From Octopus sinensis (lineage: Eukaryota), in the NCBI RefSeq assembly GCF_006345805.1, contig NC_043006.1, forward strand, positions 53,258,001-53,322,000: 64,000 bases of DNA. The letters are read 5' to 3'. Positions 1 to 64,000 of the stretch are shown here, piece by piece. Made by a program: the position numbers and the translations under genes. Position 1 is the first letter of the stretch; the number at the start of each line of letters is the position of its first letter. The notes under the pieces are model-generated. The model saw only the letters and a program-made list of their open reading frames with translations. It did not search any database and was not told the DNA's origin.

Positions 1-689
1 ATCTTGCATACAGCATCCTTGAATAGTTGTTATCCATTCAAATAGTCTTAATGTTCACCAGATTGCAGAATATACTCTAATATACAGGTACTCTGATAAA
101 GGTTTTGCCTTTTCAAAACCATCAGATGCGAAGTGCCATGGTTTTGTGTCTTGATAACATTACACCGCTACGAATATCCCCATATTGCCGAGAAAAGGAA
201 ATTAAAATGTCTTATAATTTCAATGCAAAAAAAATAAAGTAAAAACCGAATATTATAGTTATGAAGGAGTTACCTCCCTTGTTAATCTCCCTTCCGAATC
301 AACCTTGATTTTATAAATTATTGTAGTTATATCCATTCTCATGTAATGCTTTGAACCTCGCTTGTTTCCCTTGTTAAAACGCAATTTTAAATAGTGTCAA
401 TGTAATACTGATAGAATGGCACTAGCTGACACACATGACGTGTTGGTGCCATCCTCTTCGAAATTAATCCTCCAGAGCTAACTATTGTCATTGATCACCA
501 GCTCTGTAAGCAATAGAAAAAAAAAATAATTTGTACCACAGTTATGATATTGATGTTAATTTTATTTTCCATTCAATTCTCTCTTATTGATCAAATTTGA
601 TTTCTAACATGACAAGCAAATATTGGTGGTGAGAGCAGTTGTTTAAATTGACCCCAGTACATGACTGGTAATAATAATGGCAGTCTCTC

Positions 690-935
690 GAGTCCTTGGT
701 GAACAACCTGCAGAGATGATTTGCTTATAGCGATGGAATATTAGTGCTATATATGAACTCACTTTCCATCAGATAACATTACCTATACAGGTGCACAGTC
801 TATCACACGTCACATGTCGAGGGGATCACAGAGCAACATGAGATGAAGTATTTTACTTACGAACACAACGCACCGCTCGGTCCGGGAATCTTGCAATCGT
901 GAGTGCAACAACCTAACTGCTAGGCCTCGCAGCCT
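690..935 (-). mobile_element. Degenerate tRNA-derived SINE
   Basis: Reverse complement of a SINE head/core (gaacacaacgcaccgctcggtccgggaatc...aacctaactgctaggcc) similar to the copies at 22215-22345 and 32088-32430. Confidence 0.55.
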
Positions 936-1438
936 TAAATATGTAATGAAAATCTAAGTTGATCTTGGCTGGAAACTGCCATCTTTTTTATTGCTTAGTC
1001 GTAAGGAAAAAGTGTTGAGGAACCTTCAAGACTAGTGGGAGGAGGGTATCTTCAAACTGGAGAGCTTTTAGAAGCTCAAATTCTTGCAACTGAGTGTACT
1101 AAAACCACTCAAATACTAGGTGGTGTAGTGCTGAGTAACATCTACTATCCATAAATTCAGAACGTGAAGGACTATAACTAAATACCACAAGATATTTCGT
1201 TCATCCGCCTATTCATTAAAAATCACACCTTCGTGAACGAAGCAGAATCATTAGCATGCCATAAGAAAATGCTTGATGGCATTTCTTCCAGCTTTGTGTT
1301 CTAAGTTCAAATGAAGACTTTATTATCCTTTTGGTATCAAGAACTAGGGTCGATGTAATTGGCTTGCCACCTACCCACCAAGATTACCAGCCTTATACCA
1401 AAATTTGAAAGAACTTTTACATCGATTATACATGAATA

Positions 1439-1733
1439 TGTGAAGGCACATGGCCTAGTGGTTAGAGCATCGGTCGAGGGATCACAGGTTCGAATCTCAG
1501 ACCGGGTGATGTGTGTTGTGTGTGTTTATGAGCGAAACACCTAAGCTCTGGCAGAAGGTAATGGCGAACCTCTGCTGACTCTTTCGCCACAACTTTCTCT
1601 TACTCTTTCCTCTTGCATCTTGCAGCTCACCTGCGACGGACCGGTGTCCTATCCAGGTGGGAAACCTATACGCCAAGGAAACTGGGAAACCGGCTCTAAT
1701 GAGCCAGGCATGGCTCTAGAAGGAACAAACAAA
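1439..1733 (+). mobile_element. tRNA-derived SINE, family A
   Basis: A-box tggcctagtggttagagc, B-box ggttcgaatctc, tail gagccaggcatggct..gaaggaacaaac. Same family at 8407 and 55457. Confidence 0.85.
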
Positions 1734-1754
1734 TCCGTAAATATAGCCACATCA

Positions 1755-2930
1755 TCTCTCTCTCTATATATATATATAATTATTTGACTGTCTGTTCCCT
1801 ATACATTCTCAAATGGCTTCCCCAAATCAGATCAAATTTTACAAGGTAATAGTATTACATCCTGTGAGTTTCAACATGTAATTTTTATTTTCATTTGGAT
1901 TAAAACAATGTATACAGAAATAACCTTTCTATACTCAATTAGAGTAAAGGACATTTTATACCATGACGATGATGTCACATTTTGTATATGAGTGTGTGTG
2001 TGTTTGTGCATTCGTTACATATGATATAGTAAAGGACATTTTATAACAGGACAGTACATTTTGTATGAGTGTGTGTTTGCGCATTCATTATGTAAATGTA
2101 ATGTGTGTGTCAGTATGTGAGTGTATGTGTGATTGTCAATTAGACTGATGTAACCTGGCTATGTGAAAGAGCTATACTGGCTCCAACTAATGAAATGGTT
2201 GATAAACTCAATCATGAACTTCTTCAAAAATTAACAGATACTTCAGAAATGACTTTTCCATCAATTCACACAACAGTCGATCAAGATCAGGCTGTTCAAT
2301 ACCCTGTTGAATTTCTGAACACATTTAAACCTACTGGGATGGCACCGCATAACTTGAGACAAAAGCTAGATGCTCCTATTATGTTGCTTAGAAATATTGA
2401 CCCACCTCGTATGTGTAATGGAACTCTATTGTTACTTCCATAAAGCCCCATGTCCTACAGGCAACAATCAAAATAGTTAGTCACAAAGAAGAAAATGTCT
2501 TTATTCCAAAATTTCCTTTCACACCTACAGGTGTTCCATTTAAATTTAAGAGGCTTCAGTTTCCAGTCAAACTAAGTTTTGGTATTCCCATTAACAAATC
2601 TCAGGATCAGTTCTTCAAGGTAGTTGGACTTCATCTCCCTACTACATACTTTTCCCACAGCCAGCTCTATGTTGGTTGCGCACGAGTTGGAAGCAGCAAC
2701 AATTTATTCATTCGGATACCAACAAAAATTGCACAATGAATATTGTTTACCCTGAGGTGCTTCATGATTGACAGATTTTCAGTTTTAAATTCTACTATTA
2801 CAATTTGGATATTTTAAAATAAAATATAGATATTTGAAATAATTATGAGAAAAAAATGTCTTCATATTTAACGTTTACTAATCTCAATAAAAACAACAGT
2901 AACCCTAGCAACGCCGGGTCATTCAGCTAG
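1755..2930 (+). mobile_element. Non-autonomous Helitron with PIF1 helicase remnant
   Basis: 5' A|TC start followed by (TA)n and gtctgtt; 3' GC-rich hairpin remnant (aaccctagcaacgccgggtca) then CTAG|T at 2927-2931; internal helicase relic. Confidence 0.8.
2195..2760 (+). pseudogene. Helitron PIF1-family helicase C-terminal fragment
   Basis: ORF 2195-2443 reads PHNLRQKLDAPIMLLRNIDPPRMCNGT. The downstream frame reads FKFKRLQFPVKLSFGIPINKSQDQ and FSHSQLYVGCARV, which are PIF1 helicase motifs, broken by frameshifts. Confidence 0.88.
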
Positions 2931-3299
2931 TCATGTAATATAGAAATAACATATTTTAAGATTTGATACTCGGTTTCTCGTCTACAGCCAGCCTCACAAT
3001 AATTTAGCATATTTTGAAACCTGGAACAAATTTGTGAACATCAGCCTTTTAATTCGTAACGTTGTTTGTGTACAAGGGGCATAACTCTGAATTTGCTTGA
3101 TTAACTTAACAGGTTACACTACCAATTCATACTTGTTTAACCCAAGGACAGTCCTGATCGCGTAGACCTATGATCAAAGATATTCTAGTCATGCCCACCG
3201 TGTCTTTTTTTTTTTTTTTCAAACATCGTATATCTAGGACTACTTTATTATATAGTTTGAGATGTATACCTTTCTAATGAAGATACAATTCAGTTTTCT

Positions 3300-3668
3300 T
3301 GCTTACAAGCGTTTTTTCTTTACTTGTTTCAGTTATTAAAATGTGGCCATCCTGGGGCATGGCCTTGAAGAGTTTTTAGTGGAGCAAATTGACCCCAGTC
3401 CTTTTTTTTTTTTTTTTTTAATAAAGGACTGGTACTTATTCTATTGGTATCTTTTGCCGACCAGACCGCTATGTAACAGGGGGCGCAAACACACCATCAG
3501 TTGACAAACAGACACAAGGGACATACACACATACGATTTCAGCTTCCGACCACAAAAACCACTCACAAGGATTTGGTCGGCCCGAAGATACCTGCCCAAG
3601 GTGCCACGCAGTGGGACTGAATTCGGAACTATGTGGTTGGGAAGCAGGCTTCTTACCACAAACCCACG
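3300..3668 (-). mobile_element. SINE family D (internal microsatellite), degenerate
   Basis: Reverse complement of the gtggtaagaagc..ggttccg..cttgggca head and the ggtcaatttgctc..ggccac tail seen at 12065 and 37455. Confidence 0.75.
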
Positions 3669-3974
3669 CCTTTTATTTATTTATTTGATAATTTAAAATT
3701 TAAGGTATACTTTTTTAATGAACACTCGTGCATTATGAAAGGACTAATAAACCACGTTGTTAATGTATGTATGCACTGTTGTGTAAATTAGATTGATCAG
3801 TTTAGCTGAATCCTAATTTATATACACTATAAATAATTATTGTCTATTAATCTCAGTGGTAACTACAACAAAGGACTACCTGCATGCAGTAAATCAGGGC
3901 TGACCTGGGGCTATACAATTTCAACAAATTTACTCTTGCTAAGTCAGAGGAAACCATTACTTTTCGCATAAGTT

Positions 3975-4245
3975 TTGTGATTGAATTAGGGAGCCGAAAA
4001 CTGTGGACGATCGTCGTATGTATGTATGTGTGTGTGTCTTTATATGTTTGTCTGTCCCACAGCTTGACAACAGGTGTTGGTTTGTCTACGTCCCCGTAAA
4101 CTAGTGGTTCGGCAAAATGACCGATATAATAAGTACCATACCAGACATAAAAAGTAGGTACAGGGATTCAACTTGTTCAACTAAACCCGTCAAGACGGTG
4201 CCCAAGCTTGGCCGCAGTCTAATGACTGAAACAAGTAAAAAGATA
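3975..4245 (+). mobile_element. SINE family D, 3' half
   Basis: gcttgacaa..ggttcggcaaaa..ataagtac..ggccgcagtctaatgactgaaacaagtaaaag. Confidence 0.75.
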
Positions 4246-5042
4246 AAGAAAACTATAGTATAGCTATAAGTTCTCTACAAACTCCCAATACCACTAAATC
4301 TTAAAATATAATTCCAGGCATCGTAGAACAAATAGCTAGAAGTCCTTGACAAACGTAGTTCACATTGTCTCAAACCTAGAATTCGTTTCACTTACATTGT
4401 TAATACCACAGAAAGTGGCATGACTGTTACTGTCTCACAATTTTTCTTCCTCAAAAGAATTGTGCTTCAGTATGAAATATAATGAGCTCCTAGCACAGAG
4501 ATACTGTACATGATCCACATGTACAGTGTCTTTGTAGATAGTGTTCGTTTCACTGTGTTTCTCCTTGTCTCTTATTTGTTTCTCTGACATTTGAAAATTC
4601 CAGCGATGTTTGCAAAAGTATATATGTAAATAAGATGTCACTTGTTATTTAGCCATCATTCAGAAGACTTGTTCTCAAAGGTGTTCCAACGTGACAATCC
4701 GTTTTCATCAGACATAGTGTATTCAGGGTTACGTTATCTAACGTGTGCTTCCTTTTTCTTCAGTACGGTCGGTTGTTATTTGTGGGGTAACTCGCTTGGT
4801 ATTCTTAGCAAGTCCCACACCCATACAGATGATTCCGCGTTGATTCACTACAACATGATAGGAAGACATAATGGGCGTTGACCTCTTAGAGACAAGAGCG
4901 AAATAAGCTGAGTATGATCCATGGGATGTAGATCATTTACTTGTATGAGTGGCAGAGCATAAATGAGATTATAAAGTGCCACAAGAAGAACTGACCAAAC
5001 TTCTGCTGAGATTGGAAAGTTTTCTCTGGAATATCCAGGTAT

Positions 5043-5260
5043 GTTAGTTAGTTAGTTAATTTTTTGGCTCAAAAAGCAAAAAGCAAGGCCATGTAGGGGG
5101 ACATGGAGTTATGTACAGGGTGGTGTTCATGTAAAGAGTTCAGGCCACTTGTGGTCAAGGGAAGCTTTGAACCGAGCGGTCGTCGGCATCTTCATCATCT
5201 CGTCCGGCAGCTTATTCCACGGATCCGCAACCCGGACGGAAAAAGCCCCTGCATGCCGTA
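5043..5260 (-). mobile_element. CR1-clade LINE 3' end
   Basis: Minus strand translates AFSVRVADPWNKLPDEMMKMPTTARFKASLDHKWPELFT*, typical of a CR1 ORF2 C-terminus, followed by a short 3' UTR and an (AACT)n tail. Confidence 0.75.
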
Positions 5261-7103
5261 AAATCCAGCAATGGCTCATATTTAATACAGATGAGCAATG
5301 TTTGAGTTTTGGTAGTTACTCTGCATCATAGTCTCAAGAAAACAAAGTTAGACCATCATCCAAAGTGTTATCATCAATTTTAAGATCATGTCGAAACTAC
5401 GTCATGTAATCTTCTGCGCCCTTTTTCAAGTCCACGATCTTCATTGAAGCCAAACTTCTTGTACAAAATCTAGATTAATCTGAACATAGCACATTGCTCC
5501 TATAACTATATCGGCTCACTCACTCCGTGTCGATTAGAGGTGTCGACCATGGTATTCACCAGGGGACCTGTCTCAATGTAAAAAAATGATAATAGATACC
5601 AAATTACAAAAGCGAGTTTATAAGAGCCGTGTGTGCGTGCGCGCGCATCTAACAGTGCGTTGTCTAATACAAACATGAAGGAAAACACCATTCTACATTA
5701 AGTGAGTTTTGTAACACTGAATGATGCTTTAATATTTTAGATATATTACTAGGAGAGACCTGGTTTGATTATCCACGCCCGTGACCACAATATGAGTTCA
5801 GCTTCCTGAATATGATAAAAATAAACTAAATATAAATATCGAATATTAAAAAATCCGACACGCCAGGTGGCTGCTCTTTGCTCTGTTCCTTTCTATTGAG
5901 AAATAATATGTTATGGGATGGTTCACTGTCTTTGAGGAACTATAGAAATAATTGCTACGTTCAAACACTCGTGACATACAAGTATTAATACAAATGCTGA
6001 ATGTGTGGGTGTCTTTTGTTCTTTATTGAATATAAATGAGACTATTTCGAACACAATTAGCATTTGTCTGTTCTGCAGACGATCTGATATATATATAAAA
6101 AAAATAATAATAATCACATACAAACAAAATAGAGAACAAAATTAAAAAAGAAATTATACACTAAGTACAAAAATAGGAACATTGTTCTACTTCTGCAATG
6201 AGTGAACTTAAATAGTGTTTGATAAATAAAAATGCCAGAGACTGTAGATAACAACTGGTTCGCTGCTTTGGCAGATTCCGACTCAGAAGAAGAATTAATT
6301 AAAAAATTTTGTATCTAAATGTCAATTTAACTTCGCTGAGGGTCACAGCTGGTAGTAAGCAGCTGAAACAGCGTTCAGCTTCCCACTTAAGTTACATATT
6401 TATTTAATTACCAATTTACGAAGACAACATCATCTATAGAACGTTACTTAAAACCTATTTAAAACTCGTATCATGTAATAGGCAGTTAACCAACCTGTTT
6501 AGAGAATGGGAAGATGTAAAACCGAAAATAGCTTATCTGCGTTACTCACACAATTTTTTCCTTTCTCCTTTCTCCAGTTTGTTAAATGTCAGTTTGACTA
6601 CGACGGGGTTTCAACTTGCTGAAATGCCTGTGCAGTCAGGTCTATTAATGATGATGTCACAGTAGCCAGTTCTAACCGTGATGAGGCCATAGTGGTTGTT
6701 CAGTCTGTGGAGATGTCGTATTTACAAATGCTAAAATAAAGAGTCAGATATCAAAGTCCATTACTTGATATTTTATCATTGTCAATGTGATAACAATCAT
6801 CCCGGAAACATCAAGATGAGTAACTTCTGAGTTTAAGACTGAACGCTTGAAGCAAAAAAAAAAAAAGTAAGAAAAGAAAAGAAAGGAAAAAATGGACTAA
6901 TATTTCGATGTTAAATGCCAATGTAAAGTTAGAATTTTACTAGGATTACTCTTATGTGCATAATTGGTGGCCATGGATGATACAGCTGAAATATAAAAGT
7001 TGCTGACAAAATTATGTCGTTTGGGATTACTCTGAAAGTCCTCACATATCATCATCCACTTCAATAAATTGTGATGCTGCTTGATTCTGGATGGCATATA
7101 TAT

Positions 7104-7388
7104 ATGGGCAGCGGACTTGCGGTCGTAGGATCGCGGTTTCGATTCCCAGACCGGGCGTTGTAAGTGTTTATTGAGCGAAAACACCTAAAGCTCCACGAGG
7201 CTCCGGCAGGGGGTGGTGGTGATCCCTGCTGTACTCTTTCACCACAGCTTTCTCTCACTCTTTCTTCTGTTGGCCAGCTCACTTAGCCAGTGGGGTGGCG
7301 TCATTTGAAGGCTAAAACAATGCGAAGCGCATTGTGACCAGCGATGTGTAGCAACATCTGATAGCCTGGTCGGTCACGTGATCACGTA
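7104..7388 (+). mobile_element. tRNA-derived SINE, family B (5'-truncated)
   Basis: Matches 25601-25910 and the reverse complement of 14965-15278; tail gcaacatctgatagcctggtcggtcacg. Confidence 0.85.
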
Positions 7389-7423
<35 letters not shown>

Positions 7424-7460
7424 GTATTTATGCATGCACGCATGTAATACAAACAAAAGC

Positions 7461-7544
7461 TAAAGCACTTTTGATGCAATGAAAGTTGAAATTTCATCTT
7501 TAAAGCACTTTTGATGCAATGAAAGTTGAAATTTCATCTTTAAA
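7461..7544. repeat. Exact 40-bp tandem duplication
   Basis: taaagcacttttgatgcaatgaaagttgaaatttcatctt occurs twice, followed by taaa. Confidence 0.95.
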
Positions 7545-8406
7545 ATACGTCTCTATATTTGAGTATACGTTATTGATCTTTCCACTGAAAAGTGTTATGA
7601 TCCCATCTGGTCAATGGTGTGGAATCTGTTTTATGTAACACACTCAATCATTCATTCTCGGAGATTTAATCAGCATATATCATAAGAGGTGAACGTGTAA
7701 AATACGTGTAGTGTGAGATCAAAGATATTGGGACAGACTGTACATTGAACCAAATAAAGTCCAAATTATTCATTCACCACAGAATTTTATGTACATTATC
7801 TACCCACCTCTGAGAGACAACCTAACTGATTATCCAGTGATGTCAGAGTAGTAAAGAATAATAAGCAAGAAATGGTTGATTAGATAGTTCTACATATATT
7901 AAGGAATGCTACACTTGGACATATCGTCAGTGTTGTATCGTGAAGTCACTGTTTTGGGTTTTACATCATTTTCCTTCTTTCAGGCGAACCAACATAGGTT
8001 GATCAAGCCTAGACTTGTGTCCAAGAGGCATTCTACTGACCTTTTCCCAGCCAGACCTATCCTGGTGCTTTCTCAACAGCTTCTTTGTTATTCGTAATGA
8101 ATATTCTTCAGCTCACTCTTGTAATGTCCAGGTCTCCACGAATCTTACTCGGATGACGAACTACGAGCCCTCAACTATCGACCTCCACTAGTAAACTCTT
8201 ACCTCTTCCTTGCTGTCTAGCATTTTCTATGAAATAATTTAACAGTATATTGCTAACTTCAGTACAACAACGGTCAAGTAATCAATACATTTTTACTTGT
8301 TTCAATCATTGGACTGGGATCATGCTGGCGGTACTAATGTCATGGAGTTTTAGTTGGTCATATTGAGTTCAGTACTTATTTCGGTGTGGTACTTTGTGGG
8401 TGTGTG

Positions 8407-8675
8407 TGTGGAGGCACATGGCATAGTGGTTAGAGCAGCGGACTCGCGGTCGAGGGATCGCTGGTTCGAATCTCAGACCGGGCGATGTGTGTGTTTATGA
8501 GCGAAGCACCTAAGCTCCACGCGGCTCTGGCAGAAGGAAATGGCGAAATTCTGCTGACTCTTTCGCCACAACTTTCTCTCTCTCTTTCCTCCTGCATCTT
8601 CCCGTCCATGTGGGGAACCTATACGCCAAGGAAACCGACCCTATGAGCCAGGCATGGCTCGAGAAGGAACAAGCA
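8407..8675 (+). mobile_element. tRNA-derived SINE, family A
   Basis: Same head and tail as 1439-1733, with internal deletions. Confidence 0.85.
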
Positions 8676-8989
8676 ACGTTTTTTCTTTTTTTTTCTGGTG
8701 GGGTAACGAAAACCTAGGTTAAGGGATACAAAAGAATAGAACATAAATAACAACACAGGTGTAAGAGCACACATACATACATATGCAACAGGTTCCTGTC
8801 AGTCAAACTTCGCATAAATCATGGTCAATTCCATGCTATAGCAGTATGTTTTCCAAAAAACCATGCGGTAAGGTCGGACCCGTAATCACGTGCTTGTGAA
8901 CCGAGCATCATAACAACAGCCCTGTTAGCAACCATACGTTCTTGTTTAATTAATACCATTGTTTAGAAATATAATAATTATATCAAGTT

Positions 8990-9413
8990 GCGGAAAAACA
9001 AGGCCTGAACTTTTCTGGAGTAAGAGGTTAGTCGATTACACCAACCCCAGTGCACAACTGGTACTTATTTTATCGACCTTGAAAAGATGACAGACAAAGT
9101 CAACCTCGGCTGAATTTGAACTCAGAACATGAAGACGGACGAAATGCCGCTAAGCATTTTGCCCGGTGCGCTAACGATTCTTATTTCTTTTTTGCCCACG
9201 AAGGGCTAAACACAGAGAGGACAAACAAGGAGAGACTAAGGTATTAAGTCGATTACATCGACCCCAGTGCATAACTGGTACTTAATCTATCGACCCTGAA
9301 AGGATGAAAGGCAAAGTCGACCTCGGTGGAATTTGAATTCAGAACGTAACGGCAGACGAAATACTGCTAAGCCATTTCGCCCGGCGTGCTAACGTTTCTG
9401 CCAGCTCGCCGTC
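8990..9413 (-). mobile_element. Two adjacent family C SINEs; the right-hand copy has the Tx1-like tail
   Basis: Core ggtcgactttgcctttcatcctt..ggtcgata..taagtaccag appears twice in reverse complement; tail cccacgaagggctaaacacagagaggacaaacaag at ~9195-9230. Confidence 0.85.
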
Positions 9414-10024
9414 TGGTACAAAAAAGAGAAACTGGATTCAGTATGTAAATGTAGTGCATATCTGTGTGCGTCTACACACACACATACACACACACACACA
9501 CACACAATTTAGCAGTAAAGCTAAATAAATGCCAAGAGTTCAAGCGTTGCACTCATCAGTTTGAATATGCAATACACGAAACTCTTGACCCACTTTCGTA
9601 GCTTTACAATTAAAAAATAAAAACTGCAACAGTAATATATCAGATAACAATAACAACGTTCTCTAACTTCGGCTTATCTCAAAGCGGAAACACGGCGTAG
9701 AAGAATGTCTATAAATACCACAATGAAATTAACCTGGTACCCTACCGATTTTAACACCCTATCACCGATGTATTGGATGGCAATAATAATATGTAATACT
9801 AAATATGCAATATAATTATACATACTGTATTTGTAAGATCGTTCATTTATAGAAGGGATGGAAGGGTTACACAACTGACTCGGCTATGGTGTATTATGTT
9901 ACTGGTACTTAATCTATCGATCTCGTGGGAGGACAAGATGAAAGACAGAATCGGCTTTAGCGGGATTTGAACTCAGATCACTGAGAGAAAAGTATCACGA
10001 AGCACTTTTCTGTTCGTACCAATC

Positions 10025-10375
10025 CACTAGCATCATATTCTTTTCTACTCTAGGCACAAGGCCCGAAATTTTTTTTGGGCGGGGGGCAGTCGATTAGATC
10101 GACCCCAGTATACAACTGGTACTTAATTTATCGCCCCCGAAGGGATGAAAGGTAAAGTCGATATCGGCGGAATTTGAACTCAGAACGTAAAGACAGACGA
10201 AATACTTATTTCTTTACTACCCACAAGGGGCTAAACACAGAGAAGACAAACAATGGCAGACAAACGGATTAAATCGATTATATCGACCCCAGTGCGAAAC
10301 TGGTCCTTAATTTATCGACCCCGAAAGGATGCAAGGCAAAGTCGACCTCGGCGGAATTTGAACTCAGAACGCAGC
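10025..10375 (-). mobile_element. Family C SINE dimer
   Basis: Two cores head-to-tail. The junction gacgaaatac|ttatttctttactacccacaagggg is at ~10205. Confidence 0.85.
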
Positions 10376-10723
10376 TTGTGATATTAATGGGCACAGCCCC
10401 TTCTTCCTGATTAATCTTGTTATTAATAATTAAATAAGGCGACGAATTTGCAGAATCGTGAGCACTGGGGATACTCAACTGGTGTAATCGACTATCCTCC
10501 TCCCCTAAGTTTCTGACCTTGCGCCTATAGTAGAAAGTATTGTTAATAATAAAATAAAAATTAAAATAAGAATACATTTGCGACCACAGCGAGGAAAGGT
10601 ACAAACGAACCAACGAGGGAAGCCTGCTTTATGTTACATGGTCTGGTAAAAATAGCAGTCAAAATCCCTCAAATCATTCACTACTGTCTTAAAAACATAA
10701 AAAGAAAGAACACAGATAAAGTA

Positions 10724-11075
10724 CAGTTCTATATTTAAGAGATGAGGAATTATGTACATTATTTGCATTATTTACATTCGACGGATATTTTCCTCATCTT
10801 GTCTGTTGTTAACATATGCCCACGGGCATATGGCGTAGGGATTAAGAGCGCGGGCTACTAACCCCAAGATTCTGAGTTCGATTCCAAGCAGTGATCTGAA
10901 CAACAATAATAATAATAACAACAACATCGAAGAATACCTTAGGAATGAGAACCCAGGTTCGAAATTTCCCCAAGACACCTGAAGAAGGCTGAAGGGCATA
11001 TCAGCCGAAACGTTGTGTTAACAACAGACAAGATGAGGAAAAATATCTGTCGAAAGTAAATTATGTAAATAATGT
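10724..11075 (+). mobile_element. tRNA-headed SINE carrying a hammerhead ribozyme, with an inverted copy of its own tail at the 5' end
   Basis: Inverted tail 10724-10814; A/B boxes 10830-10885; (AAT)n; hammerhead 10974-11019; tail to 11075. Flanked by the 12-bp direct repeat acagataaagta (10712-10723 and 11076-11087). Confidence 0.8.
10974..11019 (+). ncRNA. Minimal type I hammerhead ribozyme
   Basis: GACAC CUGAAGA A GGCUG-loop-CAGCC GAA ACGU U GUGUU: stem I GACAC/GUGUU, stem II GGCUG/CAGCC, palindromic stem III ACGU. Confidence 0.8.
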
Positions 11076-11807
11076 ACAGATAAAGTAGTTTTTGATATTA
11101 TTAAAAAGCAGAGCTGGTCATAGCGAGTAAATCTCAGATCATATATCTTCTCTCGCAAAGCTGACATGGGGCTAAACAACAGCTGGAGAAGAATCTGAGT
11201 TGATGGATAGAGGCTAGAGTCTGAGATAAAGATGTTCACAAACGGCAGCATTGTAATTCATCTATAATCATTACAGTTACAGCCTAGAGTCGACTCTGAA
11301 CGAATAGACTTATTGATCAAAGCCCTTCATTGCTGTGAATATCATGCCTTGATTTAAGGGATTTTGACTCTTATTTTAAGCAGGTCGACTAGTGAAATGG
11401 GAAAAAAGCAAATGTGTGCCGATGGTATTTTCTACTATTTCTTTTAGCCGCTGCAGTCCTTTGCAGTTCCCTCACAGAGTAGGTATGATGTTATAGTATT
11501 TATGATATCCACTCTGCAATATAATATGACAGGATGTTCTCAGTTGTACGTGATATACAATTAGAAGTGAGTGAGCAGCTGAAACGGTGTTCATTTTCCA
11601 GCTTATATATTTAATTACCAATTGACAAATATAACAACTTATTCTTTTGGTTCATAAACAACATCATCCATAGAACGTTAGGTAAAGCCTATTTACAATT
11701 GATATCTTGTAGCTGGCAGTGAACCAACACGTTTTAGAGAATGAGAAGATGGAGAACCGAAAATAGCTTCACTGCTGCGTTTCTCGTTTTTATTTATTTT
11801 TCATTTA

Positions 11808-11865
<58 letters not shown>

Positions 11866-12064
11866 CCAGTTTGTTTACGGACGTTGACATCTAATAGGTA
11901 TTTACATTCTCTGAAAACACATCACCCATTAATAAATCATATATCTGTGTGTGTGTGTGTGTGTATGTTTATACACACACACACACACACCACACACACA
12001 CACACACACCACACACACACACATATATATATATATACGTACACACTCGCATACGTACATACGT

Positions 12065-12214
12065 ATGAGTGGCTGTGTGGTAAGTAGCTTGTTTACCAAC
12101 CACATGGTTCCGGGTTCAGTGGCACCTTGGGCAAGTCTCTTCTAATATAGCCTCAGGTCGACCAAAGCCTTGTGAGTGGATTTGGTAGACAGAAACTGAA
12201 AGAAGTCCGACGTA

Positions 12215-12279
<65 letters not shown>

Positions 12280-12490
12280 ATGTTTGTGTGTCTGTGTTTG
12301 TCCCCCCAACATCACTTGATAACCGATGCTGGTGTGTTTACGTCCCCGTAACTTAGCGGTTCGGCAAAAGAGACCGATAGAATAAGTACTAGGCTTACAA
12401 AGCATAAGTCCTGGGGTCGATTTGCTCGACTAAAGGTGGTGCTCCAGCATGGCCACAGTCAAATGACTGAAACAAGTAAAAAAGTAAAAG
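12065..12490 (+). mobile_element. SINE family D, full length, with internal (AT)n(GT)n
   Basis: Head gagtggctgtgtggtaagtagcttg..ggttccgggttcagt; tail aatgactgaaacaagtaaaa. Confidence 0.88.
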
Positions 12491-13073
12491 AGAGTACACA
12501 CACACACACACACCACACACACCACACACACACACACACACAACACACACACACACACACATAAATACACGCATACATATAATCATAAAGCAATATATCT
12601 TTGGTGAAGGCTTATTACTGGTCAGAATGGTACTGTTGGTTTCGCATCAATATTGCAATCTAGACATTATTGACGTCCCTTTAGATATGCTGACTTGAAG
12701 TGCATAGCTTCTTTTAGAATTCAGGGAAGGCGTAATGTTATGACTTTAGCCTGAGTGATTCAAAGCGGAAGCAATGCTATAAAACATCAAAATTGGGGAT
12801 GTTGGAACGTCCTGAACCGTATCCGCCTGGCGGAGTGGAGAATCATTCTGAAAAAATTCACTCAATCCAGACCGTTCCTGAACTCGAAAGGCGAAATTTT
12901 GGGTTACTGCCCTTATGAGTGCAAATTCATCCTGATGACCACGAAACTAATCCTGACGACCATGAAACTCTTATAGTATGTCGCAGTTAGGACTGTTATG
13001 CATGTGCAGAAAATACATAAAGCCAATGCACACTCAAACACACATATATACCTATCTACTTATCTATATACCC

Positions 13074-13122
<49 letters not shown>

Positions 13123-13124
13123 GC

Positions 13125-13162
<38 letters not shown>

Positions 13163-13398
13163 TATATGTGTGTGTGTGTGTGTGTATGTTTGTGTGTCTG
13201 TGTTTGTCCCCCCAACATCACTTGATAACCGATGCTGGTGTGTTTACGTCCCCGTAACTTAGCGGTTCGGCAAAAGAGACCGATAGAATAAGTACTAGGC
13301 TTACAAAGCATAAGTCCTGGGGTCGATTTGCTCGACTAAAGGTGGTGCTCCAGCATGGCCACAGTCAAATGACTGAAACAAGTAAAAAAGTAAAAGAG

Positions 13399-13444
<46 letters not shown>

Positions 13445-13955
13445 AATACACGCATACATATAATCATAAAGCAATATATCTTTGGTGAAGGCTTATTACT
13501 GGTCAGAATGGTACTGTTGGTTTCGCATCAATATTGCAATCTAGACATTATTGACGTCCCTTTAGATATGCTGACTTGAAGTGCATAGCTTCTTTTAGAA
13601 TTCAGGGAAGGCGTAATGTTATGACTTTAGCCTGAGTGATTCAAAGCGGAAGCAATGCTATAAAACATCAAAATTGGGGATGTTGGAACGTCCTGAACCG
13701 TATCCGCCTGGCGGAGTGGAGAATCATTCTGAAAAAATTCACTCAATCCAGACCGTTTCCTGAACTCGAAAGGCGAAATTTTGGGTTACTGCCCTTATGA
13801 GTGCAAATTCATCCTGATGACCACGAAACTAATCCTGACGACCATGAAACTCTTATAGTATGTCGCAGTTAGGACTGTTATGCATGTGCAGAAAATACAT
13901 AAAGCCAATGCACACTCAAACACACATATATACCTATCTACTTATCTATATACCC

Positions 13956-14006
<51 letters not shown>

Positions 14007-14008
14007 GC

Positions 14009-14046
<38 letters not shown>
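12263..14046. repeat. Near-identical ~0.9-kb tandem duplication (about 12263-13166 and 13167-14046)
   Basis: The unique sequence is repeated almost exactly; differences are microsatellite lengths and one T indel. Boundaries lie in (AT)n tracts. Confidence 0.92.
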
Positions 14047-14065
<19 letters not shown>

Positions 14066-14302
14066 GAGTCTTTCTCGTTCTTTTCTTCGTGTGTACACAT
14101 ATGAATATATGTCTGTGTGCGTATGTATACACACACACACGCACGCACACACGCACGCACGCACACACACACACACACACACACCACACACACACACACA
14201 TATATTGATAAAATGGTAAGACAACAAAAGAATGAAAGAGACCTCGATATTATGTAAATAGAGGAATTTATGTGTAATATGTGACAATTATTCGGTAGCC
14301 AT

Positions 14303-14363
14303 GATAAAACTCCGAGTTTCGGATGCCGGGGTGAAAATTCACGTCGCCATCTCTTCAGTTATC
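14303..14363 (-). ncRNA. Type I hammerhead ribozyme (stem II partly decayed) in a Penelope-like repeat end
   Basis: Minus strand GAUAA CUGAAGA [GAUGGCGACGUGAA UU UUCACCCCGGCAUCC] GAA ACUC G GAGU U UUAUC: stem I is a perfect 5 bp and stem III is ACUC/GAGU. Confidence 0.72.
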
Positions 14364-14964
14364 CGGCCATCAGAAAAAATGCTATGAAAATGTGTGTGCG
14401 TGTGTGTGTGTGTGTGTGTGTAAGTACGTTGATGAATACGATACAAGTTTGTGTACTTTTACCTTTTATAAATAAAATATTTGCAGGTGCAAAACTACTT
14501 TTAATTGTCAGACCAATCCTTTAAGCCAACCAACAGGAATCTTCGCGCGCGCATACGCTCTTATAGACACTCATACGTACACCAGCCTCACCTGAACCAT
14601 CTGTAAGATGGCATCGTTCCGAATGTAGGTTTGCCTTGAATTCTCTGATAACAGATTGACTTTCTAGAGTCAAAGAATAAACAAGTACAAAATATAATAA
14701 TAAAATCAACAAAACAACAAAATAAATGCTGTAAGAAAACAAACAAAATCAAAGCCAAGAATGAAAGAAATTCGGTGAAATCTGTTTTTCTCTTTAGCTG
14801 CCAGGTGTTAATGAACTGCCTGTGGTATTGGTTGTTGTTGTTGTCCTCTGTGTGTGTGTAATACACACACATACATACATGCATGCATACGTATATATAT
14901 ACATATACACACACATATAAACATACATTCATTTATCTGTTTATATCCATACACATATATGACA

Positions 14965-15278
14965 TCGTCACCGTGACCGTGACCGACCAGGCTATCAGAT
15001 GTTGCTAAACATCGCTGGTCACAATGCGCTTCACACTGTTTTAGCCTTCAATGACGCCACCCCGCTGGCTAAGCGAGCAGGCCAACAGAAGAAAGACTGA
15101 GAGAAAACTGTGGCGAAAGAGTACAGCAGGGATCGCCACCCCCACCCCCCTGCCGGAGCCTCGTGGAGCTTTAGGTGTTTTCGCTCAATAAACACTCACA
15201 ACGCTCGTTCTGGAAATCGAAACCGCGATCCTCCCAACGCGAGTCCGCTGCCCTAAGCACTGGGCCATTGCACCTCCA
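14965..15278 (-). mobile_element. tRNA-derived SINE, family B
   Basis: Reverse complement of 25601-25910. Confidence 0.85.
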
Positions 15279-15757
15279 CACATATATGCATGTGTGCGTA
15301 TATATTATGTACATATGTGTGTTATACATATGCATAACATACATACATATACACGCACGCACATATATGTACACATCCAGTCACACATGAAGGGCTTCTG
15401 TACACTTTCTCTCTACTGTTACATTTCACTCATCAGCTGCAGAGAATTATTATTGTATGCATATAGTGTAAACGTATATATGCGTACGTTTGCACATACA
15501 CGCGTGCGTATGTGTATTTCGCTTCTGAATTTCATGGTGACAGTTCTGACTGCTGCAGCTGATATCGCCGTTGTTGTGTTCCCTATTCTTTTTTGTACTA
15601 TGATGTGACACTGCAACAATATTTTAAAGTGCCTGCGCCTCTGCATCTGCTGAACTCTGGCAGTGAACCGCTTTCAATGAATGTCTACATGATGTCGCCT
15701 CGAATGTTGTATCTCATGACTATGCTCCACACATTTTACTGGTATCAGAGCAATGTA

Positions 15758-16307
15758 ATGGGTTGTCCGAAAAGTTCGTGCCGATTTATAGCAGCTTACA
15801 TTTCGACTTATTTTAGAACGTGGTTGAGTCCATAAAATAGGATTTAACTACACCTCCATTTAGAGCACAGTTTAAGCTAACTTTTCGTGGAAGAAGGTTT
15901 ATGTTCCTATAACCTGTGTTAATTCTGTAACCCTTTAAAATGGAAAATAAGAAAGTTAATTTTCGGCACTTGATACTTTGGGAAGCAGACAAAAATTGCT
16001 GCAGCTCGGCTGGGATATGTTACCCTACCCTCCATATTCACCAGATATTGCTTCTTCGGATTTCCACTTATTCAGATCTCTGCATAATAGTCTTCATTGT
16101 AAAAATTTCAATTCCTTGGATGACGTAAAAAGATACCTTGGTGAATTCTTTGCCATGAAACCACCTCAATTCTGGGAAGAGGGTATTTTCAAGTTAAAGG
16201 AAAAATGGAGACGCATTGTGCAATTATGGTTCATAATTGGTTGATTAAAAATGTAATGGCAAGTATTTATTGACCTTTTCCGTTCCTTTAAAAATCGGAC
16301 AACCCAA
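15758..16307 (+). mobile_element. Internally deleted mariner element
   Basis: TIR (t)tgggttgtccg..aagttcgtg / cggacaacccaa, TA on both sides. The N-terminus MENKKVNFRH is fused to the C-terminus LPYPPYSPDIASSDFHLFRSL (mariner YSPDLAP-type motif). Confidence 0.9.
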
Positions 16308-16450
16308 TAACAACAATTCTTCCTCAGTGTTTATTAGGGTCATGGCTTTTTCACAACCTAATAACTCTATACTGTAATTCGATGAATAATTTTATTTTGC
16401 TTTAATTGAAAAAAATGTCACCCCTAACTTAAGAAATCTAGCACCACTTT

Positions 16451-18940
16451 TGACCCAAATCATACAAAATTCTAATGGGGTTCGTAACTCGTGCTCAAGT
16501 TTTTACCAAACTTGATGTGCTGACCCAATGCAATGCAGAAATAGTATATCTGATATTTCAGCTTTCTAGTTGAAGTAATTTCGGAGTTATGGGCTTTTAA
16601 AACTATAATCACTAGGTGGCACTAGATTCACACTTCAGTATTTCCGCTGCCTAAATCCTTGTAAACACAAGAGAGATGGGAATAAGTGTATTTAAGCATT
16701 TTAAAGATTATTGAATTGAAGTTACTCTATGCAAAGGTTCAAAACTAGGCTATTTTAAGACAGAGGCCACTACAAGCATTCGATAAAATACAAAATTTAA
16801 AACAATACATATTTTTAACTTTATAGGTTTACTTCCAATTTTAAATAATTGTATAAGAAAAGGGGTGCTGAATGTCAGCAAATTTTTAAACATAACAAAA
16901 AACTAATATGTTTTGTTAGATAAAATAAATCGAAGTTGAAGTTTCTCCTTCTTTCTACAAACATCATAAAGATCTTGAAGGCACTTGATTGCCCGTTCTG
17001 CACTTTGATTTGTTCTGGGAATGTTCAGTTTTTATGGTTCTCTACTCCAAAAGTTTTTTTTACAGAATTCAATGCATTTTTATGAACTTGCAGGCTACCA
17101 CATAACTTCTGATGATCATGTGCATTGAACCAAAAATCTGCCCAGCTGTAGGAGATGAATCGACAAACATTGAGAAGCAAAACTCTTTTCTTTGGTAGAA
17201 GAATAAATGCCAAAAGTCTGGTATTGCTCGAGAATTCCATCTAGCATTACTTAAGTTAGGTATTTTTTTAAACTTTACAGTAGGAAATTTTCCGGTTTCT
17301 TCAAAGAAACGAAAACTCTGGTCAAATGAAATAGAAATTTCATGTCATCTCGCCATCCTGCTGATTCAGTAATCTTTTCTTCAACATTGCTGAAATTAGC
17401 CTGGAGTTTCTCGTAATTACTTAGAAGCTCTGGGTTGAATGTATATTCAATATTGGGGATGACTTTTTTTCTCCAAGTTTGTTATCCATTACAACGCGAA
17501 GAACTCTATCAAGGATATGATGCTGACATCCAATAAATTGCGGTTCTTTCAACCCTTTTGAGCAAAGTCTTTTTAACTGAATGACAATGCCATTTATTTT
17601 CCCAGTGTTCACACTCGTTGTATCAGCGACAATCATCTTTACATAGTTCCATAAATTGTATTCATCTAAAACAGCTGTTATTCTTTTCACAACAGTATCG
17701 GCTTTTGGTAATTGGAGTGCTTCTAACTTAACTTCTCTATATTCATTCTTTAAAACTAGCACTTGGTATTCTTGGTCATCAATACGTTTTCCATCAAAAT
17801 GAAATGACCAATTTTCTAAATATAGTGTTTTTTTTTTCATTTTTTTTATAGTTTTAACAGCTTCTTTGATAATCGATCTGTAAATACCAGATTGAGAAGG
17901 AGTCTCGAATTTGATTCCATCATGAAATAATTGTCGACAAACTGTTGCTGCTTTTTGGGTTGATAGCGTGGAAGATATTATTAATTTGGTTTCAGTTCCA
18001 GTTTTGCTATACTTCCTCCTTGTTTGTGTAGATTCTTCATCTGATTTTTCAGACTCTTGATATTCACTTTCAGTCTCCGCTTCAGGCGTTGATGATGACA
18101 CTGGAGTTGTTCTGGTTGAAGCTGGCATTAAAGACATTTTTCTTCTTTTGGGTGGATGGATAATTTTGGAACTGGCTGCCTTTCCAGTTACATACCCAGC
18201 TTGTCCCTTGCTTTCAATTTGAAGATAATATAACCTTCTGTCCTCACTGCACAGCCATTCACCGTTTTCCTTTGTGATGCCAAAAATTCCTTTCAATGAA
18301 TCGTATTTTCCTCGTTTTATACATTTATCGTAGGTACTCAGCACTTTTTCTACTTTTGCTTGTACGTTTTGAATTGATAAATATGGGAAATTTAATTTCT
18401 TTTGGCATAAAAAAGTTACTTCTTTTCGAAATTTCCTTTGTTCTTTCTTTCCTTCCTTTGATAGTACCTCCAAAGAACAGGTAGTGACCGACAACTTGAA
18501 GTTTCATTGGTATCCTGCAGTTGTTTTCCAAAAATGCTCTTCTAGAGGAACAGATCTTCTTTTCCTATGTGCGTCTTGAAATTGCACGAGATTCTTTGCC
18601 CAGATTTTTTTGTTTCTTTGAGTGACACAAGCACTTCTCTTATGAGACATTATTTTAGATACTCTTCTAGTGGGATAAGCCTACTATTCTGAAAAACAAT
18701 TAATATAGTCAGAGTTTTTAGCGTCACAGAAATAAAAATGAGAGGAAGAGAATATTTCCTAAAGTAGGGCCTAAGTGGTAACAAAATAAAAACTCTATAA
18801 CTCCTAAACTACTTAAATTTGAAAGCTGAAATTTGAGAAATACTGCTTCTGCATTGCATCAAGTCAGCACATCGAGTTTGGTAAAAACTTGAGAAGGCAT
18901 TATGAATCCCCACCCCTAGAATTTTGCATGATTTGGGTCA
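16451..18940 (-). mobile_element. DNA transposon relic with ~150-bp imperfect inverted ends and a hAT-like transposase
   Basis: 16451-16600 is the reverse complement of 18790-18940 (tgacccaaatcat.caaaattcta...ctcaagtttttaccaaact.gatgtgctgac). The left terminus may extend to tagggt at 16335. Confidence 0.8.
16930..18650 (-). pseudogene. DDE transposase, hAT-like (CxxH-type), frameshifted
   Basis: ORF 17421-18494 contains HFDGK, ADTTSVNTG and GCQHHILDR. Downstream pieces read LLAFILLP..CRFISYSWADFWF and NIPRTNQSAERAIK (16984-17025). Probable ATG at 18650. Confidence 0.75.
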
Positions 18941-19028
18941 TATTTGGTTGATTAAAAATGTAATGGAAAGTATTTATTGACCCTTTTCTTTCCTTTAAAA
19001 ATCGGCACGAACTTTCCAGACAACCCAA
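18938..19028 (+). mobile_element. Mariner 3' end only
   Basis: tcatatttggttgattaaaaatg...aaaaatcggcacgaactttccagacaacccaa|TA; same family as 15758 and 51439. Confidence 0.88.
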
Positions 19029-20273
19029 TAAAAATTTAAATATACAGTGTATATTGGCATAACTTATAACATTTCAAGAGAAAGGGAAAAGTATGACTTT
19101 TTATGTCAAGGAATTAGGATCAATATCTATAGGGAAGTGCAAAAGATTGCGTGTCGTAGCATTCACGATTTTATTAATGATGGCATTAGTGATATAACCA
19201 CTGCAAGCTACAGTCCTTGTTGCAATATGGTAACTTGAATGTCTCAATAATTTTGTGAGTTACGCCAGTGGAGGACAAGCTTCTTGTAGAGCCTCTCATG
19301 CTGGACAGGTCAAAGGATAGAAGTCTGACAAATATGGACCACTTCTTCACAAAGGCAAAAATAAGTTTCCATAGGGCCAACAGCCCAAACTAGAAATAAA
19401 AAAGCAGTTATAGAAGCATCGATAACAATTCTAAACCGACAAGACCTGGGAAAACATAATCCGGAGTCGAGAACGGTGGAGAAAAGACGTCGGTGTCTAT
19501 GTTCCATAAGGAGCGAAGGGCTTAAGTAGGTAGTTAGTAAGTTAGTGAGTTAGTAATATAAGGCAGATAGCCATTTTGTTAAGCAGTGCCCAACATACTA
19601 AATACAGCTGTCTGTGCCTGTAGCATTGAAATCATTACTCGGTTGTATTATTGTATCTTTTCGGTTTGACGTATTTGCAGTCTTGAAAAGCTATATCTGT
19701 GTAGAAATTTTCACTGAAATCAGAAGAGGTATGTCAAACTGAAAAGATCCGACACACATCAAAATTTGAAATTGTTCCAGAAAGGGATAGAAACTAGGCC
19801 TCCGTCATGGTATAACGAGAGCCGTGCCACGACGACATTTACGTCTCTTTGAAAAAAGAGAAATGTTAAAGATTGGTGAAAAATTTCTGTTGACATTTGA
19901 GGTTTTTTTGTGAGTCATAAAAGGGTCACAGCTGGATGTAAATAATGACAAAAATAGAGGGGTAGACATTATTAGACCACACACTAGACATTGGCTTTAT
20001 ACCTAGAGAGTTCAATTTCTCTAAAAACACGTACATAGCAAACGCACCCAACACACACATACATACACAACACATGCATACACAACACACACAATATTTG
20101 TGTATATAAGCATGTGTGTGTTGTAAATATATATAAAGTTGTGCCTTTGTAAACATCATTATACATGTGTAAACACCAATTTGAGATTGAGAACACTCAA
20201 ACATGCATACATAAAACATGCGTACATTCACACACACATGTATTATGTGTTTGTGTGTAAGAATGTATACACA

Positions 20274-20319
<46 letters not shown>

Positions 20320-21219
20320 CATTGATGTTTGTGTATGTGTACGTGTTTGTACGTACATTAAACCTAGTTTCCTACAAAAAATCGCCCCACCACTAACAAA
20401 CTCAGAAATCCTTGATAAGTTATGGCTACTGGATCTCTTAAATCTTTCATCGTCTCGCAGAGTCTTTAGACTTTTATATCATTTATTTTATCTACATCTA
20501 CACCATTAGCAATCATCAAGGACAGGGAGATTCACGTCATCTTGTAAGGGATATCTGTCTCTGTGTATGAGCATACATAAGTACATACATATATACATAC
20601 ACACACATGTACACACGCGCACACGCAGAGGAATATATATACGTACATACAGGCATGTGTGTGTGTGTGTGTGTGTGGAGTGCATGATAATATCAGTTTC
20701 TTCGTGTCCGAAGATGATGAGGCGTCACACCCTCAAGTGGCTATGTAAACGAATCCTTGACGCAGCAGGGTTTTTCTTCTTGCCTCTGCGCTTAGTAGTT
20801 TTTGTTTTTGTTTTTTTTTCTTTTAAGTGAAAGATAGTCTGTTCTCACTTTTTAGATTTAGAGGTCTGACCACTGTGGTTCAGCGGAGTAAGTAAGACAG
20901 CTACAGCGTCCAATCACTCTTAACCATCCGAATTAACCATTATACCGAATTGTTCATCTTCTAAACGTTGGTCTTCTGGAATCTATTCTCTGTCCATGCC
21001 TTTCTTTCGGGTGTTGACTGACATCAGTCCAAAATGAAACATTAACGGAATCAATCTCACCAGCAGGAGGGTCTACAGAGGTCATGGGTTCTGCCCCTCC
21101 TTCAGATCAGCAAGGCAAGTATATATATACGAGTATATATATATATATATACGCGCACATACATACATACATACATACATACATACATACACATATGCAT
21201 GTATGTATAGGAGGTGTTT

Positions 21220-21278
<59 letters not shown>

Positions 21279-21379
21279 TGTGCGTATACATATGTATGTA
21301 TATAGACATAAGGTGCGGGGGAGTGTATTTGAGGATACTTTCATTATCAGTATATTACTCTCTTCGAACTAATAAAAGG

Positions 21380-21812
21380 GGTTTCATTTTTTCAGATCAT
21401 TCATCTCTTATGACAGATAAAATGCTAGCACAAAACATTGAACAGACATGCAGTCATTGTTGCTATGTGTGGAACACAGCGATTTAGAAACTTCCAACTT
21501 TCTAAATGTTGCAAGCTCTTTTGTACACAAAGTTTGGATGGAATTGTAACCCTCTGACGGGAATGTTTCAACTGTATCAAAGGGAGAAAAAATTCTACAC
21601 GTTCGGATACTTATAAGGACATTACACTCCATTCCACGGGTTCAAATCATTATCAGTGATGATCCCAGAAAATCAATAAGGGCTTCAGGTATCAAGGTGG
21701 ACTATGAGATCTGTGGTGTACAAAGATATTCAATACAAGTTGTATGCATTGAGGAGAGGCCGATTCATGTCTGCGAAGACACAGGAAAACCGTTTGATCC
21801 TGCCAAGCGGTT
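21380..21812 (+). mobile_element. Tc1/mariner-type transposase N-terminal relic
   Basis: Broken frames give IPRVQIIISDDPRKSIRA and VVYKDIQYKLYALRRGRFMSAKTQENRL, resembling the HTH/linker region of Tc1/mariner transposases. Interrupted by a SINE at 21828. Confidence 0.55.
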
Positions 21813-21827
21813 ACTTTCTTTTTTTTC

Positions 21828-22128
21828 TTTTCGCCCTTTTCAAGCCTAGCCAGGCTCATGGGCCCGGTTTCGCGGTTTCTGTGGCGTATGTGTTCCCCCC
21901 AGCTGGACAGGACGCCAGTCCATCGCAACGTTACTCAAGAAACAGGAAGAGAGAGTGAGAGAAAGTTGTGGCGAAAGAGTACAACAGGGGTCGCCCCGCC
22001 TGCCGGAACCTCGTGGACCTTTTAGGTGTTTTCGCTCAATAAGCACACACAACACCCGGTCTGGGAATCGAAATTGCGATCATCCGACCGCGAGCCCGCT
22101 GCCCTAACCACTGGGCCATTGCGCCTCC
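21828..22128 (-). mobile_element. tRNA-derived SINE (family A/B-type head, family A-type tail)
   Basis: Head ggaggcgcaatggcccagtggttagggcagc in reverse complement; tail cccatgagcctggctaggctt. Confidence 0.8.
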
Positions 22129-22129
22129 T

Positions 22130-22345
22130 CTCGCCATTTTAAAGCCTAGCCAGGCTCATGGGCCCGGTTTCCCGGTTTCAGTGGCGTATGTGTTCCCCTG
22201 TCCATCGCAGCGTTACTAATTTTTGCCAACTGAGTGGACTGGAGCAACGTGAAATGAAGTGTTTTGCTCAAGAACACAACGCGTCACCCGATCCATGAAT
22301 CGAAACCACAATCTTACGATCATGATACTGACACCTTAACCACTA
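22130..22345 (-). mobile_element. Chimeric SINE: family E head/core with the same tail as 21828
   Basis: Head gtggaggcgcgtggcttagtggttaagg, core ttgagcaaaacacttcatttcacgttgctccag, tail identical to the neighbouring copy. Confidence 0.75.
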
Positions 22346-23199
22346 AGCCACGCGCCTCCACTAAGCGGTTACTTAGCAAGGTTAAAATCCCTCACGGACG
22401 TGGTATGCTTTGATTCTTCTTTGATGAGAAAATCTTCGACCAAGAACAAAAGTCTAACAATAGAAATGACTGACCACTAAGTTTCCAGCAACTGTGATGG
22501 CTTCAGAAGTAGTGAATAAGAAAGTCATGTCATACTATTTCACCCCTTTTCACTGGGTCTTAGAATTAATGCTGCTGTTGAAGTGCTGGAAACTGTTTAA
22601 GTACGCAGTGGAAGGACATACGTGTTTCGAAATAAGAGGCAGCCAGAACAACTTCATGGCTTCCTATTCTGAAAAGAAAAAGACAAAAAAATATGTAGGA
22701 AACAACAAACAGCGGCAAAAAAGTCAACAACAACAGTGGAGGCGCAATGACCTAGTGGTTAGGGTAGCGGACTCACGGTCGTAAGAACACGGTTTCGATT
22801 CCCAGACCGCCGTACTCTTTCACCACAACTTTCTCTCACGCTTTCTTCCTACTTCTGCTACAAAGCAGAGGAACCTATGGTGTGGTAAACTTTCAGACCC
22901 TAATCTAGATTGCGAATCCTCTATACCCCAGGATGGTTCAGCTTTCCACCCGTTAAAAGTCACCGTTTTACGGAATGAGGATAACAACGGAGCTTTCGCG
23001 ACCGTGCAACCGCCAGTCGATCATGTTTTGGATCTTCAAGTTGCCACACGCATTCTTAGTAGCTTAGAGTAGGCTCGAATTAGAGATTATTCTTTGTGGC
23101 TAATGGCGTGAGTCCTGATTGGAAGAAGAAGAAGAAAACAACAGCAACAATGACTACAGCAACGGTAGTTGCTTGGGGTACAAACCAGTGGGATGCATG

Positions 23200-23940
23200 G
23201 TAAAACTGTAGCTGCTAAAGCACGATCGATCCACATCGGTAAAAAATGGAGTTCATATCAGCAGCAGAAACAGTAGCCACGAACTGGAGCCCGTAATGTT
23301 AGTGGATAAACCTCTTCTCCCACAAATAGTCGACCAGAGACCTCGTCGACGTATTCAGCATGTTGTTGGTTACACTTGGAAACTAAACAGAGCAAAACGA
23401 AAAATGACGCCAAAAAGGAACCGACAAATGTTACAGAACGCTTGCTAACTGCTAGCTTCTTACTGATCTTCACACAGATAAAGAATACAGAGAATCTAAA
23501 AACAAAAAAAAAAAAAAGAAGAATTGGAAAATGCCATGCTGGTGGAGGAAGAGATATAAGGATTCCTCCACAAACTTCAGAAAGAATGTTCGTGAAGACA
23601 ACAGCAACAGTATATCAGCTGCAAAAGCAATTCTTCCCAGAAGATTTGAAGGAATTCATTATCAAATTAAGATACCGACAGCTTATGGGTACCTTTGGGA
23701 CTACAAAAGAAAGGAAAGGGAAACAAGCTCCGAGGGAATACCTAATTATATCTTCTCGTCGAATGCCACAAAGGCTGTAATGAAAACTGGTTGGTTGAAT
23801 ATTGGTGACCTGAGAGATGTCTGAAAGTCGGATTACCAATTAAACGACTTCGAATAACTTAACTTATAAGTAGTAATCCTCAATGAGACTAAATTTCCAG
23901 ATACGAAGCTACTATTATTTCATCGGATCAAATACGAGGG
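23200..23940 (+). pseudogene. Heavily decayed LINE ORF2 fragment, possibly RTE
   Basis: Weak motifs across broken frames (KGKQAP, WW..K, ..KYEGD) in the order expected upstream of an RT domain. Tentative. Confidence 0.3.
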
Positions 23941-23974
23941 TGATACCTCTTTCGGTTGCACGGATTGTGTAGAG

Positions 23975-24257
23975 CAGCGCTTCTCAAACTATCTGATGTG
24001 GTGTACCGGCAGTTTTTTTTTTTCCAGTGTGCCGGGGACCGGTAATATTCCTTAGTAATATTAATTTATACCGTAAAAAATATATATGATGAATATAATA
24101 AGAGTTGACATTTTTTTATCTTATATTTATTTTGTAAACAAATAATACAATATTACATACGCATTTTATAAGCATTTTATAATGTTACTTTCTTTTCTGG
24201 AAACTCGCCGCGTACAGGCAGCTGATGGCTCGCGGACCATCACTTTGATTAGCACTG
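23975..24257 (+). mobile_element. hAT (Charlie-like) MITE
   Basis: Ends CAGCGCTTCTCAAA / TTTGATTAGCACTG; perfect 8-bp TSD gtgtagag at 23967-23974 and 24258-24265. Confidence 0.9.
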
Positions 24258-24487
24258 GTGTAGAGTCTATCCGATTAGCCAAACGGACATCGAGGAAACT
24301 CCAGAGTAACAGTCAGCAGGAACTACATACATACATAGATACATACATACACACACAAATATACACACAGAGAAACAAGGATACACACACACACTCACAC
24401 ACGCGCGCGTACACACACACACACACAGAAGGTGTTCCATAAGCGTGTACTTTTATATATATTCAAATTGTAATATATAAGACTATT

Positions 24488-24705
24488 AGGGCGGCGAGCT
24501 GGCAGAATCATTAACTCGCCTGGCAAAATGCTTCGCGGCATTTCGCCCGTCTTCATGTTCTGGGTTCAAATTCCGCCGAGGTCGACTTTGCCTTTCATCC
24601 TTCCGGATTCGATAAAATAAGCATCAATTGAGCACTGGGGTCGATGTAATCGACTTACCCCTACTCCGAAATCGCTGGCCTTGTGCCAAAATTTGAAATC
24701 AAAAC
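24488..24705 (+). mobile_element. Family C SINE with the alternative tail
   Basis: ggcggcgagctggcagaatc head, conserved core, tail cgacttacccct..ggccttgtgccaaaatttgaaa. Confidence 0.85.
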
Positions 24706-25600
24706 ATTAGACTACTAATGCAAGCAATGTATAACTTTCTGGGACGCTGTGGGGGGGGGGGTAGAAAGAAAGAGAATTTAAGACAAAGCGAGATACACCT
24801 TTATTTACAAGCGTATTCTTATCTCGAATAGCTTTTTATAGAATGTCCCTAATATCAACATTTTATCCGTTCTTCTTACGAAGAATTTTTATCTTGCCCT
24901 TGCAGATACGTGCACGCATACACCCACACACACACACGCACATACACATCCACACGCATACGCGCGCGCACACACACACGTTCACATAATCCCGCGCACA
25001 CTTGAGTATTGTGTTACCCACCAGGGACCAGTGACACAACAATCATGAGATAGCGAAACGTTTCCATTATTATTGTTGTTGCTGTTGTTGTTGTCGTTGT
25101 TTTTGTTGTAGTTCCTGTTGTTTCAGGAGCGAAGTGATGTTGATGTTTGCGATAAAGACTTACGCGTGAATCTATATCTCACTTTCTTTTTTGTTCTCTC
25201 TCTATCTCTATCTCTCTCTTTCCATTTCTCTCACTTCCTTTTTCATTCCCCTATCTTTCTCCCTTTCTGTCTCCCTCTCCCTCCATGTCGTCGAAAGCGC
25301 GCGCTCACAAATTTTAAGTAATTATGTTTACAGTGTACTCTGTATTTTTGTTAAACGTTTTTAAATCCTGATTATTATTTTGTACTTTATCTTGCCCATA
25401 CAAAGAGATGCTCACACTCGCATACAAGCATACGTTCATACCTTCAGTGTTTCACTTACATCATACAGGACGGGCGGTGGGCTGGCGAAACTTTCAGTTG
25501 TAATGAAATTTTGTACATATGTATGTATGCATGTGTGTACATGTATGCATATATATAGATACACATACATACATATATATACATATACATACATATATAC

Positions 25601-25910
25601 ATGGAGGCAGTAGCCTAGTGGTTAGGGCAGCGGACTCGCGGTCGTAGGATCGCGGTTTCGATTCCCAGACCGGGCGTTGTGAGTGTTTATTGAGCGAAAA
25701 TACCTAAACCTCCACGAGGCTCCGGCAGGGGGTGGTGGCGATCCCTGCTGTACTCTTTCGCCACAACTTTCTCTCACTCGTTCTTCTGTTGGCCTGCTCG
25801 CTTAGCCAGCGGGGTGGCGTCATTTGAAGGCTAAGACAATGCGAAGCGCATTGTGTCCAGCGATGTTTAGCAACATCTGATAGCCTGGTCGGTCACGGTG
25901 ATCACGGTGA
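25601..25910 (+). mobile_element. tRNA-derived SINE, family B, full length
   Basis: A-box tagcctagtggttagggc, B-box ggtttcgattccc, tail ggtcggtcacggtgatcacggtga. Confidence 0.88.
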
Positions 25911-26639
25911 CATATATACATGTATATATATATGCATACATGCATACATACATGGGATCACCACTACTTTATTATCTGCCCTTCTCCCTAGCTCTCCTGT
26001 ATGACCCTTCTGTCTGGCATTCGCCATGATAGATCGCTAGCCACTACACATTTTTTATTTTCTCTCCTTGTTTGTTTCTGTGTTCCTTTCTTTGGAAGAA
26101 CATAGGCTCGAAACGTTAAAGACTTTTTCACTTCCCGAGCGTTATACTAATACATGTTTGTTGTCTACACCACCAGTCTACGTCTTTTGGTCTTTTTTTT
26201 TTTTTGTGAATTCTCCCTATATATATGCATACACACGCAAACACATACTCACACATGCACAGACAAGTGAGCGGACAAACGAAGAAAGTGGCACGCAACA
26301 ATCATGGAGATGAGACAAACGTTTATTAAATGTATATATTTAATACACAGAGAGAGTGAAATTCGGCAAGACGTGAACATGGCTGATGTAAATATATAAA
26401 AGGTAAGAAAAACAACAAACGGAGATCGTCAAGACACACGGATCATTGGCAGACAATTCCTTCTTCAGTCGGAACCTGGAATGTCTACGCAGTATCGTCC
26501 AATCCTCTCCGATACTATTCGAAACCAGTTGAGCCAAAGGCTTAAGCTGAAGGCATTAAGGCCCTGAGCAAGGCAAACGAATGTACATATACAAATACAA
26601 GGGAATAACAAACAGAAAGGGTCAATGAATGATTGGGAG

Positions 26640-27249
26640 TGTTACATATATACGACAGGCTTCTTTCAGTTTCCGTCTACAAAATCCGCTCACAAGTCGG
26701 CCCGAGGCCACAGTAGAAGACACTTGCCCAAGGTGCCACGCAGTCGGACTGAACCCGGAACCATGTGTTTGGTAAGCAAGCTAATTATCACACAGCCACT
26801 CCTGCGCCTATGATATATATATATTTCTTTTGTTTCAGTCATTTGACTGCGGCCATGCTGGAGCACCACCTTTTAGTCGAACAAATCGACTCCAGAACTT
26901 ATTCTTTGTAAACCTAGTACTTATTCTATCAGTCTTTTTTGCTGAACCGCTAAGTTACGGGAACGTAAACACACCAACATCGGTTGTCAAGCGATGGTGG
27001 GGGAGACAAACACAGACACACAAACATATATATATATATATATATTACTCTTTCTCTACTCTTTTACTTGTTTCATTCATTTGACTGCGGCCATGCTGGA
27101 GCACCGCCTTTAGTCGCGCAAATCGACCCCGGGACTTATTCTTTGTAAGCCCAGTACTTATTCTATCGGTCTCTTTTGCCGAACCGCTAAGTGACGGGGA
27201 CGTAAACACACCAGCATCGGTTGTCAAGCAATGCTAGGGGGACACACAA

Positions 27250-27282
<33 letters not shown>

Positions 27283-27620
27283 CATATATGCGACAGGCTT
27301 CTTTCAGTTTCCGTCTACCAAATCCACTCACAAGGCATTGGTCGGCCCGGGGCTATAGCAGAAGACACTTGCCCAAGATGCCACGCAGTGGGACTGAACC
27401 CGGAACCATGTGGTTGGTTAGCAAGCTACTTACCACACAGCCACATATATATATATAACGGGCTTCTTTCAGTTTTCGTCTACCAAATACCCTCAGAAGG
27501 CTTGGTTGACCCGAGGTTATAGGAGAAGACACTTGCCCAAGGTGCCACGCAGTAGGACTGAACATAAAAACCATATGGTTGGTAAGAAAGCTTCTTACCA
27601 CACAGCCACGCCTTCGCCTA
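26640..27620. mobile_element. Cluster of four family D SINE pieces, minus strand
   Basis: Repeated reverse-complement head (ttccgtctaccaaatcc..cttgcccaaggtgccacgcagt) and tail (gtttcagtcatttgactgcggccatg) modules separated by (AT)n. Confidence 0.8.
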
Positions 27621-27625
27621 GTACA

Positions 27626-27863
27626 TACCTATTTCTTTATTACCCACAAGGGGCTAAACATAGAAGGGACAAACAAGGACAGACATAGGTATTAAGTCGA
27701 TTACATCGACCCCAGTTCGTAACTGGTACTTAATTTATCGACCCCGAAAGGATGAAAGGTAAAGTCGACCTCGGCGGAATTTGAACTCACAACGTAACGG
27801 CAGACGAAATACCGCTAAGTATTTCGCCCGACGTGCTAACGTTTCTACCAGCTCTCCGCCTTA
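27626..27863 (-). mobile_element. Family C SINE, full length, with Tx1-like tail
   Basis: Head aaggcggagagctggtagaaacgttagcacg, core, tail ttgtttgtcccttctatgtttagccccttgtgggtaataaagaaat. Candidate TSD atacct. Confidence 0.9.
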
Positions 27864-28524
27864 AATACCTGTTTGTGTGTGTGTGTGTGTATGCATGTTC
27901 GTCTATGTAAATATGTTTATGAGTGTTTGTATGTCAATATGGTGATATTACTAGGCGTAGAAAACTGAGGAACGGAACTAGCTAAGTAGCTCTCGATTAT
28001 GTGAAAGCACGAAGTAGTAGTAGTAGTAGTGGTGGTGGTGGTAGGAGGAGGAGGAGAGTGATGGGTGTTCACAGTAGAAACGGTGATGATGCTGTTGGCG
28101 AGAAAATAAAGTCAGGAAAAGAAGAACTCGCAGTACTTGAAACATGTGTTTCCTCTAGACATCTACGTTGCCAATAGCAACAAAGAATGACATCATTTTC
28201 ATATACATCCGAGTTATTTCTTCCTCTGTTTGTTTCTTTGAATTCATTTACTATTTTATTAATATCTCTTCCCTGGTTTTTTTAAGAAAATTTAACCAGT
28301 TAAGTATTTCAACAACTTAAGGTTTAGTTTCGGTGACGCAGAACTCGATATGGCTTTGATTCCAAATAAGGATCATTACACATATGAAGGTCGAAGTCCA
28401 CGTGAAAGAAAAAGCATAAACATCACGACTCTAGTTTTATATCCATTAAAATAAATTACCCACTTTCTGTGTTATAAAAAAATACATATTCGATATCAGA
28501 TAAGCGATATATGTTAGATGCACA

Positions 28525-28740
<216 letters not shown>

Positions 28741-29085
28741 ATGTAAATATGTATTTATGTATGTATTTCTAGTATTTAGTGAGTGAGTGAGTAAGTGAGT
28801 GAGTGAGTGTACTGTTTAATGTTAGGGTTGGCAAAATAAAGTACTCGATAGATTTGCGAGTGATTACTGTTTTATATGAGAGAAACTACTCAAGTTTCAC
28901 GTCAAGAGAAAGGTACCTGACTGACCAAGCTTAGATCAAGCCGTTACCATCATATTTTGAGTAATCTACAGGTCTTTGCACAAAATGCTGATCGTAGATT
29001 AGTGAGTAGTACATATAACCGGTAGTACATACAACTGATAATACGTTAAGTTCATTTTAATGCTAATGGTAATATATATATATTA

Positions 29086-29165
<80 letters not shown>

Positions 29166-29838
29166 CCTTAAACTTGAATATTTCTAAACGCTTAATTTTA
29201 TCCTTCATTCTGTTTTGCACTTTCTTCCTAATAACATAACTATGAATATAGACTTGTAATTTATAGTAAATTGACTCAATTTTTTGTCTATTTTTTTTTT
29301 ATTTCTGCGTTTTGTATTTTGATTATAATTGTATTTCATCTGTCACTATATCAATGAATATATTGTCTTTTATCTGTAAATAGCTGAAAGTGACACACTA
29401 CTTTGGGTATGCATTTTCCCACCGAGTGAAATGACACTAGGATCTAACGAAGGAATTATTTACTAATCACCTGGGCAGGTTTATTTTACACCTTGGATGG
29501 AGGACAATGATTACACAACATCTCTCCAATGTGCTATGAGTGTAAAAGTGCATCGAAACAGCTGTAGTGATTTAAAATAATGTCGTTCATTCCGTTTTCT
29601 ATCATTTATTTATGTATGTGTATGAGAGAGAGAGAGAGAGTGAGTGAGTGAGTGAGTGAGTGAGTGAGTGAGTGTGTAGCTGTAACTTAGCATTTCTACA
29701 AACAGTAGTCGATAGGATAAAAAACTAGGCTTTAAAAATAAGTATTGGGGTAGATTTGTTTGACTAAACCCTTCAAGGTGGTAACCTAGCATGCCTAGCA
29801 TGGCTGCAGTCCAATGACTGAAACAAGTAAATGGTAAA

Positions 29839-29886
<48 letters not shown>

Positions 29887-29946
29887 TTCGTTTTTGCATC
29901 TGATTTGCAAGATTCTTTATGTGAATTCGTGTGTTGAAACAAATTT

Positions 29947-30279
29947 CGTTGTCTCTAGGGAGAGTCATTATGTCAATATAATTAACACACATACTCGTTC
30001 AATTCTCCTTTCTTTATTATTAGTCAGTTGGTTAAATGTCTAACTAACTAATTTGTTTTGATTTTGTTTGTCAAAGCACTTTCGTGGCTACTTGCAACCT
30101 TTTCAATGACTATTGACTTAGTCCGTTACAGAGGCCGCATTTGTCTGTTTGAAAGAGCTTTGGCAAACAAAACAAATTAGTTAGTTAGGTATTTAATTAA
30201 CTGACTAATAATAAAGATAGGGAGTGGAACTGAACGAGTGTGTTTATTAATTATATTGGCATAATGACTTTTCCTAGAC

Positions 30280-30285
<6 letters not shown>
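29947..30285. mobile_element. Foldback/MITE with ~135-bp imperfect arms
   Basis: Left arm gttgtctctagggagagtcattatgtcaatataatt... is mirrored by ...aattatattggcataatgacttttcctagacacaac. Related to 58854-58982. Confidence 0.8.
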
Positions 30286-30331
<46 letters not shown>

Positions 30332-30334
30332 ATA

Positions 30335-30555
30335 CAGTAATCCCTCGCCATATCGCGGTTCACTTATCGCGGCTTATTGTTTAAGCTCACGTCGATTCCC
30401 CGTGATGCTATTTGCATTTATAATAAAATAAATATATACAGATTATAAAATAATTTTTAAAAAATGTACTGTGCAGTACTGTTTCTACTTCGCGGATTTT
30501 CACCTATGGCGTGGGGTTTTGGAACGTAACACCCACGATAGTTGAGGGATTACTC
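30335..30555. mobile_element. Tigger/pogo-like MITE
   Basis: TA|CAGTAATCCCTCG ... GAGGGATTACT ends. Confidence 0.8.
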
Positions 30556-30576
30556 TGTGTGTATGTGTGTGTGTGT

Positions 30577-30617
<41 letters not shown>

Positions 30618-30664
30618 TGTGTGTAAAAACGAAGAAAATTGTCACTAAACACACTTGGTTAGTG

Positions 30665-30707
<43 letters not shown>

Positions 30708-30712
<5 letters not shown>

Positions 30713-30814
30713 CAGCGTGGAAGGTGTTTATAAGCCATTTAAGAAACACACAATGAATCTAACGGTTTTTGAGTGTTTCTTAAATGGCTTATAAACACCT
30801 TCCACGCTGCAATA
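30708..30814. repeat. Perfect 42-bp inverted repeat with a 23-nt spacer
   Basis: tattgcagcgtggaaggtgtttataagccatttaagaaacac (30708-30749) and its exact reverse complement (30773-30814). Confidence 0.92.
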
Positions 30815-31559
30815 GTTTTCGTTCCAGCACACGATCTCAGATCAGGTCACTTACTATGGAAGTACATCTCCGTTAGGTATATATATATATGTATTTGATA
30901 ATTGCTTGGTTCAGCTCCATGTAACTTAAGGTTTCGGAGACGAGTAGGACGCGTCCGATGCATCAACGAAACTTTAAGTCGTATGCAGCTGAAACAAAGT
31001 GTTATTAAAGTATAAATAACACTCATGTGAAGGAAGGAAATAGGGGGAACTTTAGTAGTAACTAACAATTAATAACACCTGTTGAGATTTGTTTCCTTTC
31101 ACCAACTGTAAACTTCACTGATACAATGCTTATCGGACCCAAACACCAAGCCATCTGTTTGATAAACAATGACAACAGCAACAACAAAGTATAGCAACGT
31201 CAACACTAGCTACCGAAACAGCACCTTTACCGTTCATTGGCACCGTGAGCAGGTGCGGAAACAACAACAACAGCAACAATATAAAAAATGCTGTTTGTAA
31301 AATGGTTGATTTTCATATTCCTCTTCATACTTTTTATGGTAGTATTGAAGTACTGGCAATGAAGTCCGGAAAACAGTGCTTGAAAGGGAAATTCCACGAA
31401 GAAAACTTTCGCTAACAGAAAAAGATGCTCCTCTCATCCATGAACAGGCTCTTGAAATCAAAAGTCCTCCCAAAAAACGTTTTTGGAAAACACTAAGACG
31501 AAAGAAGGGTGGGTGCACAACAAACGTCGCTAAAAGAAAGTATCCACATATATACGCCC

Positions 31560-31960
31560 AGGCATGGCTATATGGTTAAGAAGTTTGCTTTGCAACCAGA
31601 TGGTTTCCGGTTCAGTCCCACTATGCAGTACCTTAGGCAAGTGTCTTTTACTATAGCCGCGTAATGACGAATGCTTTGCGAGTGAATTTGGTAGACGAGG
31701 ATTATGTGAAAGCCCGTTGTGTATATATGTGTGTGTGCGCGTGCATGTGTCTTTTGATTGCGTTTGAACACTCCCTGCTCACTACTTGACAACCGGTGTT
31801 TGTTTGTTTACATTCTCGTAACTGAGCGGTTCGGCAAAAGACATCGACGAAATAAGTACGAGACTTTAAAATTATAAGTACTTGGGTTAATCTGATCGAC
31901 TAGAAGCGTTTAAGTGGTGCCTCAGCCTGGCCGCAGTCCATTTCCTGGAACAAGTACAAG
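31560..31960 (+). mobile_element. SINE family D, diverged
   Basis: Head ggcatggctatatggttaagaag, internal (AT/GT)n, tail ggccgcagtcca..aacaagt. Confidence 0.75.
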
Positions 31961-32087
31961 ATAAAGGGCCTAAATGCTAATTACAGTAATGATTTCTTTA
32001 ACGGCGCTTATGGTCATAGGCATGGCCGAAAACTTGGTTTTTATGTCTCGAAATTTTCCATTTATTTTTCCTACCTTCCTACCAAGA

Positions 32088-32430
32088 TGATGTGAAGGCG
32101 CATGGCTCAGTGATTAGAGCGTCGAGCTTACGATCGTGATATTGGGAGCTCGAATCCCGGACCGGGCTGCGTGTTGTGTTCTTGAGCAAGACACTTTATT
32201 TCGCGTTGCTCCAGTTCACCCAGCTGTAGAAATGAGTTGTGACGCCACAGGTGCCAAGCTGTATGGACCGTTGCCTTTCTCTTGGATAACATCAGTGGTG
32301 TGGAGAGGGGAGACCGGTATGCATGGGCGACTGCTGGTCTTCCATAAACAATCTTGCCCGGAATTGTGCCTTGGAGGGTAACTTTCTAGGTGCAATCCCA
32401 TGATCTGTGTCGTGACTGAAGGTGGTTTCA
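32088..32430 (+). mobile_element. tRNA-derived SINE, family E
   Basis: Head gatgtgaaggcgcatggctcagtgattagagc, core ttgagcaagacactttatttc..ctccagttcacccagctgta. The 3' body is shared with the reverse complement of 35230-35400. Confidence 0.8.
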
Positions 32431-32551
32431 GCCCAAGATGAAAATTGATCATGAAAATAAGGCTGTCCAATGCAAATTTATATATGAATTTATATACATG
32501 CATATCACTGCAAAATGTGTTTATAAAATCATTAGACTCATACACATACAC

Positions 32552-32582
<31 letters not shown>

Positions 32583-32890
32583 TGTATGTATGTATGTATG
32601 TATGTATGTATGTATGTATGTATGTGTGTGTGTGTGTGTGTGTGTATGTTTGTATGCATGTATGCATGTATGTATGTATAGTAGTGACATGAATGCAAAG
32701 TATGCAACGTATGCCTCAGATATATAAATTACTAAAAATGACAAATCAGATTTTAATATGAATCATTATTATGCGAGACTGATGGAGAAAGGTTGCATGC
32801 ACGCTATTCATACTTTACTTCAATAATATGGGTTCATTTTCAAATTGTATGTTCCGGTCTTAGGAACCAGGAGCCGCACTTTATATTTAC

Positions 32891-32970
<80 letters not shown>

Positions 32971-33214
32971 CAGAGTCCGCCGAAAAAATGTATACACACT
33001 TCAGGAAAGGAAAAATCTGCATAAATATTTTTATTCAGTGTTATTGCAATTTATTCAGTCTTATCGCAATTTGACAAAACATCGAAAGAGGTATCTATAT
33101 TTATAGAGGGACTTATACAAGTCAAATATTTATACAGATTTTCCCTTTCGTGAAGCGTATATACATTTTTGACGAACTCACTCTGTATGTATGCATATAT
33201 ATAAGAAACCCGTC

Positions 33215-33285
<71 letters not shown>

Positions 33286-33287
33286 AT

Positions 33288-33329
<42 letters not shown>

Positions 33330-33345
<16 letters not shown>

Positions 33346-33560
33346 TGTGTCTTTGTGTTTGTGTTTGGTACCTCACCATCGCTTGACAACCGATGTTGGT
33401 GTGTTTGCGTCCCCCGTAACTGAACGGTTCGGCAAAAGAAACTGATGGAATAAATACCAGGCTTACAAAGAATAAGTCCTGGGGTAGATTTGTTCGACAA
33501 AAGGCGGTGCTCCAGCATGGCCGCAGTCAAACGACTGAAACAAATAAAAGAATAAAAGAA
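33330..33560 (+). mobile_element. SINE family D, 3' half
   Basis: catcgcttgacaaccgatg..ggttcggcaaaag..ccagcatggccgcagtcaaacgactgaaac. Confidence 0.8.
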
Positions 33561-33563
33561 AGA

Positions 33564-33594
<31 letters not shown>

Positions 33595-33983
33595 GTATGT
33601 ATATATATATTGTTTTAAATATTTTGTTTTTATTACTTGTATTTGAATTTTCCAGTAATGATATACTATAGTTTGTTTTTTTCTTCTATAAGTTAAAATA
33701 TATTTTCATTGATAAAATAAATATTTATATCTATCTATTCTAGTTTAATTTATACCACATTTTTAACGAGATAAATTTATTATAAACAATAAGTCCAATA
33801 TATTAAGTTCAAAGGTTTAGTTAACAGAATATAATTGTTAAGATATTTCGTGTTTTTATTTTAAGATATATTATTGAATTTTGCTCGATTTTTAAAAAAA
33901 ATATTACGTATTTTTATATATATTTATATTTTCTTATAAGATAATATACGTATATTTATTTAATTATTTTATTCTTTTTATCT

Positions 33984-34068
33984 TGGAGCTGATGAGTGAC
34001 TATATTTAAATTGAATTGATTTTACTGTTATCAATTTGAAAATATAGCCACGAAACACGTGTAGTCTA
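33984..34068 (+). ncRNA. Hammerhead ribozyme motif with a long stem II
   Basis: UGGAG CUGAUGA GUGACUAUAUUU...AAAUAUAGCCAC GAA ACACGUGU A GUCUA: palindromic stem III; stem I has one mismatch next to the cleavage site. Confidence 0.65.
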
Positions 34069-34240
34069 TTAACTAATTATATACTATTTATTTATTATTT
34101 TGTACTTTTTTAAGTTCTAAGTAAATGTTTTATCGTATGTTTAATTTTTTCTATATGATATGATTAAATTATATCATTGTTGAATTGCTACATGGTGGTT
34201 CTTCTCTAATTTACACACACACACACACATATATATATAT

Positions 34241-34286
<46 letters not shown>

Positions 34287-34335
34287 AGCAGGTTGAAATG
34301 TTTCACCAAAAAGGAAAATTATAATTGTCACAAAA

Positions 34336-34518
34336 TGTGGTTAGGGTGTTAAGAAATACCTACATTGCTAGAAATAGAGCTAAAATGCTCTAATGCTGAT
34401 CGAATTATCGATCGACATTTTTCGGACGATTCATGTTTTCATTCATGTGCGTCAACCAAAGCATTGGATCATTTTAGCTCGTATTTGTAGCAATGTAGGT
34501 GTTTCTTAACATTCTAGT

Positions 34519-34522
<4 letters not shown>
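34336..34522. mobile_element. Foldback MITE with ~62-bp arms
   Basis: tgttaagaaatacctacattgctagaaata.gagctaaaatg (34336-34397) mirrored at 34460-34522. Confidence 0.8.
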
Positions 34523-34549
<27 letters not shown>

Positions 34550-34966
34550 TTAGTTGCCAGTGCAACTACCGTGTGGATCTCCTAGAGAGATTTTAGAACT
34601 AGCATTTTTGCCTGTTGCTAAATCAGAGACTGTGTATTCGCTTGAAATAGATATATTGCCATCAGAGGTGAGCTACTGCCATCTCTAGCAGACGACGTAT
34701 TCAGTACTGAAGAATAGCAGAAATAGCCCGAAACCAGGACTGGTCTACTGGTCCCGTCGGTAGAAGGTGATAGGAGTTCGCTTCCCTGCTCGCAATTTAT
34801 CGGATGCAGCTCTGCATCGTTAACCAGCTAGAAGAGATGTCCTCTTGGGGTTAAAAATCGCAGTAGAACTCGATCGAACGGATAGCTGTGTTGAAGTGGC
34901 TACGAATATTACTTGTCAGTATAACTACTGCGTTGATCTCTTAGAGAGATTTTAGAACTAGCATTT
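34550..34966 (+). mobile_element. Retrozyme-like element: 359-bp unit plus a 58-bp direct terminal repeat, with a central hammerhead
   Basis: 34550-34607 vs 34909-34966 match at 50 of 58 positions. Hammerhead at 34702-34750. (TA)n on both flanks. Confidence 0.65.
34702..34750 (+). ncRNA. Type I hammerhead ribozyme, stem II decayed
   Basis: CAGUA CUGAAGA [AUAGCAGAAAUAGCCC] GAA ACCA GGAC UGGU C UACUG: stem I perfect (CAGUA/UACUG), stem III ACCA/UGGU, GUC site at 34743-34745. Confidence 0.72.
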
Positions 34967-34969
34967 GTG

Positions 34970-35027
<58 letters not shown>

Positions 35028-35229
35028 AAGCCTGGTATTTATTTATCGGACATGTCATACTTATTTATACTTACATGATGTCTGTTTTTTCGTGACTGAC
35101 GATCATTAGGAGGACCAACATTCCCTTGAGTGGTTATGTAAACCGATCCTTGATGCTGCAGGATTTTTCTTCTTGTCTGTGCTCTGCAGTTTTGAAGGGA
35201 GAGCCAGTGTGTGCAATCCGATACCGCTC

Positions 35230-35410
35230 TTTACTGAAAAGAGTAAAAGACCCCCTTTGGAGATGAATGACCATGGTGTGATTGAACCTAGAAAGTTCCG
35301 TTCCGAGACACAAGTCCGGGTAAAGTTGTTTGTGGAAGACCAGCCACGTTATCCAAAGGGAAGGATAAAGGCCGATACAGCTTGGCACCAGTGAGCCATC
35401 CATGCGCCTT
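35230..35410 (-). mobile_element. Family E SINE 3' body
   Basis: Reverse complement tggtgccaagctgtatcggcc..ttggataac..ctggtcttcca.aaacaac..aactttctagg matches 32250-32400. Confidence 0.7.
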
Positions 35411-35706
35411 CATGTGTGTGTGTATGTGTGTGTGTCTTTCTGTCTACGTTTGTCGCCCACTACCGCTTAACAACCGTTGATGTGGTTATGTTCCCCCCAC
35501 CCCGTGTTCGATAAATAAATTCCAGGCTACCAATATATATATATAAGTACTGGGGCCGATCCATTCGACTAAAATTTCTTCAAGTTGGTGCCCCAGCTTG
35601 GTCGCAGCCTAATGAAGATATTGCATATCTTTTACAGTCCAGACAACATACTGAATTTACTGTGTAATGTTTTCTTTTTCAGTTCTGGAAACTATCCCGC
35701 TTTTTT

Positions 35707-35738
<32 letters not shown>

Positions 35739-36104
35739 TTTCAAATTTACTATTTAAGCATTTGTTAATACAACCAAATGTTTCTCTATGTATAGATGCG
35801 AAAGCTATTGAGTTTCGCTTTTCTAAAAACAAATTTCCATAAATATTCTCCCCTTTCACATTTGTCAGTCAGTAGATTTCCTCAGCTGTACATGTTTTCT
35901 ATTTCCTGTTCCAGTTAATATCACTTGTATATTTTGAAGCATTGAGGGCAGAATTGACGATCATCATGAGAAAAAAAAAAGATTCGTTATTCATTTGTTT
36001 CTTTTAGAACTTTGCTTCAGTGTTACAAAGATTCAACGTCATTCACGTATATTTACGTATTTTTCAGTCTAACTACCAAAAATAATATTTTTGTTTAGAT
36101 GAAG

Positions 36105-36267
36105 GCTCTAACATGGTTATGTGGTTAAGAAGCTAGCTTTATAACCGCGTGGTTTGAGGTTCAGTTCCATTGTGTGACACCTTAGAGAAATGTCATTTTC
36201 TATAGCCCCAGGCCAACCAAAGCTTTGTGAGTGAATTCGGTAGACGGAAATTCTGAGGAAGCCCAAC

Positions 36268-36323
<56 letters not shown>

Positions 36324-36520
36324 TTTGTGTGTGTTTATGCCTGTCTACAACCAGTGTTAGTTTGTTTGCATTCTCATGATCTAGCGGTTTAGTAAAAGAA
36401 TCGATAGAATAAGTACCAGACTTTAAAATAAGTACTGGGATCCATTTGTTCGACTTAAACTCTTCAAGGCGGTGCCCCAACATGGCCACAGTCTAATGGC
36501 TGAAACAAGTGAAAGATAAA
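36105..36520 (+). mobile_element. SINE family D, diverged
   Basis: Head, internal (GT)n and tail as at 12065. Confidence 0.75.
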
Positions 36521-36851
36521 CGATAATTAACATTGTGTTTTGGATTATGGAATTTTCAAATGATAATGAAAAATATACGATCGTTAATTTTTGTCTCCCA
36601 TGCTAAGATGTATTTATTCTATCATATTAATGTACGCCGGTACGCGGTATTTTTCTGATTCTTGGGCGGATTCAGCGTGAGAATGTGTGATAAGGCTGGT
36701 TCTTTGAATTATTTATATAATATATTATAATATATCCGTTTATCCAATCTCACGCAAAAAACTTCAGCCGACCCAAGGAATTACTAAAGACGCTACGTAG
36801 TACAATTGAATCCAAGACATCGTGATTGCAAAGCAAAATTCTTAAAGATTC

Positions 36852-36967
<116 letters not shown>

Positions 36968-37454
36968 CAGATAGATAGCTACTCCACCCTTTTATAAGTT
37001 CAAACTTATACTCGTAGTTATTGAGATATCAGGATATGTAACCAACTGCCTCAACACCAATCTTGAAAAATAACAGTTCTCAAAAGCAAAAAGGAAACAG
37101 CTGATTAGAATATTAGAGACAGAAGCCACAAATGAAACATTCAAAATCCGTAAAAAAAAATATGTAAAATACACACACATGTGCATTTTTACATATGCAC
37201 ATGTGTAGACGTGCAAATATGAGTAAACATATATAAAGAAAAACATACGATCTGCACATGCATTGACTCCAAATACTTGCACGTATACACACATACATGC
37301 ACAACTATCCTGTTAATATTGTTGAAATTTTAATGACAGATCCTTGGATATCGGTTAGAAATCGACTCTTTCTCTATTGGCAAGAATGCTAAAAATGAAA
37401 CCAAATAATTATATACATACATATATACATATATACGTACATATATATACATAC

Positions 37455-37860
37455 AGGCGTAGGAGTGGCTGTGTGATAAGTAGCTTGTTTATCAACCTCA
37501 TGGTTCCAGGTTCAGTCCCACTGCGTGACACCTTGGGCAAGTGTCTTCTACTATAGCCTCGGGTCGACCAAAGCCTTGTGAGTGGATTTGGTAGACGGAA
37601 ACTCACAGAAGCCCGTCGTATATATGTATATGTATATATATATATGTGTGTGTATATGTTTGTGTGTCTGTGTTTGTCCCACCAACATCGCTTGACAACC
37701 AATGCTGGTGTGTTTACCTCCCTGTAACTTAGCGGTTCGGCAAAAGAGACCGATAGAATAAGTACTAGGCTTACAAAGAGTAAGTGCTTGGGTCGATTTG
37801 CTCGACTAAAGACGGTGCTCCAGCATGGCCACAGTCAAATGACTGAAACAATTAAAAGAG
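37455..37860 (+). mobile_element. SINE family D, full length
   Basis: ggcgtaggagtggctgtgtgataagtagc ... aatgactgaaacaattaaaag. Confidence 0.88.
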
Positions 37861-37897
37861 TACATACATACATACATACAAATACAGACACATGTGC

Positions 37898-37937
<40 letters not shown>

Positions 37938-39430
37938 TGTGTGTTTGCGTGCGTGCATGCTCACCCGTGTGTTTATGGGTGGAAGAAAGTAAAAACCGGC
38001 GAGTTACTATAGCATGTGTATTATTTTCCGAAGCAATGTCAGCTGTAGACAAACGTCAGAAGTAGGATCACCAAGTGAGTCAAAGACCACACCCAACAGA
38101 ACATGCACTGCCCTCCCTCATGCACTAGATTAGATTCTTGACATTGTACTGACACTATGTGTTGTTACATGACACACCCTGCTGACATACAGCTCAAAGT
38201 ACAGATGACTTTGCCACGCGAGATTTTAATATTCTTGTAGGGTTTCTAATCTCAAAAACATCTCTCTCACTTTCCTTATGAGATTTGTATTCGCTTGAGA
38301 AGTTTAGGTGCGACTGACGGACAGAAAGGGGAGGGAGAAATAGAGAAAGGTAAAGAGTGAGAGAGAGAAAGAGAGGGGAAAGAGAAGGAAAGGTGTATGT
38401 GTGTGTGATAGGGTGCGTGTAAAATTGAGAAGAATTGTATATTTGTGTGTTACAGTTCAGCCTAGGTGATGGGCGTTTATGAGTGAATAAGGAGAGTTTG
38501 TATGTGTATGTATGCATGTTTTGCATGTTCAGTTTTTAAAAGAAGGACTGGTTTCCAACAAAGATACAATGCTCTATCGTTGAAATGTAGATAACAAAAA
38601 CAAATTCACATTTTAAACTTAAGAGAAGTCTTACACATTTTTACTATTCCGCCTACAGATTACTTTTGTAATTCCGTGTCAGCTGGTTGTCTTTTCTGTT
38701 TTTGCGGAAAACCCCAGGTTTTCCAGATTGCCACTTATAAAACCAAGTGCATCAGTTATTATTGATATAAATGTGAACTGAAGATGTCGTTCGTAGTTAC
38801 CCTCCTTCTCTTTGATTCTCGAAGGGATTTTCACCTCAGCAGAGGTGAATATTTTAATTAAATTAAGTTTAATTTAATTTAATTTAAATTAAAATATTAA
38901 CAACACTTAAGTTGGCCTGACTCAAGCGAGGAAATAAACGGTGTTGTGGCATAATGTATCTTCTCTTTTGATTTCTAAACATTATGCTGTAATTTAGGGA
39001 AGATTTGGCTGCTATTTCTAGAATGCCGGGAATCCACGTAAAGGTTTCGTATGTTTTGTTCCCATAGAGACCAATTTCCGTGTGTCTGGCAATTAAGGCT
39101 AACATTACATGAGTTTTAAATATTTGCAACTTTTTTATTATTAATTTCTAAAAAACAAAAGAATTAATGCGATTTTCGTCATCGGTATACAAAACTACAT
39201 ACATCAGAACTATATCTTTTTTTAAATAGTCCGGTGAAAATATTTCTTAAACTATAAGTGGTTGGAGAAAATTTTACAAGATCCAATAAATGTTTTGTAA
39301 CATGATTTTCCTGCGTTCTATCTTTTAATAACGAATTCTTTGAAATAGGTTTAACGTAGAGATGAGAAGCAGCTCAATATGCCTTAATTTAGAGAGTAAA
39401 CTGGTATATGGGATATGTTAGGGTATTGTA

Positions 39431-39581
39431 TTGGGTTGTCCGGGAAGTTCGTACCGATTTATAGTAGCTTACCTTTCGACTTATTTTAGAACATGGTTGA
39501 GTCCATAAAATAGGATTTGACTACACCTCCGTTTAGAGCACAGTTTAAGCTTTTCGTGAAATAAGAATTATGTCCCTACAA
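39431..39581 (+). mobile_element. Mariner deletion derivative, 5' part (split by the Helitron)
   Basis: TA|ttgggttgtccgggaagttcgt TIR; collinear with 15758-15912. Confidence 0.9.
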
Positions 39582-40214
39582 TCTCTCTATATATAAAACT
39601 GAGAATGTGTGTGTCTGTCTGTCTGTGTGTTTCCCTAAAACTTGAGAACTACACAATCAATTTCATTCAAATTTTACACATGCCTTACTTGGGGTCCGGG
39701 GAGTGTCATCGGCAAAAACTTTTTTAACTTTTTGCCTAGGGCGAGCCCACATCAATATCATATCTTCTCCACTACGATTCCCTAAAACTTGAGAACTACA
39801 CAACCAATTTCATTCAAATTTTACACATGCCTTACTTAGGGTCCATGTAATTTCATGGGAAAAAAATGTTCAACTTCTTGCCTAGAGCGAGCCCATAGCA
39901 ATATCATATCTTCTCCACTATTTCAGTATTACGTGTTAAAAGTGAAACAAAAACATTTCTCTATTTTATGTCAGATGCTTTCACTTTAACAATAAAAATA
40001 ATAATAACAATTGAATTATATGTAGTAAGTAATAATTAAAATCAAACTAAAGTATAATATAATCGTAACATAACAAAAGTAAAAATAGCAATTGGTATAA
40101 AATTGCATCAATGACTTGAACTTGAATAAGTGGTTTCACATGAATGGGAATAAATAAAAATAAAATTAGTGTGCAGAAATGAAATAGTCCAGATGGATAA
40201 TAAAAACTTAAATT

Positions 40215-40276
40215 AAAGAAAAGACTATTGTCAATAAAGTATACAATGTAGAGAAAAAAGAAGATTTGAACACCTG
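40215..40276 (+). pseudogene. Older Tx1-type ORF1 relic, left half
   Basis: KEKTIVNKVYNVEKK, then after a frameshift RFEHL; continues in frame at 50954 as EESTIEKCLG. Confidence 0.55.
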
Positions 40277-42202
40277 TCCGAAATCTATCCACATGTGTTG
40301 TGAGTTATTTTATATGTGAAAATTGGAAAAAGACTGTTAAAAAATTGTCAAAAAGTTGAATCGCGCGAGGCGTTTGCCGCTGCGTGTTTGAACCTTTTAT
40401 AGAAGGTGTGTCGACCCTCAAGTCATGGAGACTTACGCGGGGGTCGCCACAACAAAAAGTGACGAGTCACTTAGAATAAAAGAAGTGTTCTTTAGAAAAG
40501 AACAATTGAAGGAATACGAGAAGTTCGTCAAAAGGGAGGGTGACAGCGTGAAGCTGGTCCCGCCTGTGGAAACAATAGAAGAAAAAAATAACAAGACGAT
40601 AACGTATAGAACGCAAGATAGAAACACGAGAAAACTGGTGAGAGTGACGATTGAAGAAATAGAGAAATGTCTGGGGGACATCATGAAAAAAGCGACTTTT
40701 GTAGACAGAGGAAAGAAATATGGTACGGTGGAGGTGAGATGCGCAACAAGGAAGTGGCGGCCTCATTGGCTTCCACTGTCCTGAAAGCGGAAAATTTCAC
40801 CATGTGGCCGACGTATAAAGGAAGACGAGGGGTACGGGTAAGAGTCCCAAGGTGCCCCCAATATTAAAACAGAAATGCTGGTAACAGCCATTATTGGGGC
40901 AGCAAAAGAGGAAGTAGAAATAGGGTCAATTAAGGAGACGAACGTTGTAAATTGGAAGGGATTCGGAGTCGAGTTGTGGCTGATGGCCACAATTGAAGAC
41001 ATCGAAAGATTTCCCTTCCAAATAGAAATAGAAAACGAAAAAACAATTAGTGTAATAGTGGAAGGCAGAAAACCGAATTGCTACCTGTGCGGCTCAAGAG
41101 GGCACATAAAAAAGGAATGTCCGCTGTATGAATTCACAGCGGAGCAAAAAGAGACACAAAGTGGAGAGAAGGAAAACGAACACGAAGGAAAGAACAGCGA
41201 AAACAAGGAAAAGGAAATAACGGAGAAACAACAAGAGAAGGGAAGTAACAGCGCACTGAAGAAAATGAAAACAAAGGGAAGAAGATAGTAGAAAAGGAGC
41301 AAAATTCACAGGGTGCAGAAGTAGAGGAGAAGGAGCCAAGGCAGAAGCAAGAGAAAGAAAAGGAAAGTACATTAAAGGAAAGAGAAAAAGCAGGAAAAGA
41401 ACAAGAGAAGGAACAGAACCAAGAGAAAGGAAAAGATGGTATGCAAAAAGGAAAAAGAAAAAAACAGGAAAGGAACTTAAGGCACAGGGTGAGAGACGGC
41501 AGACAAAGAGCCAAAAAGACAGAGAAGGAAAAAGAAAGAAGAGAAAGCAAAAAGAGAGAAAGAGAGAACCGAGGGAGGAGAAAAAAGAGGAAGTAAGTCC
41601 TAAGAGAAAAACTAGAGAAAACGCAGGTACGAATAGAAATTTCAAATACTATGGAACGTTGATCCATCACAAGCACTGTGAGGAGATGGAAAATTTAATA
41701 AGCGAAACAAACGGATATACGTGGGTCAGGATGGGCACCGAATGGAAAGAAACAGGTGCACTCGTCCACGAGAACGACGCCGAGGCGTTCATCGAGGCAG
41801 CTGGCGAGAACGTGTTAAAACATATGAAATGCCGACTTCCAAGGTGGCCTCGAACGATGGAAATTTACTCAGATTTGGTAGACATAATGGAGTATATATA
41901 AAAGAAAAGGTATTGTGAAAACTTTAATTTGGAAATGATAAAAGAACTTTAAATTCTGGAAAAAAAAAAAAGAAATGTTGAACTTTGTAAAACTTTTTGA
42001 AATGTATGTTGAAAATGTATAAAATGTTTTATTTGAAAATATTGTTGACCAATTAAAAATAAATGACGAAATGTAACCGCTCGATTTCGGGGATCGAGTG
42101 GGCATTGCACCACATTGTACAAACTTCATAATTCATTATTCATTTTCCCGATTGTATTGTCCCATCTATGTAGCCCCTAGTGGGTAATAATAAAACAACC
42201 TG
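40277..42202 (+). mobile_element. ORF1-only non-LTR unit 1 (1926 bp)
   Basis: Starts tccgaaatc; ATG 40425; frameshifted gag-like ORF1 with CYLCGSRGHIKKEC zinc knuckle, a K/E-rich linker and a C-terminal domain ending 41901; 3' end shared with the LINE; no ORF2. Confidence 0.85.
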
Positions 42203-43954
42203 TCTGAAATCTATGCGTGTTGTTATATGTGACTAGACGGTGAAATTTTTTCTGTGTAAATTGATTTGATATCGCGCGAGGCGTTTGCCTCCACGTGTGG
42301 AAACCTTCCGAAGAAGGTGAATTGACGCTCTAGTCATGGCGACTTACGCGGAGGTCACCGGGGAAAATAACGATTCGTCGATAATCATAAAGGAGGTTTT
42401 CTTTGAGAAGGAGAAACTCAAAGAATATGAAAAGCTCTTCAAAAGGGAGGGTGATAGCGTGAAGCTAATCCCCCCCCCGCGAAAGCAAAAGAGGATAAAG
42501 AAAGCAAGACGGTGACATACAGAACCCAAGACAAAAATACGAAGAAACTGGCAAGAGTGGAGATAGTCGAAATTGAAAAATGTCTGGGAGACATAATGGG
42601 GAAAATAACCTACGTGAGTAGAGGCAAGAAATTTGGTACGGTGGAGGTGAGATGTGCAACGGAAGAAATTGCGACCTCACTGGCTACCACCGTACTAAGA
42701 GCCGAAAAATTCACAAGGGAAGAAGAGGGGTCCGGGTTAAAATCCCGAATATACCCCCAGAAGTGAAAACAGAATGGCTGGCAACAGCTATTCTAGGAGC
42801 AGCAGAAGAGGAAGTGGAGGTGGAATCTATTAGGAGTCCAACGCGGTAAACTGGAGAGGATATGGGGTAGAATTGTGTTGATGGCCACAAAAGAGGATAT
42901 TGAAAGGTTTCCATACAGAATTGAAATTGAAGAGGAAAAAACCCTCAGCGTAATTGTAGAGGGGAGAAACCAAACTGTTACTTGTGTGGGACAAGGGGGC
43001 ACATTAAAAAAGAGTGCCCGTTATACGAATTCGTAGCGGAGTGCGAGCAGGAACTTGAAGAAAAGAAGAATACTGTAAATGAGAAAGAAACTAGAAAAGG
43101 AAACAAAACACAAGAGAAAGGAAATAATAAGTCAATGAAGGAAAAGAATAAAAGAAAAGAAAGAAATAGAACCAAAACAGAGTCAGGAAAAAAAAAGGAA
43201 AAAGAAACAATAGGAAAAAAACAAGAGAGGGATCAGAATCAAACGAAAAGAAAAGACGGCACACAAAAGGAAAAAGAAAAGGAACATAAAACACCGAGAG
43301 AAGAGAGAACAGACAAAGAACCAAAAAGACAAGAGAAGGAAGGAGAAGAAAAGAAGGCAAAAAGAGAGAAAGAGAGAAACAAAGAGAGAGAACAAGGAAG
43401 AAATAAGCCCGAAAAGGAAAATGAAGGAAAACGTAGGACGGAAACAAGATTACTATTACTACAAGTTAGTAACCTTCCATTTCTGCCCTATAATGAAAGA
43501 CTTGACAAGTGAAACGGAGGGACATATATGGGTCAACAGGATGACCGACCGGTGGCAGGAGATTGCTCTAATCCCCGAAGAAAGAGCCGCTGAGTTCCTC
43601 AGAGCTGCCGGAGAGAGTGTAATATTTTACACGAAGGTTCGAGTGAGAGAGCGGCTGCCTGAGGGCTCAGTGTTAGACTTCAGAGAAGTGGAAACAATTA
43701 TAGAGTATGTATAGAATTGTGAGAGGGAAAAAAAAAGAGAAAAAAGAAAATTTTGTGAAATATATGTGACGAAAATGTAACCTCTTGATTCCGGGGATCG
43801 AGTGGACATTTACATCTCATTGTAAATATTCTTTCATATGTCATTTTTACTTTTTATTTTTTCCTTTTCTTGTCATTCGCTTTCTTATTTTAAGTTCCCC
43901 GATTGTATTGTCCCATCTATGTTCGCCCCTTGTGGGTAGTAATAAAATCACCTG
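42203..43954 (+). mobile_element. ORF1-only non-LTR unit 2 (1752 bp)
   Basis: Starts tctgaaatc; ATG 42336; CYLCGTRGHIKKEC; stop 43714; shared 3' end; no ORF2. Confidence 0.85.
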
Positions 43955-45709
43955 TCTGAAATCTATGTGTGTTGTTATATGTGACTAGACGGTGAAATTT
44001 TTTCTGTGTAAATTGATTTGATATCGCGCGAGGCGTTTGCCTCCACGTGTGGAAACCTTCCGAAGAAGGTGAATTGACCCTCTAGTCATGGCGACTTACG
44101 CGGAGGTCACCGGGAAAAATAACGATTCGTCGATAATCATAAAGGAGGTTTTCTTTGAGTAGGAGAAACTCAAAGAATATGAAAAGCTCTTCAAAAGGGA
44201 GGGTGATAGCGTGAAGCTAATCCCCCCCCCCGCGAAAGCAAAAGAGGATAAAGAAAGCAAGACGGTGACATACAGAACCCAAGACAAGAATACGAAGAAA
44301 CTGGCAAGAGTGGAGATAGACGAAATTGAAAAATGTCTGGGAGACATAATGGGGAAAATAACCTACGTGAGTAGAGGCAAGAAATTTGGTACGGTGGAGG
44401 TGAGATGTGCAACGGAGGAAATTGCGGCCTCACTGGCTACCACCGTACTAAGAGCCGAAAAATTCACAAGGGAAGAAGAGGGGTCCGGGTTAAAATCCCG
44501 AATATACCCCCAGAAGTGAAAACAGAATGGCTGGCAACAGCTATTCTAGGAGCAGCAGAAGAGGAAGTGGAGGTGGAATCTATTAAGGAGTCCAACGCGG
44601 TAAACTGGAGAGGATATGGGGTAGAATTGTGGTTGATGGCCACAAAAGAGGATATTGAAAGGTTTCCATACAGAATTGAAATTGAAGAGGAAAAAACCCT
44701 CAGCGTAATTGTAGAGGGGAGAAAACCAAACTGTTACTTGTGTGGGACAAGGGGGCACATTAAAAAAAGTGCCCGTTATACGAATTCGTAGCGGAGTGCG
44801 AGCAGGAACTTGAAGAAAAGAAGAATACTGTAAATGAGAAAGAAAACATAGAAAAGGAAACAAAACAACAAGAGAAAGGAAATATAAGTCAATGAAGGAA
44901 AAAGAAATAAAAGAAAAGAAAGAATAGAACCAAAACAGAGTCAGGAAAAAAAAAGGAAAAGAAACAATAGGAAAAAAACAAGAGAGGGATCAGAATCAAA
45001 CGAAAAGAAAAGACGGCACACAAAAGGAAAAAGAAAAGGAACATAAAACACGAGAGAAAAGAGAAACAGACAAAGAACCAAAAAGACAAGAGAGGAAGGA
45101 GAAAGAAAAGAAGGCAAAAAGAGAGAAAGAGAGAAACAAAGAGAGGAGAACAAGGAAGAATAAGCCCGAAAAGGAAAATGAAGGAAAACGTAGGACGGAA
45201 ACAAGATTACTATTACTACAAGTTAGTAACCTTCCATTTCTGCCCTATAATGAAAGACTTGACAAGTGAAACGGAGGGACATATATGGGTCAACAGGATG
45301 ACCGACCGGTGGCAGGAGTTGCTCTAATCCCCGAAGAAAGAGCCGCTGAGTTCCTCAGAGCTGCCGGAGAGAGTGTAATATTTTACACGAAGGTTCGAGT
45401 GAGAGAGCGGCTGCCTGAGGGCTCAGTGTTAGACTTCAGAGAAGTGGAAACAATTATAGAGTATGTATAGAATTGTGAGAGGGAAAAAAAAAGAGAAAAA
45501 AGAAAATTTTGTGAAATATATGTGACGAAAATGTAACCTCTCGATTCCGGGGATCGAGTGGACATTTACATCTCATTGTAAATATTCTTTCATATGTCAT
45601 TTTTACTTTTATTTTTTCCTTTTCTTGTCATTCGCTTTCTTATTTTAAGTTCCCCGATTGTATTGTCCCATCTATGTTCGCCCCTTGTGAGTAGTAATAA
45701 AATCACCTG
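43955..45709 (+). mobile_element. ORF1-only non-LTR unit 3 (1755 bp), near-identical to unit 2
   Basis: ATG 44088, stop 45470; differs from unit 2 mostly by single-base indels. Confidence 0.85.
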
Positions 45710-45928
45710 TCTGAAATCAATTTTTGCGTCTGTTAGTAAGTTATATATTTTGCTCTCATAGTATTATCTCTGTTTTTCTATATTGTCTGTATACTTGTTT
45801 GTTTACTGTTGTTTAACTGAAGAAGTCAGCCTTCGCGCGAGTTCTTCGCGTTGGTGTTCCCCCCTCCGTGGGGGAAAACTACAATTATTTTGGAATCTCC
45901 AAAGGCTTGTTAAAGCCATTTGTTTAAG

Positions 45929-47297
45929 ATGGAGTCCCCCATCTCCTATTCGCCCGTGACGAGCGAGGACGAATACCCGGCGTTGACATCAGGAAAAAAA
46001 GAAGCGTTGTCGCCAAGAAAAAAAGAGGCGTTATCGCCGAAGAAAAAGGAGGCGGCATCGCCCAAAAAAATAGAAAAATCAATACCAGCATCAACTCCAG
46101 CGAAAAAATTCGCTGAAGTAGCTGGGAAAAAAATTAAAACAATAAACGTGGAAAATCTAGAAAAATTCGCAGACAGTGTAAAGAAAGAGGGCACGGAAGT
46201 GACTGTGGTCGCAGACGTACAGAAACATGAAGATATAGAGAGGAAAAGAATTATTTACAAAACGTACAACACAGCTACAAGAATGATTCAGAAAATCGAG
46301 GAGAAAAAATAGGGTTATGTTTGAAACCAATAATGGACAAAATAACATATATAAACAGAGGTAAAAAATACGGCACAGTGGAGGTGCGTTTTACCTCTGA
46401 AGAGATAGCGAAAAAACTATCAATGGAGACTTTCAAAGCAGAAAACATCGTCCTATTACCATTATATAGAGGAAAGCGGACATCAAAAATCACAATGAAC
46501 AACATTCCCCCAGAGGCAGATGCAGAATGTCTGGTGGCAGCAGTGATGGTAGGCCTGGAGAAAAAAATAAACATCCTCCAGGCCACAGTGGAAGAAGAGG
46601 AGTTCTGGAAAGGACAAAAGATAGTGATAGCCATTCAGGCTGAGACACAAACACTGGAAGAAATTCCAGAAACAGTAAAAATTAGCGAAGAGGAAAAAAT
46701 AACTGTTTTCGTGGAGGGCAGGAGGCCGAGGTGCTTCGGCTGCGGCAAGAAGGGTCACGTAAGGGCGGAATGCCAACCCCAACCCAAACCGCAGGAAGCA
46801 CCGAAGCCAAGAGAAAAAGATGTGTCACCAGAAGCAACGTCGGACGGCCCAGAAGGGAAGACCGAAGGTGTGGAGGTGACGGTGACAGCAGAACCAGCGG
46901 CGGAGGAGAACAAGAGCGAGGAAAAGATAAATGAGGAGGGGTGGAAAAAATTACCGAAAAAAAAAAAAGAAAAACGGATACCACCCCACCCAGAATAATT
47001 TTAAAAAAGAAGAGAGAGACAATGGACTCATATATGGCCGTAAAGGCAGCGAATAGCAGACTAGGAAACGTGTTGGCTGCTATGGCCAAGGTAGAGAAAG
47101 TGGAAAAGAAAAATGACTTTGTGATCTACAGAATAGGCCGGAAGGATTACGGGCGGATAAAATCCGAATTCTTCCACGACGTAGGCCCACTTAGATTGGA
47201 GGTGACATCTCCACATATATTCGAGGGCCTACGTCAGACTCCCCCACGAGGCCCAGAAAGAGTTGGAAGAACGAGAGAAAACCGAACCACTGATATA
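45929..47297 (+). CDS. LINE ORF1 (gag-like, CCHC zinc knuckle), frameshifted in this sequence
   Basis: ORFs 45920-46312, 46321-46998 and 46941-47384 join across A-runs; CFGCGKKGHVRAEC; RGKKYGTVEVRF is shared with units 1-3. The 3' end is approximate. Confidence 0.8.
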
Positions 47298-47307
47298 AAG
47301 GTAAGTA

Positions 47308-50300
47308 ATGGATTGCATTTATGTTGGTTGTTTGAATGTGCGCGGCCTGGGAGCAGGCTGGAAGCAAGGTCGCTTCCTGCATGATATCAGGTCGCGTAAT
47401 TTAGATGTTATTGTTGCTACAGAAACCCGATTAGAGGGGCCAAGAGGTCTGCTCCCGCTGTTTGACGGCTACGAGAGTTTTTTCTCTCCTGGCAGTCCTA
47501 CTGGCGGAAGTGGGGTGTTGGTCCTAATTAAAAGAAACCGGGTTTCTGAGAAAAAGTTAATTTTTGCAGATCCAGAAGGTAGACTGGTCGTCATGGATTT
47601 GACGTTCAGTAATGGTAAAGTTATCAGACTGGTTGCAATTTACGCACCCAACCATACAGGGCAAAGTGATTATTTTCGTGAACTAGAAAACTTTCTTGGT
47701 ACTTCGCATTCATTAGTTGTGCTAGGAGACTTTAACACAATTTGCAAAGCGGATGTAGATTGTGTTGGCTCGCGTCCAGATAGAAAAGGTAACAGTGGCT
47801 TCATGGAACTGCTAAGCCGCTTTGAGCTAGCAGATCCTTATAGGCTGGAATTTCCGAACGCTCCATTGTGGACATGGTCAAACAGCGACGGATCTTCCAG
47901 GTCATATTTAGATAGAATACTAATTAGAAAAGTAGACAGTAAAATAGCTAAGTATCCACAGTTTTACCCGATCAGCTACAGTGATCATAAAATGGTCACT
48001 TGTAAGCTTGACATAGATAAGGTTAAAAATAGAGGATCCGGTTACTGGAAACTTAATACGTCCCTTTTGGCGATTAAGGAGTACAAAGACCGGATTAGGG
48101 ACATAATTCAGAGGGCACTATCTGGTACCATCATTAATAACAAATGGTGGTACGCCCTCAAACGAGCCATCAAGTTTGAGTCTATTAGATATAGCATAGG
48201 AGTAGTGGCTAGAGAGGCTAGAAGGGAAACTACTCTAGTTAAGGAATTAGAGGAAGCCATGAAAACTGGCTCTGCGGCTCAGGTGGCGTCTAAGAGACTG
48301 GTGTTAAACCAGCACCTCGAGGCCAAACACATGGGCTGCATTGTCAGGGCTAGAATCCGCCATATGGGATGTGAAGGAATCAACGCCGTGAGATGGGCCC
48401 GAGTGGTAGAAGCACAGCATGGTAACGATGCCACGATTCGATCTTTGACGAACCAACAAGGTGAGTTGATAAACGAACCCGAGGAGATGTGTGAGGCCTT
48501 TCAGGAGCACTTTGCTCAGCTTTTCGGTGAGTGCGGCGGACTGGATAGGAGCAGGGCCTATACGGACCTACTCGACGGGCTGCCGCGCTTATCGGGGCGA
48601 GATGCGGAGGGCTGTGAAGGGCCAATCACGCATGAGGAGGTGGTTGAGGCAATGGCGGACTGCGGCGCGGGCAAGGCGCCGGGTTTGGATGGTCTACCCT
48701 ATGAGTTATATAAGAGTATGCCAGACTTGTTCGGGCACCTACTGGCGGAGGTCTATGCGAACTGGCAGCAGAACGGGCTTATACCCAGATCTGTGCGCCG
48801 GGAGTAGTGAAACTCGTCAGAAAGGACCCAGCAAGGGGGAGTGCATTGATAATTTCAGGCCCATCACTCTGCTAAATACAGAGTTGAAGATTTTGGCCAA
48901 AGTGTTATCGAAAAGATTGGCGCGTGTCGCGGATGGTCTGATCGGGGAGGCACAGACATGTGCCGTTCCGGGCAGAACCATTCAGGATAATCTCCATCTA
49001 ATGCGGTACACTATAGAGGGGTTTAATAGTGATTCTGGCAAGGGTGGGGCACTGGTCCATTTAGACCAATCTAAAGCATTTGATAGGGTCGACCATCGTT
49101 ACCTGGTATCCGCCCTGGCACAGTTCGGGCCCAGCCTTGGCTTCCTCAGGTGGATTATCCAAATTTATGATAACATCGACTCGGTAGTTCGGGTGAACGG
49201 CTTCTTGTCGAAGCCGTTCAAAATCAAACGCTCGGTTCGTCAAGGGTGTCCGCTCTCCCCGCTTTTGTACGTGATGGCTCTAGAGCCATTACTGCGAAAA
49301 CTGAGCGGCATCCCGAGACAGCCAGGTAATGGAAAATCAGTGTCAGCGTACGCGGATGACATCACCATCATCGTAACCGAAATGGACCACCTATGTAAAG
49401 TAGGCAAGGCCATAGAGGTTTACGAGACGGTGACAGGAGCAAAAGGTAATCGCGAAAAGTCAGTCGGCTTGCAACTCGGCACCTGGAGAGGCAAGGCGAT
49501 GCCTCCTGACAGCGTCGTGGGACGTTGGACGGAGGGTCCGATTAAATTGCTAGGGGTCTGGTTCGGTCCAGACCTCCAAATAGAGAAGAATTGGGGCGAG
49601 GTAACGAGCAAGGTGGCTGCAGTAGCCAAGACCTGGTCTTGGCGGTGGCTATCCCTGAAAGGGAGGTCGGAGGTGGCCAATGTGTTTATCGCATCGGTTA
49701 TCACCTTCCGCCTTTCCGTCGTTCCTTGCCCTGATTCGTGGTTGACCAAGTTGGAAAGACAGCTCTTCTACTTCTTGTGGAAGGGCGGGAAACCACTTGT
49801 GAAACGCTCTACTTGCTGTCAACAACCGTTAAAGGGTGGGCTAGGGATGCCTTGGCTGATGATGCGCAGACATGCGCTGAGGTTAAGACATCTGTGGCTC
49901 TACCTGGATGGTGAACGGGTGTGGTCTTCGCTAGCAAAACTGATGTTTCCCAAGTTCACTAGTTTCGGTGGATGGGAAACCTGGCTGAATCGTAGATCGA
50001 AACTTGGTACTTGGTACACAGAGTGTCGCAAGGCTCTCCTGCTATTCCATCGCTCGGGCAACGCCTGCGGTGGGGGTTCCACCACATTCTTCTATAGAGG
50101 GTTGGTAGAGGCGGAATGTGAAGATACCTTGGGAGAAGCCCTAGGTCTCGACGATAATCAGCTGGCCAGTCTGTTCCGACGTACGTTCAAGCCGAAGACA
50201 CTGGACAACTTCCAGAAGTCTCTGGCATGGCAATGCTACAGAGGAGCTCTACCTGTTCGGGATAAACTCGCAAGGCACGGTGGCCATGACAGTCCGATAT

Positions 50301-50701
50301 GTCCAAGATGCGGGCGGGATAGGGAAACCGTCCCGCACGCTATTGTTCATTGTCCGGACGTGTCTGAGGTGTGGGTTTATGCCGAACAGCTGTTGTCAGG
50401 TACACGAAGAGTACAGCTGTCGACTGAGTCGATTACAAAAATTGACCCACCGGATTTCCTCGCGAATGAAGGTAAGTTTCGTTTTCTCGTTGTAGTAGCA
50501 ATCGCGAAAGAGGTGATATGGAAGACGAGAATGAAAGGTCTACAGTCAGGCAAGTTCATCTCCGGCCCTGGTTTGATGAAGTATTTCATCTATCACCTGA
50601 AAAGGAAGATAGGGCTGGAGAGAATTTGCCTAACTAGGAGAGTGTATGAAAAACGATGGAAAGATGTAGCACGAAAGTTGCGAGTGGATGATACAACATA
50701 A
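47308..50701 (+). CDS. LINE ORF2: APE endonuclease + reverse transcriptase + C-terminal zinc finger
   Basis: EN motifs LNVRGL, ATETR, LGDFN, YLDRIL, SDH. RT motifs LDQSKAFDRVDH, RQGCPLSP, YADD. C-terminal CPRCGRDRETVPHAIVHC. Frame broken only near 48800-48835. Confidence 0.95.
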
Positions 50702-50953
50702 ATGTAATACCAAGCGCAACCAAAAGTATCAGTGGGGAGGCGGGGCTCGTGGGGTCCGAGCTAAACCCGCACCCACTCCACCCGTAATGTCTTCCGGTCT
50801 GTCCCATCATTCGATTTCTGTCCATTTATTGTAATTTCATGAAAATTTTAAAATCCGTTTTATTGTAAAAACCCATTCGTGTGTCTGACCCCATCATCAG
50901 ATTGTATTGTCCCATCTATGTTCGCCCCTTGTGGGTAATAATAAAACAACCTG

Positions 50954-51250
50954 GAGGAAAGCACCATCGAAAAGTGTCTTGGTGCGACTATGAAAGATAT
51001 CTAACCAGAGGCGGTAAATTCTCCACAATAGAAGCAAGGTTCGAGTCAACGGAGCGTGTAAGAGAGTACTCGACTCGAACTTGCAAAGTGGAAATATTTT
51101 ATTTTTACCTTTATATCTGGGACGTAGGACGAGCCGGATAAAAATTTAAAATGCACCCCCCCCCCCAGAAGTTGAGGTAGGCTGGATTGTAGCCACACTT
51201 CTATACAAGAGGGAGGACAAGATACAATTGATCGAAATTGCAAGAGACGG
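50954..51250 (+). pseudogene. Older Tx1-type ORF1 relic, right half
   Basis: EESTIEKCLGATMK / YLTRGGKFSTIEARFEST / GRRTSRIKI..PPEVEVGWIVATLL aligns with IEKCLGDIMGKITYVSRGKKFGTVEVR..GRRGVRVKIPNIPPEVKTEWLATAIL of units 1-3. Confidence 0.75.
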
Positions 51251-51438
51251 GCTTACAATTCCAGTCTGTTATATATTTTGAGTATTGTTATCACTAGCGA
51301 TATCAAGATATAACTTTGTATTTTGTATTTTATGTGTAGATGTATATATATAGATGTACATGTAATATGTACACATATATATACACATATATACATGCAC
51401 TAGCACTATGACTCGGCAACGACGGGTCATAATGCTTG

Positions 51439-51849
51439 TCTATGTTAATTTTGTAACCCTTTAAAATGGAAGATAAGAAAGTTCATCTTTGGCACTTGAT
51501 GCTTTGGGAAGCAGACAAAAATTGCTGCAGCTCGGCTGGGATGTGTTACCCCACCCTCCATATTCACCAGATATTGCTCCTTCGGATTTCCACTTACTCA
51601 GGTCTCTGCAGAATAGTCTTAATGGTAAAAATTTCAATTCCTTGGATGACGTAAAAAGATACCTTAATGAATTCTTTGCCATGAAACCACCTCAATTCTG
51701 GGAAGCGGGTGTTTTCAAGTTAAAGGAATGATGGAGACGCACTGTGCAACAAAATGGTTCATATTTGGTTGATTAAAAATATAATGGCAAGTATTTATTG
51801 TCCTTTTTCTTTCCTTTAAAAATCGGCACAAACTTTCCGGACAACCCAA
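51439..51849 (+). mobile_element. Mariner deletion derivative, 3' part
   Basis: MEDKKVHLWH fused to LPHPPYSPDIAPSDFHLLRSL; 3' TIR aaaaatcggcacaaactttccggacaacccaa. Confidence 0.9.
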
Positions 51850-52269
51850 AAATAAGAAGGCAAGTTTGATTGACGTGTGGTTGAAATAGTTAACAGTTAG
51901 CAGTCTTATACTTGGCATGTTGGGTGGCAGTTGTTCAGTAGATTTTGTTTAAGATAAGACACAGAGGAAGGCTACAAAATGGAAATTTAAGAATTTTTAT
52001 AACTTTAGAGAAGGTTAGTGAGAAGTTGCTGGGTGTTACATCTATAGAATTTAATTCCTTTCATCTAACTGCTATTACCAATATCGCAAACATCAACATC
52101 TCCACCAAGCTAATAAAAGAATTTTTACATGGTCGACTGATTTGATAGCAACTGTAACTAAATCTTTCTCAAATCACACCCTACAGTTTTTATGAGAGAA
52201 CATATTGAATAACGTCTTCCTAAATATATTGTGTATATAAAATAAGATTGGATGGTCTAAGCTAAAATG

Positions 52270-52490
52270 CCTGTTCCTGGGCATGGATACATCGAAGCTC
52301 AGACATCTGGCAACTGACTTGGTAGATACCCACAAGATTATCCACCACCTTTCCAACAACAACCTTAGGCACTTTTTTTAATTGCATATGACAAACACTC
52401 GCAGACATGCTTATAAAATTTTTAAAAAAACAGCACCCATGACTTTCGGAAACTTATTTTCACACGCTCAGAATTACCCGCATCAAGTGT
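52270..52490 (+). mobile_element. CR1-clade LINE ORF2 C-terminal relic
   Basis: LGMDTSKLRHLATDLVDTHKII..FF..TRRHAYKI..DFRK resembles the CR1 L.L.SL..RR...DLI..YKI..TRGH..KL pattern. Confidence 0.6.
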
Positions 52491-53349
52491 TAGCTATTGA
52501 GACACTATATCCTTCAGAACTTCCATGCTTCCTGAAATCCGCCAACAGTATACCTGATGGTCTTTTTTTAATATATTTTTGTAGTGCACCTGAGCACTGT
52601 ATACAATAATTTCCTTCATTATATATCATTATATCATATGTCTGCTCGATCTGGGCTGGACTGGGGTTAAACAACAATATTATTAACATCACCACCATGA
52701 ATAACATTAATGCCACTCACCATCATCTCCTGAACTACTATCAATAACTACCGCCATCATCACCACCACCACCAATGACATAATTACCGCCAGCTAATAA
52801 TAGAACAAAGGATCGGCAACGGCGCTCGCGTTATGACCAAGTTCACGTTGATTGCCTCCGCAGTGGCCACCACCGATGAAGCCACTGCGTGGTGATTTGA
52901 CCTATTAAAATGACAACCAAATGTCTTTCATGACGATGACCACAGCTGGAATCCTTTTGACCATTGGACTATTCTTCCATGGTTAATACCGGGCAAGACA
53001 TCATCATCAATAACAACAACAATAGGTGTTCAAAAATAGATAGGTCAATGGAGAGAGTGCGCCATGTCCAAACTACGACACTTCATGCTACCACCTCCAC
53101 TCTATCATTACATGACTGAATGTGTAGTGTGATCCTCAGTTGGGCAGAGTCTTTGTATGATTAGAAAGAAGGATGTGTGAGTCGCGCTACATCATTCAGC
53201 TCTCTAACTTGTACCTCATGAGACTACTCGATCAAAACAACAACAATCATAACAATAACAGTAGCAAAATACAACATTCATCCTCTCTATCATTACATAA
53301 CATTTTCCTCCTTTACTGTGCTTATGCATCCACCTTTCCTTCACCTCAT

Positions 53350-53770
53350 GCCTATTTCTTTACTACCCACAAGGGGCTAAACACAGAGAGGACAAACAAG
53401 GACAGACAAACGGATTAAGTCGATTACATCGACCCCAGTGCGTAACTGGTACTTATTTAATCGACCCCGAAAGGATGAAAGGCAAAGTCGACCTCGGCGG
53501 AATTTGAACTCAGAACGTAGCGGCAGGCGAAATACCTGTTTCTTTATTACCCACAAGGGGCTAAACATAGAGGGGACGAACAAGGACAGACAAACAGATT
53601 AAGTCGATTACATCGACCCCAGTGCGTAACTGGTACTTAATTTATCGACCCCGAAAGGATGAAAGGCAAAGTCGACCTCGGTGGAATTTGAACTCAGAAG
53701 GTAACGACAGACGAAATACAGTTACGCATTTCTCCCGGCGTGCTAACGTTTCTGCCAGCTCGCCGCCTTT
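53350..53770 (-). mobile_element. Family C SINE dimer, both units with the Tx1-like tail
   Basis: Two cores and two tails; junction ggcgaaatacc|tgtttctttattacccacaagggg at ~53537. Confidence 0.9.
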
Positions 53771-54314
53771 CCTTCACCACATACCACCTGCCCGCTAAAT
53801 CTACTTCACATCTTCCTTGTATTCCTACTTCATTCCTCTCCTTTATCTCTCACCTACACATTACTATAACAACTAACTTTAATGTTGCAGTAATACTAAG
53901 GTGACCTCTGGTTAAAAGAACAGTTAGTAGTGCCAGAATATTATTGCATCATCGCCTTGTTTGTTTTCGGTTAAGAGGCAGGACTGAAATAGTAAAGAAG
54001 TTTGTCAAAATTAAAGTGTAATGTTGTTGTTGTCGCTGCTGCTGCTGCTGGCGGGGTAGTTGTGGTGGCAGCAGTACACGAGATAATGATGCTAGTAGCG
54101 ATGGCAAAGCAGATATTGTTAGTGTAGCAGAAATAATTGTATGAATTAGAAGTGCACGGTACCTTGAGCGAGTGACTTCTATCATGGCTTTGGGTTGATT
54201 AATATCTTGTAAGAGGAATTTGGTGGATAAAAACTGTGCAGATGCATGACGTATACACAGATATATACACATACTCCCCCTCACCATATATATATATTAC
54301 AAATGTTTCTTAGG

Positions 54315-54545
54315 TTTTTGAAAAACTAAAGCAATGCAAGTTAGTAAGGTGAAACGAACGAAATATAATGAGTCAGTGGTTTGCAATTTTATAATTTGAT
54401 ATTTCGGGGTTCAGGTCCGCTCATCAGGAAAGTGGTCTTCACTCCGAAATATCGAAGTGTATGATGAAAGTGCAAGCCATTAGCTTACCCTTATTTCTTT
54501 CGTTTCACCTTATTTAATAACGTGCATAGTTATAGCTTTTCAAAA
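54315..54545. mobile_element. Foldback element with a hammerhead motif at its centre
   Basis: Arms 54315-54410 and 54441-54545. Minus strand CACUUUC CUGAUGA GCGG-loop-CCCC GAA AUAU C at 54391-54434. Confidence 0.65.
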
Positions 54546-54629
54546 GTATAAATCATTTACTCTATATCACACAATGCTACATCTAAACTAAATATACATA
54601 CATACACACACACATACTGAACGAATGTA

Positions 54630-55140
54630 TGAACAGAGCAAAACAGATATGCTTTTTGTGGGTGATATAGCATTTGAGGTAGCATCATTGAATGATGCAC
54701 AGTTAATTGAGGATCATTTCTTACATGCTGCTAAAGCCTTTGACCTCGATATAAACTTAAAGAAAAGAAAAGTAATTAACCAACCTAAAAAATCCTAAGC
54801 AAAAGTCATTTATTCTACCCTTACTTTTCCAACGAATCACGTACAAGTGGGTGGGCATTATCTAAAATATTTAAGATCCTTTCCATCTTTGGATAACAGA
54901 ATTAATGCAAGTGCTTCTCTAGATGACGAAATTGTTAATAGGTTATCTAAAGTCACTGCTTCGTTTTGTAAACTGAAACCTTGTGTCTAGAACGAGAAGG
55001 ATTTTGCTCTAAAGACAAAATATGCGTAACGAGTTGTCTATTCTTTGTGGTTTTATCACTCTGAGACATGGGTTGTTCCTAGTTCTCATATACAACAGTT
55101 AGACCCTTCACAAATGTTACTTACAGAGCACCTGTGATTA
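54630..55140 (+). pseudogene. RTE-clade LINE reverse transcriptase C-terminal relic
   Basis: DMLFVGD (decayed ADD), AFDLDINLKK, SLDDEIVNRLSK..ASFCKL, HSETW follow the RTE pattern. Confidence 0.7.
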
Positions 55141-55456
55141 AACGTGGATGGACGAAGTTCATCATGTTGATCTTTTCAAGGAATGTGGCATCTTGATAAG
55201 AATTGAATCTTTTCTTCCAGCTCTTTATGTACTCAGTTCAAATTCCGCCGAGGCCAACTTTGTCTTTTGTCCTTTCGAGGCTGATAAAAAAATAAAAAAA
55301 CTGCCAGTTGATTACCGGGTTCGATGTAATCGACTAACCTACCCCGCTAAAATTGCTGATTCTAAATTAGAAAATTATTATTGTAGTTCTTTCTTGCGAG
55401 CAGCCACATTTCATAGAACTCTGTTTAAAAGATATTTACTTCCAGTACTACTTGAT

Positions 55457-55743
55457 GCGTGGAGGCACATGGTCTAGTGGTTAGAGCAGCGGACTTGCGC
55501 TCAAGGAATCGCGGGTTCGAATCTCAGACCGGGCGATGTGTGTGTTTAAGAGCGAAACACTTAAGCTCCACGCGACTCCATGGCGAACTTCTGCTGACTC
55601 TTTCACCACAAATTTCTCTCACTCTTTCCTCTTGCAGCTTACCTGCGACTGACCGGCGTCCCGTCCAGGCGGGGAATCTATACGCCAAGGAAACCGGGAA
55701 ACCGGCCCTTATGAGCCAGGCATGGCTCGAAAAGGAAAAAACA
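55457..55743 (+). mobile_element. tRNA-derived SINE, family A
   Basis: Same as 1439-1733. Confidence 0.88.
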
Positions 55744-55880
55744 AATTACTTGATGTGAAAAGGTTTTTCGCTTTCGATTTTTGCTGCAACAAAGACTTTT
55801 GAGTAGTTAGACGTTATCTGGGATGGAAAAGTAGTTTGATCTTAGATATTTTATTGTACACATATATTTTTGTAAATATT

Positions 55881-56230
55881 TCTTTTGCTTTGTTGCCTCC
55901 GGCTTTACGAAGGCGGAGGTATTGTTTTCAGTCGTGTTTGTTTGTTTGTCCGCGGACAAGATATCTCAAGAACCGCTGGATGGATTCAGATGAAACTTTC
56001 AGGGATGTTTAGCCTTGTGACTGGCACAAACTGATACTGGACAAGGATTCTGGATTATTTTTCCTGTTTTTTTAACTTAATTTTTGAGAGGAGTCGGGTT
56101 CATTTTCAGTCGAGAGCAGTCGAGTTTATTTGAAATATTATCATTTTAAAAATCCTATCCGGCTAATCTTTGAGAGGAGCCGGCGCCACCTCAGGTTGTT
56201 AGTAAGTTGTTCTACTGGTATTTTTCATAG
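55881..56230 (+). mobile_element. Probable Helentron-associated non-autonomous element (HINE/DINE-like)
   Basis: 5' hairpin cctccg..cttt/acgaag..cggagg followed by tattgttttcagtcg and a (GTTT)n tract. The 3' end is not defined. Confidence 0.5.
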
Positions 56231-56663
56231 TGTTAAGACGTGTAATTTTTGTGCTGAAATTTTGTGTTGTAATTTTGTGTTAGTGTTCGTTTGAACACTT
56301 TTGTGAACTGTCTTCGCTCTTTTGTGACAGCTTGTTTTGAAATGATGCTATACGAGCACTGCAGCTCTTCGGAGCTGTCCTCTTCGGAGCTGTCCTCTTC
56401 GGAGAAGAACTTGTAACATGTATTAAGAAAATAGATAAGAAAATGGAAGAGAAGAAAAGGTTTGCAATTGTTGCGGAGGTACAGAATAAGGAAGATGTTA
56501 AATAGAGAGAGAGTGGCGATGTAAAGTCGTCCCCTCATCAAGGAGTCATGAAAGTTAAGAACGAAAAAACGATTATCCACAAAGTTTATTGAACAGAAGC
56601 GAAGAAAATTGAAATTATGCCAACAGATAAAATAGAGAAGGCGTTGAAACCAATCTGGCAAGA

Positions 56664-56911
56664 TATTGCATACAGTTCTATATTTAAGAGATGAGGAATT
56701 ATGTACATTTTTTACATTATTTACATTCGACGGATATTTGTCCTCATCTTGTTTGTTGTTAACACAACGTTTCGGCTGATATTCCCTCCAGCCTTCATCA
56801 GGTGTCTTGGGGAAATTTCGAATCTGGGTTCCCATTCTTAAGGTATTTTTCGATATTATTATTATTATTATTATTATTGTTATTGTTCAGGTCATTGCTT
56901 GGAATCGAACA
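56664..56911 (-). mobile_element. Second copy of the hammerhead SINE (5'-truncated at the B-box)
   Basis: Reverse complement gttcgattccaagc..(AAT)n..aagacacCTGATGAaggctg..cagccGAAAcgttgtgtt..ctcttaaatatagaac. Confidence 0.85.
56761..56806 (-). ncRNA. Minimal type I hammerhead ribozyme
   Basis: GACAC CUGAUGA A GGCUG-loop-CAGCC GAA ACGU U GUGUU; the same stems as 10974-11019 despite loop and N7 changes. Confidence 0.82.
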
Positions 56912-58853
56912 ACATTAGTAAATTGAAGCCTTGGCTAATGCTACCATTGTTTCCAGAGCTCCACCGGTCCCAGCTCCGAGAATAGCCATAACGGAGGCAA
57001 ATGAAATCACCTAATCTTCTGTATTGTTGGCGTTAGTGACCAACGAAGAAGAGCACCGACAAGGCGAAGGGAACTGATCAGAAGTTTCGAAAAGCAATTC
57101 CATTTTATTGTGTTGCAGTCATGGGAGGAGTTGGACACTGGAGAAAAGGAGTAAATTACTGGGGATAGGAAAAAAGATGAGTACAGCCTTAAGGTGTGCA
57201 GGAAGTTGAATGTCTATTTTAAAGGAGCACAACACACCTGGTGTACATGAATTAGACGGTAATCCAAAGGCACGGCATTTATTAACTACTGAAAAAACTG
57301 AAGGGGGACAAAATAAATACTGTGCAAATTGAGGAGTAGATGAGGGAACTAGCATTAACTCAGGTGGTTGTTGAAAACAACGCAGACATTAGTAAAATGA
57401 TCGTAATCTAGGAGATACTTAAGGACACATTGCTCCGACAAAATTTACAGAGTGGAAGGTAGTTGGATTGGTAGGATGCCCTGATTTTTAATCCGGTAAT
57501 GGCTTCCCGCTCCTTTACAAGTGGATTGACCTTATTTGTTCTTATGTACTATATGTTTAACCTACTTTTTTTTATTTATTGCGTGCACTTTTACCTCATC
57601 CTGTGAGTGCGTACATTCCCATATGTTTTGTAACCCTTTCGGGCGACACGTTTTCTTTCGTGTATAAGGGCTCCTGTGACCAATAAAGAAAAGATTTATT
57701 ACGATTTCAAGTACACCAGTTGAAAAAGTTGGATTAAAATTTATAACCCCCCTAGTATAGTTATTCTAGATGTTATCTAACTATTATTAGCTTGAAATAA
57801 TACATACAGCTCCTGGGACTGTTTTCTCGAATTTTCTACCACTCAGGGGAAGGCGATGGTGGTAGTAGATGGTCGCCAGACTCCGTGTGTTAAAGTATTT
57901 ACTTTCGCCCATTTACGCTATCATTTCAATTTTTGTTTATTTTACACTAGCTGCAAGAATCCTGGAATTCGGAGTTTCTTTGCACATTGTTTAAACTAAT
58001 TTCCCGTTCTAAGCCCACCTATGATCAAAGGCATTTCAAATATGATTTTCAGGTATCGTATATCGTGAGTTATATTATCCAGTCTCTCGTTTTTTTTTGT
58101 TTTTTTTTAAGACGGTAAAGTATGATTTGAGGGAGGTTTGGATGATATTTCTCGCAGACCTAGTAACAATGTAAAGGCTGGTGGGAGATGTTTTGACGGC
58201 AGTCATGTTTTGCTCAAATGGTTTGACATCATTAATTGAAGTTAAATGGTTTCCAACTGAGAAATCTAAACGCACAGTAATCTCTCTCTTTTTCTTTCTA
58301 TCTGAAAGTGCTTTAGCTTTTGAAGTATATCTTTTACGTTCGTGGTAAATATAAGTTCTTACTTTGACACAAAATCAGATAGGTGTAAGATGTATGCGAT
58401 CGACTAAACCATTCTCAAAATTTGTATGCTACTGAAAATAAAAGCCAGCTGTGACGGAATCTGAACTCAGATCACAGAAAATACAGCAACGCATTTCATT
58501 CAATTTTTTACTGTTTCTGCCGACTCCCAACTCCGTGAATTTTACACTAATTAATAACTTACAAAATTAACAAACAAGGCTACAAACTTACAGGTGTTTT
58601 ATTATGTCGAATTACTCGAAGACTAATAGATAAGTGATTTGTATTTCATTGAGAGCTTCCAAGGAAAAAAGACATACTCAATATCACTTTTAATGATTTG
58701 AACTCGGAACATAAAAAAAATATACTTAAATGCTACATTACATCTAGTTCGACAGTCTGCTGTTTCTACCAAATTTAAACTAAATAATAATTTTTAATAT
58801 TTCATTTTTGGATTTGGTTAGCAAGATTCTTTATGAGTTCGTGTGTTGAAGCA

Positions 58854-58982
58854 TATTCTGTTGTGTCTGGGGAGAGTCATTTTAGGAAAATAAAAATAAG
58901 AAATAAGTGGAAATTTCACCGGTGAGTGTGTTACATTATAAGGCACAAAAAGAAAATGACTCTCCCCAGACACAACAGAATA
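58854..58982. repeat. Perfect 30-bp inverted repeat (short foldback derivative)
   Basis: tattctgttgtgtctggggagagtcatttt (58854-58883) and its reverse complement (58953-58982). Confidence 0.85.
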
Positions 58983-59234
58983 ATTCTTAATATTTTCTTC
59001 AAAATCCTCTTCTGTTTGCATAAGGAGTAGACCATAATGTCACTGAAGTTGTGCACTCACCGCTAACCAATCTACTTCAGCCGTTGATTCCTGATAATTT
59101 TTCTAGTCGGCAGAGGAAGAGAAATGGCCACAAGCCTCCCCAGTCTTTGAGACTGGTGGAAAGAATAGGGGAAATAATCCTCAGATCGGAGGACTGACCA
59201 TGTGGTCGTGTTACACAAGGATAATGTAACGTTC

Positions 59235-60330
59235 AAGGCGGCGTGTTGGCAAAATCGTTAACATGCCGGACAAAATGCTTAGCAGCATTTTGTCCGTATT
59301 TACTTTCTAAGTTCCAATTCCACCGAGGTCGACTTTGTCTTTCGGAATTGATAAAATAAGTACCAGTTGAACAATGGGGTCACTGTAATTGGCTTTCCCC
59401 TCCCACTGAATTTCTAACCTAGTGCCAAAATTTGAAATCAGTATTATTCCTACGTCCTTTCCTAAAAACAGCAGCAACACCACCGCCATATGCAGTACCC
59501 TAATTAAGAAAATATACCATTGTCATCCACACCAACCACAATTCTCACTACCATCTCCACTACAAATACTACCTTCAACATCACCACTACAACCACCGCC
59601 ACTTTCACTACCACACTTGTAATTCCACACACCCACAGCCAATATCATCACCACTCTTACCCGCTACATACCACCATACTACCATTACCGCCGCCAACAC
59701 CACCACCACCAGTTGTACAAGTAGTAGGTAAAAGTATATAACCATAGCAGCAGTGACGATCAGATTAAACGTCTGTCAGTAATAGTAAACCTTTGATAAT
59801 ATTTTTTCTAGTTGATACGATATTAACCATACAAACAACGATTGTCACCTTGCCAGTTAGCATATCTTTGGCACAGAAACGACGTTTATAAAGACATCAC
59901 CCGTGCTAGGAGGCGAGCAAGAAATATCTTCCAGTTCTTTACATACTGAGTTCAAATCCTGCCGAGGCTAACTTTGCCGTTCTTCATTTCGGAGTCAATA
60001 AGATACCATTTAAATATTGGTTGATAGCCGAATGGAATCGACTAACACCCTCCTCTCAAAATTACTGGCCCTGTTGTCTAAATCAATAACCTCTCGTAAT
60101 TATGTTGCTGTTTGTTAGGAAGGCGAATAACCAGAAGCATTAGGAATGCCGGACAAAATGCTTAGCGGTATTTCTTCCGGCTTTACGTTCTGAGTCAAAT
60201 CCCGCCAAGATTAACTTTATCTTTCATCCTCTCGAGTCGATAAAATAAGTACCAATCAAGTACTGAGGTTGGTATAATCGATTTACCCCTCCCTTAAAAG
60301 TAGCTGCTGCCAAAATTTGAAAAAAATTTG
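59235..60330 (+). mobile_element. Three diverged family C SINE copies (about 59235-59445, 59940-60090, 60115-60330) around a CAC-rich low-complexity tract
   Basis: Each has the gagttcaaat..gccgagg..actttg..gataaaataagtacca core and an alternative-type tail. Confidence 0.7.
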
Positions 60331-60508
60331 ATTACTGTTTAATGTGGATTACTGTTTAATGTGGATTAGCGTCTGCTGAACTATGACCCAGCAGATCCAC
60401 ACGGGACAAAAGACTTTATTATCGTAAAATATGGAGGAAATCTTTAGTTTCTGGACGTGACTTAACACAGCACAAAATGATTTCTAAATAATATAATATA
60501 ATATATAT

Positions 60509-60605
<97 letters not shown>

Positions 60606-62693
60606 TGCTAAGTGTTATCCAATAGATCGGAAATGGCCACTTGGAAGGTCTCCACGACGATGGAAAGAAGATTTGGTCATGCAATTTGGTTCAAGATGGA
60701 AAAGAATGGCATAATCAAGATAGAAATGGAATCACACTCTGACAAGCAGTGTATAACAGCATTTGATGGCCTGATCGATACTTTGATATATATTATCAAT
60801 CACATATACTTATCGTACATGCCTCGTGTAGGCTGTGGTGGAGAATACTCTCTCAAAGCGATGGGTTTTTAAAAAATCATAAGAGTCACAGACAGGCAAG
60901 ATAACTCACCCTCAATCCTATCTAGGAGTGATGGACATCGATGTTTCGCCATTTTTGTGGCTTGTTAACATCAGGTACCCGACCAGGATCGGAGGCGCAT
61001 CATTTCGCCAGTTCACGATTTACATGCCCACGGCGGGTAAAGCCTTGTGCGGGTATACCCGGACAATGCAATACGTAAGAATAAATTCAAATAAGAAATA
61101 GAAGCAGCACTAGTGTAATACATCAGGGATCAAGCTAATCAATGTGTTTTTTTTTTCAAAGTACTTCCAGTATCTGTGAAGTAAAGCATTCAAATTTTTT
61201 TTGGTGCATAGTTTAATTTCTGCAAGCGCCAGGAAGGTGTAATCGAATTGAATTCATGACTGGTATATATTTTAATAATAGTTGATAGAAGATTAAAAAA
61301 ATCATAATAATCAAAAGAATTGAGAAATCAATAATAGGCAATAGAACTGATAAAAACCGACATTATTAATTGTTTGAGAGGGCAAAAACCAAGTTTATTC
61401 CAGAAGAGGTGTTGCTGGTTAAACCCAAGTCAGTCTTGATTGAGCAGACTTCCTGTCTCTCTCTATTTTTTCTTCTTCTTTCAAGTGTTGTAAACTGTTG
61501 ACTATGTATCTTGTTCTTTGTTTCAGGATGAAAGCTTGTGCTCTGAGAGACAGTTGACAGCTACTTCTAACAAGTCTACTGACCATGTTAATATTGCTTT
61601 GTCGTCTTAAGTCCATCTCATGACAGTTATTGTGGTTTCACCCAATGTCAACCCTGATCGAGCAGACTGTATGTTTCTAGGACTATAATATCTCATGATT
61701 CCGTCCAGTTTAAGACAGGATTTGAGGGAGAATTAACTACTATATCAAGCACTCCGAAAGGCTGCTTTGACTAACTAACGCAATACATATTTGATCTACG
61801 CTGTGGAGAAATGGGGGTGCGACTAATTAATGGGAAACCCAGACTGTAATGGTCTATAAACATAGAACTTAATAGATGTACGTAACACCATACAGCCGTC
61901 TGCTGATGCTGCCAAACACACCGTTCTGTTGAGAAAATACGAGATTTCAGTTCACACAGCAACTAAATATTAAAACTAGTGTGTGATGACTTTAATACTT
62001 ATCTATCTATCGGTTTGTTTACTTATCTCTCACTACTTCTTTATCACTGCCTCTACCCACCCATCTCTCTTGTTCGTTCTTCTACCTACTTCTTAGTCCT
62101 CTCTCCTCCTATCACCACTATCTATCAACCTGCCAAAATTCGCCACGGTGTACCTCATTATACGAAAGAATTAACAAAATAACTGCCGCCGTTTGATCTT
62201 CCACATTCTCACTTCTCTACTGTTTTCGTCTCTCTCTCTCTTTCTCTCTTGCTCTCATCCCCCTCTCTCTCTCAATCTCTTTCTCTTCTTTCTCTTTCCC
62301 CCTCTGTCTACCTCTCTCTCCTTCTATCTATCTATCTTTCCCTATAGGTCTTGCATTAATATACTACCTTCTCTCCCAAGTGGTTTCACCCACTAATTAC
62401 ACGCGCATAACTACCAGCTAAACAAGGGAGTTTCCACGTTGCCGCTGGAAATAGCAACCAAATAATTGTCAAAATTATACCCTATTATCAATAAAAGGAA
62501 AGGAGCCCTAGATGATGTGATACTGGACACACTAAGGTCACTCATTATTTTTAAGAGGAGTATCATATATATATATATATTTACAAGGAAAATGTGTCAG
62601 TGATTTAGATGTTTCCCTTGTGTCGCAAACCCTACAGAAAATCACGGTTTCCCTGAGCATTTATGTAAGTGCTTCCTATCTCTCTTACTTCAC

Positions 62694-63222
62694 TCAGAAG
62701 CGCATGTTCAGAGCAGGCCCCTTCACACGAACCAAGCTCGCTACTCTCATCCACCTGTCAATAAATCTGCTAGAAGGGAGCACCTCCCTCTCCACTCTGA
62801 TCCGTCTCTTCAAGTGGAACCTGTAAAAGTTGATTAGAAATTCGCCAGAGGAAAGAGCCCGTCTTCAGCCCTTTCAGTATTGCCCACAACACAACCGCTT
62901 TCGCCATGGCCACTAGGCAGATGAAAACTGCCTGTCCTTCCCGATCAAAGGAAGAGCAATCTTAACAATAGACTCGGATGACAATGGACCAGATCTGTGT
63001 GACACGCGACAGCAAGTGCTCGACATAAGCCCACACATCAGAAATTGTCGGGTACTAGACGAGTGCGTGCAGAACGGTTTCATCGCTCTGCGCACATCTC
63101 GGGTAGCTCCGACTGACAGCACTTCCGTGCCTGTGGAGTTTCTCCCGAAGCAGCAACGCTCCCCGGGGAGCATTGCCAGGCCAGGGATATCTGAAAGTTA
63201 TCCATAGGCCACGGCCCGAAAG
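62694..63222 (-). pseudogene. Tx1-type LINE ORF2 C-terminal relic, second subfamily
   Basis: MDNFQISLAWQC / GALLLREKLHRHG..YPRCAQSDETVLHALV / FHLKRRIRVERE..RW aligns with the C-terminus of the 47308-50701 ORF2. Confidence 0.85.
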
Positions 63223-63795
63223 TACAAGAACATTTTTACTTAAAATATTGCAGCTAAGGATAAAATTTGAATATTAAAACTTATTTGATTTTAATTTACA
63301 AAGTAACATTTTAAGTAAAAAAGGTACCACCATTTTGTTAAAATATTGGCACACTAGAACACTCAAAGAATGAGAGCCAGAAGTATCATTATATCTGAAG
63401 TTTTATGCTAAGTAGACTAGTAAGCAAATTCAAGACTAAAAATGTGAAAACTTGGCAATAACTCAAGCAAATTTTACTGTGAATTTGTTGTTATAGGTAG
63501 ATTTTACTGTATATACAACTAATTTTTGTATTATTCTATTTATTGTGCTACTACTATTTTTAGAACCTATTTTCAAATTCCTAATTATTTAATAATAATT
63601 AAGAAAATGAATTTTTTTTAAGTGCAAAAAATATCTTAATTGGGTTATTTTTTTATTTTTAACAGAAGTAACAAGTAATAACTTGTTATACAATTTTTAG
63701 TTTTAACCAAAGCTAATATTTTCTGAATCTAAATATTTTATTTGAAATTTTATCCTTAGCTGCAATATTTAAAAAATTTTCTTCTTCTGTACTTT
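63219..63795. mobile_element. AT-rich MITE with ~60-bp inverted ends
   Basis: aaagtaca..aaatattgcagctaaggataaaattt mirrored at 63735-63795; truncates the adjacent LINE relic. Confidence 0.7.
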
Positions 63796-64000
63796 ACCAG
63801 ATGTAATAACTTGCTTGAACTTATCCAACTTGTCCTGTACTAGGTTTTTTTTGGTTATCTCACCCCCATTAAAAAATTGGGTTAGCTCTCCCGTTTTACG
63901 AGAAATATCGGTACTTTTGGTCATCTCCCTCAACTAAATGAATTGTTTAACCCCCAATAAAACAAAAAAAAAAGAAAAATGAAAAGTTAATAAACATGAA

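What the first reader, a model, noticed from the sequence alone, without database searches (positions are those of the whole stretch)
40277..50953. Head-to-tail array of three ORF1-only retroelements plus one autonomous Tx1-type LINE, all apparently full length with common termini
Seen: four units (1926, 1752, 1755 and 5244 bp) are joined without spacers. Every junction reads ACCTG|TC(T/C)GAAATC, every unit ends in the same ~55-nt tail with AATAAA and no poly(A), and none looks 5'-truncated. Units 1-3 encode only a zinc-knuckle ORF1. The ORF1s belong to three clearly diverged subfamilies (unit 1, units 2/3, unit 4). Known: ORF1-only derivatives exist (HAL1 for L1, HeT-A beside TART/TAHRE), and many Tx1 elements are site-specific. 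Inference: this is a cooperating autonomous/non-autonomous system that either inserts repeatedly at its own ACCTG junction or moves as concatemers, architecturally like HeT-A/TART arrays. I do not know of a description in cephalopods, but I cannot search.
Basis: partly seen in the sequence, partly recalled or inferred. Interest (0 to 1): 0.88.

Follow-up and report, generated by a model that had tools for sequence, protein, structure and literature searches.

The report
Stacked octopus LINE and ORF1-only retroelements
An octopus jumping gene (an L1/Tx1-type LINE) and its protein-coding but enzyme-less hangers-on repeatedly insert at one exact spot inside another mobile element, building ordered head-to-tail stacks that recall fly telomere elements but lie inside chromosomes.

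Summary
In detail: four head-to-tail units, a shared 3' tail of about 55 nt, no poly(A), no 5' truncation. Three things need correcting.

1. As assembled in the window, every reading frame is broken.
2. The "common termini" ACCTG|TCYGAAATC are copies of the target site, not element ends.
3. The array sits inside a Helitron-like host (window 39582-51438), which is itself inserted in a mariner-like element.

Eight more loci on seven Octopus vulgaris chromosomes have the same layout: host left arm, then 1 to at least 8 ORF1-only units, then one full LINE, then the host right arm. Units at different loci interleave phylogenetically. LINE copies are 97-99.5% alike, but host arms only 89-96%. Two insertion sites go with two LINE subtypes. 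Derived subfamilies lie leftmost (0 of 20,000 permutations match this order).

Best reading: site-specific insertion that regenerates its target, so arrays grow at the 5' end from a founder LINE. ORF1-only families are under purifying selection (dN/dS about 0.2), so they are lasting partners rather than deletion debris. Movement as concatemers and pure local duplication are rejected as the main origin. Every component has a precedent (Tx1L in Tx1D, R1 tandems, HeT-A/TART), but I found no description of this combination. Verdict: a new variant of a known kind.

The parts
39427..39581 (+). Left part of a mariner-like element that the host interrupts.
   Evidence: Matches window 15754-15915 at 88%. 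The uninterrupted paralog at 15754-16302 serves as an empty site.
39582..40264 (+). Left arm of the Helitron-like host. It starts A|TC and contains an internal 144-bp duplication (39631-39774 and 39778-39920).
   Evidence: The same arm, at 89-96% identity, directly precedes the array at L001, L002, L003, L006, L007, L008 and L010.
40265..40276 (+). First 12 nt (TTTGAACACCTG) of segment Y, which holds insertion site A. Its last 5 nt (ACCTG, 40272-40276) are the leftmost copy of the duplicated target.
   Evidence: Y is absent from hosts that use site B (L002, L003, L007).
40277..42202 (+). Unit 1: an ORF1-only element of family U1. Its ORF1 (about 40425-41901) is frameshifted here.
   Evidence: 93-94% identical to L002_u3 and to L003_u1 and u2. 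An intact 493-aa ORF exists in L002_u3. CCHC knuckle found.
42203..43954 (+). Unit 2: an ORF1-only element of family U2 (basal 'w' subfamily). It carries a private 16-bp frameshifting deletion.
43955..45709 (+). Unit 3: 99.4% identical to unit 2 with the same 16-bp deletion. Probably a local DNA-level duplicate of unit 2.
45710..50953 (+). Unit 4: a full-length L1/Tx1-type LINE. ORF1 is about 45929-47384 and ORF2 is 47308-50701 (APE, RT, zf-RVT). Both are frameshifted here.
   Evidence: The copy at L006 has an intact 1129-aa ORF2. That ORF2 aligns to human L1 ORF2p with E 9e-65.
50900..50948 (+). Conserved 3' tail (GATTGTATTGTCCC...GGGTAATAATAAAACA). Also present at 42150-42197, 43901-43949 and 45656-45704.
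   Evidence: The core is shared with a SINE family.
50949..50962 (+). Rightmost copy of the target, ACCTG GAGGAAAGC, which is close to the host consensus. The other copies are at 40272-40285, 42198-42211, 43950-43963 and 45705-45718.
50954..51254 (+). Rest of segment Y (right arm 1).
   Evidence: 90-92% identical at L005, L006 and L008. Absent at L003 and L007.
51255..51438 (+). Host right arm 2. It begins with site B (TTCCAGTCTGTTATA) and ends with the hairpin GACTCGGCAACGACGGGTC (51410-51428) followed by CTTG (CTAG in other copies).
51439..51831 (+). Right part of the interrupted mariner-like element.
   Evidence: Matches window 15914-16302 at 92%.

Best explanation
**What it is.** An L1/Tx1-type LINE with APE, RT and a C-terminal zinc domain. 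It is site-specific for a short sequence inside a non-autonomous Helitron-like element that is present in many old, diverged copies.

**How the array forms.**
1. Insertion by target-primed reverse transcription duplicates about 5-15 nt of the target. At site A this is ACATG+GAGGAAAGC. At site B it is TTCCAGTCT(GTTATA).
2. The site is therefore regenerated at the 5' side of the new copy and can be hit again.
3. At the host loci sampled, a LINE arrived first.
4. After that, ORF1-only elements inserted one after another at the leftmost target copy, building a spacer-free head-to-tail array in time order.

**The ORF1-only elements.** There are at least three families. Each encodes an N-terminal domain plus CCHC knuckle homologous to the LINE's ORF1, followed by its own C-terminal domain. 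They carry the LINE's 3' tail and presumably borrow the LINE's ORF2 protein through it.

**Other contribution.** Local unequal exchange adds some copies. Window units 2 and 3 are an example.

**Shown:** the anatomy, its recurrence at other loci, independent insertion events, the difference in age between host and insert, selection on ORF1, and the ordered succession of subfamilies.

**Inferred:** mobilisation in trans through the tail, the exact nick positions, growth at the left end, and current activity.
For: **Recurrence.** Eight more O. vulgaris loci on seven chromosomes share the layout: left arm, then n ORF1-only units (n = 8, 3, 2, at least 7, 1, 1, 4, 3), then one LINE, then right arm where the locus reaches that far.

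**The host is a mobile element.**
- It has a 5' TC, a 3' hairpin followed by CTAG, and sits at A^T with no duplication.
- It has different flanks at each locus.
- A paralogous empty site lies in the window itself.

**Insertions are independent.**
- L001_u1 and u2 are 99% identical to L005_u2-u5 on another chromosome, but only 95% identical to L001_u8.
- L001_u8 is 99% identical to L006_u1.

**Inserts are younger than the host.**
- The LINE 3' half is 97.4-98.6% alike, and the 5' half up to 99.5% alike.
- Host arms are 89-96% alike, and right arm 1 is 90-92% alike.
- Each unit has only 0-3 private substitutions in 1.78 kb.

**The junction comes from the target.**
- The host-edge pentamer equals the internal pentamers, with locus-specific variants: window ACCTG, L001 and L010 ACGTG, L008 ACATC.
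- The rightmost copy keeps the consensus GAGGAAAGC.
- Changes appear from right to left and are inherited further left.
- Units of the same subfamily carry different junctions at different loci.

**Two sites go with two LINE subtypes.** The subtypes are 77-84% alike in the ORF1/APE half and about 95% alike in the RT half.

**The order is stratified.** Diagnostic sites are nested. The derived-state score falls from left to right: rho -0.98, -0.85, -1.0 and -0.5. None of 20,000 permutations reaches the observed order.

**ORF1 is under selection.** dN/dS is 0.19-0.22 between families, and intact ORFs of about 473 and 493 aa exist.

**A possibly active partner exists.** The LINE at L006 has an intact 1129-aa ORF2.

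**Precedents for the mechanism.** R1 tandems separated by a 33-nt target duplication (PMC5932611), and Tx1L inserting in Tx1D (PMC1950540, PMC6719617).
Against: - No empty host copy could be searched for, so site specificity rests on occupied sites only. The pre-insertion sequence is inferred from the two edges.
- The first 5'-side target copy often differs from the right copy at 1-4 of 9 positions. The duplication is therefore imprecise, or part of the 9-mer travels with the RNA. The window and L010 share TCTGAAATC together with closely related LINEs.
- There is no mechanistic reason why the LINE comes first at 9 of 9 host loci, nor why none of the 33 later insertions is a LINE. At an O. sinensis locus outside the host, at least 4 full LINEs stack on each other.
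- Subfamilies differ by about 5% while private mutations are nearly absent. The ladder could therefore partly reflect coexisting or recombinant source elements rather than time; L008_u3 looks mosaic.
- No full-length LINE ORF1 was intact in the copies translated (window, L001, L005, L006).
- All loci but one were sampled through annotated ORF1-only proteins.
Confidence: 0.7

Rival explanations
1. A Helitron-like element captured a LINE, or a LINE plus units, once. It then spread the whole block by its own transposition, and copy number later changed by unequal crossing-over.
For: - Every host-associated array has the same host arms, one LINE and the same order.
- U2 units always adjoin subtype-A LINEs, and U1 units always adjoin subtype-B LINEs.
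- Helitrons are known to carry foreign DNA (general knowledge).
Against: - Host arms are 4-11% diverged. LINE copies differ by 0.5-2.6% and same-subfamily units by 1% or less between the same loci.
- There are two different insertion points in the host.
- Array composition does not match by position between loci. For example, the L005 unit next to the LINE is a derived type, whereas in L001 it is a more basal type.
Confidence: 0.1
2. The array arose locally at the DNA level. One ORF1-only insertion next to a LINE expanded by unequal exchange or replication slippage, as a young satellite does.
For: - Window units 2 and 3 are 99.4% identical and share a private 16-bp deletion.
- L001 u5-u7 are 99-100% alike.
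- L001 junctions are nearly all identical.
Against: - Arrays mix families that are only 68-76% alike in DNA (window U1 plus U2; L002 Ux, U2 and U1).
- Units are closer to units on other chromosomes than to their own neighbours.
- The 5' ends are heterogeneous within L005 and L008.

Local duplication therefore contributes to the arrays but does not create them.
Confidence: 0.1
3. The array was made in one event. Either a read-through multi-unit RNA was copied, or reverse transcriptase started on the LINE RNA and then jumped end-to-end onto ORF1-only RNAs.
For: - It would explain why the LINE is always 3'-most and single, through cis preference for the RNA that encodes ORF2.
- End-to-end template jumping is known for the R2 reverse transcriptase (general knowledge).
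Against: - Each junction carries a copy of host sequence whose variant matches that locus's own host edge. RNA ends from elsewhere would not do this.
- Changes in the junction are inherited stepwise from right to left.
- The order of subfamilies is nested, which fits successive events.
Confidence: 0.05
4. The tandem structure is an assembly artefact of a noisy long-read assembly.
For: The window shows many 1-bp homopolymer indels: 21 between U2 and U3 against 11 substitutions.
Against: The same architecture appears at eight loci of an independent chromosome-level O. vulgaris assembly (GCA_951406725.2), with few indels.
Confidence: 0.02

Closest known systems
Tx1L inserted in Tx1D (Xenopus laevis)
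   Same: - An L1/Tx1-group LINE with an APE endonuclease.
- It integrates at one specific sequence inside a multicopy DNA transposon, which gives composite elements (PMC1950540, PMC6719617).
- It produces a target duplication and has an ORF1 with zinc knuckle(s).
   Different: - The host here is Helitron-like rather than a TIR element.
- Two sites are used by two LINE subtypes.
- The site is re-used many times, giving arrays.
- ORF1-only partner families dominate the arrays.
- Placement of the RT in the Tx1 clade was not tested.
R1 tandem arrays by double insertion (Drosophila)
   Same: A site-specific non-LTR element inserts twice or more at a target that its own duplication regenerates. Tandem copies are then separated by identical copies of the target, with later unequal exchange (PMC5932611).
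   Different: - R1 targets 28S rDNA and stacks copies of itself.
- Here several families stack in chronological order, including ones without an RT.
- The duplicated copy drifts stepwise.
HeT-A / TART / TAHRE telomeric arrays (Drosophila)
   Same: - Head-to-tail arrays that mix an RT-encoding element with abundant ORF1(Gag)-only elements.
- The ORF1-only elements persist and diversify, and depend on another element's ORF2 (PMC13534243).
   Different: - The octopus arrays are internal: 12-157 Mb into chromosomes of 74-226 Mb, and flanked on both sides by host arms.
- They belong to the L1 superfamily, not the Jockey clade.
- They have no poly(A) junctions and no variable 5' truncation.
- Growth is by insertion with target duplication, not by addition to a free chromosome end.
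HAL1 (half-L1) of mammals
   Same: An ORF1-only derivative of an L1-type LINE that relies on ORF2 protein supplied in trans (general knowledge).
   Different: - HAL1 copies are dispersed and polyadenylated.
- The octopus units are site-specific and arrayed, carry a specific 3' tail, and have a C-terminal domain unrelated to the partner LINE's ORF1.
SIDE elements (R2 and R2/R1 internal-deletion non-autonomous elements)
   Same: Non-autonomous parasites of a site-specific LINE. They keep the 3' end that the RT needs and share the LINE's target (PMC3414825).
   Different: SIDEs are short and non-coding. The octopus units keep a selected ORF1 and are not recent deletion products.

Membership tests
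L1/Tx1 superfamily non-LTR retrotransposon (unit 4) | N-terminal APE endonuclease, then an RT, in a single ORF2. | tested here: met
   Exo_endo_phos E 1.7e-14 and RVT_1 E 3.8e-29. An intact 1129-aa ORF2 exists at L006.
L1/Tx1 superfamily non-LTR retrotransposon (unit 4) | ORF2 is closest to L1-type ORF2 proteins and carries a C-terminal Cys-rich domain. | tested here: met
   Residues 3-865 align to human L1 ORF2p with E 9e-65, against R2 at E 4e-26. zf-RVT matches at E 6e-9.
Tx1 clade specifically | The RT falls within the Tx1 clade in a phylogeny with reference elements (Tx1L, Keno, Mutsu and others). | not tested
   No reference Tx1 sequences were available in the tools. An O. vulgaris annotation lists 13 'L1-Tx1' families but gives no element-level detail (PMC13282606).
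Tx1 clade specifically | Sequence-specific integration into a repeated target. | tested here: met
   All nine host loci are occupied at one of two exact positions in the host. Empty targets were not available.
Tandem array by repeated insertion with a regenerated target duplication (R1 type) | n+1 copies of the target sequence flank n tandem elements. | tested here: met
   The window has five copies of ACCTG+9-mer for four units. The same holds at L001, L005, L006, L008 and L010, and at site B in L002, L003 and L007. The copies are imperfect in the 9-mer.
HeT-A/TART-type telomeric system | Arrays located at chromosome ends and built by addition to the terminus. | tested here: not met
   Loci lie 12-157 Mb into chromosomes of 74-226 Mb. 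Host sequence is present on both sides of the array.
HeT-A/TART-type telomeric system | An ORF1-only element coexists head-to-tail with an RT-encoding partner. | tested here: met
Stringent LINE / non-autonomous partner pair | The partners share the specific 3' tail that the RT recognises. | tested here: met
   A tail of about 50-57 nt is conserved in the LINE, in families U1, U2, Ux and Uy, and in a SINE. Recognition by the RT was not tested. A 4-bp hairpin is predicted but shows no covariation.
Helitron (the host) | 5' TC, 3' CTRR, a hairpin about 10 nt before the 3' end, and insertion between A and T without target duplication. | tested here: met
   - 5' end reads A|TCTTTATATA.
- 3' end reads GACCCGGCAACGACGGGTC + TTTAATG + CTAG|T at L003, L005 and L006. 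The window reads CTTG.
- The empty paralog reads CCTATAA|CCTGTGTTAAT, against window CCTACAA[host]TCTATGTTAAT.

Helitron (the host) | A Rep/helicase protein is encoded, or an autonomous relative is known. | not tested
   No large ORF apart from the retroelements lies between the host ends, so the host would be non-autonomous. No autonomous partner was sought.

The most novel reading that the evidence does not exclude
ORF1-only elements evolved here for the same reason as HeT-A-like elements at fly telomeres: a niche in which copies stack head-to-tail. Their own ORF1 protein, with its distinct C-terminal domain, would guide the borrowed reverse transcriptase to the 5' edge of a resident LINE. 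That would explain why they are found only upstream of a founder LINE at the host loci. If so, this is an independent, non-telomeric replicate of the HeT-A/TART division of labour, in a mollusc and in a different LINE superfamily.
Probability: 0.25. Interest if true: 0.8.

Novelty: new variant of a known kind. Interest (0 to 1): 0.62.

Why it matters
Persistent ORF1-only LINE lineages are best known from Drosophila telomeres. A recent survey notes that repeated ORF2 loss is seen in telomeric but not in non-telomeric Jockey elements (PMC13534243).

An unrelated LINE superfamily in octopus shows the same outcome at an internal, site-specific stacking niche. This suggests that the niche favours Gag-only parasites, and that the telomere as such is not required.

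The arrays also act as ordered records of subfamily succession. Together with the stepwise drift of the duplicated target, they give a natural read-out of how accurately the 5' junction is formed during target-primed reverse transcription.

On the practical side, annotators of cephalopod genomes should expect 12-25 kb composite blocks (Helitron host, ORF1-only arrays, LINE). These currently appear in annotations as runs of "uncharacterized protein" genes.

Tried and rejected
- **Rfam scan of 38-54 kb for a small-RNA target gene.** It returned only sub-threshold microRNA-like hits in TA/CA repeats, so there is no snRNA, 5S or rRNA target.
- **Exact-protein look-up of the window's 736-aa ORF.** Not on record.
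- **TRF on L001.** It missed the 1.78-kb period because its longest period is 500.
- **A fuzzy-regex scan.** It timed out and was replaced by BLAST.
- **ORF2 homology search.** It gave no O. vulgaris protein, so LINE-first sampling of loci was not possible there. The best hits were 56-61% identical, for example in Argonauta hians.
- **The Argonauta locus.** It holds a solo LINE with an intact 476-aa ORF1 and no ORF1-only units within 7 kb upstream.
- **Is the ORF1-only C-terminal domain a fused piece of ORF2 or of the LINE ORF1?** No significant similarity was found. Pfam finds only the CCHC knuckle.
- **Consensus folding of the tail.** It gave a 4-bp invariant hairpin with no covariation, which says nothing either way.
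- **An inverted partial host 3' end next to L010's host.** It is not an empty site.
- **Concatemer import, Helitron carriage, pure local duplication and assembly artefact.** All were considered; see the rival explanations.
Not possible, because no DNA collection on hand holds cephalopod genomes.


Full report
**1. The observation**

The junction 14-mer ACCTGTCYGAAATC occurs four times in the 64-kb window, at 40272, 42198, 43950 and 45705. The core of the 3' tail also occurs four times, with none expected by chance. The four units measure 1926, 1752, 1755 and 5244 bp and abut without spacers. All end in the same tail of about 55 nt with AATAAA and no poly(A).

Unit 4 has Exo_endo_phos, RVT_1 and zf-RVT domains. 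The ORF1s have one CCHC knuckle. So the description is accurate.

In the window, however, every reading frame is interrupted.
- Units 2 and 3 differ by 11 substitutions and 21 single-base indels, mostly in homopolymers. This points to assembly noise.
- They also share a private 16-bp frameshifting deletion that is absent from 24 other U2-type units.
- The LINE has private 1-bp deletions in both ORFs.

**2. The organism, and the array is not unique**

A frame-corrected ORF1 from units 2 and 3 hit nine annotated Octopus vulgaris proteins at 72-100% identity. Fetching their loci gave eight loci on seven O. vulgaris chromosomes with the same architecture, and one locus (L009) outside the host.

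The shared order is: a ~680-bp left arm, then n ORF1-only units (n = 8, 3, 2, at least 7, 1, 1, 4, 3), then exactly one full-length LINE, then the right arm(s) where the locus reaches that far. In L001 the gene models already show seven same-strand "uncharacterized" genes spaced about 1.78 kb apart. The arrays are therefore not an assembly artefact, and the ORF1-only units are not a local curiosity.

**3. The surroundings: a Helitron-like host**

Homology between loci begins at window ~39582 and ends at ~51438. The host has these features:
- It starts A|TC(T)TTATATATATAAAACTGAG.
- It ends with a hairpin (GACCCGGCAACGACGGGTC), then TTTAATG, then CTAG|T at L003, L005 and L006. The window reads CTTG.
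- In the O. vulgaris loci its flanks differ and are often (TA)n.
- In the window it interrupts a mariner-like element. An uninterrupted paralog lies at 15754-16302. There CCTATAA|CCTGTGTTAAT corresponds to CCTACAA[host]TCTATGTTAAT, so the insertion is between A and T with no duplication.

These are the structural hallmarks of a non-autonomous Helitron. No Rep/helicase gene was looked for.

**4. The "common termini" are target copies**

There are two insertion points.

*Site A* (window, L001, L005, L006, L008, L010) lies 12 nt into a ~310-bp segment I call Y. In the window, Y is 40265-40276 plus 50954-51254. Y is missing from the other hosts.

*Site B* (L002, L003, L007) lies at the start of right arm 2...GCTAACA|TTCCAGTCTGTTATA.

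At site A every unit is preceded by ACNTG plus a 9-mer.
- The rightmost copy, next to Y, is always GAGGAAAGC.
- Copies further left carry variants specific to the locus, shared by units of different families:
  - window: TCYGAAATC for U1, U2, U2 and the LINE
  - L006: GCTCCAAGC for U2 and the LINE
  - L001: GAGGAAATC at the LINE, then TCGGAAATC eight times
- The pentamer at the host's own left edge equals the internal ones: ACCTG in the window, ACGTG in L001 and L010, ACATC in L008.
- Units that are 99% identical carry different junctions at different loci.

The junction is therefore duplicated host sequence, not an element end. Changes arise stepwise from right to left and are inherited by copies further left. 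At site B, n+1 copies of TTCCAGTCT flank n elements.

The true element 3' end is ...GGGTAATAATAAAA(CA/TC)(A).

**5. Independent retrotransposition, not carriage or simple duplication**

The evidence comes from a matrix and tree of the ORF1-only units.
- There are three families: U1, U2 and Ux, 68-76% alike in DNA.
- Within U2, units from different chromosomes interleave.
- O. vulgaris units have only 0-3 private substitutions in 1.78 kb.
- LINE copies are 97.4-98.6% alike in the 3' half and up to 99.5% alike in the 5' half.
- Host arms between the same loci are only 89-96% alike, and right arm 1 is 90-92% alike.

The inserts are therefore much younger than the host copies. This argues against the Helitron carrying them and for targeting of pre-existing host copies, as Tx1L targets Tx1D (PMC1950540, PMC6719617).

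LINE subtype B sits at site B and subtype A at site A. The subtypes are 77-84% alike in the ORF1/APE half and about 95% alike in the RT half, which fits a change in endonuclease specificity. U1 and U2 units occur at both sites, as expected for elements mobilised in trans.

**6. Arrays are ordered**

Of 151 sites that distinguish the basal 'w' and derived 'a' U2 subfamilies, intermediate subfamilies carry nested subsets. One unit looks clearly mosaic.

In L001, L005, L008 and L010 the fraction of derived states falls monotonically from the left arm toward the LINE, with rho -0.98, -0.85, -1.0 and -0.5. None of 20,000 within-array permutations reaches the observed order.

Together with the stepwise junction drift, this indicates growth at the 5' (left) end, with the LINE as the first arrival. 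Across nine host loci the LINE is 3'-most every time, and all 33 ORF1-only units lie upstream of it.

I have no demonstrated reason for this. Possible reasons are:
- early saturation of empty sites by the LINE, followed by dominance of the parasites; or
- targeting of occupied sites by the units' own ORF1 protein.

It is not a rule of the wider family. At an O. sinensis locus outside this host, one ORF1-only unit and at least four full LINEs of different subfamilies stack head-to-tail with their own repeated junction motif.

**7. The ORF1-only elements are real, selected lineages**

- Intact ORFs of about 473 and 493 aa exist, in L002_u1 and L002_u3.
- U2 units keep 421-426 open codons, but all have their first ~50 codons out of frame at a C-run.
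- dN/dS between families is 0.19-0.22, and synonymous sites are near saturation.
- They match the LINE ORF1 only over the N-terminal ~210 residues, up to the knuckle (34% identity, E 2e-42).
- Their Lys/Glu-rich linker and C-terminal domain of about 85 aa match neither the LINE ORF1 nor ORF2.

They are thus not recent internal deletions of the adjacent LINE. An intact 1129-aa ORF2 at L006 could supply the enzyme. It aligns along 860 residues with human L1 ORF2p. Membership of the Tx1 clade itself was not tested.

**8. Comparison with what is known, and novelty**

Each ingredient has a precedent:
- a LINE that targets a DNA transposon (Tx1L in Tx1D);
- tandem copies formed by re-insertion into a regenerated target (R1; PMC5932611);
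- ORF1-only partners in head-to-tail arrays (HeT-A with TART/TAHRE; PMC13534243);
- ORF1-only L1 derivatives (HAL1);
- non-autonomous parasites of site-specific LINEs (SIDEs; PMC3414825).

The system fails the telomeric criterion. All loci are internal and flanked by host sequence on both sides.

Literature searches found no description of this system. A 2026 annotation of O. vulgaris repeats only counts L1-Tx1 and Helitron families.

I rate it a new variant of a known kind. It is of solid interest to transposon biologists and of modest interest beyond that field.

**9. Limits**

- No cephalopod genome could be searched by DNA, so the following are unknown: empty host copies, the total number of arrays, and copies outside the host.
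- Loci were reached through annotated proteins only.
- Nick positions, mobilisation in trans, transcription and present activity are all inferred.

Noticed in passing
window 27511-27792 (-), 53234-53515 (-), 53418-53699 (-), 9063-9344 (-), 10088-10369 (-): A tRNA-like SINE family whose last ~45 nt (..TGTCCCCTCTATGTTTAGCCCCTTGTGGGTAATAAAGAAAT) resemble the LINE tail. Several copies are themselves joined head-to-tail; for example, the copies at 53234 and 53418 are 184 nt apart. This suggests that the same or a related LINE mobilises them, and that stacking is general for this tail group.
   Followed up: partly
window 15754-16302; 39427-39581 plus 51439-51831: Two paralogous mariner-like elements, with TIR GGGTTGTCCGAAAAGTTCG.. 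and a remnant of the ..YPPYSPDIASSDFHLF motif. One is split by the Helitron-like host. The other serves as an empty site showing A^T insertion with no duplication.
   Followed up: yes
window 40265-40276 plus 50954-51254 (segment Y): A segment of about 310 bp that is present in site-A hosts and absent from site-B hosts (GAAGA[Y]GCTAACAATTCCAGTCT against GAAGAGCTAACATTCCAGTCT). Its origin is unknown. It contains an inverted repeat, GGTTCGAGTC...GACTCGAAC. Site A lies 12 nt from its 5' end.
   Followed up: partly
L009 10220-12420 (O. vulgaris OX597815.1): A fourth ORF1-only family, about 75% identical to U2, with the SINE-type tail. It lies outside the Helitron host, between another tail and a SINE. 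The motif AAACGTYAGCACGCCG is repeated at both of its junctions.
   Followed up: partly
L011 2480-20850 (O. sinensis CM016867.1, about 70.97 Mb): One ORF1-only unit followed by at least four full-length LINEs of different subfamilies (60-98% amino-acid identity to the L006 ORF2), all head-to-tail. GAATACTCGTCAT is repeated at three junctions and GGATGTGATATAATGA at two. No Helitron host arms are present.
   Followed up: partly
L003 11204-16221, L007 11166-16332, L002 13006-15088 compared with window 45710-50953: LINE subtype B is 77-84% identical to subtype A over the 5'UTR/ORF1/APE half, but about 95% identical over the RT/3' half. It is therefore a mosaic (recombinant) element, and its divergent half coincides with a different insertion site.
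   Followed up: partly
window 42460-42480 and 44215-44235; all U2-type units in L001, L005, L006: In every U2-type unit the first ~50 codons (MATYAEV...KLIPPP) are out of frame with the rest of ORF1 at a C8-C10 run. This could be a real shared frameshift (downstream start, or slippage) or a systematic homopolymer error.
   Followed up: no
L004 7120-12013 (Argonauta hians BAAFZT010000001.1): A related LINE, 56% amino-acid identity in the RT, with an intact 476-aa ORF1. It appears solo, with no ORF1-only units within 7 kb upstream.
   Followed up: partly
window 39631-39774 and 39778-39920: A 144-bp internal tandem duplication (88% identity) in the host left arm. In the BLAST comparison, the arm copies at L001, L002 and L007 aligned only from the second repeat onward (query position 185), so they may hold one copy.
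   Followed up: no
L010 8442-8563 (-): An inverted, truncated copy of the host 3' end (hairpin plus CTAG) lies about 50 bp upstream of the 5' end of the occupied host.
   Followed up: no
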